Below are positions 1 through 64,000 of a stretch of 64,000 nt of DNA, in pieces. A program made the translations under genes and the position numbers. The stretch comes from Octopus vulgaris (taxonomy: Eukaryota): positions 134,478,001 through 134,542,000 of the forward strand of contig OX597815.1 of the NCBI GenBank assembly GCA_951406725.2. Direction: 5' to 3'. Below the pieces are notes generated by a model. It made no database searches. It was not told the DNA's origin and was given only the letters and a program-made list of their open reading frames with translations. How positions within the stretch are numbered: the first letter of the stretch is position 1; the number at the start of each line of letters is the position of its first letter.

Positions 1-214
1 TTAACCACGGTTTCTATATGCTGAGGGTATAGATCTCAGAACTTTCTTCAAATATGACAAAATCTTGATTTCTTTCTTTTTTTTCTCATGTTCCTATTCT
101 TGGTGATTCTTATCTATCTCTCTCTCTCTCTCTATATATATATATCAAAATAAGCAACAAGGATATCCAGAGGTAATGCAGTACAATCTAAATTTTTGGT
201 GAACTTATCTATCT

Positions 215-247
<33 letters not shown>

Positions 248-556
248 CATCATCATCTGTTTTCCATGCTAGCATGGGTTGGATGGTTCGACCGGGGTCT
301 TGGAAGCCAGGAGGATGCACCAGGCTTCAGTCTGATCTGGCAGTGTTTCTACAGCTGGATGTTCTTCCTAATGTCAACCACTTCGTGAGTGTAGTGGGTG
401 CTTTTTACATGCCACCGGCACAGGTGCCAGGGGAGGCTGGCAATGACCACGATTGGTTGGTGCTTTTTACGTGCCACCGGCACGGAAGCCAGTCAAGGCG
501 GCGCTGGTGGCGGCCACATTCGGATGGTGCTTTTTACATGCCACCAGCACAGGTAT
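248..556 (-). mobile_element. 3' end of RTE-type LINE (tail with (CAT)n)
   Basis: Reverse complement of the 3' UTR seen at 4250-4607 and 9790-10092. Ends in (ATG)n on the element strand. Confidence 0.8.
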
Positions 557-1630
557 CACATATAATGTGAAATAAAAGCAAGGGGTATTGTCATATTTTG
601 AAATTCTGATAAATCTGGTAATGATGATGATTTTGATGGGTGAGGGTAGTGTAGAGATGTTGGGCAATCTTTTAGGGGATCAAAATTGTTAAAAGTTTAA
701 AAAACCCTCGACATTTAAGAGCCCTATGTGTGTGTGTGCACGTGTGATTTTTGGTACATGGAAGCATCATTTTTAATACTATATTCATCAATATATTTAG
801 AGTGAAGTTTTAAATTCGCTTTAGAATCTCTTCACACATCTCAATGTTTTGAGATTCTCCTGCTAAAAAAAAAAATCACAAAAGTACCAAAAAGCATAAA
901 ATAATTTTTCAATATAGCTAAGTATTTCTAACCCTGCTCCTAAATGGTTATAGAACTATAATAACTAGGGACCATGTATATCTACCAACCAAAGGATTAC
1001 TTCTTTTTTTAACCCTTTAACTGCAAAATTAAGCTTTATGGCTATTCCAGTTATACTCAAGATCATGCATGAGTAATACAAAATAATGTAAATATATAAG
1101 CATTACATTTAATAGAATAATCTGGATGGTAAGGGTTCAATATTTACCAAAAAATGGAATTGCTATTTTCTGCAAATCGTATTGCCTCAATAAACTTGAT
1201 ATATCTTAGCAAAAAAATAACTTCACGTGTGAAATACTTCAACAAAAAATAGATTAGTATATAAAACTGCTTTCTACATTTAAGAATAATGAAATTTTGA
1301 GTGGCTGTATCAGATTTCTATTGTAAAGAGGGTTAAGTTAGATCTCACCATTTTCATTATGGCTGTAGCGCTACACATACTCTCTTAGATTTGTTCCAAG
1401 CATTAAATATCTTTGGATTATTTAATTTCTAAACCATTTTATTTTCTTACACTGTGATTCATTCATCATAACTTGGGTAAATACAGTAATGAAGGCTGGG
1501 GTTTATTGTTGAACTCAGAAATTAAAAATGGTCTGGAGTTGCCTTTCATATTTAACCAAAATAATTCAAATAATGATAGTCATTCAGTTTTTTCCTCATC
1601 ACGTTTATTTCTAATTAGCTTTTTAATCCT

Positions 1631-1995
1631 AGGCATGGTGTTTGGTTAATACATTGACGTTGCAATCATGTGGTTCCAAGTTCAGTCCCACTGTGACACC
1701 TTGGGCAAGTGTCTTCTACTATAACTCCAGGATGACCAATGCCTTGTGAGTGAATTTGGTAGACAGAAACCACGTGGAAGCCCATGTGTGTGTTTGTCTC
1801 CTGTCTCTCTATTTAACAACCAGTGTTGGTTTATTTACATCCCTATAACTTAGTGGTTTGGTGAAGGATAGAATTAAGTACCAGACTTTAAAAAGTAAGT
1901 ACTGGGGTCAATTCATTTGATTAAAACACTTCAAAGTGGTTCCCCAGCATGGCTACAGTCCAATGACTAAAATGTAAAATGTAAAAGATTAAAGA
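1631..1995 (+). mobile_element. tRNA-derived SINE, family A (CORE-like accttgggcaagt; OR2-like), decayed
   Basis: Head tggtt...gttcagtccca, then accttgggcaagtgtcttctactata, then tail ccccagcatggctacagtc. Homologous to 36692-37066. Confidence 0.8.
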
Positions 1996-3307
1996 TTGTT
2001 AGTAACAACTATTGTTTATGTTAGTATCCAAAATATATCTGGGTGTATAGAATTGACAGTGTTACTGGAAAATTCTGTAGCATACCACAAAACATACAAG
2101 TCAATGTCATCATCATTTTCTTTTTAGCTGTTTTCCCATGCTGACACAAGTTGGCTTGGTTTGCTCCAGCATGGCATCTCACTAATTGTTGCAGCCCTTT
2201 GTCATCTCTTTCATGGGATTCAACACCTTGTGATAAGTTTTTATCATTTCTTCTCTTATTTTCAATAAGCTTCCTCCACATTGGCTGCTTGTCCCCTTTT
2301 TATAAGAAAGTATTGCTAGCTTTATTGTGAAACAATTTTGTTCTTTATTACATAATTCTGCTCGTTGATTATCTTCTCATAAATTGTGATTTAATTTTGA
2401 AAAATCATTTCCATTTACAATATTTCATTTACACTTGTCCAGTTTTTATCTCTTGTCTACTTATAATTTTTGGTCTCCTATTACTACTACTTCTACACGC
2501 ACAAAACCAGTGTTACTACTAATAGTATAGTACTACAGTTATAGTCTTGACTATTACTACCACTACTAATGTCTTCTCCACTATCACTGCTACTCTTTTT
2601 GCCATTTCATTATTACGTCATCCATCACACTTCGTTGCAATATATTTCTGTTTTGATTCCAAGTTCTGACTTGAAAATTATTTATAGCCTTTGCACTGAA
2701 TTTAATTTGTTCTTTGTTTGTTTAGTAGCGTTTTATTTTAGTTATGGTTGGTTGAGCAAGTGACTTTTTTTAAACTCGTTTTCCAAGAGAGTTCGTGTAT
2801 GCTTTATGTGCTTGGTGGTATTGTATGGGTTAACATGGTTTGAAGGAGACTGCTATTTCATTTGACATAGTTATTGGATCATGGCGTCTTTTGATACAAC
2901 TGAAAAGTGGGCGAGAGGGAGTGAATGTTTGCCTGCCGCCCCCATCTATGGCTTTGTTCAGGACTCCTAGTTCTATTTATATTCGCATACTTCCATCTCT
3001 TTTATTTTCTTAAACTGTAAAATGTATTTAAATTATTGAGAATTACTTGATTTTTGGTTGGTAGTTCCCAGAATCACAAATAGAAAAATTTCACTTCTGT
3101 TTTTTCCTCATTCACCAAAATAAGTTTTGATTCACAACCAGTTACTCTCAGTTGTGCACTTTTTAGATTTTTGTATTAAAAGTAATGTAGAAACAGGACA
3201 TTATGTGGACTATTCATTGATATGGGAAAAGCTTTTGACACTATAAACTGTCAAACTCTATAGCAAACTTGTAAAATATGGTATCAAGATGTACCTAGTG
3301 TTAGCTA

Positions 3308-4607
3308 TGGACACATAAGAGGTGCAGCAATATCAAAGGAAGGCTAACTAGGAAGATAGTTTTTGTATGTGGCAAATGCTCAGGTGCTATAAACACTGAA
3401 AATATGCAGAGAGCAGCTTCTGTTATATTTCAAGGAGAAAAATTACAAGTAGTTGATAGCTTCTGTTATCTAGGGGACCATGTCAGTAGCAGAGGTGGAT
3501 GCGCTGAAAGTGTAGCTGCTAGAATAAGAATAACCTGGGCAAAGTTCAGAGAGCTCCTACAACTGCTGGTGACAAAGGGCCTCTCGCTCAGAGTAAAAGG
3601 TAGACTGTATGACGCATGTGTATGAACAGCCATGCTGCATGGCAGTGAAACATGGGCTGTGACTGCTGGGACATGCGTAAGCTTGTAAGGAATGAAGCCA
3701 GTATCCTCCGCTGGATGAGTAATGTCTGTGTGCATACACGACAAAGTGGAAGCACCCTGAGAGAAAAGTTGGATTTACGAAGCATCAGATGTGGTGCTCA
3801 AGGTAGACGACTGCGCTGGTATGGTCATGTGTTGTGAATGAATGAGGACAGCTGTGTGCAAAAGTGTCACACCCTAGCTGCTGAGAAGAGGTAGACCCAG
3901 GAAGATCTGGGATGAGTGGTGAAGCATGACCTTTGAACATTGGGCCTTATCGAGGCAATGACTAGTGACCGAGTCTTTTGGAGATATGCTGTGTTTGAGA
4001 AGACCCGACAAGCCAAGTGAGACCACAGCCCATGGCCTATGCCAGTGGATGTAACCAGCCCACCTATACCCCTCATTCATTGGACAATAAAATTTGCTTG
4101 CGAAGACCTATTGAGGCAAGTGAAATCAAAATTGCTGACATGGCCGATGACAGTACCGCCTGACTTGCACTTGTCCCAGTGGAACGTTAAGAGGACATCC
4201 AAGCGTGATTGTTGCCAGGGCCTCGAATTGGCTCCTGTACCTGTGGCACATAAAAAGCACCATTTGAGCATGATCTTTGCCAGTGTTGCCTTAACAGCAC
4301 ATGAAAAATAACATTCGAGTGTAGTTATTGCTAGTGCCACCGGATTGGCTCATGTGCAGATAGCATGTTAAAAACATCTTTTGAGCATGGTCATTGCCAG
4401 AATCGCCTGACTGGCTCTCATGCCGGTGGCATGTAAAAGCACCCACTACACTCTTGGAGTAGTTGGCGTTAGGAAGGGCATCCAGCTGTAGAAACTTTGC
4501 CAAATCAGACTGGAGCCTGGTGCAGCCTTCTGGCTCACCAGTCCTCAGTCACTGTCCAACCCATGTCAGTATGGAAAGTGGACGATAAACGACAACGATG
4601 ATGATGA
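3308..4607 (+). mobile_element. 5'-truncated RTE-type LINE (decayed RT C-terminus plus 3' UTR)
   Basis: Broken frames give VDSFCYLGD..ARIRITWAKFRELL..LRVKGRLYDACV..GSETW..RRLRWYGHV..GRPRK. The 3' UTR has internal repeats and a (GAT)n tail. Confidence 0.9.
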
Positions 4608-7194
4608 TAAAACAATGTGGTATATAGACTGATTTGGACTTTTCCCTTGGAACTTCCCTTAATTTACTGATGTTAAGCAGGTTTTTATTTTGTCAAATTT
4701 AATCTCTTCTAGTTTCACAATTGTCACTAAGAATATTATCTCACCCAGGTATTACTGTATTTTGTGTTTTTTTTTTTTTTTTTCAATGCATATCTGACCA
4801 CCAACTTTAAGGCTGATGGTCTTTCAAATATCTTTTGAATCTGCGAGTGTTCATCCCTGGTATCAGATTCTAGTCTATTCAGACTATCTTTCATAAATAT
4901 ATTTTCCTATTATTAGGTTTCTTTTATCTATATAGATACCCTATAGAGAGCAGGCCTGTTTCCTAATAACAATGAAACAAATAAAAATGTATTTCCTCAA
5001 CATATTGTCCAGTAGCAAATAATTTATTGAATACTGACAGTTTGAGCTATTGTTAGTTTATTTTTAGAAAAAAGCTGTTTTGTAATGAATTTCCTCTCTG
5101 AAATTGAATAGCCAGAAACTCTTAACTGAATGCATTCACACCTGTCTTTGCAACCACATAGTTTCAGGTTCAGTCTCGTATTCACCCTGGGCAAGTATTT
5201 TCTATAATAGCCCTGGCTTGACCAATGCTTTTCAAGTAGATTTGGGAGATGGAAACTGAAACAAGTCTATTGTATTTGTTCGTGTGTGTATGTTTTTGAC
5301 TTCTTGTCATGACATCATGTAATTGTTGTAAATTAAATCTCATTCATTTTTCAATAATCTGTGGAAACATGTCTGGCTGTGGGTAAATATTACCTTGCTT
5401 GGAAATAGGTGAAGGTTGGTGAGAGGAATGGTATCCAGCCATAGAAAATCTGCCTCAGTAATATCTGTGTGGTCCATGCAAATGTGAAAAAGTGGACATT
5501 AAAACGATTGCTAAATGTGAATGGAACCTGTGGAAGGGGAAGACCTGGGATGAAGTAGTGAAGACCAACCTCAGATCGTCTCATGGGAGAAACGACAATG
5601 GGTTGAAATAATTGGTGATTCTGTGAAGTGGTTGACATTTGGAAGGGCATCCAGCTGTAAAAACTGTGTCAAAAGTTCCAACCAACCATAGGTTGATTGA
5701 AGGATGATGGTGATGCCAAAAGTGACCTCACCTGTGCTGGTGCCATGTAAAAAGCACTCAGTCCACTCTATGAAGTGATTGGTGTTAGGAAGGGCATCTG
5801 GCCATAAAAACCATGCCAAAGAGACACAGTAGCCTGGTGTAGTCTCCTACCTGGCTGGTTCTTGTCAAACCATCCAACCCATGCCAGTATGGAAGACAGG
5901 TGTTAAATAATGATGGTGGTGATAATTCTCTCTGCTTATGATCTATTTATCTTAGCAAAAATAAATGAAGTCCTAAAAGCATATTTATGTCTGTATCCTT
6001 GCATCCAAACTGTACTTGCCGATCCTTTCCCACAATTCATTTTCCTAACACCCATCCCTCCATCACTTATCTATCTACGGTGCCATTTACTGAGCAGCTT
6101 TAATTATGAGAGCAGACTAAATATTTCACCCCCACCTTCCTTTGTACTACCATTTATCTTTCTCTCTTTGGAATCTCTTTGTCATCCACCTGCATTCTCA
6201 ATATCCTCCCTTATCACTTTATTTTCCACTGATAGCTCCTTTCCTCTGAACACCCTCTTAGATCTGCCATGATATCTCTCCCATCTTTTTGTCAGTCACT
6301 ATATCCACTACTACGTACCCTGACCTCTGTCACTTTGCAACCCTCTCTCTCTTCCACTCACTCTACATCTCCCTATTTCTCGTTTATCTACGGATTTATT
6401 GTTTTACTATACTATGTGTTGTGGCTTATGACCTGATCCACTCTTTTATACCTTTATCTGTGGTAGCTATCTATATACTTTTAACTGTTTGGAATATTCT
6501 AAGACTTGCCTTTTTCCTGCTTTTTTTTAATGTTATTTATTTTTATCTTGTTCTTCTGTATATAAATTTTAATGTATATTAATAACCTTATATGAAATCT
6601 AAAATATTTGTAAACTCATGTTTTGGTAGTGAGAGAGAAATATAGCGCTGTAAATGATGTGAAAAGCAGGAGCAGATGGAATTGGAAATTCAAGCACCTA
6701 GGAGCTTGTTTTCTATGTTTAGAACAGAATCATTTCTTTCCACCCATCTCTCTCTCTCTCTGTTTTATATACATTGTATAGAGAAAACACCCGAAGCCTA
6801 TACAAAAACACTGAATATGTGTTTATTATTCATCCAAAGTAAACAGTACGTGTGTGCTGTTTACGTCACAGTAACAATATGTTTAGACGGAGCAAATAAT
6901 TTCAAATGAATACAGAGAATACGATTGGTTAAAACTCGCAGATTTAAACTACGTATAAACTTATAAAATACATTTTTGTCAAAAAAACTAGTTGAAATTA
7001 TTGTTTTCTTTTGACACATTCTACCAGTATACGAAGTTTCAAATTATTTAGTTAACTAGAAAAATCTGGCTTTCAAAAAGAAAAGATCCAGCTAATTTTC
7101 CCCCATGGCCAGAGATTTCCAGAGAATATTGGAAATGAATGGCATTCACTTACAACCTCCATGAGATGTCAGGACACGCGCCCACGCACGCGGC

Positions 7195-7340
7195 TTCTTT
7201 CAATTTCTGTTTTCTAAATCCACTTTCAAGGCATTAGTCTGTCTGAGGCTATAGTAGAAGACACTTGCCCAAGATATCATGCAGTGGGACTGAACCTGAA
7301 ACCATGATTGGGAAGCAGACTTCTCAACCACACACCCACG
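7195..7340 (-). mobile_element. SINE family A 5' half
   Basis: tagtagaagacacttgcccaag...gggactgaacc is the reverse complement of the family A head/core. Confidence 0.75.
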
Positions 7341-9434
7341 ATTTTGTGTAATGTTTATTAGTTGGGAGGTCTTGGTAGCTTTGTATTGACTGTTTTGCTG
7401 AGGACGAAACTAAAGCATATCCAAAATTGTCACACCAGTTAAAAACAAAGCAACAAAAAAAATCGGCTCTCCGTCGGTTATGACGAAGAATGTTCCAGTT
7501 GATGCAATCAGTGGAACTGCCTACTCGTGAAATTAACGTGCGAAAGGCTTGAGCATTCCACAGACACACATACGCTACCAAAAATTCAGACGTATCCCAT
7601 TCTGCTTAACTACGTATTTCAGTTTTGTGTCAGATGAAATTTCTCGAGTTCTCTCCCTTGCCACTTTGAAGCGAAAACGATATTAATGACTTGTTAGAGT
7701 TATTTCAGTTCAAAATTATTTTTGGCTCACTACATCAAATATGGTAGCCTGCCTCTCTATCTCTGTACATACTCATTACACGCTCAAAACTATACTGAAA
7801 TAGTTTGAGGACAGGCATAACTTTCTTGTTGCCGTGGTGTTAGATAAACACACAGTAGTCAGTGCCACCCATGATACGACCTAATGGTCAGCATTTCCTC
7901 TCCTTGCTCTTTTGTTCAGTTCAGCTTTTAAACTGCTATTGTTGATGTCGTTGAAAATCCTTTCTATCAACGTTTCTTCCTTATTCTCCCCATAATTAGC
8001 TTCGTGTCTTATTTTCTTCAGTCTTTTCAGTACAGGTTCATTTCATTTTACACTCTATTCTTTTCTGAATATATCTGCTATTACTCATATTGTCTGTCTG
8101 TCTCTACTCTCTTACACATATTTTTAATTTGCCTTTTCAAGAGCAATAAAAAGGGTAAGAACATCCCAGTATGCTCTCCACCCTTCCTCGTACCCCTATC
8201 TCTCCCTCCTTCCCCTCCCCTCTTTCCCCCTCTCTCTCACGACATTAAAATGCACAAAATGCCCCTAAATATGTCTTGAATTACAACATAATGCATCCCA
8301 GGAATGTGGAAGTACTGTTATAAAATTCTTAATGAAGTCCTTAGCTTCAATAATGATCTTGCCATATATAATACAATTAAGACAAAACTCAAGCACATCA
8401 CACAAACTTTAACAGTAAAAGTAACCAATGTTAACTGCATAATCATAGCTCAAAAATGCTATATTTACTTATACCACAACGTAAACAGCATAAAATAACA
8501 CCATAGTGCAATTAAAAACCCTCATCAAGCAGTCACCTAGCACTGATCAAGTAACAAAGTTGCATCCCCAACACAACATACCACTGCAAACACTTCAAAT
8601 GTCATGCAACCGATACAAAGATAAACTTGAAGACCAATAGAGCTCTAGAACATTGAAAATGTTTGTATTCAAGATAAAAACCAGCAGCATGAAACATACA
8701 TACTTCACTACCAACCTCATGACCCTCCCTGATTATATATATATATATCTTGCTTATAACATGCCTTAACACACTTTCAAACATGTTAAGAAAAACTTCA
8801 TTGTAGGTGACCCATTCTGGTACAAAAACAATAACAAACACCATATCACAGCTAAATGTCCTTTGCGGTTAACAGCACAAACGAAAATGAATACACATGC
8901 CTTATGAAAAACTATTCAACTTCTGCACACTTTGCTACTACAACAGTATTGCTAACATTGCTCCAAATCCCTTGGACTACAACAACAACAACACACACAT
9001 ACCCACACAATCAGTGGGTAAACAGACACTTTCTTGAACTTGAAAAGTTTGGTTGAACTACTTTTGTCATAAGACAAAATTACAGTTAACATGGTCTCAA
9101 ATGTAGATACTGCAATGCATACAGTTCAACTAAATAATTGTAGAAGCATGCAAAAAGACGCATATCTCATGGAAATATAAAAATGTACAATCCTTACAGT
9201 ATAACTGAAATTACCAGCCTGATTAACACTAAAGATATCAAAACACTACACTCTAATGCATCATACATCATCATCATTGTTTTCTGTGCTGGCACAAGTT
9301 GGAAAGGTCTGTTCCAACACAGCATCCTGCCATGCATATAGTATTCAGCATCAAGAAACTAGATAAAATAAGAAAACTCACAAATTATATATGTATGTGT
9401 GTGTATGTATACATATACACAACAAAAACATGTG

Positions 9435-10092
9435 TGTGTTACGTATGGATGAGGACAGCTGTGTGTTCCACACTCTAATTGTGGAAGGAACCTGTGGAAG
9501 AGGTAGACCCAGGAAGTCATGGGATGAGCTGGTGAAGCATGACTTTCAAATGTTGGGCTTCACAGAAGCAATGACAGGAGACCGATACCTATGGAGATAT
9601 GCTGTGATTGAGAAGACCTGGCAACTAAAGTGAGATTGCAACCATGGCAGATGCCAGTGTTGCATGTCTGGCTCATTTAAAAGTACCCTTGGTGCATCAG
9701 GCGATATGATATGCTTGAAAAAACCTGTTGAGACAAGTAAAACCAAAATGTAGCTGTGGCCAATGTCCTCTGACTGGCTCCCGTGCCTGTGGCACATAAA
9801 AATCATCATATGAACATGGCTGATGCTAATGCCCCCTGACTAGGCTCATGCTGGCGGTATGTAAAAAGCACTATCTGAGCGTGATCGATGCCAGGGCTGC
9901 CTGACATGCTCCTGTGCTGATGGCATGTAAAAAGCACCTATTACACTCTCGGAATGGTTGGCATTAGGAAGGGCATCCAGCTGTAGAAACATTGGCAGGT
10001 CAGATTGGAGCTGGTGCAGCTACTGGCTTTCCAGACCTCAGTCAAACCATCCAACCCATGCCAGCATGGAAAATGGACGTTAAATGATGATA
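9435..10092 (+). mobile_element. RTE-type LINE 3' fragment
   Basis: ORF 9391-9633 RMDEDSCV..VEGTCGRGRPRKSWDELVKHD..LWRYAV, followed by the same 3' UTR and tail as 3308-4607. Confidence 0.88.
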
Positions 10093-10715
10093 ATAAACCA
10101 CAAAATAAATAAAAACACTTTCCTAAAATTAGTTGCAAAATGCATTTGCACAAACACTAAAGAAACAAACTGTTTATCAAAGTAGAGGTACAACATTACT
10201 CCAGTATGAGATCTGTGAATCCAACCTTTTAAGTGATTCACATTTAATTTTTCTTTAAAATTCTGTTCTTTGTGAAATAAGAAGGAAGCTTTCATTTTTT
10301 CACCCACTTCTTTCTGTCTTCTGCCCAGACTGATTTTTATGTAGTCTGTCCTAATTTATTCAGATGCTGTCGTTTTTGTGTTTCCTGTTGGGGCATTTTG
10401 TGTAATTAGGCAATACAAGTTTCAAAAGTGTGTTTCCCCACATTTACTCACATGGTTTACTACTAGTCTTTTTTCTTTCAATGGATCAGTCAAAGGAGAA
10501 AAGGAAAACTTATGACCTTCTTCAAAGTTTGTGAGGCTGTGAGTGAAAGTTATCAGACAAGAGTGTATGTAATAGAGTGAACCCTACTAAAGTTATCTAA
10601 GGAGGTGTTAAAGCTATTTACACTTCTGCCAGCAGCTGTAAACAGTGAAAATGCTAATCTATTGATAACGAGGTTTACAATAAAACTATTCAGATGTAAT
10701 AGCAATTTCTTAATA

Positions 10716-10930
10716 TTCTTTGCTACTCTAGGCACAAGCCCGAAATTTTTGGGGAGGGGGCCAGTTGATTAGATTGACCCGAGTACGCAACTGGTACTTA
10801 ATTTATCGACCTCAAAAGGATGAAAGGCAAAGTCAACCTTGGCAGAACTTGAAGCCAGATTGTAAAGACAGACGAAATACCGCTAAGCATTTTGCCCAGC
10901 ATGCTAACGTTTCTGGCAGCTTGCTGCCTT
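10716..10930 (-). mobile_element. tRNA-derived SINE, family B (gcctttcatcctttcggggtcgataaa central domain)
   Basis: Homologous to 36068-36462. Flanked by a direct repeat agcaatttcttaatatt (target site duplication). Confidence 0.85.
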
Positions 10931-12594
10931 AGCAATTTCTTAATATTATTATATGCAATTCAGTGATAGTTATGATTTTTTTTTTAAATATCATATTTAA
11001 GGGGCAGACAACATTGGTTAAAAGCAATAGAGATTATATAAGTGGACTGTAGTCAGCCATTTCTTAAAAGCAAATTGTAATAAATGTTGTTGGGTGTATT
11101 ATTGAAAAATTTTAGTTCTTCAAGTAAAATTTCTATTTTTTATCTGAATATATCATTTGTCGGGAGCCACAAGTAGAGTGCTGCAAGATTCTTAACATTA
11201 AATAACGATGGTTTCCAAACATAGGCATAAGATTATAGACATATTTGGCAGGTATGTAGTCAGTTAAAATAACCCTCATTACATGGCTGGTATATTTTTC
11301 ATCAACTTTAGAATGATGAAAGCCTAAGTCTATCTTACCAAATTTGAACCTTGACTGTAGTTGGATATGAGTTAAAATCGTGAAGCATCTTGTTTACAAC
11401 TTGGCTGGTCCTACTCATGCATGCATGGAAGATGGGCATTAAATGATGATGATAGTGATCTTAATAAACCTAAAATAATGAATATTAATTTTTCTTTTTA
11501 TTCAACATTATTTTTCTTTTTCTCTCACTTTTACAAAAATATAAGATTGCTGTATTATTAAGATGTATAATTAAGGAATGCCACCAGTGAAAAATATCTG
11601 ACAACCATTGTGTTCTGCTGTATATATTGTAACATACACTGGCAACATGTGTCACAGTTAAAATAATTTTATGTCAAGAGTAATCTTTGGAGACCAAATG
11701 AGTATAAATGTATTGCTAATGCAGGTCTGGTTATCATTTATAAACAATGCTTGCATGTTTATTAATTGTGCCCATTGCCATGTTTGCTATATGTCTAAAA
11801 GGCAATTTCAATATAGGTTACTTATTTTGGACATTAAGAAATAGTTATTCTTCAAAGGCTGTCTTGGTATCAAATCCTAATTATTGCACAAATATTACAG
11901 AAGGCTTTTGTTGTTACTTCTACAGTTTAAGAACATTCTGTCATATACCTACTTTCTGATAATTTCTCTGCTTTCTCTTTTCAAATTTGTAAACCAGTTT
12001 CCCAGTGACTACTCTGCTGATTTTAATTTTAATCTTTTCCATTTGTACCATTAATAAGGACATTGGTGTTTTTTATTTTCACAAAGGATTTCTTATTGTA
12101 GGAATATTATTAATCCTCGATAAAGCATTGATAAGGTATTAGAATGGCAAATTTGAAAGTGCTCAGGCTATATAAATACTTAAAATTATTGTCTGTTTTT
12201 TGCAGTAAATGAATACTAATTTATTGGGCTTATTTCATTCAACTACATCCACTCCTTAAATTTGTAGTCTAATCAATGTGAAAAACCCTTATAAATCAGT
12301 GGTAATATTTTTCTTTTTTGCATATTGGGCTTGGTATAGTTGAACAGCTCACCTTAGACTACTGTGATTCATTGTACTTTCCCCCTTGCTAACTTTAAAT
12401 TCTGAATCCTTTTTCCTTCAGAGACTTTATTTTCTTTATTAATCTCACCTGTTCAACATTTAGTAAAAATTAATAATCATTTAAATGTGCGATACCAACC
12501 TGTCTGACACTGGTTCTGTTATGAATGAAATAACTCATATTTTAATTTAAACTTTCCATCATAATTTTAGTCCTTTTTGTTATGTTCCAAACGT

Positions 12595-13400
12595 ATCTAA
12601 TCTTACTATAATGGGCATTACGTCTGTTTGTCTGTGCCTTCTTCATAGTCAAACAGCTGGACCAATGGTCACGATGTTTTTTTGGATTATGAAGGAGGTA
12701 ATCGGGAAGGTTTTTAGCAAAAAAAAAAAAGATTATTTAGTGGATATTGAAGGTAACTGGTCAGTTTCCAGGTATAAAAAAGTAAATAAAAATTAAGGGG
12801 GAGATAACTTAGTAAAAGAAATGATGGGAAGTCAACTTCTCACTATAATGGGCATTATGTCTGTCCTTTTTTCACGGCCAAATGGCTGGTCATGATGTTT
12901 TTTCAGGATTACTAAGGAGGTAATCAGGAAAAAATGCGAAAAAGTATGATTTTTAGTGGACATTGGGTTTTGGGTTAATAAATTGCCTTTGATTTTTTTT
13001 TTTTTGTTAAAATTCCGGTGACAAGGATTAACTTTGGATTCCCTGCCCCTATAGTTTGTGAATTTAGAGGGTTTGGATTTGCAATACTATCCCTTTATTT
13101 CTCATCGTAAATGGGCAGATTACTAAAGATTCTGCTTGCACATTCACAGCAGACAAGGCACAGGGCCAGACTTCAGACCGTATAGGTGTACTTTTACCCA
13201 TTCCGATGTTTACACACAGCCGGTTATACGTTGCTATGAGTAGGGCAACAGACTCCAGTAATTTGAAGATTAGTGTTGACCAAACAGAAAATATCGTCTA
13301 CAAAAAAGTTTTGTAATCATATTGATATTATCAAAAGGAATGATTCACAATTTAAATAAGGACATTTGTGAACTTTGAATGTATAAAACAAGTGTAAAAT
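12595..13400 (+). mobile_element. Helitron remnant retaining the PIF1-like helicase C-terminus
   Basis: 13143-13316 reads FTADKAQGQTSDRIGVLLPIPMFTHSRLYVAMSRATDSSNLKISVDQTENIVYKKVL*, matching Helitron RepHel motifs (TINKSQGQT..FSHGQLYVALSR..NIVYKEV). A Helitron-like 5' segment at 12595 is duplicated at about 12840. The 3' boundary is approximate. Confidence 0.85.
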
Positions 13401-13903
13401 AGTGTAAACAACTAAAATAAAAGTATATCTAAATAACATTTTTTTCTTAATACTCTTTATGTAGTGGTCGAAGGACGTTGTGGCTTTCGTTAGGTGTGGT
13501 CCCCATAACCATTCAGGATACAGAGGCTAGGAGCTTATTTCAGTTTGGGAGTGAATCGTCATCACATGTCACTTAGTCGCAAACACATGTCATATAGCTG
13601 CAATAGAATGCTGTATCACCAACAATAATGTGATTTCTGTAAGATATCACCTAGTAATCTACCAAGTCTATTTACACATTTTTCAATACATACTGCTGTT
13701 ATGATTTCCCTCCCTCATTTTATGCCACCATCATAGATGGGTAGATTGGCTACTAAAGGTAATTAAAGGTTATTTTATTAAATCCTTCAAAATTCTGGAT
13801 TATTTTCAAAATAAATTGAAAAACATGGTTATTATATGGTCATGAAATGGTTAAAAAGACCAATAATGCTAGTGCTTAGCTCCAGTTCAATAACATTAAG
13901 CAG

Positions 13904-13942
<39 letters not shown>

Positions 13943-15741
13943 CTAATCCTCCCTCTGGATAGGTGCTAGTCTACAGTAGTTAAGCTTCCTAGATCTGATC
14001 CTGTAGAACTAAGAACTAAATCACTAAATGGATGCACAACAAAATTCTTGCTCTAGATTTACACTCTGTTCAAATACTGGAAATTTTCTGAACCATTTAC
14101 ATTTCTATTCTCTGAGACAACTAGTAATACTAAATACTAGTTTTTCTTCATAGGTCATATTTGTATTTTTAACCTAGTCTCATTTGAGTTTACTCAACAA
14201 GCTTCTGTTTACCAGTCATTCATTTTTAACTTGTTTCTAGAGCGTCAAAATTCTGTTAGACAAACATTGGCACAGATTCCTTCTTTTAATAGTTGTCTCA
14301 GAAAATTTTCAGTACTTGAACAGCATATAAATTTAGGACAAAAATTTTGTTGTGTATCCTGTTGATGCATTTTATTCAATATGCTTCAGCTTATTGTCAG
14401 GAACCAGGACCAGACATGGGAAAGTTATTTCCAATGGACTTTTATGATTGTTGCTACAGCTGTTAATTTTTTTTTTTTTTGCTGGCCACATGTAGTGTTA
14501 CAATATGTTATGTACAGATACATGTACACAAATGCCTGTATATAATATTTTCAAGTGTTGTTTATTTCCATATCGGAAATGTATATAGATGCACCTGTTC
14601 ATATCCAATTGGATGTGAAAGTGTCATGGAAACTACATAACTATGACACTTCATAACACCGCAGGCCAGTATGAGCCAAGGAAGCCTTTGGCTATTTGAC
14701 CTGCTTGAAACCGCAAACAAATCATCCTCAATCACACACACACATGCACGCATGCATACATGGATGCACGCGTGTGAGAGAGACATCTTTAATATTAGAT
14801 ATTCTGGATCACATATCAAACTTAAAAAAAAAATGAAAAAATAAAAAATAAATTGGTTGGAATGCATTTAATTATAGGTCTGCTTAATCCAGGCTGATTT
14901 TGGGCTAAATAACAAGAACTAGGCCAGTATTAGTAGAGTGGTGTCTAGTTGTTTTTCTAGTTAACATTAATGTAACTATTTCAGTTTGGGTTGATTATCA
15001 TCACATGAGTCACATTCTTCGTAAAGAAGCACAAAGCAAATTACCATAGCTGGCTTTTCTTCTACACTTATGATCTCTCACTACTACCAATCTAACCTAA
15101 ATAATATTTCTAACATAGGCACAAGGACAGAAATTTGGAGGAAGGAGAAAAGTTGAGTATATCAACCCTAGTGCTTGACTGCTACTTCCTTTTATTGACC
15201 CTGGAAGGGATAAAAAGCTAAGTTGATTTGGGATTTGAACTGAGAAGGTAAAGGACTGGGAAGAAATACCGGAAGGCAGTCTGTTTCTAATGATTCTGCT
15301 AATCCTCCAGTCTAAATGTAACCGAAATGATAAAAATAGTTATCATCTTGCCATTATAAAAGTGTTACAAGAAACTTGAGTTGATAGCATGTCAACCTTT
15401 TGGGAACAGCTGTGAGTTTATATTCCATCAGTGCAAGTTGCACAATGCTGCACCACAAGTAAAACACGAGACAGATTCTTATATTACTGAATTGACTCTG
15501 AAGCAGAACAAGTAAGAAAAGAGAAAAGAAACATTTTATACATCCTGTAGCTCAGTACCTTCATTGTGATTACTTGAAGCACAGATAAGATTAGTTGACA
15601 GAAAGGACATCAAGGCATACAATACCACATCAGTAAGCCACGTTCTCTTCATGGTTGTGTGTGGAAGGAGAAAGACGGGAAGCAAAAAACAAAATGATGG
15701 TCATATATAACCTTGTCATTTTAACATTCACTTTTCTTGGG

Positions 15742-16620
15742 ATGCATAAGAGGTACAGCAGCATCAAAGGAAGGTTAACTGGGAAGATAGCTTTTGTGTG
15801 CAGCAGATGCACAGGGGCAATAAACACCACAGATGCTCAGAAAACTGATTCCATCATTTGCCAGGGGGAGAAACTAGATGTAGTTGATAGCTTCCTCTAC
15901 CTGCTTGACCAAGTCTGTAATGGGGGTGGATGCTTGGAGAGCATTGCCCCTAGAATAAGAATAGGCTGGGCAAAGTTCAGAAAGCTCCAACCTTTACTGA
16001 TGACAAAGGGCCTCTCACTCAGAGTGAAAGGTAGATTGTATGATGCATGTATGCGAACTGCCATACTACACAGCAGTGAAACATGGGCTGTGACTGTGGA
16101 GGACATACATAGGCTTGAAAGAAATGAAGCTAGCATTATCTGCTGGATGTATAATGTCAGTGTGCACACATGACAGAGTGTAAGTGCCTTGAGAAAAATG
16201 CTGGACATAAGAAGCATCAGATGTGGTGTGCAAGAGATGACTGTGCTGGTATGGTCATGTGCTGCATATGGATGAGGAGAGCTGTGTGAAGAAGTGTCAC
16301 TCCCTAACAGTGGAAGGAACTCATGGTAGAGGGAGACCCAGGAAGACATGGGATGAGGTGATGAAGCATGACCTTCGAACATTGGGCTTCACAGAAGCAG
16401 TGACGAAAGACAGAGACTGCTGGAGATATGCTGTAATTGAGAAGAGCTGGCAAGTAAAGTGAAATCACAGCCGTCACATAACCAGCCTATTTAAAAAGTA
16501 CTTTTGAATCGCTGGATGACATTCCGTGCTTGAGGAGACCTATTGAGTCAAGTAAAATCTAATCAGATCACAATCAAATGGAAATTGTAAATGTGGCTGA
16601 TGCCAGTGCTGCTTCGGATC
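15742..16620 (+). mobile_element. RTE-type LINE fragment (RT C-terminal region)
   Basis: ORFs 15655-16173 and 16259-16462 encode HKRYSSIKGRLTGKIAFVCSRC..RIRIGWAKFRKL..SETWAVT..GRGRPRKTW. Same family as 3308-4607. Confidence 0.9.
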
Positions 16621-17394
16621 ACTGGTCTTTGTTCTTTGGTGCACCTTGCTTATGGAGTGGCTATGCTTTACACTGTAAAACCAGTAAGAAAAATGGTGCA
16701 ATCAGGCTCAAACTTCAATCATGTGACCACAATAGTACCAGCTATAAGCATGCATGCGCAGAAGGCGGTGTGATCAGAGTAAAGATATGTTATGGTGAAA
16801 GTGCGGATAATTTTTGACTTCCCCTCGTATATACAAATAAAATTTTATGTCTGGAGATGGGGGTTTTCATGTGAGGTAGGTGAGTTTTCAGTGTTCCACC
16901 CACTTTTTGCTATAGTTGTTTGTCATCTGGCACTCACAGCAACAAAGAAAAACGAGCCATCTTTGTTACCCTTGAAAGGTCATCTCCTGGCAAGACTTAA
17001 GAGGCTCCTCTTACTCTATGACATCTGTCTCTGTTATAAATTATAAAGTGGCTGATCTAATTCCTGTTGAAGTTGTTTTTTATTTGTTCACTGTAAAACT
17101 AATTTCAGCTTTATGAAGTTATGAAGCATGTGCTTTCCTGTATAATCACTTGATTTGCTCAAATTAACAGCCAAATATTCAACTAATACTTAGATTGATT
17201 ACACACCTGCTCTTATAATCTGTCTTCTTTTTTACACTGCATGCATACCCATGTAGACCCAGACACACTTTATAATTTAGATGATGGCCAAGTTTTATGC
17301 AAAGTAACATGTGGGGAGCAAGAGAAAGGATTATTGTGATGGTAATGCAGTGGTAGTTGACCATAAGTAGATTAATATAGTTTAAGCTATAAAG

Positions 17395-17607
17395 CAGCAA
17401 GCTGGCAGGAACATTTGTATGCTGGATGAAATGCTTAGCGGTATTTCATCTGTCTTTACATTCTGAGTTCAAATTCTGCTGAGGTTGACTTTGCCTTTCA
17501 TCCTTTCAAGGTTGATAAATTAAGTACCAGTTGCATACTGGTGTCGATCTAATCGACTGGCCCTCTCCCTGCAAATTTCGGACCTTGTCCCTAGAGTAGA
17601 AAAGAAT
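17395..17607 (+). mobile_element. SINE family B, CpG-decayed
   Basis: gctggcag..gagttcaaattc (B-box-like)..gactttgcctttcatcc..aagtaccag. Confidence 0.85.
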
Positions 17608-17847
17608 AGTTTAAGCCATGTCTTGTAATTGTTTTTGTTATTTGTTTTAGATGGTATTTAAGAGTGATCAAAAATAGCTCTGAGTACAAGAAACTTGCGT
17701 ACTTATTTGAATTTTCTGTACTTATTTTATCTCGGTCCATTGAAGCTAGTTAATTAAGTTAGCAGTGTAACTGATAGTGAAAGTTAGTCTTTCTACATTC
17801 TACAACTACTAGTTTTATCTTTTCTCAGCTTCCTCTCCCCCTACATA

Positions 17848-18058
17848 CGAGGGGAGAGATTGAAAAGTTCCTGGCTTTAAGAGTATCACAAAAAGCCTGG
17901 TTGGAGGCCCAACCTTCCAATTTTTTTTGCAGGGCTTTTGCAGGACTGCTGCAATAAGCATGTGAATCTAAGAGAGTAATATGTTGAATAAAATAATTAA
18001 CTGATTAACTGTATTTTCTTTTACCTACCAAAGCCAGGAACTTTTCTGTGTCCCCTTG
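17848..18058 (+). mobile_element. Mariner-derived MITE
   Basis: TA flanks and TIRs cgagggg..gaaaagttcctggcttt / aaagccaggaacttttc..ccccttg. The interior is homologous to the transposase 3' end at 62055-62165. Confidence 0.85.
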
Positions 18059-18498
18059 TATAAACCTAAATATAATTGCCTAAAAGCCTCCGTAGTGCTT
18101 ACCATTTGTTTCATGACAATAAGTGGATGAGAGATAATTGTCCTTCTGAACAAGATGGGTCAGCCTATGACAGGTAATAACATCATATGGTCTGGTATCT
18201 ATTTTTGATAGCTATACAATGTAGAGTAAAATCTTCTGCCTTGACACAACAAAACCTGTAAGCATATGTGAATCTGTGTTCTCCTAGCAGATAGTGTAGT
18301 GCCTTTTTTCATCCAAACTTCTCATCTTACAAGGAACATATAGTTTTGGAGTAACATATATTTCATTGTATTTTGGTAGTACAGTTCTCATTGCTCAGTC
18401 TATCTAATTCTTTTGGTTAATAAATATCAAGATTATCTATGATTGTTACATGACATTGGTACAGCACATATGCTAAAATTTCACTACACACACACACA

Positions 18499-18529
<31 letters not shown>

Positions 18530-18848
18530 TTATAAACATTCATAAGTTGATGTGCCAACCCCATGAAGGAGCCTCTAATTGGTTGCTTGACTTATTAAAA
18601 TTAGTTGTTAAATCTCTTTCATATCATACTCTACTATCTTAAAAAAAAAAGAAGGAAGGAAGGATATATTAGTTAAGGTAGTCCTAGATACGTTTATATC
18701 TAAGAAAGACTGGATGGTCATTATTAAAATTCTTTCAATCAGAAATCTGTTCAAACTAGGCTGTCATGTGGTCACAAAAAAAGTGGCATCTGTACTGGAG
18801 ATTCACCCCATCAGGTGGACATAAGACTGTGACTATATAAATCTATTG

Positions 18849-19264
18849 GGATTTTTTTCGGTTTGATTGGCAGTTTTTTCTAGCGGTGTCATATGAAATT
18901 GTCACCCATAATTATGACCCTAGTATCGATCTATTGCATTTCAATCTGTTTTAGGGTTGGTTAGGGCTGGGGGGAAGGGTACCTTTCTTTCTTCACAAAT
19001 GTAAATAAACCCAATCTGTTTCTTAAACGAGGGACATATTCATATGGCACAGAATGTTTTTTTTTACCTCAATGGACATCATTGATTGGTTAAAATTGCA
19101 GAAATTGAAGAAAAAAAACAAATATCTTACAAACTATAGAATTTTCTCAATAAAGCCAAGAGAAAAAGATGTTTTATAAACACATTCTACCAGTATACAA
19201 AGTTAAAATTTTTTTAGTTACCTAGAAATTATGTTAAAAATTGCTGTTCAAACTGAAAAGATCC
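18849..19264. mobile_element. MITE with ~30 bp TIRs (superfamily unassigned)
   Basis: ggatttttttcggtttgattggcagtttttt / aaaaattgctgttcaaactgaaaagatcc. A related right end occurs at about 7010-7089. Confidence 0.75.
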
Positions 19265-20764
19265 ACCTATTGTGTACTGACACATTAATATAGATCTTTG
19301 TCTTGCTTTAGGTCTCTGACCTTCTTGACTAGTCATAAAATCAGTTTTGTAAAGGTTATAGTGCTGAAATAAGGTGAATCAACTCTAAATATATGAGTGG
19401 AATTTCATTCATTCTTGAAAGATTAAAGAGAAATCAGCTTCAGCTAGGTTTCAGCTAAGTAATAGAATATACATTCCTATAAAACTATAAAGCCTCTTGT
19501 TACTATATTTTTGTTGAAATACACTGCCTTTGTTTCCTTTTAATTTTGAAAATAACAAAGAATTTAATAAAATAACTTTCTCATTATTAAAGTGGGTGTA
19601 TGGAATATAAATTGACACAAAATTTTGATGGAAGATTTTACTTTAGATCACTTTAAAATATTAAGTTTGTACCTTAGAATTGGGTGGTCTCATGCAGGTT
19701 GGTATCAAATGGATTAAGCTGAGGAATGTACCAGAAGTACCAACACCACTTATCCTAATGAAATGTAATAAATATTTTCTATTATGATTGGACATACTAT
19801 TTGAGTAGTGAGAATTCTTTAGCGCCATGGGCACAAAAAAATTTCTATAGTTCTAGTGTCATTATAAAATGTACCTAGAATACTTCAGTTAAGTGGTTGA
19901 TGAATGGGCGGGGACAAGGGGTTGAAAAAACCCTCATGTTTTGATGAGAAAGTGACAACCTCTCTAGTGTTGATGCCATGATAAAATGCACCTAATATAC
20001 TCAGTGAAGTGGTTTGTTTTAGGAGATCCAGCTGTAGAAACCAAGGCAAAAGGGAATGTACAAGTGAGATGTAGTTCTCTGACAACTCTAGGAGGCCAGT
20101 AAATCCAAATGAGAATTGACTTGGACAGTGGTGATCTAACCCATGTGGAAAAAAAAAGAAAAGAAAAGAAGCAGATCTATGATGATGACAAGGATGGTAT
20201 TATCAATTAATAATAAAAAAAGAATAAATGGAAAGTCAAATTGTCATTCAACTCTTAGTTCAGCTCTGGTTGAGCAGACTGTGGACATATCAATGTCTTG
20301 TCAAATGTTTAGATATGATCCTCAGCACATTGGTTCTGTATTGATTTTTTTTTTCTCATTTAACTGTTTTATACACAATGTGTACAGGACTGCATTATCT
20401 AATGTACTTTTTTTTTGTTTTAGAGATAGGGCAGTTTGATTTGAGGAAGATTTGGCTGCTATTTCTTGAAATTTGATGACCATGTAAAGGCTTTCTCATT
20501 GGCTCATTGAAATATTTGTATAGCAATCTATTTATAAAGTAATAAACAGTTTGCCTTGTGAAAAATTCTATATAGGTGTGCAGACAAGAGGTCAATGACT
20601 TTACACTGCATTGCTTATTGTTTATGTTGTAGAGGAAAGTTGAGTGGGTTTATTAACTGCTGTAAACATACTGGCAATGTGAAAAGAACAAACCAAGTGG
20701 AAATTAATAATAATAACACTAACAACTATAACGATAGTTTAAATTAAATTTTTTTATTTTTTTT

Positions 20765-23400
20765 TACTCTAGACACAAGGACCGAAATTTGGGGGGAGGA
20801 GACCAGTCGATTAGATCAATCCCCAATATGCAACTGGTACTTAATTTATCGACCCTGAAAGGGTGAAAGGCAAAGTCGATCTCGGCAGAATTTGAACTGA
20901 AAACGTAATGGCAGACGAAATTCTACTAAGCATGTCGCCCGGTGTGCAAATGATTCCGCCAGCTTGCCTCCTTAATAGTATAAAATTTTGGCACAAGACC
21001 AGCAATGTTTTTTGGTGGTGGTGGCAACATTCTGAATTTAGATTCAGAATGTAAGCAGCCGGAAGTAAATGCCACTGAGCATTTTGTCTGATGCAGTTAT
21101 GATTCTGCCAGCTTGCCACCTTATTAATGATAATAATAATAGTTGCAATATCTTCATAAAGGTGGTAGATAGCAAATTTAGTAGAATGAGTTCAAATCTT
21201 GTTGGGGCTAACTTTTACCTTTCTGGCATTGATATATTAGTATCACTCAAGAATAGGAGTTAATTTAATCTTTTTTGCTCTTTTTCTCTGTAGGTTTGTG
21301 ACAACCTGGTAGAAACATAATTGTCAGACAAAATACTTAGTGTATTTTTTCTGGTACTTTACATTCTGAGTTCAAATCCCACTGAAATCGACTTTACCTT
21401 TCATCCCTCTGAGGTTGATAAAATAAAGTATCAGTCAAGTTCTGGGGATCAATGTAATTGACTACCCCCTTTACTCCCCCCCCCAAACCCCCTGCTAATT
21501 TGTGCTAAAATTAGAAAATTGAGTGAGAGAGCAGTGCATGCCATCACAGTGACACACTGGGAAGCCCAATATACCCATCATGACTACTCCATCTGGTAAG
21601 GGTACATCAGGCACATGCATCATAACCATATGTACTCAGCATGGTGATCTCATGTCAAGATAAAAAACGCATGACCTTACAGGTGGGGGCCCAGTTAGAA
21701 TTTTCTTCAAGTCAAGTAGCCCATCCTGCTCAAAAGGTCCTTGAATAATGGTTGTTTAAGGATGTTGGACAAAACCCCCATGTTTCCAGAGGTGAATTAT
21801 TCAAACCCCAAAGAATTCCTCTCAACACATAGCTATGATGCTCCCCCACTACTTTTGCTCTTGATCAGAGTTGCACATATTGCGAGCTACCAAAGGACAT
21901 GCTCAACTGGTTAAGGCAAACAACTGACAAGCAAATCTGTGGTATTGAGCAGAATATTTGCTGTAGCCCATCTTTTACACCAAGACAAAATATGTACATA
22001 ACACTTCCAATCAGTTAAGATCAGAAGCCATGAGAGCCAGTGTCTGGTACTGCACCAGGGCCTTTATTATTATTATTATAATAATATTAATAATAATAAT
22101 AAATATTATTATTATTATTATTATTATTATGGTGGATTATCAGAATTGTTAGAGCAATAAACAAAATACCTTGTAACATTTGTTCTGGTTCTTTACATTC
22201 TAAGTTCAAATTCTCTTAAGGTCAGCTTTGCCTTTCATCCATCTGGAGTCAATAAAATAAAGTAGCAGTCAAGTACTGGGGTTGATAATATTAACTAAAT
22301 CCCTTTTCTCTAAAATTTCAGGCATTGTGCCTAATTTAGATATAATTATTATTAATATTATTATTAAGGCTGCAAGCTGTTAGAATCTTTATTACGCTGG
22401 ATGTAATGCTTAGTGGTATTTTGCCCGTCACTACTTTCTGAGTTCAAGTTCTGTTGAGGCTGACTTTGCCTCCATCCTTTCTGGGTTGATAAATTAAGTA
22501 GCAGTGAAATACTGGGGTTGATGCAATCAACTATCTCCATCTTCCAAATTTCAGGCCTTGTACCTTTAGTAGAAAGGATTATTATTATTAAGGTAGTGAG
22601 CTGGTGGAAATGTTAGCATTCTGGACAAAATGCTTACTGGCATTTTGTCTGTATTTACATTATGAGTTCAAATGCCAGGATCAACTTTGCCTTTCATCCT
22701 TTTGGGGTCAGTGAAATTGACTAGCCCTATCCCCAACAAAATTACAAGCCTTGTGCTCATTGTTAAATCATTGTTATGTAAATGAAATCATTGTTATTCT
22801 TTTCATTTATTCATTTCATTGTTGTTCTGGTATTGAATTGCGGAATTGCATTCCGCAGCTTTAGGATCTAGCCCTTTTCTTACATTTCTCACTGTTCCAA
22901 GCAAATAAGCTTTCTGTAGAGTCAAGAAATACACCTAGGCATTCAACATCTTCAACCAACCACTTAAACTTATTTGTATCTGCTTCTATGATAACTATTA
23001 CAATTGGGATAATGACAATTTTACTGTAATTCAAAATTCTCTGACGTTTGTATTTCAGGTCGTTATTTTTCTATTATGATCGTGGATTTGTAGAATGGTT
23101 AGAGTGTCAGACAAAAATACCTTTTGTTATTTCTTTCATTGGACAAAATGTTCAGTGACATTTTGTCTCTTTATTCTGAGTTCAAATTCCACTGACGTTG
23201 ACTTTGCCTTTCATCCTGTCAGGGTTGATAAAATGAAATAAGCACTAGTTGAACACTGGAGTTGATGTAATCAACTTACACTGCCTCTAAAATTGCTGGC
23301 CTTGTACCAAAATTTATAACCATTATTGCTCAGCTCTTCACATTCTGAGTTCAAATCTCACTGAGGTCAGTTAAACTGATCAAAATCCTTATGAATTGTA
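20765..23400. mobile_element. Dense cluster of decayed SINE family B copies in both orientations, with (ATT)n spacers
   Basis: Repeated gagttcaaat..gactttgcctttcatcc..ataaaataagtaccag units near 20.8, 21.3, 22.1, 22.4, 22.6 and 23.1 kb. Confidence 0.85.
21520..22061 (-). mobile_element. ~540 bp interspersed repeat, possible 5S rRNA-derived SINE
   Basis: GC-richer block abutting (ATT)n. The minus-strand head (tacca..ctgatct..ctgat.ggaag..cttggt..gatggg..aatacc..gcttgtcag) follows the order of 5S rRNA motifs, but similarity is weak. Confidence 0.45.
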
Positions 23401-24379
23401 GCTTTGGGCTAATATAATAAATTGCCATTGAAGGCAATATGACTAGATCAGAGTTTAATGAATTATACTGCATGTTTTTTGTGGCATGATATCCTGTGGT
23501 TGAGTTGAAACCCTACATGAATAACCATTGCTTACTAGTAATATACTGGGGTCAAATATATGGACTATTACTATTAAAACAAATGTTATTAGTGGGGGCT
23601 ATGGTGTGACATTAGAATCTTGATTTAAGATAATACTTATTTACATTGCTTATGCACTTTGGGAAAAGCCTGAATGTCAGCACTTGACATATATTATCTA
23701 TTATCTCTGGTGGCTCTTACAATACTCAGTGTGACAAGTATTGTGGAGTAGTGGGTGTTAAATTCAGGAATTGTAACAAGTGTAACTTCATTATTATTTA
23801 TAACACTTGACATGTTTTGTGATACCTTTAGGAAAAGTATGCACATCATGACTTCTATTGCTTTTGTTACTTGCAGGAATGAGGTAGGAATCACTACAGT
23901 AACGAACATTCTTTCTAAGGTCATGCTATGATACTGTGGCATCATAACATGTCTTTATGAGCATTTTATTTATTTTATTTGTGCTGAGTATTTTTCTCCT
24001 GATTTTTAAATAACATTTGTTGCCAAGTTGTCTTCATAGGAGACTATGGAGTGCTTATCCTCCAAAGAGTGACCAGCTTGCCATGAATGTTGTCAGGGCA
24101 ATCTCCTCAATTTTCTGTGTATAAAGAAAATAAAAAGATGTATTCATATTTACTTACTTTCTCCAGTAGGTGTTACAAACCAGTCTATCTACATTAATCT
24201 TAATTTTTATATCTGCTACTTGTGCATACAGATGAAAGCTATATATATATATATATATTTGACATACCTGTATCTTTTGAATGAGTTTGAATTCACAGCA
24301 ATTTTAACAGAGATGCATTAATCTTTTTTCATTTATGCTAAATCATAAAATCTTTTATGTTTGTTTTAATATTTTTCAG

Positions 24380-24550
24380 CTGGGTTGACATGTAACAATA
24401 GAGCTTTGTATCCTAAAACCCTGCAGCCACACTTGCTGGCAGCTAAACAGATTGGTTTTCCATCTCTATCTCAGAAAACACTTATGTTAACCTCCACTAA
24501 TTCAGCATGGTGGGACTACTTTCGACCACGTTTAGGGCCATTTACTCCCG
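24380..24550 (+). CDS. SDHD: SDHD internal coding exon (probable exon 2; transit peptide/N-terminal part), phase 1-1
   Basis: tttttcag acceptor and G|gtaagt donor. Open frame GLTCNNRALYPKTLQPHLLAAKQIGFPSLSQKTLMLTSTNSAWWDYFRPRLGPFTP is basic/hydroxylated and nearly acid-free, like a mitochondrial presequence. Splices in frame to the 27035 exon. Confidence 0.85.
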
Positions 24551-24740
24551 GTAAGTCATGTGTCTTTTTATTTGTGTCTGTAATTTGTATTGTCTACTTT
24601 CCCTAGCAAAGTTAAATGAGGAAAATTAAAGTATCTGTACAGCTGTTTTTTTGCTTGAGGGGATAGTTCGTTATTAACTTTTAGCTTAGCAGTCAAGCAT
24701 TTTAAAAATAATCTGTGACCCAATTCTGATCAGTGCAACT

Positions 24741-25185
24741 TCATCATCATCGTTTAACGTCCGCTTTCCATGCTAGCATGGGTTGGACGGTTCAACTGGG
24801 GTCTGGGGAGCCCGAAGGCTGCACCAGGCCAGTCAGATCTGGCAGTGTTTCTACAGCTGGATGCCCTTCCTAACGCCAACCACTCCGAGAGTGTAGTGGG
24901 TGATTTTATGTGCCACCGACACAGGTGCCAGACGAGGCTGGCGAATGGCCACGCTCGGATGGTGTTTTTTATGTGCCACCGACACAGGTGCCAGACGAGG
25001 CTAGCAGACGGCCACGCTCGGATGGTGTTTTTTATGTGCCACCGACACAGGTGCCAGATGAGGCTGGCGAATGGCCACGATCGGATGGTGTTTGTTACGT
25101 GCCCACAGCACGGAGGCCAGTCGATGCGGTACTGGCTACGGCCACGTTCGGATGGTTTTCTTATGTGCCACCGGCACTGGTACCA
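24741..25185 (-). mobile_element. Young RTE-type LINE 3' end with 63 bp internal tandem repeats, in an SDHD intron
   Basis: (CAT)n tail at 24741-24751. Three near-identical 63 bp units start at 24904, 24967 and 25030, followed by two diverged units. CpGs are retained. Confidence 0.88.
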
Positions 25186-25877
25186 CAAGATACAAATTCC
25201 ATTGATGTTCATCTATTTTGATTTGGTTTGAAAATACAAAATTCGAACCCACTGCTACCAGTTCAGGTGGGTCCATATGAAGTAGGTGTTGGCCTATTAA
25301 TTCGAAACTCAACAATTTGTTATCCAATCACTCTCAACTTTGTTGTATCCTAACAAAGACAACCTAATCCACAAATATGTGTAAATAGGTACTGCATAGT
25401 ATAAGCAGAGGTCAGACATACAGTGCAAAGTTTGTATACTTCGGTGAAGGTAGTAGCTTCACTAGCTCCTATAAACAAGATGCTGCTGTGTTGCAAATTA
25501 TCTTTGAACCTTTACCATAAATTCACCCTCATTCAAATCCTGCAAAGCTGCTATTTCATCACAAGAGTCACTGCAGATCAATTATGACCTTTCTTTCCAA
25601 GTTTTCATTTCCTTCCACTCTTTCCTAAATATAAAAGTGGAACATAATAATATTCCTGGTCACTAGACAGGCTAATCCTATGAGGATAGGTACTTAATAT
25701 ATGTTCACCTACCAAAGTAGAACAAGGAAAAGTCATGGTTTCATGTATCCTTGTGTTATTGGAACTCTTCTGTTTGACTTTGTTTCATTATGTACTGAGC
25801 CACCATGTAGGTCACATTACATACTACTTTAAGAAATTAGTATTTGTAGTTTCCTCATCATCTTCATTGTTATTATT

Positions 25878-26525
25878 AAGGTGGTGAGCTGGCAGAAACG
25901 TTAGTACGCTGGGTGAAATGTTTAGCGGTATTTTGTCTGTCTTTACATTCTGAGTTCAAATTCCACCGAGGTTGACTTTGCCTTTCATCTTTCAGGGTCG
26001 ATAAATTAAGTACCAGTTGCATACTGGGGATCGATCTAATTGACTGGTCTCCTCCCCTAAAATTTCGGACCTTGTGCCTTGAGTAGAAAAGATTATTATT
26101 AAGGTGGCGAGCTGGCAGAATTGTTAGCATGTCGGTCTTCACATTCCGAGTTCAAATTCTGCTAAGGTCGACTTTACCTTTCATCTTTTCAGTGTCGATA
26201 AAATAAGTACCAGTTGAGTATTGGAGGTGATGCAATCGACTCCCCGCCACAAATTACTGGCCTTGTGCCAAAATTTGAAATTATCATTATTAAGGCAACA
26301 AACTAGCAGAATCGTTAACATGCCAGGCAAAATGCTTAGCAACATTTCATCCGTCCCTTCATTCAGAGTTCAAATTCTGCTGAGGTTGACTTTGCCTTTC
26401 ATCCATTAGGGGTCAATAAAATAAGTCTCAGTTGAGAACTTGCCCACTCATTTTGATGACTGGGGTTGATGTGACTTATCCTCTACCCCTAAAACTGTTG
26501 GCCTGGTGCCAAAATTTGAAACCAT
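25878..26525 (+). mobile_element. Three tandem SINE family B copies in an SDHD intron
   Basis: Heads aaggtggtgagctggcagaa at 25878, 26101 and about 26292, each with the central domain. Confidence 0.88.
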
Positions 26526-27034
26526 TATTGTTATTATACTGTCAGTATTGTCTGTGGAGCTTCAACCGTTGCTTTCTATAGAGGTTTAATTTGAATGTGA
26601 GTGATGATAATACTTGGGACCAATTCTCTGTGTTGACATTAGGATTACGAGCAATTTTCAAAAGTCGTGGGTCTGTTAGTTCTACAGAAGTCATTCTTTC
26701 TTAGGATAAACTCTACAGATTTGGTTGTGGTGAAGCCAATAGCAACTGAGTCTGTTGGAACTCTCCACACTCAACAAAATAACTAGTACAACTGTCAATT
26801 TATTGCCCTGTTCCAAAGTTAAAAATCATCAGCATTATTATTATTATTATTATTTTAGCAAGTACTACAGTGTAGGTGTTTGAAGCCACAATCTCTTCTC
26901 TCCCTGATAATTCCCTTAAGAAAAAAGCATGAAGCTCATTATGTCACATCACTCCTGCCTTTGAACAAGGTCTTGTGTCGTGAAAAGTAATAATTTATTA
27001 TATTTTGAATTTTAACATTTTCATTTACCTGTAG

Positions 27035-27194
27035 CTGAGAAGAAAGGAAAACATATGATGCTGGCCTCTACTCATTGGAAACTCGAACGGATTGTTGCTA
27101 TCAGCCTTCTGGGAACACTACCAGCTGCTATAATTAGCCCAAATTCTGTGACAGATTTTCTTTTAGTGACTTCATTTCTATTACATAGTCATTG
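27035..27194 (+). CDS. SDHD: SDHD coding exon (probable exon 3), phase 1-2
   Basis: ctgtag acceptor and TG|gtaagg donor. Translation EKKGKHMMLASTHWKLERIVAISLLGTLPAAIISPNSVTDFLLVTSFLLHSHW matches the CybS motifs HWxxER..LPAA..D..LHxHW (heme-ligand His). The intron splits the Trp codon, as I recall for vertebrate SDHD. Confidence 0.96.
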
Positions 27195-29289
27195 GTAAGG
27201 AACGAGTTCTTTCTATTTTGTTTGTTTAAATATATTTTTTAAAATCTGTGTTATAAACATTCAAGATTTTGATGACTACGGGATTCTTATCTTCTGTTGT
27301 TAATAATTTTTGGAGAAAACCATGAACATTACAAAATGAGACAATCTTATGTAGTTCCTGCTGTAGCCAGTTATCTACAGAAAGATGGTCTTTACTAGGC
27401 TAACCTGCTGTTCTGAGTCATTTGGTGGTATACAAACCAATTAGAGCATTACTTCGCTTTTCCATTGTACACTATATGTGAAAGGATAAAAATCATACCA
27501 CAGCCATTTTTTTTTTTTTTTTGGAACAAGGTACATAACTCTGCTTGACACGTATTAGCTGACTGATAAAAATATTAAAGTGGTTGCACAACACTTTTAC
27601 CAAAAGTAGTTGAACAGAAGAAAGAGGCTCCAAGTCTTAAAACAATAAAAAATTATCTTACACATGAAAATTCAAGGAAATGGATGAGAGTAACATATAT
27701 TTGAGTAACAGGTTTTAAGCTTCTGGTTTCATTCCTACACATCAGTAAAATCCTGGTATGGTTGGTAATGAATAGTACTTATTTAAGTAGCATTCAATAT
27801 ATCAGATTAATTCAGTGAACTATAATTTTTTCTTGTGAACATTGGTTTTGTGCTACTTTGCAAAATCAATGCTTGTGTGTGACATACAGCAAGATTGTAA
27901 GCTTCTGCAGCACAATTTCAGTCAAGCTGAAGTCAGCCACTTTGCTTATTTTACAAATACCTCTCCCCATAGCGTCATCATAAATATTATGATAGCTGAG
28001 TTACCATAGTGTTCAGTTTTGTAACATTGCCAGAAGAAACTGATAATTCCATTTAATTCTTTCATTTCACAGTGATATGTAAATCTGTGAATTGTTTGAC
28101 TTTTTTTAATCAAAGACTACTACCAGTGAGTGGTCAACTATTTCTAGTATATCTGTTCTTGACTGATAGGTGAATAGAGGCAATATAGGATAAATTGCTC
28201 AGTACAGAAATTTTAAAACATCTGCAGTGGAATTGAATTTATATCTTGGAAATCTTTGAGTCAGATTACTTATCCACTGCCATTTTTTTCAAAACAATGG
28301 AATGTAATATGCATGAAATGTAATGACATTTTAATGTTAGGTTAGATCAATCATCTTAGTGCAAAAGTCTTATTGGGTAAAGGCACTGACTTCACAGAGG
28401 TCCAGAGTGCTTTACCTCTCTCATACATTACAATATTGGCTTTTTTTTTTATGGTTCGCTGCTCTTCCTATCACCAGGTATTTTACAGAATGTACTGAGT
28501 GCATTATCTCATGATACCAGTTATAAAGAGATTATGTCCTCAGTAAGACAAGACTAAAAGATCTTAACATTATGCTTTCTCTGCTTATTCACTAACCACT
28601 TTATATAGTGCACTGGATGTATTTTATCAATGCATTAGTATGAAGAGTTGCTGTGTACATCATCATCATCGTTTAATGTCCATATTCCATGCTGGCATGG
28701 GTTGGACTGAGGTCTGGAAAGCCAGTGGCTGCACCAGGCTCCAATCTGATCTGGCAGTGTTTGTACTGCTGGATGCCCTTCCTAATGCCTTATGAATAAA
28801 GAGTACTCACTATGCTAAGTTGTGTACTTTCCCTAAAGTGAATAGAAGAGAAAGAAAGAAGTGTCAGAATGGTTGGTTGAAGAGAGGAAAAGTATGATGG
28901 TAAAAGAACTGAATGATTGAGGTGGAGGGAGAGTGATGGGTGACAATAAGAAGGGGTTAGGTGAGTGAGTGATGACTGGCTATACAGAAAGGGGTAATGA
29001 TAGAATGTATTGGGTACAAACAGGTCAGTGCAGTTTCTTATACATAGAGCTTGTGATGGGCATGTGAAGTAGAATGATGAGGTTGGTGGTAGTTGTTTTT
29101 GTGGTTGAATGTATGTAGTTTCTGCATTGTCTATCTTTCATGAAATGAGTGACAAAAGTGACTGGGTGATGATGGGAGTTAAAATGTGGGTGAGTGGGAA
29201 ATGAAATATAATGACAATAAAATATAAATATATGACTATGAAACTTATGAACAAACCTAATGTCATTTAATTTTGTTTCTTCTTTCCAG

Positions 29290-29452
29290 GGGTATTGATT
29301 CAATTTTGCAAGATTACGTAGCAAAGTATATTCCTTGGATCCAGAAGGTTTGGCTGCTTGTCAGCATTCTTGCAATGGCTGGATTACTGCATTTCAACTA
29401 CAATGATATTGGCGCCTCTCGTGCTTTGCTCTTACTATGGAGTATTCATTAG
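29290..29452 (+). CDS. SDHD: SDHD last coding exon
   Basis: tctttccag acceptor. Translation (W)GIDSILQDYVAKYIPWIQKVWLLVSILAMAGLLHFNYNDIGASRALLLLWSIH* has the quinone-site DY motif and the FNYNDxG..LW C-terminus of CybS. TAG at 29450-29452. Confidence 0.96.
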
Positions 29453-29711
29453 TCCTGAAATTGTACTCCTCCTACTCTGCCGCCCACACCACCCTCTCAG
29501 TACTACTCATTCAGCACATGCACGCACATAAATTTATGCAAACACACACACACACACACACACATACAGTGGAAATCCTGTTACTTACACATAACTAATA
29601 TATAGGAAATAGAAATCAGCTTCCACTTGAAACCTCACTGCAGAATTTTTCACTTATTTTAGCTTGTGTATGTATCTGTGTTTATTATTATTATTGTTAT
29701 TATTATTATTG

Positions 29712-29930
29712 AAGGTGGCAAGCTGGCAGAATTGTTAGCATGCCGGGCAAACTGCTTAGCAGTATTTTGTCTGTCTTTATGTTCTGAGTTCAAATTCCGC
29801 CGAGGTTGACTTTGCCTTTCATCCTTTTGGGGTCGATAAAATAGGTACCAGTTGAATACTGGGTCGATGTAATTGACTATCCCCCCATCCCCTAAATTTC
29901 AGGCCTTGTGCCTATAGTAGAAAGGATTAT
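29712..29930 (+). mobile_element. SINE family B, inserted in (TTA)n downstream of the SDHD stop
   Basis: Full head, central domain and tail, with (TTA)n on both sides. Confidence 0.88.
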
Positions 29931-30862
29931 TATTATTATTATAAAAACTAAGATAGTGGAATAGCAGAAACAATAGTAGCACACTGGATTGAATGCTTTA
30001 CAATAGTTAATTCCACCTCCTCAATTGTCTGAGTTTTAATTTCATTGAGGTATACTTTGTCCTCCATTCTATCAGGCTTGATTCAATAAATGTCAGCCTT
30101 GTACTGGGATCAGTTCACTTAACTGTACCACTATACTATCTGTTGCTTTGCATTAACCTAAGAGATTATTATTTTTGGCAGAGAGCACTTGTGGTTCCTT
30201 TCTTTCTTACACAAACACATAGCCTTAAATTCTTACTCTTTTGGTTATAAGTTCTCTAGAACTTGCCCACTCATTATAATTTACATTCTACACACAAATA
30301 ACAAGCAAATTGTAGATACTTTAACACTAATTGATTAAAACCCTGTCAATTTGTGTATGTATATTATGGAGCTGCCTTACAGTTGTATTTAAAGTGTTTA
30401 TATGAGTCATGTCAGAGACCCTTTAAAGTTAGATTCCTTTAAAGGTCAAAGGTTATACTAAGGTTTGTTGCTGGAAATGAACTGTGTGAGAAATCTTGCC
30501 ATGGTATTTTTATTGGTGCATTTTTGTACTCTAATGCAAGGCTCTTATAAAGTTGGTTCGTCTAGATATTATTTTGTGAGAAACTCTGACAGTGTTTTGG
30601 TCTGAATGTTGTTCTTTGAAAGTTCAGATAAAGGTTTGTGAGATGCAAATGCACTCTGTTGAAGATTTGCTAAAAGGTTTGTTAGTGCTAATGGACCATG
30701 TTGCAGGCTGCTCATTCAAGAATTTGTTGAGGGTAGTGTACTTTGCTGCAGATTTCTGCTAAGATTTATGGGCACCAACGTTTTCCATAGAGTTAATGAG
30801 GCCACTGGATTCTTGCAGAGATTTCTTTTGAGCATTTACCTAATATATATATACATATATAC

Positions 30863-30908
<46 letters not shown>

Positions 30909-33355
30909 TAGCTGGTGGTTTATGTTTATCATTTCTGTTTTTAATTTTTTCTCCTTAAAGTGAGATGTAGATATAGGTATCTTTATGAAGGAGATAGTTT
31001 ATACTATGCATGTGGCTTTTATAACATCCCTTTAGTTAATTGTTTTTGGTTGAGAAGAGGAATTTAGTTAAGCTTTTTCTTAGGATATTTATTGTTGGTG
31101 TGAATGTGTTCTGCATTAATAGAAGGGGATCTTTCAGATAAATTAATGAATAAGAGAACGTGATCTTATTTGGCTTAAGGATACATGTTAACCAGTATTT
31201 TGCTGGCTACTTTGTTAGTTTTCTTTGTCAAAAATTAAAGTTATATATTTTCCAGAGGACTTATTCCAAGGACTTATATTTACCAAAATTAACAAAACCT
31301 AGCGGAGATTGTCATCCATGTTGTGCTAATCTGGTAGAATAATTCCAGTAAAGCATTATTCTGAACTACAAATTTCTGTTCTCTGTACCACCAATGTACT
31401 GCAGAAATTTATTTACTTTTTTTTTTAATAAATCAGTCTTAAAGAGATTAAACTGAAGATAGTTCTAAATAATTGCTGTTTTGTTTTGTTTATTTTGATA
31501 TGATACAGTAATGGTTACCTGGATTAGCTGGCACACCAATTACAGACATAACTCAGATGGACCAGTCTGATGGAGACAGGAAGTATCTTCAATGGGCATT
31601 TCATTAGCATTCAATGGTACTTGTATGGTAAATGTTGGGTGGGAGTTTCCCTGCATTGTTCTTATTGAAACAATGAAAATTAACACGGGAAAGGAAACAT
31701 TACCACATTTAATTAATTCTCTATTAAATGAAGCAGCCTCATAGCTATCAGTCTTGCATACATCTCCTTTCTGCTACTTCAATTTTTCTTCTTGTATATA
31801 TACCCATTTTCCATATTTGTTCTCTTGTTGTTTAATGGTATTCAGAAGATTATAATCTGGATGCATAAGCATGTGATACATGATTCAGAAAATATCTTCA
31901 TAGTTCCAGGTTCAGTCCCACTGCATGGCACCTTGGGTAAGTATCTTCTACTATAACCTCGGGCTGATCAGTCTTGTGAGAGGATTTGGTTGACAGAAAC
32001 TAAAAGAAGCCCAAAGTAAACTTTCTATGAAGCAATGGATGTATATTTGAAGATACACCACCACCTCTACAAAAAAACCCCCAAAACCTCAAATATTTGG
32101 CAGAAGACAACTTATTTTTCTCTTATATTAAAAATGTTACAAAATAAAACTTGAAAAATTATTAATAACCCTCCATGTAGTGTTTCTGGGTAATTTGGAA
32201 TGAAATATAAGGTTTATTTATTTTGATAAGACCACAATTTTACCTTTGCTACAAAAAGTAAACTATTGCACATTTTAATATTAATATGGACATCAATTTA
32301 ACTAGTTTCAAGTCTTTTTTTTTTTTATCAGGGATTTTCAATCTCTTTGTCACTTGGTACTCCTTAGTTATATATGACAAGTTCCTGTGTATCCATAAAA
32401 TTATATTGATTTTAATAAGAACTCTAATCAATTGTGAAGAATTAAACAAAGTGGTCACATCACAGGTTTCTATCTCTGTGGACTGAACAAGTGGGATTTC
32501 ATTTGTGTCTACTACTCTCAGACCTTCAGAAAAAGAGTATGTCTTCTCTCAAAGCAGAGGTCAGTAACTAATTGTGTATACAGCTTGGACACAAACTTGT
32601 CTACATCAGTTTTAAAAAATCAATACTTGTTAATTCAAAATAGGAAAGTCCATGCAGTGGCTGTGTTACCACTATATAGCAGTTAATTTAACATGCCAGA
32701 TTTCTTATATCTGAATGGCATATTGCTGTTATTGGTGGGTAAAGCAGGTTATATTTTTAATGAAATTTTAAAAATAACCCAGCTGACTCCAGGAGCCAAG
32801 GTAATAGCACTGGAGTAAGTTTTCCTGTCGCTTATCTCAAGTCAAAAGGAAGATTTGGAAGTCAGTACTACACACCAATGAAACCTTTCTTAGCTATAGA
32901 GCTTGGTACAGTACAGATTGATAGACTGAACTAGCAAGTATCTTCATTATAGACGGTGTGTATTGCTGGCAGTGGAGTATAAATTATTGATCTTTCAGAT
33001 GAATCTGATGTAATTTTAGCTACTAACAAACTTTGTTGATAGAAAAATGGTATACTTGATGGATTTTATTCTAGTAAGCAAATACTAATTGTCTTAACTT
33101 TATAGAAGTGGGGTTAACATTTGTATTAAAAAATATCATTGGGATTGCTTCATCAAGATTCAGTTAGATTTTAGGAGAAATTGTGTAAATGAAGATCTAA
33201 AAAGAAGAAAATATGGGCAGTGTGACTTTTATGTAAGTAGATATGGTAATTAAAATTTTTCTCATTTGGGGAAAAAGAAAAAGAACCAGAAGCAGTTGTC
33301 AGATTTTCAAATAAAAGGGAAAGTAATATCAATAAATTAAGAAGGAATCTATTAA

Positions 33356-33552
33356 CCCTTCCGGCCATATCCAGCTCAGAGTCAATCTGTTTTATGTTCA
33401 AACTGGACAGTGGCCTCTCACACCTACACTAAGATGATCATTTTAAAAATAAACAATTACATCACTAAAATCTTATGAGATAATGCAGGATAAATTCAGG
33501 ATGATGTGAATAGATAAATATTACTTTTGACAATAATCTGAATACTAAAGGG
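33356..33552. mobile_element. piggyBac-type MITE
   Basis: TTAA|CCCTT ... AAAGGG|TTAA termini. A related decayed copy lies at about 1010-1140. Confidence 0.65.
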
Positions 33553-34249
33553 TTAAACTTAATTTGTGTGCTGAAGGGGAAAGTTATTTGCAGGTAAGAG
33601 ACAACTATGGGCAAGTTATGGTCTTATTGGACCATATCACCTTGGTATAAAGTACTTATGATTGCTTCATTAGCCGACAAATACTTATATATAGAAAGTT
33701 ACAACTTTTTGGTCAGTATCATGTATATACTGTTACTAGTATATTTCCCACTATATTGAATTGTGCTCCTTCTACGTTTTTGGTGAGAGATATGAATTCT
33801 ATTTTATTGGTCTTTAAAGGATTGAGATACTTGGTGCCTTGGTGTATTCAACACCAGAATTGATATTAGTGCTGGTGCCACTATGGAGCGATTGGCGTTA
33901 TGAAGGGCATCCAGCTGTGGAAACCATGATAGCTCTGGTCAAACCATCCAACCCATACCAATATGGAAAATGGGTGTTAAATGATGATATTGTACAAGAT
34001 TTTACTGGAGTTTGTTTGTCAGCATACATGTTAATAATGAAGTACAGTGTTAATTAATACTTCATTCATCTTTTAGTTTATTTCTGATCATCAGTCTTGT
34101 GAATCTTGGACTGTGACTTGTCCAATGATCTTAACTGCTGTAATAAACTAAAATTACCAAACGGTGGGTAATTTATTGATTTGTAAGCTAATAAAACAAT
34201 GATGTCAGTTCAGGAATAAGAAAAATTGTTGTGGTCAGTGCTGCGTAAC

Positions 34250-34427
34250 TGGCACCTGTGCCAATGTCGCATAAAAAGCACCCACTACTCCCTTGGAGTG
34301 GTTGGCGTTAGGAAGGGCATCCAGTCGTAGAAACCATGCCAAATCAGATTGGAATCTGATGCAGCTCCCCAGTTTTCAGTCAAACCGTCCAACCCATGCC
34401 AGTATGGAAAATGGATGTTAAATGATG
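34250..34427 (+). mobile_element. RTE-type LINE 3' tail fragment
   Basis: ggagtggttggcgttaggaagggcatccag..ccaacccatgccag.atggaaa, as in the other copies. Confidence 0.8.
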
Positions 34428-36067
34428 AAAGTATTGCAGTTTTTACTCTTTCCACCAGAGCTGAAACTCCGTGTTAATGCCACCTGAGACATTGGGCCTT
34501 TATAAGGGATCAAATCTCTAAGTAGCACGTAGTTCAATAGTTGAATAAGATTTTGTCGTGTTATTTGGCAGGTACTTAAATTTGTAAAATTAGTTAAGTT
34601 TGGGGCTTAGGGAGCGATGATTTTGCTTTTTTAGGGAATTTGTTCAATTTATTCAGAGTTACCTCCCTGTTACATACCTCTAAATTCACTAGATTTCTCC
34701 AATCGTACGAGCGTGTGCACACACACCATATATGCGAAATAGTGAGGACTTTTGGTTGGTAACTGCGGAAGAATGAGCATATCCACATTTTGTGTGTGTG
34801 TGTGTGTGTATATTTTTTCCCTATGTTCTTTCGTCATCCAGCGCAATATTTTACTCCACACACACTATATATATAATCATGCTGCCGTTAAGAACATTTT
34901 GGAAAGTTTTATTTTTTTGATATATTACCGGAGATTATATGAGCATTCAGGAGAATTGTCTATGAATACCACGCTCACAAATTTTGTGAGGTCAGACGTA
35001 TAATCTAAAATATAGTTTATTTAGCGAAGTTATCGAGATGAATATAATTGATCTGAAGGCAAGTTGCAAATTTTGGCACAAGATCAGCAATTTCGGGGGA
35101 GGGGATAGTCGACCTCGGTGGAATTTGAACTTAGCGGCATTTTGTCCGTCTTGGCGTTCTAAGTATTTTACCCGGCTTGCTAATGATTCTGCCTGCTCGC
35201 CACCTTCTCTGCGCAAAACTTTGATAAATTTTGGCACGAGATCAGAAATTTCGGAGGAGAAGCGAAGTCGAATACATCGATCCCAGTGTTCAGCTGATCA
35301 ACCTCGGTGCAATTTGAACTCAGAACGTAAAGATAGGCGAAATGCTGAGCATTTTGCCCGGTGTGCTAACGATTCTTGCCAGCTCGCCACCTATTTCTGA
35401 ACCAAACATTGAAAATATCTTTTATGTACTCATGTTATGACTTCTGAGTTACTTCCCTTGGTCTTAAATCCTGAAGTTGCGAAAGCGTTCAGCAAACCAT
35501 TGACATCTCATTAGAAACTAATTATGTTTATTTAAACTGCTGGTATTGGCAAACACAACACGAGCAATTTAAACACTTATGTTTCTGAGGTTGATTTCCT
35601 CGGTATAAACATGAGATAACACTGAACAGAAGATAACTTCGGAATGCTATCGGTTTGATATTCACCAGCCAACATCCATCTACTGCTGTTCGTTGAACAG
35701 AAAAATGTATAAGTAGGTTTAACACGAGGTGTTCGGATTACATTTACTACTTAATGCAGTTTTTACAATCCTTGTTTTACAATCAACTCATTTGATCTTA
35801 ATTCTCCGCTTGGTAATCACAGTTAATGAGGGAGATTTCTATACGATTGTTCGACCAGCTAGAAGTAGCAGTTCAATTCTTTTCATATCACACAATTCTT
35901 TTTATCTTTTTGAAACGTTGGATCTCGAAGCAAATGACATTGTAAATAGATAATAGCGTGCTACTATAGCGATATTTGCTTCGAGATCCAACGTTCCAAA
36001 TAATTATTATTCTTTCGAAGTTTATAAAAATTCTTATGACGTCAGCGCGCGCATGCGCCACACACAT

Positions 36068-36462
36068 TCTTTTCTACTCTAGGCAAAAGGCCCGAAATTT
36101 TTGGGGAGGGGCCAGTCGATTAGATCGACTCAGTATGCAACTGGTACTTAATTTATCGACCCCGAAAGGATGAAAGGCAAAGTCGACCTCGGCGGAATTT
36201 GAACTCAGAACGTAAAGACACGAAATACCTATTTCTTTACTATCCACAAGGGGCCTAACACTGAGAGGACAAGCAAGGACAGACAAACGGACCAAGTCGA
36301 TTACATCGACTCCAGTGCGTAACTGGTACTTAATCTATCGACCCCGAAAGGATGAAAGGCAAAGTCGACCTCGGCGGAATTTGAACTCAGAACGTAACGG
36401 CAGACGCAATACCGCTAAGCACTTCGCCTGGCGTGCTAACGATTCTACCAGCTCGTCGCCTT
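36068..36462 (-). mobile_element. SINE family B, long/dimeric form, well preserved
   Basis: Two copies of the central domain (36140-36215 and 36320-36395) and head aaggcgacgagctggtagaatcgttagc on the minus strand. Confidence 0.9.
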
Positions 36463-36691
36463 ACACACACATATATTGACTGGAGGTTTTTTTCTCCACT
36501 TTAGTTCTATAGCTGAGAGTGCTAGTAAAGCGGTTAATTTGCACTCAAATCAATTTCTTTAGATTTCCAGTTGGAGCGTAAATTTAGTAATTCAGATGCT
36601 GTAGTGCCAGTTACTTGTAAGTCCTCAGAAACTTGTGAGGCTGGAATGGTGATCAGTTTTAAAAACATTATATATCAAAATTACGTATCAA

Positions 36692-37066
36692 TAGGCGCAG
36701 GCGTACTGTGTGGTAAGAAGGTTGCTCCCCAACCACGTGGTTCCAGGTTCAGTCCCTCTACGTAGCGCCTTTGGAAAGTGTCTACTGCTAAATCTTCGGG
36801 TCGATCAAAGCCTTGTGAGTGGATTTGGTAGACAGAAACTGAAAGAAGCCCGTCGTATATGTGTTTGTGTGTTTGTGTCTGTATTTGGCAATCGGCGTTT
36901 GTGTGTTTACGTCCGCGTACATTAGTGCTTCAGCAAAAGAGACCGGTAGAATAAGTACTAGGCTTAGAAAATAAGTCCTTAGGTCGATTCATTTAATTAC
37001 AAAAATTCTCCAAGGCAGTGCCCCAGCATGGCTGCAGTCAAATGCCTGAAACGAGTAGAAGATAAA
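36692..37066 (+). mobile_element. SINE family A, near full length
   Basis: tRNA-like head ggcgcaggcgtactgtgtggtaag..ggttcagtccc, (TG) middle, tail ggcagtgccccagcatggctgcagtcaaatgcctgaaac. Confidence 0.88.
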
Positions 37067-38379
37067 ATGCTTGCTGCGGGGTGGGGGAAGCAAGGAGATA
37101 ATTTCAGAGGTCTGACACATTGAAGAAAAGATTGAATATAGGAGTTAGTGCCTTGATGCATGTAATACAGTATGAAGTTGAAATGAAGGAGAGACCAGAT
37201 ACCATACAAGCTTAGATGAAGGTAATATGTAAGTAGATGGTTCTGAGGAGTAAAATGTGTTATAGTAATAGAATAGGCCGAGTGAAGAAATTGTACGTCC
37301 GGCAGTGATATTGTTGAGAACGAGGTTTTAGCCAATCGGTCAGATGGTTTTTATTATCGATACGGTCAATGATGATGTTAGCTAATCTTTGGAATGCAGA
37401 TATTGTTTTATGTATTTCCTAGGAATAATAATTGAAGATCGGGAAGACTAGTTCAAAGAGAAAGCATACGATTGTACATTGATTTGGAGTAGGGAAACAA
37501 AATTGTTTAGAAAATACTTCAGATACATTATCTACTTAAAACACTACAGCTTTTCTCGACCACATCTTTTGTGTCTCTAACAACACCATGTATCGATTGG
37601 ATTAAAAACAAGGATTTCAGTGATGGACAATATGCATAACGTCGCGCTTAAATATAACACATATCCAGCCCTAATTGCCAACAATTCATAGTTCGGCAGT
37701 TTCTTCCAAGTGACGATTCCTGAATCTCTTCAGTTTGACTCAAAGATTTTAAATTAGTTCTTTTTAACTAAACAGTTTGAAACTTTGTATACTGGTGTAA
37801 TTTCTCACGCTGAACACAGTTTACTTTCAGCATTTTTGACAAAATTTCATATTTTAGAAGTTATTCCGTGTTAAAGTTGTCATCTTTGGGTAATTTTAAC
37901 CAAACAACGTGTATTCAACTGAAGATACCTACTGTTGTTTGCGATAGTAATCGAAGAGCAACAACTTCCGGGTCATCTTTACTAAATGTATTTTTCAATC
38001 ACGTGTGGGTTATCACTTGTTTACTCCCTCCTTCTCGGCATATCGGAGCTATTACAGATCGGACCATGAGCTGTGTTGTTCATTTGTATGTCTTCTATTC
38101 GCACATTAACATTTTGAAACTTTATTTGGAAACTGGCTACATGAGATTTATTCCTTCCTTTATTATAGGGACTGTTCTGAACTATCGAAAATGTGCCATT
38201 AAAGAGTATGAAAAGTTCAACATTAGATTAACTCATTTTCCACATAAGCTTTGTTCAAATATAAACACTGCAAAATCCGCTAAAGCGTTTCTTTTTTTTT
38301 TCTTCTAAGTCAGTAAATATGAAATAATTATTTCTACAGCAGCCTTTTACACTATAGTATAAATTGTTACCAAAAGATT

Positions 38380-38860
38380 ATGTACATGGAAATCAACACT
38401 GTCGCAAAACAAAACATCAAAAATAATTTCGACAGAGTATCCAAACCCAGATTTAATATTAACTGGTTAAAGAATCATTTTAATGTGACCAGTGAAGCAG
38501 TCTTAGAATTAAAAAAGGATACCTATTATCTACACATTCGAATCTATGGAAGAAAGAACGCTGTGGCTTTTACGAGGTACTAATGATGCCGAAAGCAAAA
38601 TTAAAGGCAAATTCGTTTAAACTATTCAGTAAATCTAGAACGACTCATAAAAATCTATTTAATTTGAGAAAATATTTTCAAACATTAGACCATATTAGGT
38701 ACTAGCGTCATACAAGTCAGTATAGCTATGTTGAGCAATGAAATACGAAGCAGATACATTTTATGTTACCATGGGCAGTTTCAGCACAGCTGAAATCTGG
38801 TAATTAGTAGGTTTGTTTTCACTCAACATCATACAAATACATTTGATGACAACAACGTAA
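38380..38860 (+). pseudogene. Highly decayed Penelope-like RT fragment
   Basis: About 38753-38830 reads DTFYVTMGSFSTAEIW*LVGLF, matching the PLE RT motif FDVTMGSxDGAExCELVGL. The upstream INWLKN segment resembles the NQWKN region. Confidence 0.6.
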
Positions 38861-39729
38861 GTTTATACTTATATGGATGACAGTCTTATGATTTTAAATT
38901 GTGCGAACTGATGTTGTTTAGCCAAAGGCCAGCTCTAATCAAGCAGGTGTATAAGAATATGCCTTCTGTTCTTGACTACCCAGTATTTTGCAGTGTATCT
39001 AGAATTGTATTATGCAATGTGTCTTTTCCTTTCTTGAAGATGGTGGGAGTGAATCGAGAGAGATTTTGCTGCTATTTCTAGTACGTCGAATGACCACGTA
39101 GAAGCACTTCCGCTGGCCTAGAAGTACACTATAATGCGGATACCACAGAGAAAACACCTCGACCAGTTTATGCGAAGCTTAGAGATCATCCAATAAAAAT
39201 ATTGCTAGTACTAACGCAACGATTCTTTCGCTTGATTAATAAAGAACATCACTCGCGAAATTTATTTTGGAGATTAAAAGATGAAGAGATAATTCTGAAC
39301 AGAGCATCAACGTGTAGAAATAGGTCAGTTTCAATACAATTTCTCCTTAACTGAGTAAAAAAAAAAATCTCTGCCATATTTTCCGACCCACTTCAATTCT
39401 GAATAAAAATTTTGAATTAATTTCAACTTGCCACCACATATCCAAATTCCTTCTCGTTAAATCACAAAACTCCATTGATGCATGCAGTATTATAATAAAT
39501 AATATTTGACATCAGACGTTATGTGACCGATTTATGATATTTGATGCTGTTTAAAAGTTACAGCTGCTATCAGTTACGCTTTTCAACCTAATAATGAATA
39601 TAAATGACCAAACAAAGACAGAGAAAAGCATTAGGTATGGGTTTAGTACCATAATCTCTGTCTTTCTCTCTTAGTCCTACTTTCTCTCTCCCTTTCGTTG
39701 TATCTTTCTATCTATAATACGTATATGAT

Positions 39730-40800
39730 TTATTCTTGAAGTCAATTGCGCGCCTTGCAGTACTATGCGCTCCTGTTAAAGGTGGTTTCATTGGAAGACA
39801 ATATACAAATCTTCTTGATCATGCTTATAGCAACATGTTTAATGACGTTCGAAATGTCTTAAAAATGTATGTAGATATATATACTGTGGTGCCATTTGGT
39901 TTCTTAAAGAACTCGTAGAATTTCGAGTTTAGTTTAAGTGCTATACCAAAGAGATTAGTATCTTAAAGTTTGCTTTGAATGTCATCAGGATTTGTTGAAG
40001 GTTGTAATCATTCGTTTCCTGAGGGTATCGGTTGCACGCCCATCCGCGCTATTCGAAACCCTTGTCCGTCATCTCAATACAGGTCATCAAAACATAATGC
40101 CATCAAAATATCTCACTAATAAGTCTGCAGGTTTCAGCTCCATGAAAGCGACCCATAGTGACATCGAAATCACAGTTCTGCTTTTCGTATTCCAGAAAGC
40201 TTCTTTGCTAGAAAATGAGTGATCTCCTAACATGCATGGAATTCTGCAGGTCGCCTTGTGGGAAGTCTTTTTAGAAAATGATATCGGCTTTTGGAAAGAT
40301 AAGAGTCAACGATATATTGGATAAATTTGCATTCATTTTTGTCTTTGTTTTTTTTCAATGCTATTAAACAATGTAATAACTCACGTTATGTTATTCCATA
40401 GATCCACATGCGTAAATTGCTTTATTCAGCGCTTACTTTCTCTAAGATCATTTTGCAAACCATACGCAAATCACATTTGGCAGGTGTTTATACAAATGAC
40501 TCAACATTTGATTGAGTTCTCGAAATTGTTTTTGTGGTGTCATTCAGTGTGATGAAATATGGTATTTTAGCAAATCATTTAAGTTTGTCTTTAATGTTAT
40601 GTTTTATGACAACGTGTTGTCTTTCCATGTTGATTTCATTGTCCACGTTTCTGTTAGTTTTTTCCCCCCTGTTTGTATGGATGCTGTTCTGCATGAACTT
40701 GTAAATGTCTTTGCTTATCTCGTATAAGCTCCTCCTTGTTTCTCAGCGAATAAGAATACGTTTCCTTAAGTTGTTATTGTTGAAAATCGAGTCAATTTTG
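39730..40800 (-). pseudogene. Decayed Penelope-like RT
   Basis: Minus frames give DVTMGRFHGAETCRLI, NLRYTNLFGIALKLNSKFYEFFKKPNGTTVYI and IKKICILSSNETTFNRSA, colinear with PLE RT core/thumb motifs, with many stops. Confidence 0.75.
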
Positions 40801-41893
40801 TACAAGAAAGTGTTATTTCTGTTTTAAAATCCTTCATTCTTTATTTAACTAAACTTATTTCATAATGCACCTCAATCTTTACACACACAAACGCACACAT
40901 TCCGCATACGTATAAACGTGCAGTTATATAATAAATACATACATACATACAAACAAACATACACATACACACACAAATACATACATACATACATGCATAC
41001 ATGCATACATACATACATACATACATACATACATACATACATACATACATACATACATAAAGGAATACCATTACTGATCATTTCTCGTGTAACACGTCAG
41101 AAGTACCCGTGCATAGGGTTATTGCACTCGCGGTTGGATTCACCCGGCTTCCTTGCTCGCCGCGGTGCCTTCCTCCTCGATCGAGTATCGGAAAGTGACT
41201 TTCCAGGCGATTGCGCAGCCTAAAGTTTTAGGTACAATAAGGCTTGCACGACAGCTCACAAAGCCTCTCCACCCTGTCGCCATGTTCCAAAGAAAGGCCA
41301 GGGCAAAATATTCAGTGTCAATATGGGTGGTAGGCTCGGGAATGTGGGAGTGCCATGATCTCAAGCGAAAGCAAAACGTTCCCAAAATGTTTAATACCAT
41401 CCCCTACATATCCAGTCTTGTATCAAAGTGACGTTCTCCATGGGAAATGCTTTAACAAAAGCTTAGAGGTGCCTTCTTCCCAGTGGTCGTCCAGAACGCT
41501 GGACACCGACCCAGAATTTCTGAGTGCTTGTGCTATTGCTAGATAGTCCTTGAACCTACATTAGACCTTTTGACGCGTCCTGGTTTTAGTCCTGGTGGGT
41601 TTCTAGCAACCCTCATCACCAGGCAAGCTTAGTGATTGCTACATGGTTAGTTGGCGACGAAACTACCGTGCAACACGTTGCACTGCATTCCATGTTGCCA
41701 GCAGCACTCACGTAAGGCCTCACAAGTGACCTTACATACATACATGTACATCATATATATTGAGAGAGGAGAGTTTGAGAAAGTCTGCAAGTATATGATG
41801 AATTTCAAATGGGAATAAAACGGATATGTGTGTCTGTATATATATATATATATATAGTATGTGTATGTTGCTCTCCGTTTATTCCCTCTTATG

Positions 41894-41930
41894 TCTTCCT
41901 GCCGAAGAGCGTAGGCTCGAAACGTAAAGA
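41894..41930 (+). ncRNA. Degenerate minimal type I hammerhead ribozyme (PLE terminal-repeat type)
   Basis: tcttc-CTGccGA-a-GAGC(gtag)GCTC-GAAA-CG-TA-aaga. Stem II and the palindromic ACGT stem III are intact, but core A6 is mutated. Confidence 0.55.
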
Positions 41931-42017
41931 AATTTTATATTTCCACGAGCGTCAAATTATTACATTTGCTTACTGTTCATACAAGTGCCTACGCCTTTAT
42001 TTTTCTATAAATTTGAA

Positions 42018-42492
<475 letters not shown>

Positions 42493-43870
42493 TGATTGAT
42501 TGATTGATTGATTGATTCTAGTTTCAGCTTATGAGCTGTGGCCATGCTGGGGCACCGCCATTTGGTGTTGCTACTTGGTTTCACTTCACGAAAGCTTTCT
42601 AGCAACTGCCATTTGGTGCATGAGAGAGTTCGATGCAGCTGCCCTCATCTGCCCCTCCTGCCGTGAAGTTGGTTCATCTGGGACACCTGACAGGAAGAGA
42701 TCCAGCTTCATTTTAAAGACATCTGCATCCACCCCATGCAGGTCTCTCAGGTTCTTCGGGAGGATATTGAAGAGCTGTGGGCCTCGGAAGCCCAGGCTAT
42801 CACAGAATCTTGTCCTACATCTTGATGGCAAGTTTGGAGTCCTAGGCACCACGCAGTGGCGCCCAGTTCTGGCATTTGCGTAACTCTCGATGCCAAAGCT
42901 CAGGACACGTCCCTCCAGGATCTTCCAGATGTATATTATGGCATATCTTTCCCGCCTACGCTCCAGGGAATATAGTTTTAATCTCTTGAGTCTTTCCCAG
43001 TAGCTTACATTCTGCATAGAGGCTATCTTCTTCGTGTAGCTACGTTGGATCGCCTCGAGCTCTGTGATCAACTTGACACTGGATAGTGACCATAACTGAG
43101 AGCAGTAGTCAAAGTGGCTTAGGACAAGTGTCCTCCAGAGGACCATCATGGTTTCTTGTTCTCTTGTTCTAAAGGTTCTGAGGATCCATCCGGCCAGTCG
43201 TCTACATTTCATTGCCAATTTAGCAACATGTACACGAAAGGTCGCGTCATCACTCATGTAAATACCTAGGTCACGCACTGATTGTGCCTCTGGGATTGCT
43301 ATTCCTCCGGGTCCAGTGTATTCATTGGGTATTGCATTTAGTTTTGCATGCTGATAGTATAGAGCTTGAAACTTTTCAGCATTGAACTGCATGCTATTCT
43401 TTTCGGCCCACTTGTATATTTTGTCTAGCTCACATTGCAGGTGTTTAGTGTCCTCAGGGTTCTGTATTGCCTGTGAAACTTTTGTATCATCTGCATAACT
43501 TCTGATCGTGGCTCTCTGCGTGGCTGAGGGCATGTCTGAGAGGGCCATTATGAACAGTAGTGGTCCCAGAACAGTGCCCTGCGGAACACCGCTCACTATT
43601 TGCGTGTTAATGGAAGTGGCCCCATTGGCCACTACCACCTGACTTCTATCTTTCAGAAAGTCATGAAGCCATTCTCCCAGTTTTCCAACTATGTTGAGAT
43701 CACGCAGTTTGTGACATATCATTCCATGATCGACTTTATCAAAGGCCTTTGCAAAGTCGAGATATATCACTTCCACATTTGAGTGGTTGAGCAGCCGTTT
43801 CAGCACCCAGTCATAGTGTTGTAGGAGCTGAGTTAAACAGCTTCTCCCTGGTCGGAAACCATGTTGGGTG
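42493..43870 (-). mobile_element. 5'-truncated, young CR1/L2-group LINE with uninterrupted RT frame
   Basis: ORF 42586-43926 has QHGFRPGRSCLTQLL, YLDFAKAFDKVDH, SGVPQGTVLGPLLF and YADDTK. Short 3' UTR and (ATCA)n tail at 42493-42517. Confidence 0.93.
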
Positions 43871-44073
43871 TCGAGAGTTACGCAAATGCCAGAACTGGGC
43901 GCCACTGACTCCAAACTTGCCATCAAATTATTACATTTGCTTACTGTTCATACAATTTTTCTATAAATTTGAACTAATATATATATATCCCCGATGTAAA
44001 CGGTAAAACTAAGCACGTGTCTGTCTTGACACAGAGAGCTGGGGTTAGTTTTACAGTTTGCATCTCGATGACC

Positions 44074-44152
44074 GAATGTACTGATGAAGTCACGGACATT
44101 TGAATTATGTAAGTAATTCTTTTGTTAAAGACCGAAACCGAGGTATGCATTT
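44074..44152 (+). ncRNA. Type I hammerhead ribozyme (GUA site, cleavage predicted after 44145)
   Basis: Stem I gaatgta/tgcattt, CTGATGA at 44081-87, long stem II (gtc/gac, gaca/tgtt, gaattat/gtaattc), GAAA at 44134-37, minimal stem III CC-GA-GG, then TA. Confidence 0.78.
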
Positions 44153-44619
44153 AAGTCTGTTTTTTATTTAAATTTTCATATGTCCTGCCCGCCAAATTTG
44201 GTTCTGGTGTTCGCTGAATTCTTCCTCTAGAGAATTTCCCTTGTAGTTTGATCGTTGATGATCTCTTTCTAGCATTCGGCCGGCTACCTAGCAGGCCAGC
44301 CCTGCCTATATACACATATATTAGAATTTTCCCTGACTTCTCAGATTTTTTGAATGCTGGACTACTGGTTTTAAATTGATATTAAAATTAATATTAATTT
44401 ATCTCCCTCATTACTTAAATATTGAAATAAATACGTTCCCTAGTAGTAAGCACTAACCGCAGTGAATTATTCACTGCAGTCCTTCGCTTCAGGAATTTCT
44501 TAGCGCGCCGGAACCAAGACATTTGAAATTTTATCCCCGATGTAAACGGTAAAACTAAGCACGTGTCTGTCTTGACACAGAAAGCTGGGGTTAGTTTTAC
44601 AGATTGCATCTCGATGACC

Positions 44620-44698
44620 GAATGTACTGATGAAGTCACGGACATTTGAATTATGTAAGTAATTCTTTTGTTAAAGACCGAAACCGAGGTATGCATTT
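44620..44698 (+). ncRNA. Type I hammerhead ribozyme, second tandem copy
   Basis: Same sequence as 44074-44152, shifted by 546 bp. Confidence 0.78.
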
Positions 44699-44959
44699 AA
44701 GTCTGTTTTTTATTTAAATTTTCATATGTCCTGCACGCCAAATTTGGTTCTGGTGTTCGCTGAATTCTTCCTCTAGAGAATTTCCCTTGTAGTTTGATCG
44801 TTGATGATCTCTTTCTAGCATTCGGCCGGCTACCTAGCAGGCCAGCCCTGCCTATATACACATATATTAGAATTTTCCCTGACTTCTCAGATTTTTTGAA
44901 TGCTGGACTACTGGTTTTAAATTGATATTAAAATTAATATTAATTTATCTCCCTCATTA

Positions 44960-44996
<37 letters not shown>

Positions 44997-45014
44997 GTAT
45001 TTATATTTATATTT

Positions 45015-45472
45015 AAAATGAGTGTGAGAAATTAGATATTAATTTAATTAACATCGATTTCACACCAGTGGTCTAGCATATAAAAAGACTGAAGATTCAG
45101 TAAAATTGTATTATATACATATTAGAGGGAAATCGCTATGTGGACACACTTATGCTAGAAATAGATCCGCTATGGTCTTACCACTAAGATTTGTTCTCAA
45201 GAAAAATTTAGCAAAACAACCAAAACGTAATGGAGCAAGACAAAAGAAAAAGTAATAAAAATATGGATTATTCACATACATGTTTCACTATTAACATATT
45301 ACGTAATTTTACTTACGTAAATGTCCGTAGATCATCGGTGTGACCGTCCAGATGAATATAATTTGCAGGATTGCATACTAGGACGTCCGCACAAAGTCAG
45401 ACTTGTAAACAGTTCTTACCCATTACACTCGTGGTTACTATTTCAAATGTCCTCATTTTGGCGCGCTAAATT
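45015..45472 (-). mobile_element. Diverged relative of the 546 bp hammerhead element, opposite orientation
   Basis: Minus strand shares ttagcgcgcc..gacatttgaaat, cggacattt, tttctagcat and atgct.gac.actggt..aaattaatat with 43989-44963. Bounded by TA-rich repeats. Confidence 0.75.
45272..45343 (-). ncRNA. Type I hammerhead ribozyme with CCGAUGA core variant (GUA site)
   Basis: Minus strand reads tcaca-CCGATGA-t-cta..acgtaa(gtaaaa)ttacgt..tag-t-GAAA-CATG-TA-tgtga. Perfect 5 bp stem I and palindromic stem III. Confidence 0.72.
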
Positions 45473-45668
45473 ATGTATATATGTATATATATGTGTATAT
45501 ATGTATGTATATGAATATGTGTATATGTATGTATGTGTTTATGTATATATATATATATATATGTATATATATGTATGTGTATATGTATATATATATGTAT
45601 GTATATATGTGCGTATATATATATATGTATGTGTATATGAATATATATATATGTGTATATGTATATGG

Positions 45669-45699
<31 letters not shown>

Positions 45700-45883
45700 T
45701 ATATGTATATATATATGTATATATATTTATGTATATATATATATATATGTATGTATGTGTATATGTATATATATATATATATGTATATGTATATATATAT
45801 ATGTATTTATGTGTATATGTATATATATATAAGTATATATATATATATGTGTATATATATGTATGTGTATATGTATATATAAA

Positions 45884-46215
45884 GACCCCCTTCGGTCATG
45901 AATGACCATGGGATTGCACCTAGAAAGTTACCCTTCTAGACACAAGTCCGGGCAAGGTTGTTTATGGAAGACCAGCAGTCACCCATGTATACCAGCCTCC
46001 CTCTCCACGCCACCAGTGTTATCCAAGGGAAAGACAAAGGTCGATACAGCTTGGCACCAGTGACGTCGCAACTCATTTCTACAGCTGAGTGAACTGGAGC
46101 AACGTGAAATAAAGTGCCTTGCTCAAGAACACAACAAGCAGCCCGGTCCGGGATTCGAGCTCACAACCTCACGATCGTAAGCTCGACGCTCTAACCACTG
46201 AGCCATGCGCCTTCA
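45884..46215 (-). mobile_element. Young tRNA-derived SINE, family C
   Basis: Minus strand ggcgcatggctcagtggttagagc (A box)..gagctcgaatcccgg (B-box-like), then gtgttcttgagcaaggcacttta, and a 3' tail ending catgaccgaagggggtc. Inserted in TA-rich repeats. Confidence 0.85.
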
Positions 46216-46227
46216 CATGTATATATA

Positions 46228-46547
46228 TAAAATCCTTTCTATGGTTGTGTGGTAAGAAGCTTGCTTCCCAGCCATAAACACATACATATATGTATACATA
46301 TATATACATATACACTTATATATACATATATATATATATACACATACATACATATATATATATACATATATATATATGATATATATATGTATATATATAT
46401 CATATATATATGTATATATATATGTATGTATGTGTATATATATATATATGTATATATAAGTGTATATGTATATATATGTATACATATATGTATGTGTTTA
46501 TGGCTGGGAAGCAAGCTTCTTACCACACAACCATAGAAAGGATTTTA
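46228..46547. repeat. 320 bp near-perfect palindrome (SINE A head fragment plus TA-rich arms)
   Basis: taaaatcctttctatggttgtgtggtaagaagcttgcttcccagcc.. is mirrored exactly at 46500-46547. ORFs on both strands start identically. Centre near 46387. Confidence 0.92.
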
Positions 46548-47003
46548 CAAATTTAGTAAAATTTAATAAAATCTTCATTATTTTCCAAATTAACTGAAGC
46601 AAAAATCAATGTTTTCATCCGAAATCTGATAATGACAGAGTTAACATCGTGACCTGACACCATGAGTGCCTTTAGCGGGTCTTCGTTGTTAGAAGCCTTC
46701 AGGGTAAGTCTCCAGGATAAGTATATACATTTCTTTCCTTTCTTTCATTTGTCTCGAAGGCTTTCTAAAAAGTCATAGGAACTGTGTTTTTTTCCTGACT
46801 GAAAGATAAAAAAGAAAAAAAAAACATTTAAATTTGTCCAGTGCCATGGCGAAGTAAGAAGTATACTATGGATGTAATCTCTATCCTGTCTTCTCATCTT
46901 TAACCCATAATAACCTAGGTTAACCCTGTCGAAATTTTGAAGATAGTTACATAAATAGGGATAGCAAACATACGGAAGCGTCCAGTTAACCTATGCAATA
47001 CTA

Positions 47004-47610
47004 TATCTAGGTATTTCATCTTTCAGATGTTCTCCCTGAAGGTAAGACAATTTTTTTCAAGTTTGTTGCACACACGCATTTTTGCTAGTACATACGCGGT
47101 GAAGCTATACATTAGCGTCGTATTTATTACGTTCGCTATTTTCCAGTAAATATCGGTACTTCGTTGTGCCATATATTTACTTCTATGTATAATTTTCCCT
47201 AACGAGCTATTCTTTACTGGAAAGCAATACTCTCGTATTGCATTACTATTTTTATTGAAACTTCTTCACCGTTCTCGTTCTGTCAGCGTTTTGGCGTTTC
47301 AGTAGAGTGTATTGGCATTAATGTGGCAACATCTGAAATGTTGTCGGGTATATGTTGGCTGATGAAGATAAATCAAGTATATGTGTGCAGACATATCTTG
47401 AAAAATCTGAAACTGGTCCCACATTATCCCTATCTAGGTATTTCATTTTTCAGATGTTCTCCCTGGAGGTAAGACAATTTTTTTCAAGTTAGTTGCACAC
47501 ACGCATTTTTGCTAGTACATACGCGGTGAAGCTATACATTAGCGTTGTATTTATTATGTTCGCTATTTTCCAGTAAATATCGGTACTTCGTTGTGCCATA
47601 TATTTATTTC

Positions 47611-47618
<8 letters not shown>
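47004..47618 (+). mobile_element. Second non-coding partial tandem element (427 bp period, ~1.4 units) with a hammerhead
   Basis: 47004-47191 is repeated at 47431-47618 and runs into (TA)n. Confidence 0.8.
47352..47424 (+). ncRNA. Type I hammerhead ribozyme (GUC site, cleavage predicted after 47418)
   Basis: atgttgg-CTGATGA-agat..tcaag.atatgt(gtgcag)acatat-cttga..atct-GAAA-CTG-GTC-ccacat. Canonical core, extended stem II, stem I with one bulge. Confidence 0.85.
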
Positions 47619-47675
<57 letters not shown>

Positions 47676-47677
<2 letters not shown>

Positions 47678-48070
47678 TTTTATTCTTTTATTTGTTTCAG
47701 GTCATCTGACTGCGGTCGTGCTGGAGCACCGTCTTTGGACGAACAAATCGACCCCAGGACTTATTCTTTGTGAGCCTAATACTTATTCTATCGGACACTA
47801 TTGCCGAAACGCGAAGTTACGGGGACGTAAATACACCAACATCGGTTATAAAGTGACAGTAGGGAGACAAATACACACACACACACACACACACATACAT
47901 ATATATACGACGGGCTTCTTTCAGTTTCTGTCTACCAAATCCACTCACAAGGCTTTGGTTGACTCGCAGCTATAGTAGAAGACACTTACTCAAGGTGCTA
48001 CGCAATGGAACTGAATCCGGAACCATGTGGTTGGGAAGCAAGCTTCTTACCACACAGTCACGTCTGTGCC
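47676..48070 (-). mobile_element. SINE family A, full length
   Basis: Reverse complement of the head, core and tail. Further minus-strand copies at 49405-49810, 62190-62500, 62555-63010 and 63430-63870. Confidence 0.88.
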
Positions 48071-48102
48071 TATATATACATACATACATACACACACACA
48101 TA

Positions 48103-48174
<72 letters not shown>

Positions 48175-48176
48175 CA

Positions 48177-48207
<31 letters not shown>

Positions 48208-48215
48208 TATTATTA

Positions 48216-48606
48216 TTAGCAGTATCGCCCGGCGTTGCTCGAGTTTGTTTCGACACTTTAGAATTGGAATTTTTGAAAAGTAAAAGTTTTGCATTATGTA
48301 GCTTGTTATTCTCTTTAAGTGAACATTTTTCTTGTTGAAATACACCGAAGAATGGTGACACAGCAGTAAAAAAATCGTAAAAATAGGGATTTTCATAGAG
48401 AAAAAGCATCTTTTTGATGTAAATAATTTTTGGTGTTAACATGGTCCGATTTGAATTTTTTTCTTCTACGGAAGGAAGAGCAAGACTTTCTCCTATCATA
48501 CTCTCAATTTTGGTCAACTTGCACCGCAGGGTCTCGGAGGAGATCACGTTAGTTGAAGGCTACCAAACCTGCCATACACAGACAACTTCAGCTTTATATA
48601 TAGAGA
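48216..48606 (-). mobile_element. Non-autonomous Helitron
   Basis: Minus strand begins a|TCtctatatataaagc and ends with hairpin ctcgagcaacgccggg about 10 nt before CTA(A/G)|t. Confidence 0.72.
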
Positions 48607-49298
48607 TAAATGTCAAGTTTGTGTGTTTGTGAATTTGTTACTTTAACTTCTTCAAGACTATCCAACAGACCTTGATGAAACTTGACACGTGTGGTGGGGC
48701 TTATGCCTATGCGATCACTTACGCACTTGGAATTTTTTAAAAATTGATTTTTAATCAGCATCGATTTTTCAAAAATCTAAAAATTTTGGCATTTTTCGCA
48801 TTAGCCATCGTAACATCAATTTAACGGAAAATGCCGAAATTTGACGAAAAATGTTTCATGGGTATAAACAGACAGTTTATTAACGGTAATCTATTTAGCA
48901 TTTGCTAATTCTTCATTTCAATGCAAATTGTTTCGATTTGCTAAAACTTATTCTTTCAATTCCCCAGCGTTTCAGGTTTTGATCAGGTAAGAGCATTTTA
49001 TTTCTCAAGCAAAATTTAGGCATTTTGTGTACTAGCCGTCGTGACATCAATTTGACGAAATCTGCCCCAAAGCATAAAATTTCGCCATTTTACGTACATG
49101 CACAAAAATGACGACGACACGGGTTCGCTACCAGACTCTGTTAATTTTTTCATCAAATTCGTCCTACCTATTAATATAGGTTTTAAATTTTTGAAAACTG
49201 TCGAAATTTGACGAAAAATGTTTCATGGCTATAAACAGACATCATAAGCTGGCCCACGAATACCTGTAACGAAGCAAGCATTCGGGTCAGGCCTTGTC
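48607..49298 (+). mobile_element. Probable second Helitron-like non-autonomous element with internal duplications
   Basis: Starts aaatgtcaagtttgtgtgtttgt..gatgaaacttgacac, resembling a Helitron/DINE-like 5' region. cgaaatttgacgaaaaatgtttcatgg.tataaacagaca is duplicated at about 48835 and 49202. Confidence 0.45.
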
Positions 49299-50706
49299 CG
49301 TCTTGTTCTCCCAACCGTCTCGAAGAACCAGAAAGAGAGGAAAATAAAATAAAATAAAAAGGACGGTCACTGCCCTTAGTCCTCTCACTAAGCCTTTTCT
49401 CTTTTTTTTTGTACTTGTTTCAGTCATTTGATTGCAGCCATGATAGGGCAACGCCTTAAAGTGTTTTAGTCGAATAAATCGACCCCAGGACTTGTTTAAA
49501 AACCTGCTATTTATTCTGTCGGTCTCTTTTTGCCGAACCGCTAGGTTACGGGGACGTAAACACACCAGTACTGGTTGTCAAGCGGTGGTGGGGGAGAACA
49601 CAGATATAAAGACACACACACACACACACACACAAACGCATATACAACGGAATGCTTTCAGTTTCCGTCTACCAAATCCACTCACAAATGTTTGGTCAGC
49701 ACGAGGCTATAGTAGAAGATATTTGCCCAAGGTGCCACACAGTGGAACTGAACTTGGAACCATGTAGTTGGGAAGCTAGCTTCTTACCACACAGCCACCC
49801 CTATGCCTATACCTAAAAAAAAAAAAAAAAAAAAAAATTCTTTTTAAAGATTAAAAAAAAAAGCTCGCGGCAGAGGGACGACAAGGCAGGTACAGTTTAA
49901 AGCCGTGATTTTAACGGAAAATTTACAAAGCAGAATACGAAACAAAGAATATATATATGAAAAAAAAAAAAAATTAAAAAATAAAGGAAAAGGTAGACGA
50001 AGGTATTTATATAAATGTCCTTTACCCTATCACTCATAGTCATCATATCGAATATTCTATTCCTTCACCTTTCAATTCTAAGTTTTGTTCCAGCTCTTGT
50101 ATCGTGTTTTTGAAATATTATTGTACGTAAATAAACGTTTACCTTTTATCTTTATTTCTTTACTTTTATTTTTATGGGCGTATTACTTGTTTGCTTCTTA
50201 TGCTGAGCCCACCACCCCCACTATCTACAACACCACCACCACCACCACCAGGACTACCATCAAAAACATCACCGCCATCACCGCCCGCGTCACGATCCAA
50301 TATTGTGTATGTGTGTGTGTGGTTTATTTATTTTTTTTGTTTAGTAGTGTTCGTTCGTTTTGATTTTTTTTTTTCTTCTTCCCATTTAACGTCTCTATGT
50401 TTGCTGCTGCCGTGGTTTGTGAAAACGAAGACAAGCGACTTGCAGGTTTGCGGTACATTGTGGCGCCGAGACGCCGGGTATGAAGTCTAGTTTGAGTATA
50501 GGACACTATCAAACTGTACTAAGTAGCCGACACCTAAGGTCATTTGGTGCTCATACACGAACACACACACACACACACACATATTGATTCATACATACGC
50601 ATACACAGATTGCGCGCGCAGACACACGTACATTCATAAGCATGCACTCACAATCACACCGAAGAAATAACATCACACTTTCATATAATTATGTGTGTAT
50701 GCGCGC

Positions 50707-50752
<46 letters not shown>

Positions 50753-51287
50753 TCTTGTACGTGGTCAGCTACCCCCACATGTCCACATACACATATTTAC
50801 ACACACACACACACACACATACATATATGTATGTATGTATACACATTGGAAATTGATTTTTGTGATCACTGTATGGTGTTTTCGATAACCATTATCGGCT
50901 GATAACATTAAGCGAATAAAGAGTTGGGGACTTATAAATATTGATAAAAATAACCGGTCAAAGTTAACTATGATTATAATAACCGGATTCCACTACATAT
51001 GACTACACATGTCTGTACACACACACGCACACATGTATGTATGTATGTATGTATGTATGTATGTATGTATGTATGTATGTGTATGTATGTATGTACGCAC
51101 GTATGTATGTATGTATGTATGTATGTATGTATGTATGTATGTATGTATGCATGCATGCATGTACATACGTATGTATGTATGTATGTATGTATGTATGTAT
51201 GTATGTATGTATGTATAAGACTAGCATGGCCACAACCTCCGGGCTGAAACGCATAAAGAATATATATATTTATGTGCACACTCTTTC

Positions 51288-51318
<31 letters not shown>

Positions 51319-52701
51319 ATTTCTCTCTCTCTCTCTTTCTCTATGTAAGTATCTGTCAATCTTTACCTTACACAGACACACATACCGTTGTATGTGTTTA
51401 ACTACATATTAACACACACATTTAAGTCTGTTCTTTCAGTCTTCGTTTACTTTTGTTTATGACAAGTTGTATATGTACCCGCTCATTATACACAAACACA
51501 CCATACCATACCTTGGAGCAATTCGGGTACCCAGCCACCCTTCTGCAATCCTCTCTTTCTCTCTCTCCAAACGTCAGTCTTCCAACAGCTATTGCCTGCG
51601 CCCCCTATACATATCACGACCACCGTCACCACCGCCACGACAACGACGACGATGACCACCACCACCACCACCACCACCACCACCACCACCACCACCACCA
51701 CCACCACCACCATTATTACTTCTAACATCAGCAGTCTTTTAACAGCTGACGCTTGCCCCCTAATTATAAGAGGGATCTAAGTGGATGTTCGATCTTCTAG
51801 AAATATCCATTATTCCTGTTATCTCTTCTTTCACGCCATTAAAAGAAATGAATAGGCACATTGCATAATGTAATCACTAAAAAAAAAAAAGAAAAAGATG
51901 TGGTTATGATCGAAATGTCTTTGATCATCGGTCTGTTCACTCAATGCTGACTTGGGGTTAAAACATTAACAGCAGTCTTCTCGCAAAAGACTTAGTGAAG
52001 CATCATCAATCCATGAGTCGGTTGACCCCTACCAAAATTTAGAAAAAAAAAAACAAACACGAAAGCTTCTGCATCCTACCACCCTCGGAACATCCCCTTC
52101 CTCAACACGATCACCACCTCTCATTTGCCCCCTACCACCCTCGGAACATCCCCTTCCTCAACACGATCACCACCCCTCCTTTGCCCCTACCACCAATCAC
52201 TCCCCAAACCGCCACCACCACAAACGCCGCCACCACCACCACCACCACCACCACTATCATTACTATCATCACCACCAACACCAACAACACTACCATCATA
52301 AACACTAACCATCATCAACCACAATCTCCCTATTCAGGGCCACGCGACCAGCAAAAATCTTTCTCAAACCAAGCCTTACGATCTTTTAAAAGGACATTGA
52401 ATAATGCTACCTACAGTAGGTTACATTTAAAAGCAGGATTAGAGAGTCATGGTTGGAATCCGTTTAATCAGATGTGTGCTCGATCACGACAGTCACTGCT
52501 TTTTAAGGTGAGGGCGTGACAGTATTTTGATGAGGCGCGGATTAGTTCAGAATGGGGCGTAACTAAATAACAAGTGAATACAAAATACAACTTACAATAA
52601 AGTTTTAATTAAAATTTCTTTTGTACACACACACACACAAGAATTTTTTGCGTAATAAAAAATCAAGGCTGTGTAGATACTAGAGCATTTATAGATAGAA
52701 A

Positions 52702-52754
52702 GTCTTAACAGCTGTTTCTTGGATATTTATTAATTATATCCCTTCATCGGAGAC
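52702..52754 (-). ncRNA. Degenerate minimal type I hammerhead ribozyme
   Basis: Minus strand reads gtct-CCGATGA-ag-ggatat(aattaataa)atatcc-aa-GAAA-CAGCTG-TtA-agac. Palindromic stem III, with one extra base at the cleavage site. Confidence 0.6.
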
Positions 52755-53216
52755 GGTGTGAGAGTATAGTTAAGTCATAGTTAGTTTAGATGTGATACAA
52801 AATAGAGAGTGAGGTGGAGGAAAGAAAATAGATGCAAGATATGTATGGGTATTGAAGTTGTAAATTCATTTTTTTAAGGCATAATGGTATATATGCAATA
52901 TTCCAATATCCTATGAGTAAAGTCCAAAAGTCCAACAGAGTTTAAAATGAGTCCTTCCAAATATAGAGTTTATAAGCAATGTAAGATTCCCTTATGAGTG
53001 AGATCCAGCAGATTTTTAAACTTGGTCATTCCCAGTAGAGAATTTATATACAGTATTGCCGAGTTAAAGGTTTTTATTTAAAGTGACCTTTCTCTATTTC
53101 TAAGGGTAAAAATAAAGCAATCCTACAAAACTCAGCTGATCTTTACTCACAGACGTACAGAATAACAGCAATCATATAACGACAGTGGAGTGCACAACAA
53201 GCACCAGCGATCCGAC

Positions 53217-53376
53217 TACTAGCGTAGCTGGGGTGGTGGTGGCGGAAGGGGCGGTCCGCCCTGGGCAGCACTTTTAAAGGGGTACCACTTTTAAAGGGAC
53301 ACCACTTTTGGGTCTACTGTAGGCAATGTGTTTTTTGTGGAGTCAGGTGGCGGCACACACTCTAGCTACCCTAGTG
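53217..53376. mobile_element. hAT-type MITE
   Basis: TIRs actagcgtagct / agctaccctagt and an 8 bp TSD gatccgac / gatctgat (two transitions). Confidence 0.7.
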
Positions 53377-53910
53377 GATCTGATTATCGCCTGTACTCTT
53401 GACAAAAGATGCCAATTAGTCTTTTACATCTATCAGGTTCGTTCATATTAGCCCGAGTTGCTGGATAATATTTCGTTCCTTTAGGTATTTTGTAGAACGG
53501 AAAATTTTCATAGATTGAAATTTAAATCCTAATCTTTATAGAAATTTATAGCTTCCAAAAAATATTGAATATAAATCACTTTTAATTTTTACGATTATAG
53601 ATAACAACTCGGGTTGTAACTTCTGAACTCAAGTCAGGCGTGTGTGAACGATGTCGAGAGAATGTCTGCTACGAATGATATTTTTTGACACCGGGCAGTT
53701 CAATTATTTTCGTTCAGAGTCTAGCGTCATAAAATATCATGTTTGGTGAAACATTGCAACCTGCTGTTTACATTACATATATATAATTCCAACAGCTAGA
53801 ATGCTTTTGAGCTTGATGAAGGCTGTTCTGAGACTAACATAATAATAATAATAATAATAATAATAATAGTAGTAATAACAGTAATAAGAATAAAATAATA
53901 TTAATAATAA

Positions 53911-53960
<50 letters not shown>

Positions 53961-53971
53961 ATAATAATAAT

Positions 53972-54112
53972 GCACTGCACACATCCTACGCAGAACACTT
54001 TCCATACAATAACCATCAGAGCATCACAACAAATCACAGCACATACCCAAGGCACACAGAGCTGCGCTCGGTAGTGAAGTGAAAGCACGCTATAAAAATA
54101 AAACTACTGAAT
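53972..54112 (+). mobile_element. 3' end of R4/Dong-like RLE non-LTR retrotransposon in (TAA)n
   Basis: Reads TAHILRRTLSIQ* (GTAxILRxxL C-terminal motif of R4/Dong), then a short UTR with aataaa. Flanked by (TAA)n, the known Dong target. Confidence 0.75.
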
Positions 54113-54147
54113 AATAATAATAATAATAATAATAACAATAGTAGTAT

Positions 54148-57100
54148 TCAAAACGAAGAGCGAGATTCGATTGTAATAGATATTTTATTGGTTGAACGGC
54201 ATTTCAACAGTAAGTCTGTCTTTGTCAAGTTCAAAATAAGAAGTGATAAAAATTCAAAATTATAGAAATATAAACGTAAAGTATGAACGAGAGCAACCAA
54301 CATCCACACGTTGATGGAATGACATCATCAGTTTTTAATTTACAATTTTATAACAAGCGAAAAGAAAAAGACAGAAAAAAAATAGAAAAAAGAAGACGAC
54401 AGAAAAAAGGAAAGAAAAAAGAGAAAAAGAATATTTAATCAAACAGTTTTGTATAAATTTGATAATATTCTCCTGTCATCTTATTCATTCCTCCAGGGCG
54501 TGATGTTATTAAACCGCAAACATATTTCTCCTCATACATTCTGAAAAAGTGAAAGTGAAGCAGATTCAGAATATTTTCTGAGAATATGCACTTTCAAGTC
54601 TTCTTCAAAATTGCAGCTGCTTGAAACGAAATGTTCAGCAAGTTCTGTCGAACTACTGTAATTGTGCCTGACGTCGAATCTGCGCCCATTAAACCTTTTG
54701 TTTAATTGTTCTGCTGTGCAACCAGCATAAATCAAGTGTTTTCGTGCATTCTGCAGCGTACACCAAATGGGAATCTTTACATGTTTCACCTTCTGTATAA
54801 ACCATAACATTTCTGTTATTTCTGATGGAATTCACTTCACTCATGTTGTTGCGCAAGGAACAGGGCTTACCTCTCTTGCGGCTGTTCTTTAAGGTACAGC
54901 GTGCATATACTCCAATGTTCGTTTTCTTGGAGTCAGAAATAGAGGTCAATAATTCTCTTATATTCTTATTCCGCCTAAAGGCTACAAAAGGCGGCTGAGG
55001 AAATATCTGTTTGAAACGAGGATAATTTTTCGCTATATGCTGGTAACTTTCGTGCAATACTTTTGAAATGCCAGCGATTGTCGGTGTCAGCTAATCACTA
55101 AAGGAATTCTGTCATCTATTGTATTGTGTTTACTAAAATTATGCATGAAGGTTTGACTATCTTTGCTAATCTTAGCTATTTCATTCGCTATTTTCCTTAA
55201 TCGTGATTCACTGTAACCGCGTTTGACATAATGATATACAAAAGCATTTGCATGTTTCCAGTAATACAAATCCGTTCTATCCTCAAAAATTGGGATTTCA
55301 GATTTGACCGAATAAGATGATGTGGATGATCGGAGCGGTGGTGGATATAAATGTGGGATGACGTGGGCTTGCAGAATAACTCTGTCACTATTCTGCCTCC
55401 AGAAAACTTTACTTTTGTGTCCAAAAATTCAACGCTAGTTTTAAAAAACTAGACGTAAATTTTATGTTGGACTTAAAGCCATAGTTTCTAGCATAGCAGT
55501 CATAGAAATGCAAGAAGTCCATTAAACTATCCTGTGATGTCATCATGAACCGTAACCAGAGTACTGGTTCATGACCATGAAGGGATTTGAATGTCTTAAG
55601 TAACTGTGTCTCGAATTTCGTTATGAAGACATTAGCGAAATTAACTGCCTTGGCGCAACCCTTCGTCTGGTGGTTAAATCTTTGTCTAAACTTCATTGTG
55701 TTACTTTCTAATTAATACAAACCTCAATAATCTACAGAGAAACTTTGATGGAATATTTTTGTTTGACCGCTTTTCGAAGGCATCCATGCATGCTTCTACC
55801 CCTTCATTGTGGTCAGTAGTGGGATATAAGGAAGAAACATCCATAGTTACAACCCCCCCCCCCCCCCAAAAAAAAAAAAAAAAATAAACAGTTCTCGACA
55901 CGGCCTCGGTGCTTAAAAAAGTTGATTTTTAGATACAAAATCAAAGGTATCCCGAATATAGGAACTTGATCGTTTTGCGACGGGGAGAAGAAAACCATCC
56001 AGCCATTTCGAAATTTTGGACGTACAACATTCATATCCGCTGCAAACTGAGTGCATTGGAGAAAATCTTTTGAACTCTTTGTGCATCTTAGGAAGACCAT
56101 AAAATACAGGAATTCTTCTTTCTGACCGTAAAATCTTAGATTCGGTCTTATAAACAAAATTGATTTCCTCCATTTCCAGAATTATTTTGTCAAGTTCCTC
56201 TCTGTAATTGGGGTTTGGATCGACAGGTAATTCTTCATATGAAGTTTAGTAATTTAAAACTTCTTCACATGCTCAAATATACTCACTTTTGTCCATAATT
56301 ACGATAGTGCCCCCCCTTATCCGCCATCTTAATAACAGTAGAATCGTTATTAGCTAGACATCGGAGTGCATAACGTTGGGAATTTGTGAGGTTATTCCAG
56401 GACTTCTTTCCACTTGTTTTAAGGCTTTCTCTAATGTCTGCCTGACAAGATTTAAGAATTTCCAGTAGTGCTTGTGAATGTCCATCCCGAACTTTATCTA
56501 GATACCAATTGGGATTCTTTTCAATCCAATTATGCTACATTCGATCATCATCATTTTTATTTTCAGTAAGCATAGGGTTTTCTGACTCCTCGTTACCAGT
56601 TTTTTTCGAAAAAATATTCTTTCAGCTTGTGACGGCGGACAAACTGAAATAATCCTAGTTTATTCTTGTCGAAATTCTTAGTGCTTGGGCAAAAACTCAG
56701 TCCAAGCTCTAAGTTTGAGAGATCATCGGGCGAAAGTTTTAGTTTAGATAAATTTATAACCGACTTATTCTCTAGTGTGATGGTTTTTCTCGGGCAAGTG
56801 GTTTTCAGAGTCTTACTCTCATTAGATTCCTGACTACCTTTTGGGCTTTACTCGAAATCTTCACTTAAAACACGGAACCTACAGAGTGATAAAATTTGTC
56901 CTGAATGTTCATGTGAGAAGTTATAATTTTTACTCGTCTTTCTAGGGGTAATCCATTTCTGGGTGGGTGATAGGAAGTGAGTGACTTCTGTCATTCCATC
57001 AACGTGTGGACGCTGGTTGCTCTCGTTCAAACTTTACGTTTAAATTTCTATAATTTTGAATTTTTATCAATTCTTATTATGAACTTGACAAAGACAGACT

Positions 57101-57165
57101 TATTGTTGAAATATCGTTCAAACAATAAAATATCTATTACAATCGAATCGCGCTCTTCGTCTTGA
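54148..57165 (-). mobile_element. Penelope-like element (RT + GIY-YIG), frameshifted, with 177 bp inverted terminal repeats
   Basis: Minus frames give FYGLPKMHK, TMDVSSLYP, NFANVFI, WLRF, TELFCKPT..HHRSDHP, PFVAFRRNKNIRELL, CKDSHLVYAAEC..LNKRFNG and LITSRPGGMN. 54148-54324 is the reverse complement of 56989-57165. Confidence 0.92.
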
Positions 57166-57204
57166 CTGTTTACCTTTGCGAAGAGTTACGTCCATTCTTT
57201 TTAA

Positions 57205-57261
<57 letters not shown>

Positions 57262-57885
57262 CGGATACTTAAGCCGATTGACGATGGATATTGGGTACGT
57301 GTTGGTTTTCAATATCTCTAGGAAGCGTGTGGTGTGGGTCACTATTTCCTCTGTCCTGTTGCACTTGCCCTGGATGCGTGTAAGCTCATTTCGGGCGCAT
57401 CCTATTTTGACATCGAGAGGAAGGGCTGAATTGCAGTGAACCAACATATCTCTACTGGTTGCTTTCCTGTAGAATTCGGTGTGGATCACTCCTTCCATTA
57501 TTTTCAATAGGAAGTCGAGAAGCGATAGGGATCCAGTGCTGTCGGGATGTTGTATAGTGAACAGTATATTCATGTTGTTGATGTAAGCAAGAGGATGTAA
57601 TCTACGTACCTGGTGAAGAAGGCGATGTTGAGTGCTCGATGTTCCAGGTGTTTCATATAGATGATGGCCAGTAAGTTCGAGGGAGGGAGTAGCCAACAAG
57701 TTCGAGGGAGGGAGTAGCTCGATTACATCCCATGAGAAGACTTGTTGTCTGCTTCTATATTTTATCATGGAAAGAAAAGTAGGTGTTGTCTACGATGATG
57801 GACAATTGTTGATGTGTATCAGCTGCGGTGAGTCCGAAGCAGTGGATGTCGGACGCTACTATGCAGTCAGTCAATAGGTTGACTG
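57262..57885 (-). pseudogene. Second Penelope-like RT fragment
   Basis: NTYFSFHDKI*KQT..LMG and SLSLLDFLL..TEFYRKATSRDMLVHCNSALP..NTYP. Interrupted by short SINE-derived duplications. Confidence 0.78.
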
Positions 57886-58677
57886 CGGCCAACAAGTTCG
57901 AGGGAGGGAGTAGCTCGATTACATCGTCCCCAGTTCTCAACTAATATTCAACCCTGAAAGAATGAAAGGCATAGTCGACCTCGGCGGAATTTGAACTCGA
58001 ACGTAAAGATGGACGAAATGTGGCTAAGCATTTTGCCCAGTATGCTAACGATTCTGCTAGCATTAGCCATTACAAACCCTCGCCACCAGTCCACCATCAC
58101 AACTCTCATCATCAACACTACAATCAGCATTACCAGCTTCACTACTATGATCGAGTTCGTCAGTCGCACAAGAAAACTTGTACAAACGAGGATTCACCTT
58201 TCTTAGTATGCAAAAATACACACATACAGTTTAATTGAACTGGACCTATTGTTTTGAGCTACAGATGTATTTGGGTCGGTGGAGGACGATTTAAGTACAT
58301 TATAAATGCATAATTATATACACACTATTCACATAGACACTCAGACACAATTATAGAAACATATAAGTTAAAAGCAAGCGTAAAGTTATGTTGTAGGGTT
58401 GCATATAGATGACAGAGTCGATATACCTATCGGAGAAGGACCGACAGTACGGATTATGTCATCAGCAGCTAGTACTGTGTCTATGCCCGAAATATTTCAG
58501 TCATCACAAATTCAGTCTACCTAAGTAATAATTTCTTTCAGTGTTTCTCTTAAAGTAAATGCAGCTGTATATTTATATATTTTGTGTCAAGTATAGTGAG
58601 ATAATTCCAGTCTCATCAGTAACTCTCCATGATAACAATACACGTACAAATGTAGATACACTCTCACGCACACGTAC

Positions 58678-58711
<34 letters not shown>

Positions 58712-58735
58712 GCGCGCGCGCGCACACGCACACAC

Positions 58736-58788
<53 letters not shown>

Positions 58789-59189
58789 CACACACACTCA
58801 CACACACACACACACACGCACACACGTCAGACAATGAATACAAAAAGAAGACAATGCAGGAGGGACAAATGTTGTATTAAGGCTTAAAAGAAAGGGGAAG
58901 AGTCTTGGCGCTTCGGACACGAGTCCTTTACCAGGAAAATAGAAGACTGTGAAAAGGTGATTGGGGGAAAAGAAGAGAAAAGGGTTAGGGGTTGAGATGG
59001 GAATGCAGTTTTATGGGGGGGGGGAGTTCGGAAGGGAGGAGGTGGGGGTGACGTGTGCATGTCTAGGAGAGTATCCACATACGGAGATAAGCAGAAGGGG
59101 AGGTGTGTGTATGGTAGTATGGTGGGGCGGGGAAGGGGTTCATTTAAAAATTGATATAATAAGAATATTTTTTTTACTGGACTGTTTTA

Positions 59190-59600
59190 TAAAAAGTGTC
59201 TAAGTATTTTAGACGAGCCATTGGTAATAAAGATTATATAAAGTATGGAAGATCAATTGGCTATAACATTTCACCCCAAATATACGAGGCATTGTGTCAA
59301 TGTTTGGAATCAGTATTTACGAAAAATTGTGGCCGAACATTCTTCGATATACACAATGGTTGTGCTTTGGTGCCGTTGAATAAAACAAAGTAATAGGATT
59401 CTTATTGATAAAAAGATTTCAGTGAATTTATGCATGTCTAGTGAAGTCTATTACGTTCCACATACATGATTCACGTTTGCAAATACTTATAAGAAGAGTG
59501 AAATGTAATAACATTTCCAAAAGATTAACTAGCAGTAAGTCATTGACGTCAGAAGAGTTTGAGAAGGTAAGCTTTTCTATTTTTATAGAAAACTATTTTT
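59190..59600 (+). pseudogene. Very decayed Penelope-like RT fragment (tentative)
   Basis: TFFDIHNGCALVPL resembles Q..GxAMGSPL. The downstream HIHDS..LIRR segment resembles the PLE thumb. Confidence 0.35.
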
Positions 59601-60039
59601 ATTTCTCTAGAAAAACTTCGTATGAGAGAGATAAGAAACGGCTTGGATAGACAGAGCCCATAACGGAGCAGTTTCACTAGATATTTATTGCATCAACAGA
59701 GTCAATGACTTTGCTGATATCGTGAGTAACAGCTTGGCTTTCACGAGGTTTTCAAGCGCAAGCAACAATTATTGCATGACGTAAGAAAACGAACAAATGT
59801 TTAATTAATCTTGGCACTGAGGAGGTAGCAGAACATCATAATCTTTCAGGTTTGGAAGCGCGCACGGCAGGCTGGTTGTTAGTGCTGGAAATATGAAATG
59901 TCTTTCTTGGGGATGTGGGTACACAGTCATGCGCTAGGGTCGAAAACCTACCCCACTTTTTTTTTCTCCAAAAAAGAGAAAAGCTCTACTTTGTAATCTG
60001 TCCCGTCTGTGTGCAGCCCTGTGTGGCTAATAAAGAAAC

Positions 60040-61500
<1,461 letters not shown>

Positions 61501-61819
61501 GAGTGAAATAGAGAACAAAATAGAAAGATAAAGAAAGATGGAAAATGAGAGAAAATGAGAGAAAGAGAAAGCGAGAGCAGGCGCGAAAGAGGAACAGTGT
61601 AAAGTATAAAGTAGGAATACTGTCTAGACCGGTTATTTTTTATGGGCTTAAATGATCGAAATCTGACACTTTTTTTTACATGTGGTCTCATAATATGGCT
61701 ATTATTCATATTTTCGACTTGCTCTTTGTTAAAAACAAGCAGGAAACATTCTTAGCTTTTGATCTTTGTTATCTGAAATGTTATTCAGGATTTACAAACA
61801 AATCAAAAATCCCTCAGTA

Positions 61820-62165
61820 AAACAGAAACGTCGTGGAAAGCTGAGTCAATGGTGTCCTGCTTTTGCAGGACAATGCACCAGCACATACAGCACATGAAAT
61901 TTTACGGTAAATACGCGACTTTGGCTTCGAATCAGTAGACTACCCACCTTACTCTCCTGACTTGGCTCTCTCTGATTATCACCTCTTTCCAAAACTTAAG
62001 AAACATTTTAAGGGAACGAAATTTCACTCCGTTTCGAAAGTGATCGCTGCTACGGAGGCCTGGTTGGATGCTCAACCTTCCGAGTTCTTCTTTTTTTTTA
62101 TAGAAAAACTGAAGAACCTCTGCAATAACTGTGTGAACCTGAGAAGGGGATATGTTGAATAAAAT
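61820..62165 (+). pseudogene. Mariner transposase C-terminal fragment
   Basis: KRRGKL..GVLLLQDNAPAHTA..GFESVDYPPYSPDLALSDYHLFPKLKKHFKGTKF (DD34D, YSPDLAPSD motif), with a stop and a frameshift. Confidence 0.92.
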
Positions 62166-62404
62166 TATATTAAATTTTCATGTTCTTTAACTCTTTTATT
62201 CTTTTACTTGTTTCAGTCATTTGGCTGTGACCATGCTGGAGCACCACCTTGGTCGAACATTCGACCCCAGCACCTATTCATTGTAAACTTAGTACTTATT
62301 CGATCGGTCTCTTTTGCCGAACAGCTAAGTTACGGACACGTAAACACAGACACAAAGATACAAATATATACACACATACATACATACATACATACATACA
62401 TACA

Positions 62405-62437
<33 letters not shown>

Positions 62438-62448
62438 GCATATACGCG

Positions 62449-62492
<44 letters not shown>

Positions 62493-62788
62493 CATACACT
62501 CACATATGAATTGAATTGAACTAGTTTCAGTTCACAAGCTGTGGCCTTTTTATTCGTTTATTCTTTTATTTGTTTCAATCATTCGACTGCGGCTATGCTG
62601 GTGTACAGCCTTTTTAGTCGAAGAAATCGGCCCCAGGAGTTATTCTTTGTAAGCCAGGTACTTAATCTATCGGTGTCTTTTGCTGAACCGCTTCGTTACA
62701 GGGACGTAAACGCACCAACAACGGTTGTCAAGCGATGGTGGGGTTGGGGACAAACTCAATCACAAAGACACACAGACACACACACAAA

Positions 62789-62852
<64 letters not shown>

Positions 62853-63171
62853 AAAGACAGGCTTCCTTCAGTTTCCGTCTACTAAATCCACTCATAAGGC
62901 TTCGGTCGGCCCGAGGTTATAGTAGAAGACACTTGCCCAAGGTGCCATGCAATAAGACTAAACCCGGAACCATGTGTTTGGGGAGCAAGCTTCTTACCAC
63001 ACAACCACGACTGATCCTTCTCCATTCTTTATGGCATCTCCTTTATGGTATCCGCCTAACCATTTGGTATCCTAACCATTTGGTACCCTTTTTTTACAGT
63101 ATCCAGAATTAGCAAGTAAATCACCGCTTGCCAGCCAAAGAAGGACCCTTTACGCTTTGACGGGTTTAGTC

Positions 63172-63431
63172 CAGTGTTTTTCAACCGCGCTCCATGTGAT
63201 CCTTGGGGTTCCATATAAGATTTTGTTGTTAAGTATTTATCTTCAATAAATTGATTACACTTCAACACTACACAAAATATTTTAACACTTTCATTTATAC
63301 AATTCCTTATAATATTTGATTATGGAAATATAATAGGATTTCTTTAAACACCGAATGGCTATGAGGGTCCACCCGAGTAAAATAGGAATCGCAGGGGTCC
63401 ATAGGCAAAACATGGTTGAAAAAAATCACTG
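63172..63431. mobile_element. hAT (Charlie-like) MITE nested in a SINE
   Basis: TIRs cagtgtttttcaacc / ggttgaaaaaaatcactg and an 8 bp TSD gtttagtc / gtttagcc. Confidence 0.8.
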
Positions 63432-63540
63432 GTTTAGCCGAACAAATCGACCTCAGTACTTTATTTTTAACCTGGTGCTTATTCTATTGGTATTTTTTGC
63501 CGACTACTAAATTATGAGGACGCAAACAAACCAACGCCTG

Positions 63541-63614
<74 letters not shown>

Positions 63615-63655
63615 CTTTCTCTTTTTCTCTCTCCTTCTCTCCCTCTCTCTAGCTA

Positions 63656-63703
<48 letters not shown>

Positions 63704-64000
63704 GCATACATGTACGATGGGCTTCTTTCAGTTTCTGACTACAGTATCCACTCACATGGCTTTGGTCAGTTCGGGGCTATATTAGGAGACAATAGCCTAA
63801 GGTACTCCGTTGTGGGTCTGAATTCAGAAACCATGTGGTTGTAAAAGAGCTTCTTAACTACACAGCCTTTGCCTGGACGAATGCTTCATTAGTTTACTGT
63901 GCAGAATCCAACTCTTTCCGTGGATATGTATGGGCATAACAGATGTTTTATCCTGACTAATCTCTTATCTACGAAGTCTCGGTCCCAGAAGTCAGCTGCA

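Follow-up and report, generated by a model that had tools for sequence, protein, structure and literature searches.

A tandem 546-bp repeat with a hammerhead motif in each copy as a candidate animal non-LTR retrozyme in Octopus vulgaris

Layout of the array and its surroundings

The DNA analyzed here, a 64-kb (64,000-nucleotide) stretch of the Octopus vulgaris contig OX597815.1 referred to below as the window, is rich in microsatellites. Two (TA)n tracts enclose an array of 978 nt, which consists of 1.79 units of a 546-bp non-coding unit (Table 1). The segment 43986–44417 recurs at 44532–44963 with an offset of 546 and three mismatches (44036, 44057, and 44189). These data agree with the original prediction of two near-identical 429-bp repeats forming a tandem 546-bp unit with one hammerhead in each copy. 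The repeat measures 429 nt from position 43989, and 432 nt if a microhomologous 3-nt TAT, which may belong to the left microsatellite, is counted. All the three differences (44582, 44603, and 44735) are changes to A in copy 2, and one of the sequencing runs described below, X1, has the letter of copy 1 at these sites.

The predicted 546-nt monomer has a GC content of 37.7%, which is below 50%, and is strongly self-paired in comparison with shuffled sequences, with a z-score of −5.3 for the linear fold and −4.8 for the circular fold (−137.2 kcal/mol). The longest ATG frame round the unit has 16 aa in the hammerhead orientation and 93 aa in the opposite one, in line with the earlier statement that no credible ORF is present. 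No RT/GIY-YIG ORF was found at the locus, so the locus does not hold an autonomous Penelope-like element (PLE). Searches of the locus for tRNA genes and for an exact Pol III B-box returned nothing, and motif scans gave 0 matches in two sets of metagenome contigs and one of viral contigs.

The (TA)n flanks of the original prediction were found on both sides, as (AT)6 on the left and about (TA)15 on the right, while the neighbor on the far side of the right tract had been overlooked. That neighbor is a diverged sister element, which was matched to the 546-bp unit by nhmmer with an E value of 1e-16 and reached a local score of 250, whereas none of 50 shuffles exceeded 51. The sister represents a different circular permutation relative to the 546-bp unit, and its end lies about 20 nt beyond the end point of the 546-bp family. 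The possibility that the sister is the second arm of the 546-bp insertion was considered and ruled out, since 65% identity cannot arise from one RNA template.

Other repeats were observed in the window. A 5′-truncated LINE (42517–43922, minus strand), which we take to be CR1/L2/Jockey-like from its look, contains a 453-aa open frame with an RVT_1 match (E 1.6e-22), ends in a (TGAT)n tail at 42493–42517, and is present at very high copy in all runs examined. It is flanked by two copies of a 70-nt sequence plus (TA)n (41952–42021 and 43923–43977, the right copy minus 15 nt), which may represent an unusually long target duplication, and the 546-bp element sits in the (TA)n of the right copy. The region 41870–42021, presumably a Penelope-type end, is the end of a repeat that passes into (TA)n. 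It contains a string resembling a minimal hammerhead in degenerate form (CCGAAGA ... GAAACGTA), the minimum-energy fold of which is not a hammerhead. On the other side, a 188-nt direct repeat (47004–47191 and 47431–47618) shows 97% identity between copies 427 nt apart and ends in (TA)n.

Table 1. Features of the 546-bp array and the sister element (positions in the window)
Feature	Position	Strand	Remarks
Left (AT)6 target microsatellite	43977..43988	.	Last 3 nt (TAT) microhomologous to the unit
Full 546-bp unit, copy 1	43986..44531	+	GC 38%, non-coding; joint 44531→43986 in 4/4 DNA runs
Long internal hairpin of the 546-bp unit	43993..44064	+	Self-match E 5.5e-5
Type I hammerhead 1	44070..44157	+	Core 44081–44087; predicted cut after 44145
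Predicted 546-nt monomer bounded by the cut sites (would-be circle)	44146..44691	+	Inferred from the cut sites
Partial copy 2, 432 nt	44532..44963	+	3′ boundary 272 nt past the cut site
Type I hammerhead 2, same sequence as hammerhead 1	44616..44703	+	Predicted cut after 44691
Right (TA)n, about (TA)15, common to the 546-bp element and the sister	44964..44992	.	Sequence
Diverged sister element, 476 nt	44995..45470	−	Identity 65% (500 columns); tail-to-tail orientation to the 546-bp element
Type I hammerhead of the sister	45265..45349	−	CCGATGA variant core at 45338; predicted cut after 45277
Long TA-rich microsatellite bounding the sister	45472..45880	.	Sequence

Hammerhead motifs of the 546-bp unit and its sister

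The hammerhead of the 546-bp unit has the complete type I core (CUGANGA, GAAA, and UH) together with stems I, II, and III. As had been claimed, identical motifs lie 546 nt apart, with CTGATGA at 44081/44627, GAAA at 44134/44680, and N17 at 44145/44691. In hammerhead 1, stem I contains an internal loop, stem II is long and branched with a GUAA-capped hairpin, and stem III comprises 2 bp closed by a CGAG loop. A relaxed type I scan of the window returned three motifs, including two in the 546-bp element and one in the sister, vs. an average of 0.05 over 60 block shuffles. The hammerhead models of Rfam gave no match in the window at the gathering score and none in the region 41000–46000 at E values up to 10, which is likely due to the long stem II. 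Rfam matches of miRNA type were dismissed as spurious, nearly all of them lying on microsatellites.

The canonical G10.1–C11.1 pair at the base of stem II is replaced by an A44088–C44133 mismatch in the 546-bp unit and by U–U in the sister. In an alternative register, the 546-bp unit would have an extra A, a G–C pair, and a bulged C at this place, and an extra base is described in the available text of PMC4209133. The A–C mismatch had been noted before as a feature that may reduce activity. Its presence was confirmed, whereas its reading as loss of activity or decay is weakened by the U–U of the sister and by the axolotl hammerhead HHR_Amex2, which is likewise mismatched at the base of stem II (U–U), is cleaved to 22% in 1 h in monomeric form and further in dimeric form, and belongs to repeats that form circles, according to the accessible part of PMC7229834. 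Because the sister is also non-standard at 10.1–11.1, the mismatch seems to characterize the superfamily rather than to reflect decay. Positions 44088 and 44133 had no change among the variants listed for eight runs, and two further, unlisted C>T variants of X1 could include 44133. A literature search on 10.1/11.1 mismatches returned nothing relevant.

Comparison of the two hammerheads, with the registers anchored by hand on the cores, revealed that the sister retains 18 of the 19 pairs of the 546-bp unit, including seven via two-sided changes and one via a one-sided change, and that its stem III is minimal and palindromic. The internal loops CGR/NUAA of stem I and ACG of stem II are common to both. 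With 35% of the sequence diverged, maintenance of the fold through seven two-sided changes implies that the putative ribozyme is under selection. Within the 546-bp family, one contig of run X16 combines 44072 C>A and 44155 G>T with 44079 T>C and 44108 T>C, the last two being changes from wobble to G–C pairs, and every pair is kept. The changes 44090 T>C and 44131 A>G were found, unphased, in all four DNA runs described below. In the same runs, 44155 G>T accounts for 14–34% of depth vs. 1.5–11% for its partner 44072 C>A, and the distal part of stem I would therefore often be broken. Core invariance taken by itself was not significant, with 0 of 14 core positions among the 36 variable positions of 546 (p 0.38).

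Structure prediction placed the hammerhead fold 1.7 kcal/mol above the local minimum. Two hammerheads were predicted to co-fold at −41.2 kcal/mol vs. 2 × −17.2 kcal/mol, with stem III cross-paired. For the circular RNA, the predicted pair probability of the active helices is only 4–10%, and forcing them would cost 2.7 kcal/mol.

These properties bear on the main rival to the explanation that we favor, namely that the array is the same non-autonomous, PLE-mobilized element but was copied from linear, uncut multimers of a tandem source, with a hammerhead that is weak, protein-dependent, or vestigial and with no role for a circle. The non-standard base of stem II, the 2-bp stem III, and the low share of the active fold in the circle would all suit such an origin. 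In the published data as far as accessible, eight of nine predicted Xenopus retrozyme dimers did not cleave in vitro and one did, and hammerhead mutations in an Anolis PLE left insertion in vitro unchanged, with unprocessed RNA as the dominant substrate (PMC11167929). Contigs of the runs guessed to be RNA span the cut site, as both uncut and ligated RNA would. However, the two-sided changes that maintain the hammerhead fold speak against this rival, as does the cleavage of HHR_Amex2 with its mismatch at the same place. Taken together, we consider the linear-multimer origin a real possibility, though clearly not the probable one.

Dispersed copies and the insertion footprint

The locus was compared with contigs of public sequencing runs, including 4 of 14 runs of DNA or unknown kind from four studies with three organism labels (the DNA runs, compared over the region 43800–44534) and 4 of the 10 listed runs guessed to be RNA (X9, X16, X19, and X20), which may be DNA. 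The runs may be from other species, as the best one shares 0.65 of sampled words. The median depth of the unit exceeded that of the flank bin 43925–43949 by a factor of 516–5,920 in all four DNA runs, a ratio of summed contig depths rather than a copy number. As a rough figure, the unit is present in hundreds to thousands of copies, and these are dispersed, with differing flanks at a common 3′ end. The four RNA-guess runs covered the unit wholly or partly. Their ratios of unit to LINE median depth were 0.11, 0.49, 0.06, and 0 for X9, X16, X19, and X20, respectively, vs. 0.07–0.16 in the DNA runs. These values give no indication of enrichment, contig depth being a poor measure. Circles would escape poly(A) libraries.

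The head-to-tail joint 44531→43986 was found with letter variants in all four DNA runs, and with 544-nt length variants in two of the four RNA-guess runs. The original prediction had named a duplication unique to the locus or an assembly artifact as what would refute it, and the recurrence of the joint makes both unlikely. A local tandem duplication or misassembly of a single repeat copy would agree with the letters, rare elsewhere, that both units have, and with the absence of a contig spanning from flank to unit among the contigs listed. Against it stand the recurrence of the same joint with sequence and length variants and the three sites at which the two units differ, and we give it very little credence. 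Two single observations were also made. A joint 44480→43994 in run X2, which leads back by 487 nt, may point to a variant with a shorter unit. An X19 contig with a depth of 2.7 matches 44069–44144, after which, 1 nt short of the predicted cut, unrelated sequence follows; this single, weak contig could be a copy of a cleaved RNA end.

The 3′ boundary of copy 2 lies within 5 nt of the end of other copies (equivalent to 44417–44422). Contigs of three of the four RNA-guess runs stop at 44422, two of them with AT-led loose ends. Past this position, (AT)n follows in X16 and another AT-led repeat in X20; therefore, at least two other insertions end at 44422. Opposite-strand joints 44040/44278 were detected in two of the four DNA runs, and X16 has one that connects 44037 to the reverse of about 44222–44244. 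The inversion joints at 44037–44040 correspond to the upper part of the long internal hairpin. Thus, the family displays the partial tandem, inverted arms, (TA)n target, and fixed 3′ start that are signs of PLE mobilization, the last-named end and the arms being known from a few short contigs. According to the accessible parts of the sources, PLEs are typified by inverted 5′ arms, a preference for microsatellites, and partial tandem insertions (PMC8557442 and its preprint), and the Anolis PLE protein cuts both strands of AT-rich DNA and initiates reverse transcription from fixed positions inside the RNA, downstream of the hammerhead (PMC11167929).

Both units of the array have 44053 A, 44307 T, and 44332 C (positions of copy 1), at which 97.6–100% of depth reads otherwise in the four DNA runs; at 44332, another letter accounts for 100% of depth in all four. 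The private letters common to both units suggest a young or lineage-specific insertion in which the two units probably derive from a single molecule or source. They fit copying of a circle, and equally a homogenized tandem source or a young subfamily, and are no proof of a circle.

The same footprint was weighed against another reading, in which the 546-bp unit is the pLTR of a coding PLE and the locus a 5′-truncated partial tandem of it. PLEs likewise have a hammerhead, inverted arms, partial tandems, and (TA)n targets (PMC4209133 and PMC8557442, as far as available), retrozymes have been reported as related to pLTRs in Xenopus, in the accessible part of that report, and 464 further contig loose ends beyond those listed could hide a branch into an ORF. 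Against this, the unit passes through a 114-nt spacer back to its own start with no ORF between in all four DNA runs, and one-base indels are frequent in the family (44127, 44238, and 44277). A 53-aa frame after the hammerhead had been examined as a possible PLE protein; the protein search gave three weak matches to repeat-rich PKD/Ig-like proteins, which were judged to be chance, and none to a PLE. Moreover, the hammerhead is extended, unlike the minimal type that the available text of PMC4209133 gives for PLEs. We therefore regard the coding-PLE reading as improbable, and as less likely than copying from linear multimers.

Relation to known retrozymes and a possible origin

On features that can be tested from DNA, the assignment of the locus to a subfamily of the known metazoan non-LTR retrozymes is well supported, with cleavage and the circle as predictions. 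The retrozymes of coral, mussel, and axolotl (Cervera and de la Pena, 2020; PMC7229834, accessible part) are alike in their tandem units, which are non-coding and low in GC and contain a single type I hammerhead, in their self-paired monomer, and in a short stem III suited to cleavage as a dimer. They differ in size, with RNAs of 170–400 nt and units of 150–450 bp vs. 546 nt at this locus. The 546-bp element also has a much longer, branched stem II and only 1.8 units. Its length had been considered unusual for an animal retrozyme, a view that no longer holds: the unit exceeds the RNAs of PMC7229834 but falls within the range of 51–972 bp given for the retrozymes of Li, Clavereau and Pollet (2026; bioRxiv 10.64898/2026.07.22.740005), as far as that preprint was available. 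The latter study describes vertebrate non-LTR retrozymes as PLE derivatives, and the 546-bp array resembles them in having at least two units with complete hammerheads and a proposed mobilization by PLEs. The 35 genomes covered by the available part of the preprint are those of vertebrates, three insects, and one anthozoan. Our literature search, with the invertebrate supplement of PMC7229834 and the supplements of bioRxiv 10.64898/2026.07.22.740005 outside its coverage, found nothing on cephalopod retrozymes.

Two other groups share part of this organization. PLEs and pLTRs (PMC4209133, PMC11167929, and PMC8557442, each in part) are alike in partial tandems, inverted arms, AT-rich or (TA)n targets, and an internal RT start downstream of the hammerhead, but differ from the locus in the RT/GIY-YIG ORF and the minimal hammerhead. 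Plant LTR retrozymes, as summarized in the accessible text of PMC7229834 and bioRxiv 10.64898/2026.07.22.740005, also have two hammerheads in direct repeats bounding a monomer of several hundred nt. However, they are characterized by type III hammerheads, a 4-bp target duplication, and true LTRs, whereas the 546-bp element has type I topology, microsatellite flanks as its target, and a permuted tandem; the locus thus falls outside the plant class.

On balance, we lean toward the explanation that the array is a recent insertion of a high-copy, non-coding 546-bp animal non-LTR retrozyme into (TA)n, made by a PLE enzyme that copied a self-cut and rejoined RNA circle about 1.8 times. A read-through transcript would carry both hammerheads; Pol II is the expected polymerase, as Pol III would terminate at the T6 runs at 44160 and 44346. 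The two hammerheads would pair through their palindromic stem III loops and, probably as a dimer, cut out 546 nt; metazoan dimeric hammerheads with cross-pairing of stem III are described in the available text of PMC4209133. A host ligase, e.g., RtcB, would then close the monomer, as RtcB does in vitro with axolotl and mussel retrozyme monomers in the published data as far as accessible. The active fold would be a minor state in the circle. A PLE endonuclease would nick (TA)n, and the PLE RT would begin at a fixed internal site about 272–277 nt past the cut site, cross both cut sites, and stop 157 nt beyond the upstream one. In the literature as far as available, mobilization of retrozymes by PLEs and copying round the circle have been proposed rather than demonstrated.

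The retrozyme reading of the original prediction is strengthened by the multi-copy, non-coding, low-GC, and self-paired nature of the unit, its family-wide joint, and the covarying hammerhead, while the points on size and on decay by mismatch have lost weight. Beyond this, we tentatively suggest, as a more specific and doubtful proposal, that the array may be the fossil of a Penelope RT that went 1.8 times round one 546-nt circle from a fixed start. In this proposal, the extended type I hammerhead, with its long branched stem II and an obligate mismatch at the base of that stem, would form a new tertiary contact through the ACG and CGR/NUAA loops, cut as a dimer in the precursor, and be off in the circle.

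The 546-bp unit and its sister form a natural pair in which covariation can be followed for an extended hammerhead, one that is missed by Rfam and would tolerate a 10.1–11.1 mismatch. Moreover, the young dispersed copies, with their fixed ends and shared private letters, would make PLE mobilization and copying of a circle testable from the genome and long reads.

Follow-up and report, generated by a model that had tools for sequence, protein, structure and literature searches.

The segment at 47004-47618 of the Octopus vulgaris DNA analyzed here (64,000 nucleotides of contig OX597815.1, hereafter the window) is probably a 1.44-unit copy of a multi-copy, 427-bp non-LTR retrozyme, likely pasted into a (TA)n tract by enzymes of Penelope-like elements (PLEs). 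In our best reading, the 427-bp element is a non-autonomous, Penelope-dependent retrozyme. Non-LTR retrozymes as PLE-dependent passengers are already published as a class, of which this family is a further member; the value is incremental. The class is likely extended to an octopus-like genome, two unrelated families that share a TA target lie 2 kb from each other, and the 427-bp family provides naturally varying stems III and favored 3' end points, which bear on the dimer requirement of the ribozyme and on PLE copying of circular templates.

The insertion and its 427-bp unit

The features of the locus are as follows.
47004-47618, + strand: complete insertion of a 427-bp non-coding element, 1.44 units long and arranged head to tail (self-alignment; the joint recurs in run contigs)
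47004-47191, + strand: first copy of a 188-nt segment, pseudo-LTR-like and likely 5'-truncated (repeat alignment)
47192-47430, + strand: single-copy part of the unit at this locus, with no ORF remnant; family contigs bridge 47191/47192 and 47252-47298
47171-47255, + strand: zone in which family copies stop at three 3' end points (47172, 47191 and 47255), each entering TA-rich sequence (run contigs)
47346-47430, + strand: type I hammerhead motif, one complete copy, outside the duplicated part (motif scan and folding)
47346-47358 paired with 47419-47430, + strand: hammerhead stem I
47359-47365, + strand: hammerhead core CTGATGA
47366-47408, + strand: hammerhead stem II, a 43-nt arm with 4, 5 and 6 bp
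47409-47412, + strand: GAAA, followed by C-TG-G and the GTC triplet
47412-47418, + strand: minimal stem III strand (ACTGGT), self-complementary, plus GTC; cleavage predicted after C47418
47431-47618, + strand: second copy of the 188-nt segment, forming the 3' end of the insertion; its terminal TATA merges with the TA tract
47619-47674, no strand: (TA)n microsatellite, the putative integration target

When the two direct repeats (47004-47191 and 47431-47618, offset 427) are aligned, 182 of the 188 positions are identical (96.8%), with six substitutions and no gaps. This bears out the preliminary description of the locus, which had reported 188-nt repeats at a period of 427 ending in (TA)n; the pure TA run spans 47615-47674. 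The same description called the repeats terminal. Direct repeats they are, but their ends are not fixed termini, as other copies of the family cross both of them and stop elsewhere. We therefore rejected true LTRs: the 188-nt repeats are the overlap of a 1.44-unit head-to-tail insertion, and family contigs continue past both ends. The 5' truncation of the first copy is likely because family contigs continue across 47004, a start that lies 12 nt beyond the position equivalent to the ribozyme cut and adjoins a short TA-like host junction. Outside the TA tract there is no target-site duplication, the longest match between both flanks being 3 nt. The unit has a GC content of 36.5% and retains no coding remnant, all six frames being broken by stops, and tblastn of these frames against the rest of the window gave nothing under E 0.3.

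One of the six differences between the repeats (47039) is a change in copy 1, and the remaining five are likely changes in copy 2, being absent from the listed family variants. Together with seven further positions in the single-copy part that depart from the family majority, this places the divergence of the locus from that majority at about 13 of 615 positions (about 2%), some of which may be subfamily letters. An exact 23-mer from the ribozyme had no match in metagenome or viral contigs, and an exact 21-mer from the 188-nt repeat had none in prokaryote genomes. The one metagenome match to the repeat 21-mer (L001) was rejected as chance, since it shares only 22 nt with the element. Just upstream of the insertion lies a separate 94-bp repeat (46899-46992), predicted to form a hairpin, which has a depth in the thousands in sequencing runs X1 and X5, varied flanks and no second copy within the window.

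The hammerhead motif and its stem III variants

A GUC hammerhead with a long stem II had been proposed for this element, and we found both: the predicted cut after C47418 falls exactly where the preliminary description had put it, and stem II comprises 15 bp in three segments, with predicted pair probabilities of 0.89-1.0 for the five pairs checked. The core, which had been called fully canonical, is so in its letters, but the first pair of stem II (10.1-11.1) is A-U (A47366-T47408) and not the usual G-C. With all core letters and stems I-III present, the motif corresponds, on structure alone, to the type I hammerhead of metazoan non-LTR retrozymes. It is not a minimal PLE hammerhead, since A47366-T47408 directly follows the core.

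In a strict scan of both strands, the motif at 47346-47430 was the sole match. A relaxed type I descriptor gave three matches over the window versus a mean of 0.19 in 100 block shuffles, of which 16 had at least one match and none had three; the cores matching a hammerhead in the window are 47359 and, in a neighboring 546-bp element, 44081 and 44627. By itself, the hammerhead motif is thus only moderately rare, so that support for it rests on its stems, its place within the repeat unit and its variation in the family. Rfam reported no hammerhead over the window at gathering score, and none of its 57 matches at E<=10 over 43900-47700 is a hammerhead. An "active" retrozyme locus, as defined by Li, Clavereau and Pollet (2026, bioRxiv 10.64898/2026.07.22.740005), holds two complete ribozymes; the 427-bp locus has one core (47359) and is a solo, monomer-class copy. 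Because it has only one ribozyme, double cleavage cannot free a 427-nt monomer from it, and other loci would have to supply any 427-nt circle.

Stem III had been described as one transition away from palindromic. It is indeed a near-palindrome, but it is not simply broken, as the ACTGGT of the window already self-pairs over 6 nt through two G-U wobbles, at a predicted -3.2 versus -8.3 kcal/mol for the perfect palindrome. The short stem III at 47412-47418 likely needs a dimer. Three other forms were read from insertions and between-joint letters in family contigs: ACCTGCAGGT (run X5), ACCTGCGCAGGT (X1 and X2) and ACCGGCTCCGGT (X1, X2 and X5). ACCTGCAGGT and ACCTGCGCAGGT are perfect palindromes, and ACCGGCTCCGGT is a hairpin with complementary arms; all three have predicted self-duplexes of -16 to -23.5 kcal/mol and hairpins of 3-4 bp. 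That there are at least four different stem III sequences, all self-complementary, suggests selection on ribozyme folding. Among the 35 unit rows listed, no substitution affects the 29 core and proximal-stem positions, a weak signal (P about 0.06) that comes from the best 40 of 41 rows and from a motif near the edge of the compared stretch. The commonest short stem III of the family may be either the wobble form or the perfect palindrome, contig depth being halved at 47413-47414. One subfamily is altered in distal stem II (47379, 47384 and an insertion at 47386), which counts against activity.

Nearest-neighbor folding predicts an inactive register for the monomer, with C3 paired to G47416 (p about 0.94), and the active monomer is predicted at -13.5 versus -23.2 kcal/mol for the minimum free energy (MFE) fold. 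A modeled double hammerhead reaches -42.2 kcal/mol, versus -46.4 for two separate MFE monomers and -59.1 for an unconstrained dimer. Models of this kind omit tertiary contacts, so that the predicted energies neither prove nor exclude cleavage. The whole unit is predicted to fold far better than its shuffles, with z scores of -5.6 as a linear molecule and -6.6 as a circle (matched by 0 of 100 shuffles), as would befit a stable, self-paired circular monomer; the minus strand also scores -3.8.

The family, its end points and its likely mode of spread

Parts of the stretch are present in 20 of the 24 sequencing runs listed (four organism labels, nine studies), none of which holds half of its words. 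The element is thus multi-copy, as had been supposed, rather than a single-copy locus. Four of these 20 runs (X1, X2, X5 and X17), all as assembled contigs, were aligned to 46780-47430, that is, to 651 bases including 224 bases of left flank, with 1499, 52, 722 and 5 contigs, respectively. X1 may contain the window locus itself and is not fully independent. In X1 and X5, the summed depth over the unit ranges between thousands and hundreds of thousands, whereas the left flank has a depth of 43 in X1; depth peaks over 47022-47260, and an X5 contig with a hammerhead variant has a depth of 3683 versus 15-40 for five longer X5 contigs. We infer that the family numbers hundreds of copies or more, depth itself being no copy number.

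The joint between successive units recurs in all four aligned runs, as 47430 to 47004 in X1 (two contigs), X2 (one) and X17 (one), and as 47430 to 47009 in X5 (one). All five rows with letters between the two sides of the joint return to 47006-47009. As other family pieces bridge 47191 and 47252-47298, the family forms a closed 427-nt cycle in which neither end of the window insertion is fixed. This abundant, head-to-tail family supports the label "retrozyme-like" given in the preliminary description. Family contigs are short and their tandems collapsed, so that dimers and 1.4-mers look alike, and no two-ribozyme locus is found among them. The longer pieces of X2 and X17 continue into TA repeats and flanks like genomic copies and are therefore uninformative on circles, the RNA status of both runs being a guess; none of the runs with parts of the stretch is recorded as RNA.

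Among the 24 of 216 loose ends listed, TA-rich tails start at 47191 (20 X1 contigs), 47255 (X2 and X17) and 47172 (X17), with spacings of 19, 64 and 83 nt; the flanks of X2 and X17 beyond 47255 differ and thus likely represent two insertions. Two of the three end points fall within alternating TA runs of at least four letters, which cover 32 of the 427 positions, a weak hint of microhomology priming. With a TA tract here and TA-linked ends at three positions in three runs, the family shows the microsatellite or AT-rich insertion typical of PLEs, and the locus shows their partial tandem, in which the first copy is 5'-truncated. PLEs are characterized by partial tandems, truncated 5' ends and insertion into (TA)n (PMC8557442), and PLE relics are present within the same window.

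In the preferred model, loci with at least two ribozymes would be transcribed by read-through, and the hammerheads would cut after GUC, short-stem forms as a dimer through the self-complementary stem III and long-stem variants possibly as monomers. By analogy with other animals, unit-length RNA would then be ligated into a well-folded 427-nt circle. A PLE protein would nick (TA)n, start copying from a TA-rich site within the RNA and continue for more than one turn. The overlap would then set the length of the direct repeats (188 at this locus, about 430 in the 546-bp neighbor). The copy at this locus holds a single ribozyme and is hence likely a dead end. The misfolded predicted monomer counts against this model, as do the cleavage in vitro of only one of nine predicted Xenopus dimers (bioRxiv 10.64898/2026.07.22.740005) and the dispensable ribozyme of the anole PLE (PMC11167929).

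The main rival dispenses with the ribozyme. The element would be a non-autonomous PLE derivative that spreads by linear, uncleaved read-through RNA and internal priming, with a passenger or protein-dependent hammerhead and no circular RNA. There is precedent for it in the anole PLE, the ribozyme of which is protein-assisted and dispensable for insertion, priming being internal and targets AT-rich: PAc starts reverse transcription at internal sites of RNA that is uncleaved, and mutation of the ribozyme leaves insertion normal (PMC11167929). The 1.44-unit locus also comprises a whole unit plus a second priming zone, the predicted active folds are less stable than their alternatives, and record 10 of X17 crosses the ribozyme without a cut and continues into TA repeats and flank, although that X17 is RNA is a guess. 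We nevertheless consider this route unlikely, as at least four stem III sequences are all self-complementary, which suggests selection on ribozyme folding, and as the unit is predicted to fold strongly as a closed circle. A second possibility, which we regard as quite improbable, is that the unit forms the end (pLTR) of a long autonomous PLE, whose 5'-truncated insertions, in place of a small stand-alone element, would account for the abundance of the family. PLE copies mostly lack their 5' end (PMC8557442), 47022-47260 has the greatest depth, and the pieces at the 24 of 216 loose ends listed each cover about 100 nt of the unit. On the other hand, family contigs complete the 427-nt cycle with nothing added, the six frames hold no coding remnant, and no ORF-like loose end was seen by eye among the best 24 of 216; ORF-linked ends may lie among the other 192, and a core change in the one further substitution row.

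Least plausible is a local DNA duplication of an ordinary repeat with a chance or fossil hammerhead-like motif. Such motifs do occur by chance, with at least one relaxed match in 16 of 100 shuffled windows, and Rfam has no hammerhead match here, but the run contigs largely refute this explanation: three runs share the joint from 47430 to 47004 and a fourth has close variants of this joint, several 3' ends are TA-linked, and stem III co-varies. Duplication of a unique locus was likewise rejected for the 427-bp repeats on account of the family contigs in public runs.

The preferred model, a retrozyme that depends on PLE enzymes, lends itself to a more speculative extension, which we find possible but rather doubtful. 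This cephalopod family would tune its ribozyme between dimer-only and monomer-competent forms via the length of its palindromic stem III, a PLE would prime on its circular RNA where one of a few TA-rich sites within it anneals to nicked (TA)n, and copy length, under or over two ribozymes, would decide which insertions breed. If true, many dated copies and two unrelated families would amount to a natural test of rolling-circle reverse transcription of circular RNA by PLEs, which has been proposed in print; in the portions of the literature on these elements available to us, we found no demonstration of it.

Known systems and neighbors in the window

Metazoan non-LTR retrozymes were defined by Cervera and de la Peña (2020, PMC7229834), who reported circles in coral, mussel and axolotl, linked a weak stem III to dimer-dependent cleavage in axolotl and newt forms and proposed PLEs as drivers. 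The octopus family resembles these elements in having a type I hammerhead and a head-to-tail unit within their size range of about 150-450 bp, present in many copies (427 bp, with the joint in four of four runs aligned), a GC content below 50% with no ORF, a stable predicted circle and a weak, self-complementary stem III as in axolotl and newt. It differs from them in that the locus has 1.44 units and one ribozyme, and in a much longer stem II (15 bp) that starts with A10.1-U11.1. In vertebrates, retrozymes have been tied to PLE pLTRs, and solo monomers counted (bioRxiv 10.64898/2026.07.22.740005). Like non-autonomous PLE derivatives and pLTRs (bioRxiv 10.64898/2026.07.22.740005, PMC8557442), the octopus element shows a partial tandem that yields pseudo-LTRs, 5' truncation and a solo "monomer" copy, and as in MRC1-type elements and TA-targeting Neptune and Naiad PLEs (PMC8557442), its microsatellite target masks any target-site duplication. 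Its three 3' end points among the 24 of 216 loose ends listed are 19, 64 and 83 nt apart, spacings other than the 30-40 nt "tail" of such derivatives.

PLE hammerheads, along with a circle model, were described earlier (Cervera and de la Peña 2014, PMC4209133; the related literature also includes PMC3846280). With these minimal hammerheads, the 427-bp motif shares a palindromic stem III region suited to dimer cleavage and a long stem II; it differs in having no extra base between 9 and 10.1, no G10.1-C11.1, a long stem I and family variants whose stems III are hairpins of 3-4 bp. Plant LTR retrozymes, which carry type III ribozymes inside both true LTRs, a PBS, a PPT and 4-bp duplications (PMC7229834, PMC7761336), likewise combine direct repeats with a short, hammerhead-bearing non-coding element that they flank. 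The 427-bp element is nonetheless not of that type, its single ribozyme being type I and outside the repeats and its ends varying among copies. For O. vulgaris, 190 Penelope-like families have been reported, covering 6.83% of the genome, in an article whose available portion mentions no ribozyme or retrozyme (PMC13282606) and whose repeat library may already include the 427-bp family unnamed. A search by title and start of abstract, with subscription journals and Repbase outside its scope, showed no report of an octopus hammerhead or a cephalopod ribozyme among the papers listed.

The 546-bp element at 43989-44963, to which the preliminary description had compared the 427-bp insertion, is a partial tandem with TA repeats on both sides and three mismatches in about 429 nt. 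It has two hammerheads (cores 44081 and 44627), with predicted cuts after 44145 and 44691, a predicted stem III self-duplex of -6.6 kcal/mol and a predicted circular fold z of -5.3. The architecture had been taken as the same, which holds for the partial tandem and the TA repeats but not for the number of ribozymes, one versus two. In this modeling, the 546-bp element is a better candidate for a breeding locus than the 427-bp copy. The best local alignment between the two units (score 30) was reached by 7 of 200 shuffles in one of six comparisons and spans an AT-rich patch of 37 nt that is not significant after correction. We consequently rejected homology between them, in keeping with the lack of evident similarity and the separate family status noted before, although both families may descend from one distant PLE ancestor. 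The 37-nt patch pairs 47167-47203 with 44303-44338, at the main 3' end point of the 427-bp family. Next to the 546-bp element, an open LINE-type reverse transcriptase frame of 453 aa (42586-43947, minus strand; RVT_1, E 1.6e-22) has its upstream end cut by the TA tract that contains this element.

On the minus strand at 54148-57165 lies a decayed PLE-like ORF, which means that PLEs exist in the genome. By eye it displays a DKG motif, an RT and a GIY-YIG-like end, and a degenerate Cys motif before the endonuclease, also seen by eye, which we take to suggest the Neptune clade. The ORF lies between inverted repeats of 177 bp (93%) and (AAT)n tracts and gave a weak Atlas lead to GIY-YIG and HTH_animal clusters. 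A second RT/thumb-like fragment of PLE appearance by eye (57118-57789, minus strand) is interrupted by SINE-like sequence and had no Pfam family over cut-off; of four PLE fragments searched against Pfam, three had no family and the fourth had one sub-threshold Rifin match. In four of four comparisons, alignments between the 427-bp unit and the ends of the PLE relic, the sole PLE compared, were at chance level, and homology between them was rejected. Elsewhere in the window, a near-perfect foldback at about 46229-46546, with the same translation on both strands over ~45 codons, mirror-image Rfam matches and a TA-rich center, is possibly a self-primed duplication or an assembly artifact. SINE-like families, which presumably resemble octopus SINEs and together with the microsatellite load would fit an octopus-like host, are abundant, at 47676-48070 and many other sites, with copies 70-90% alike.
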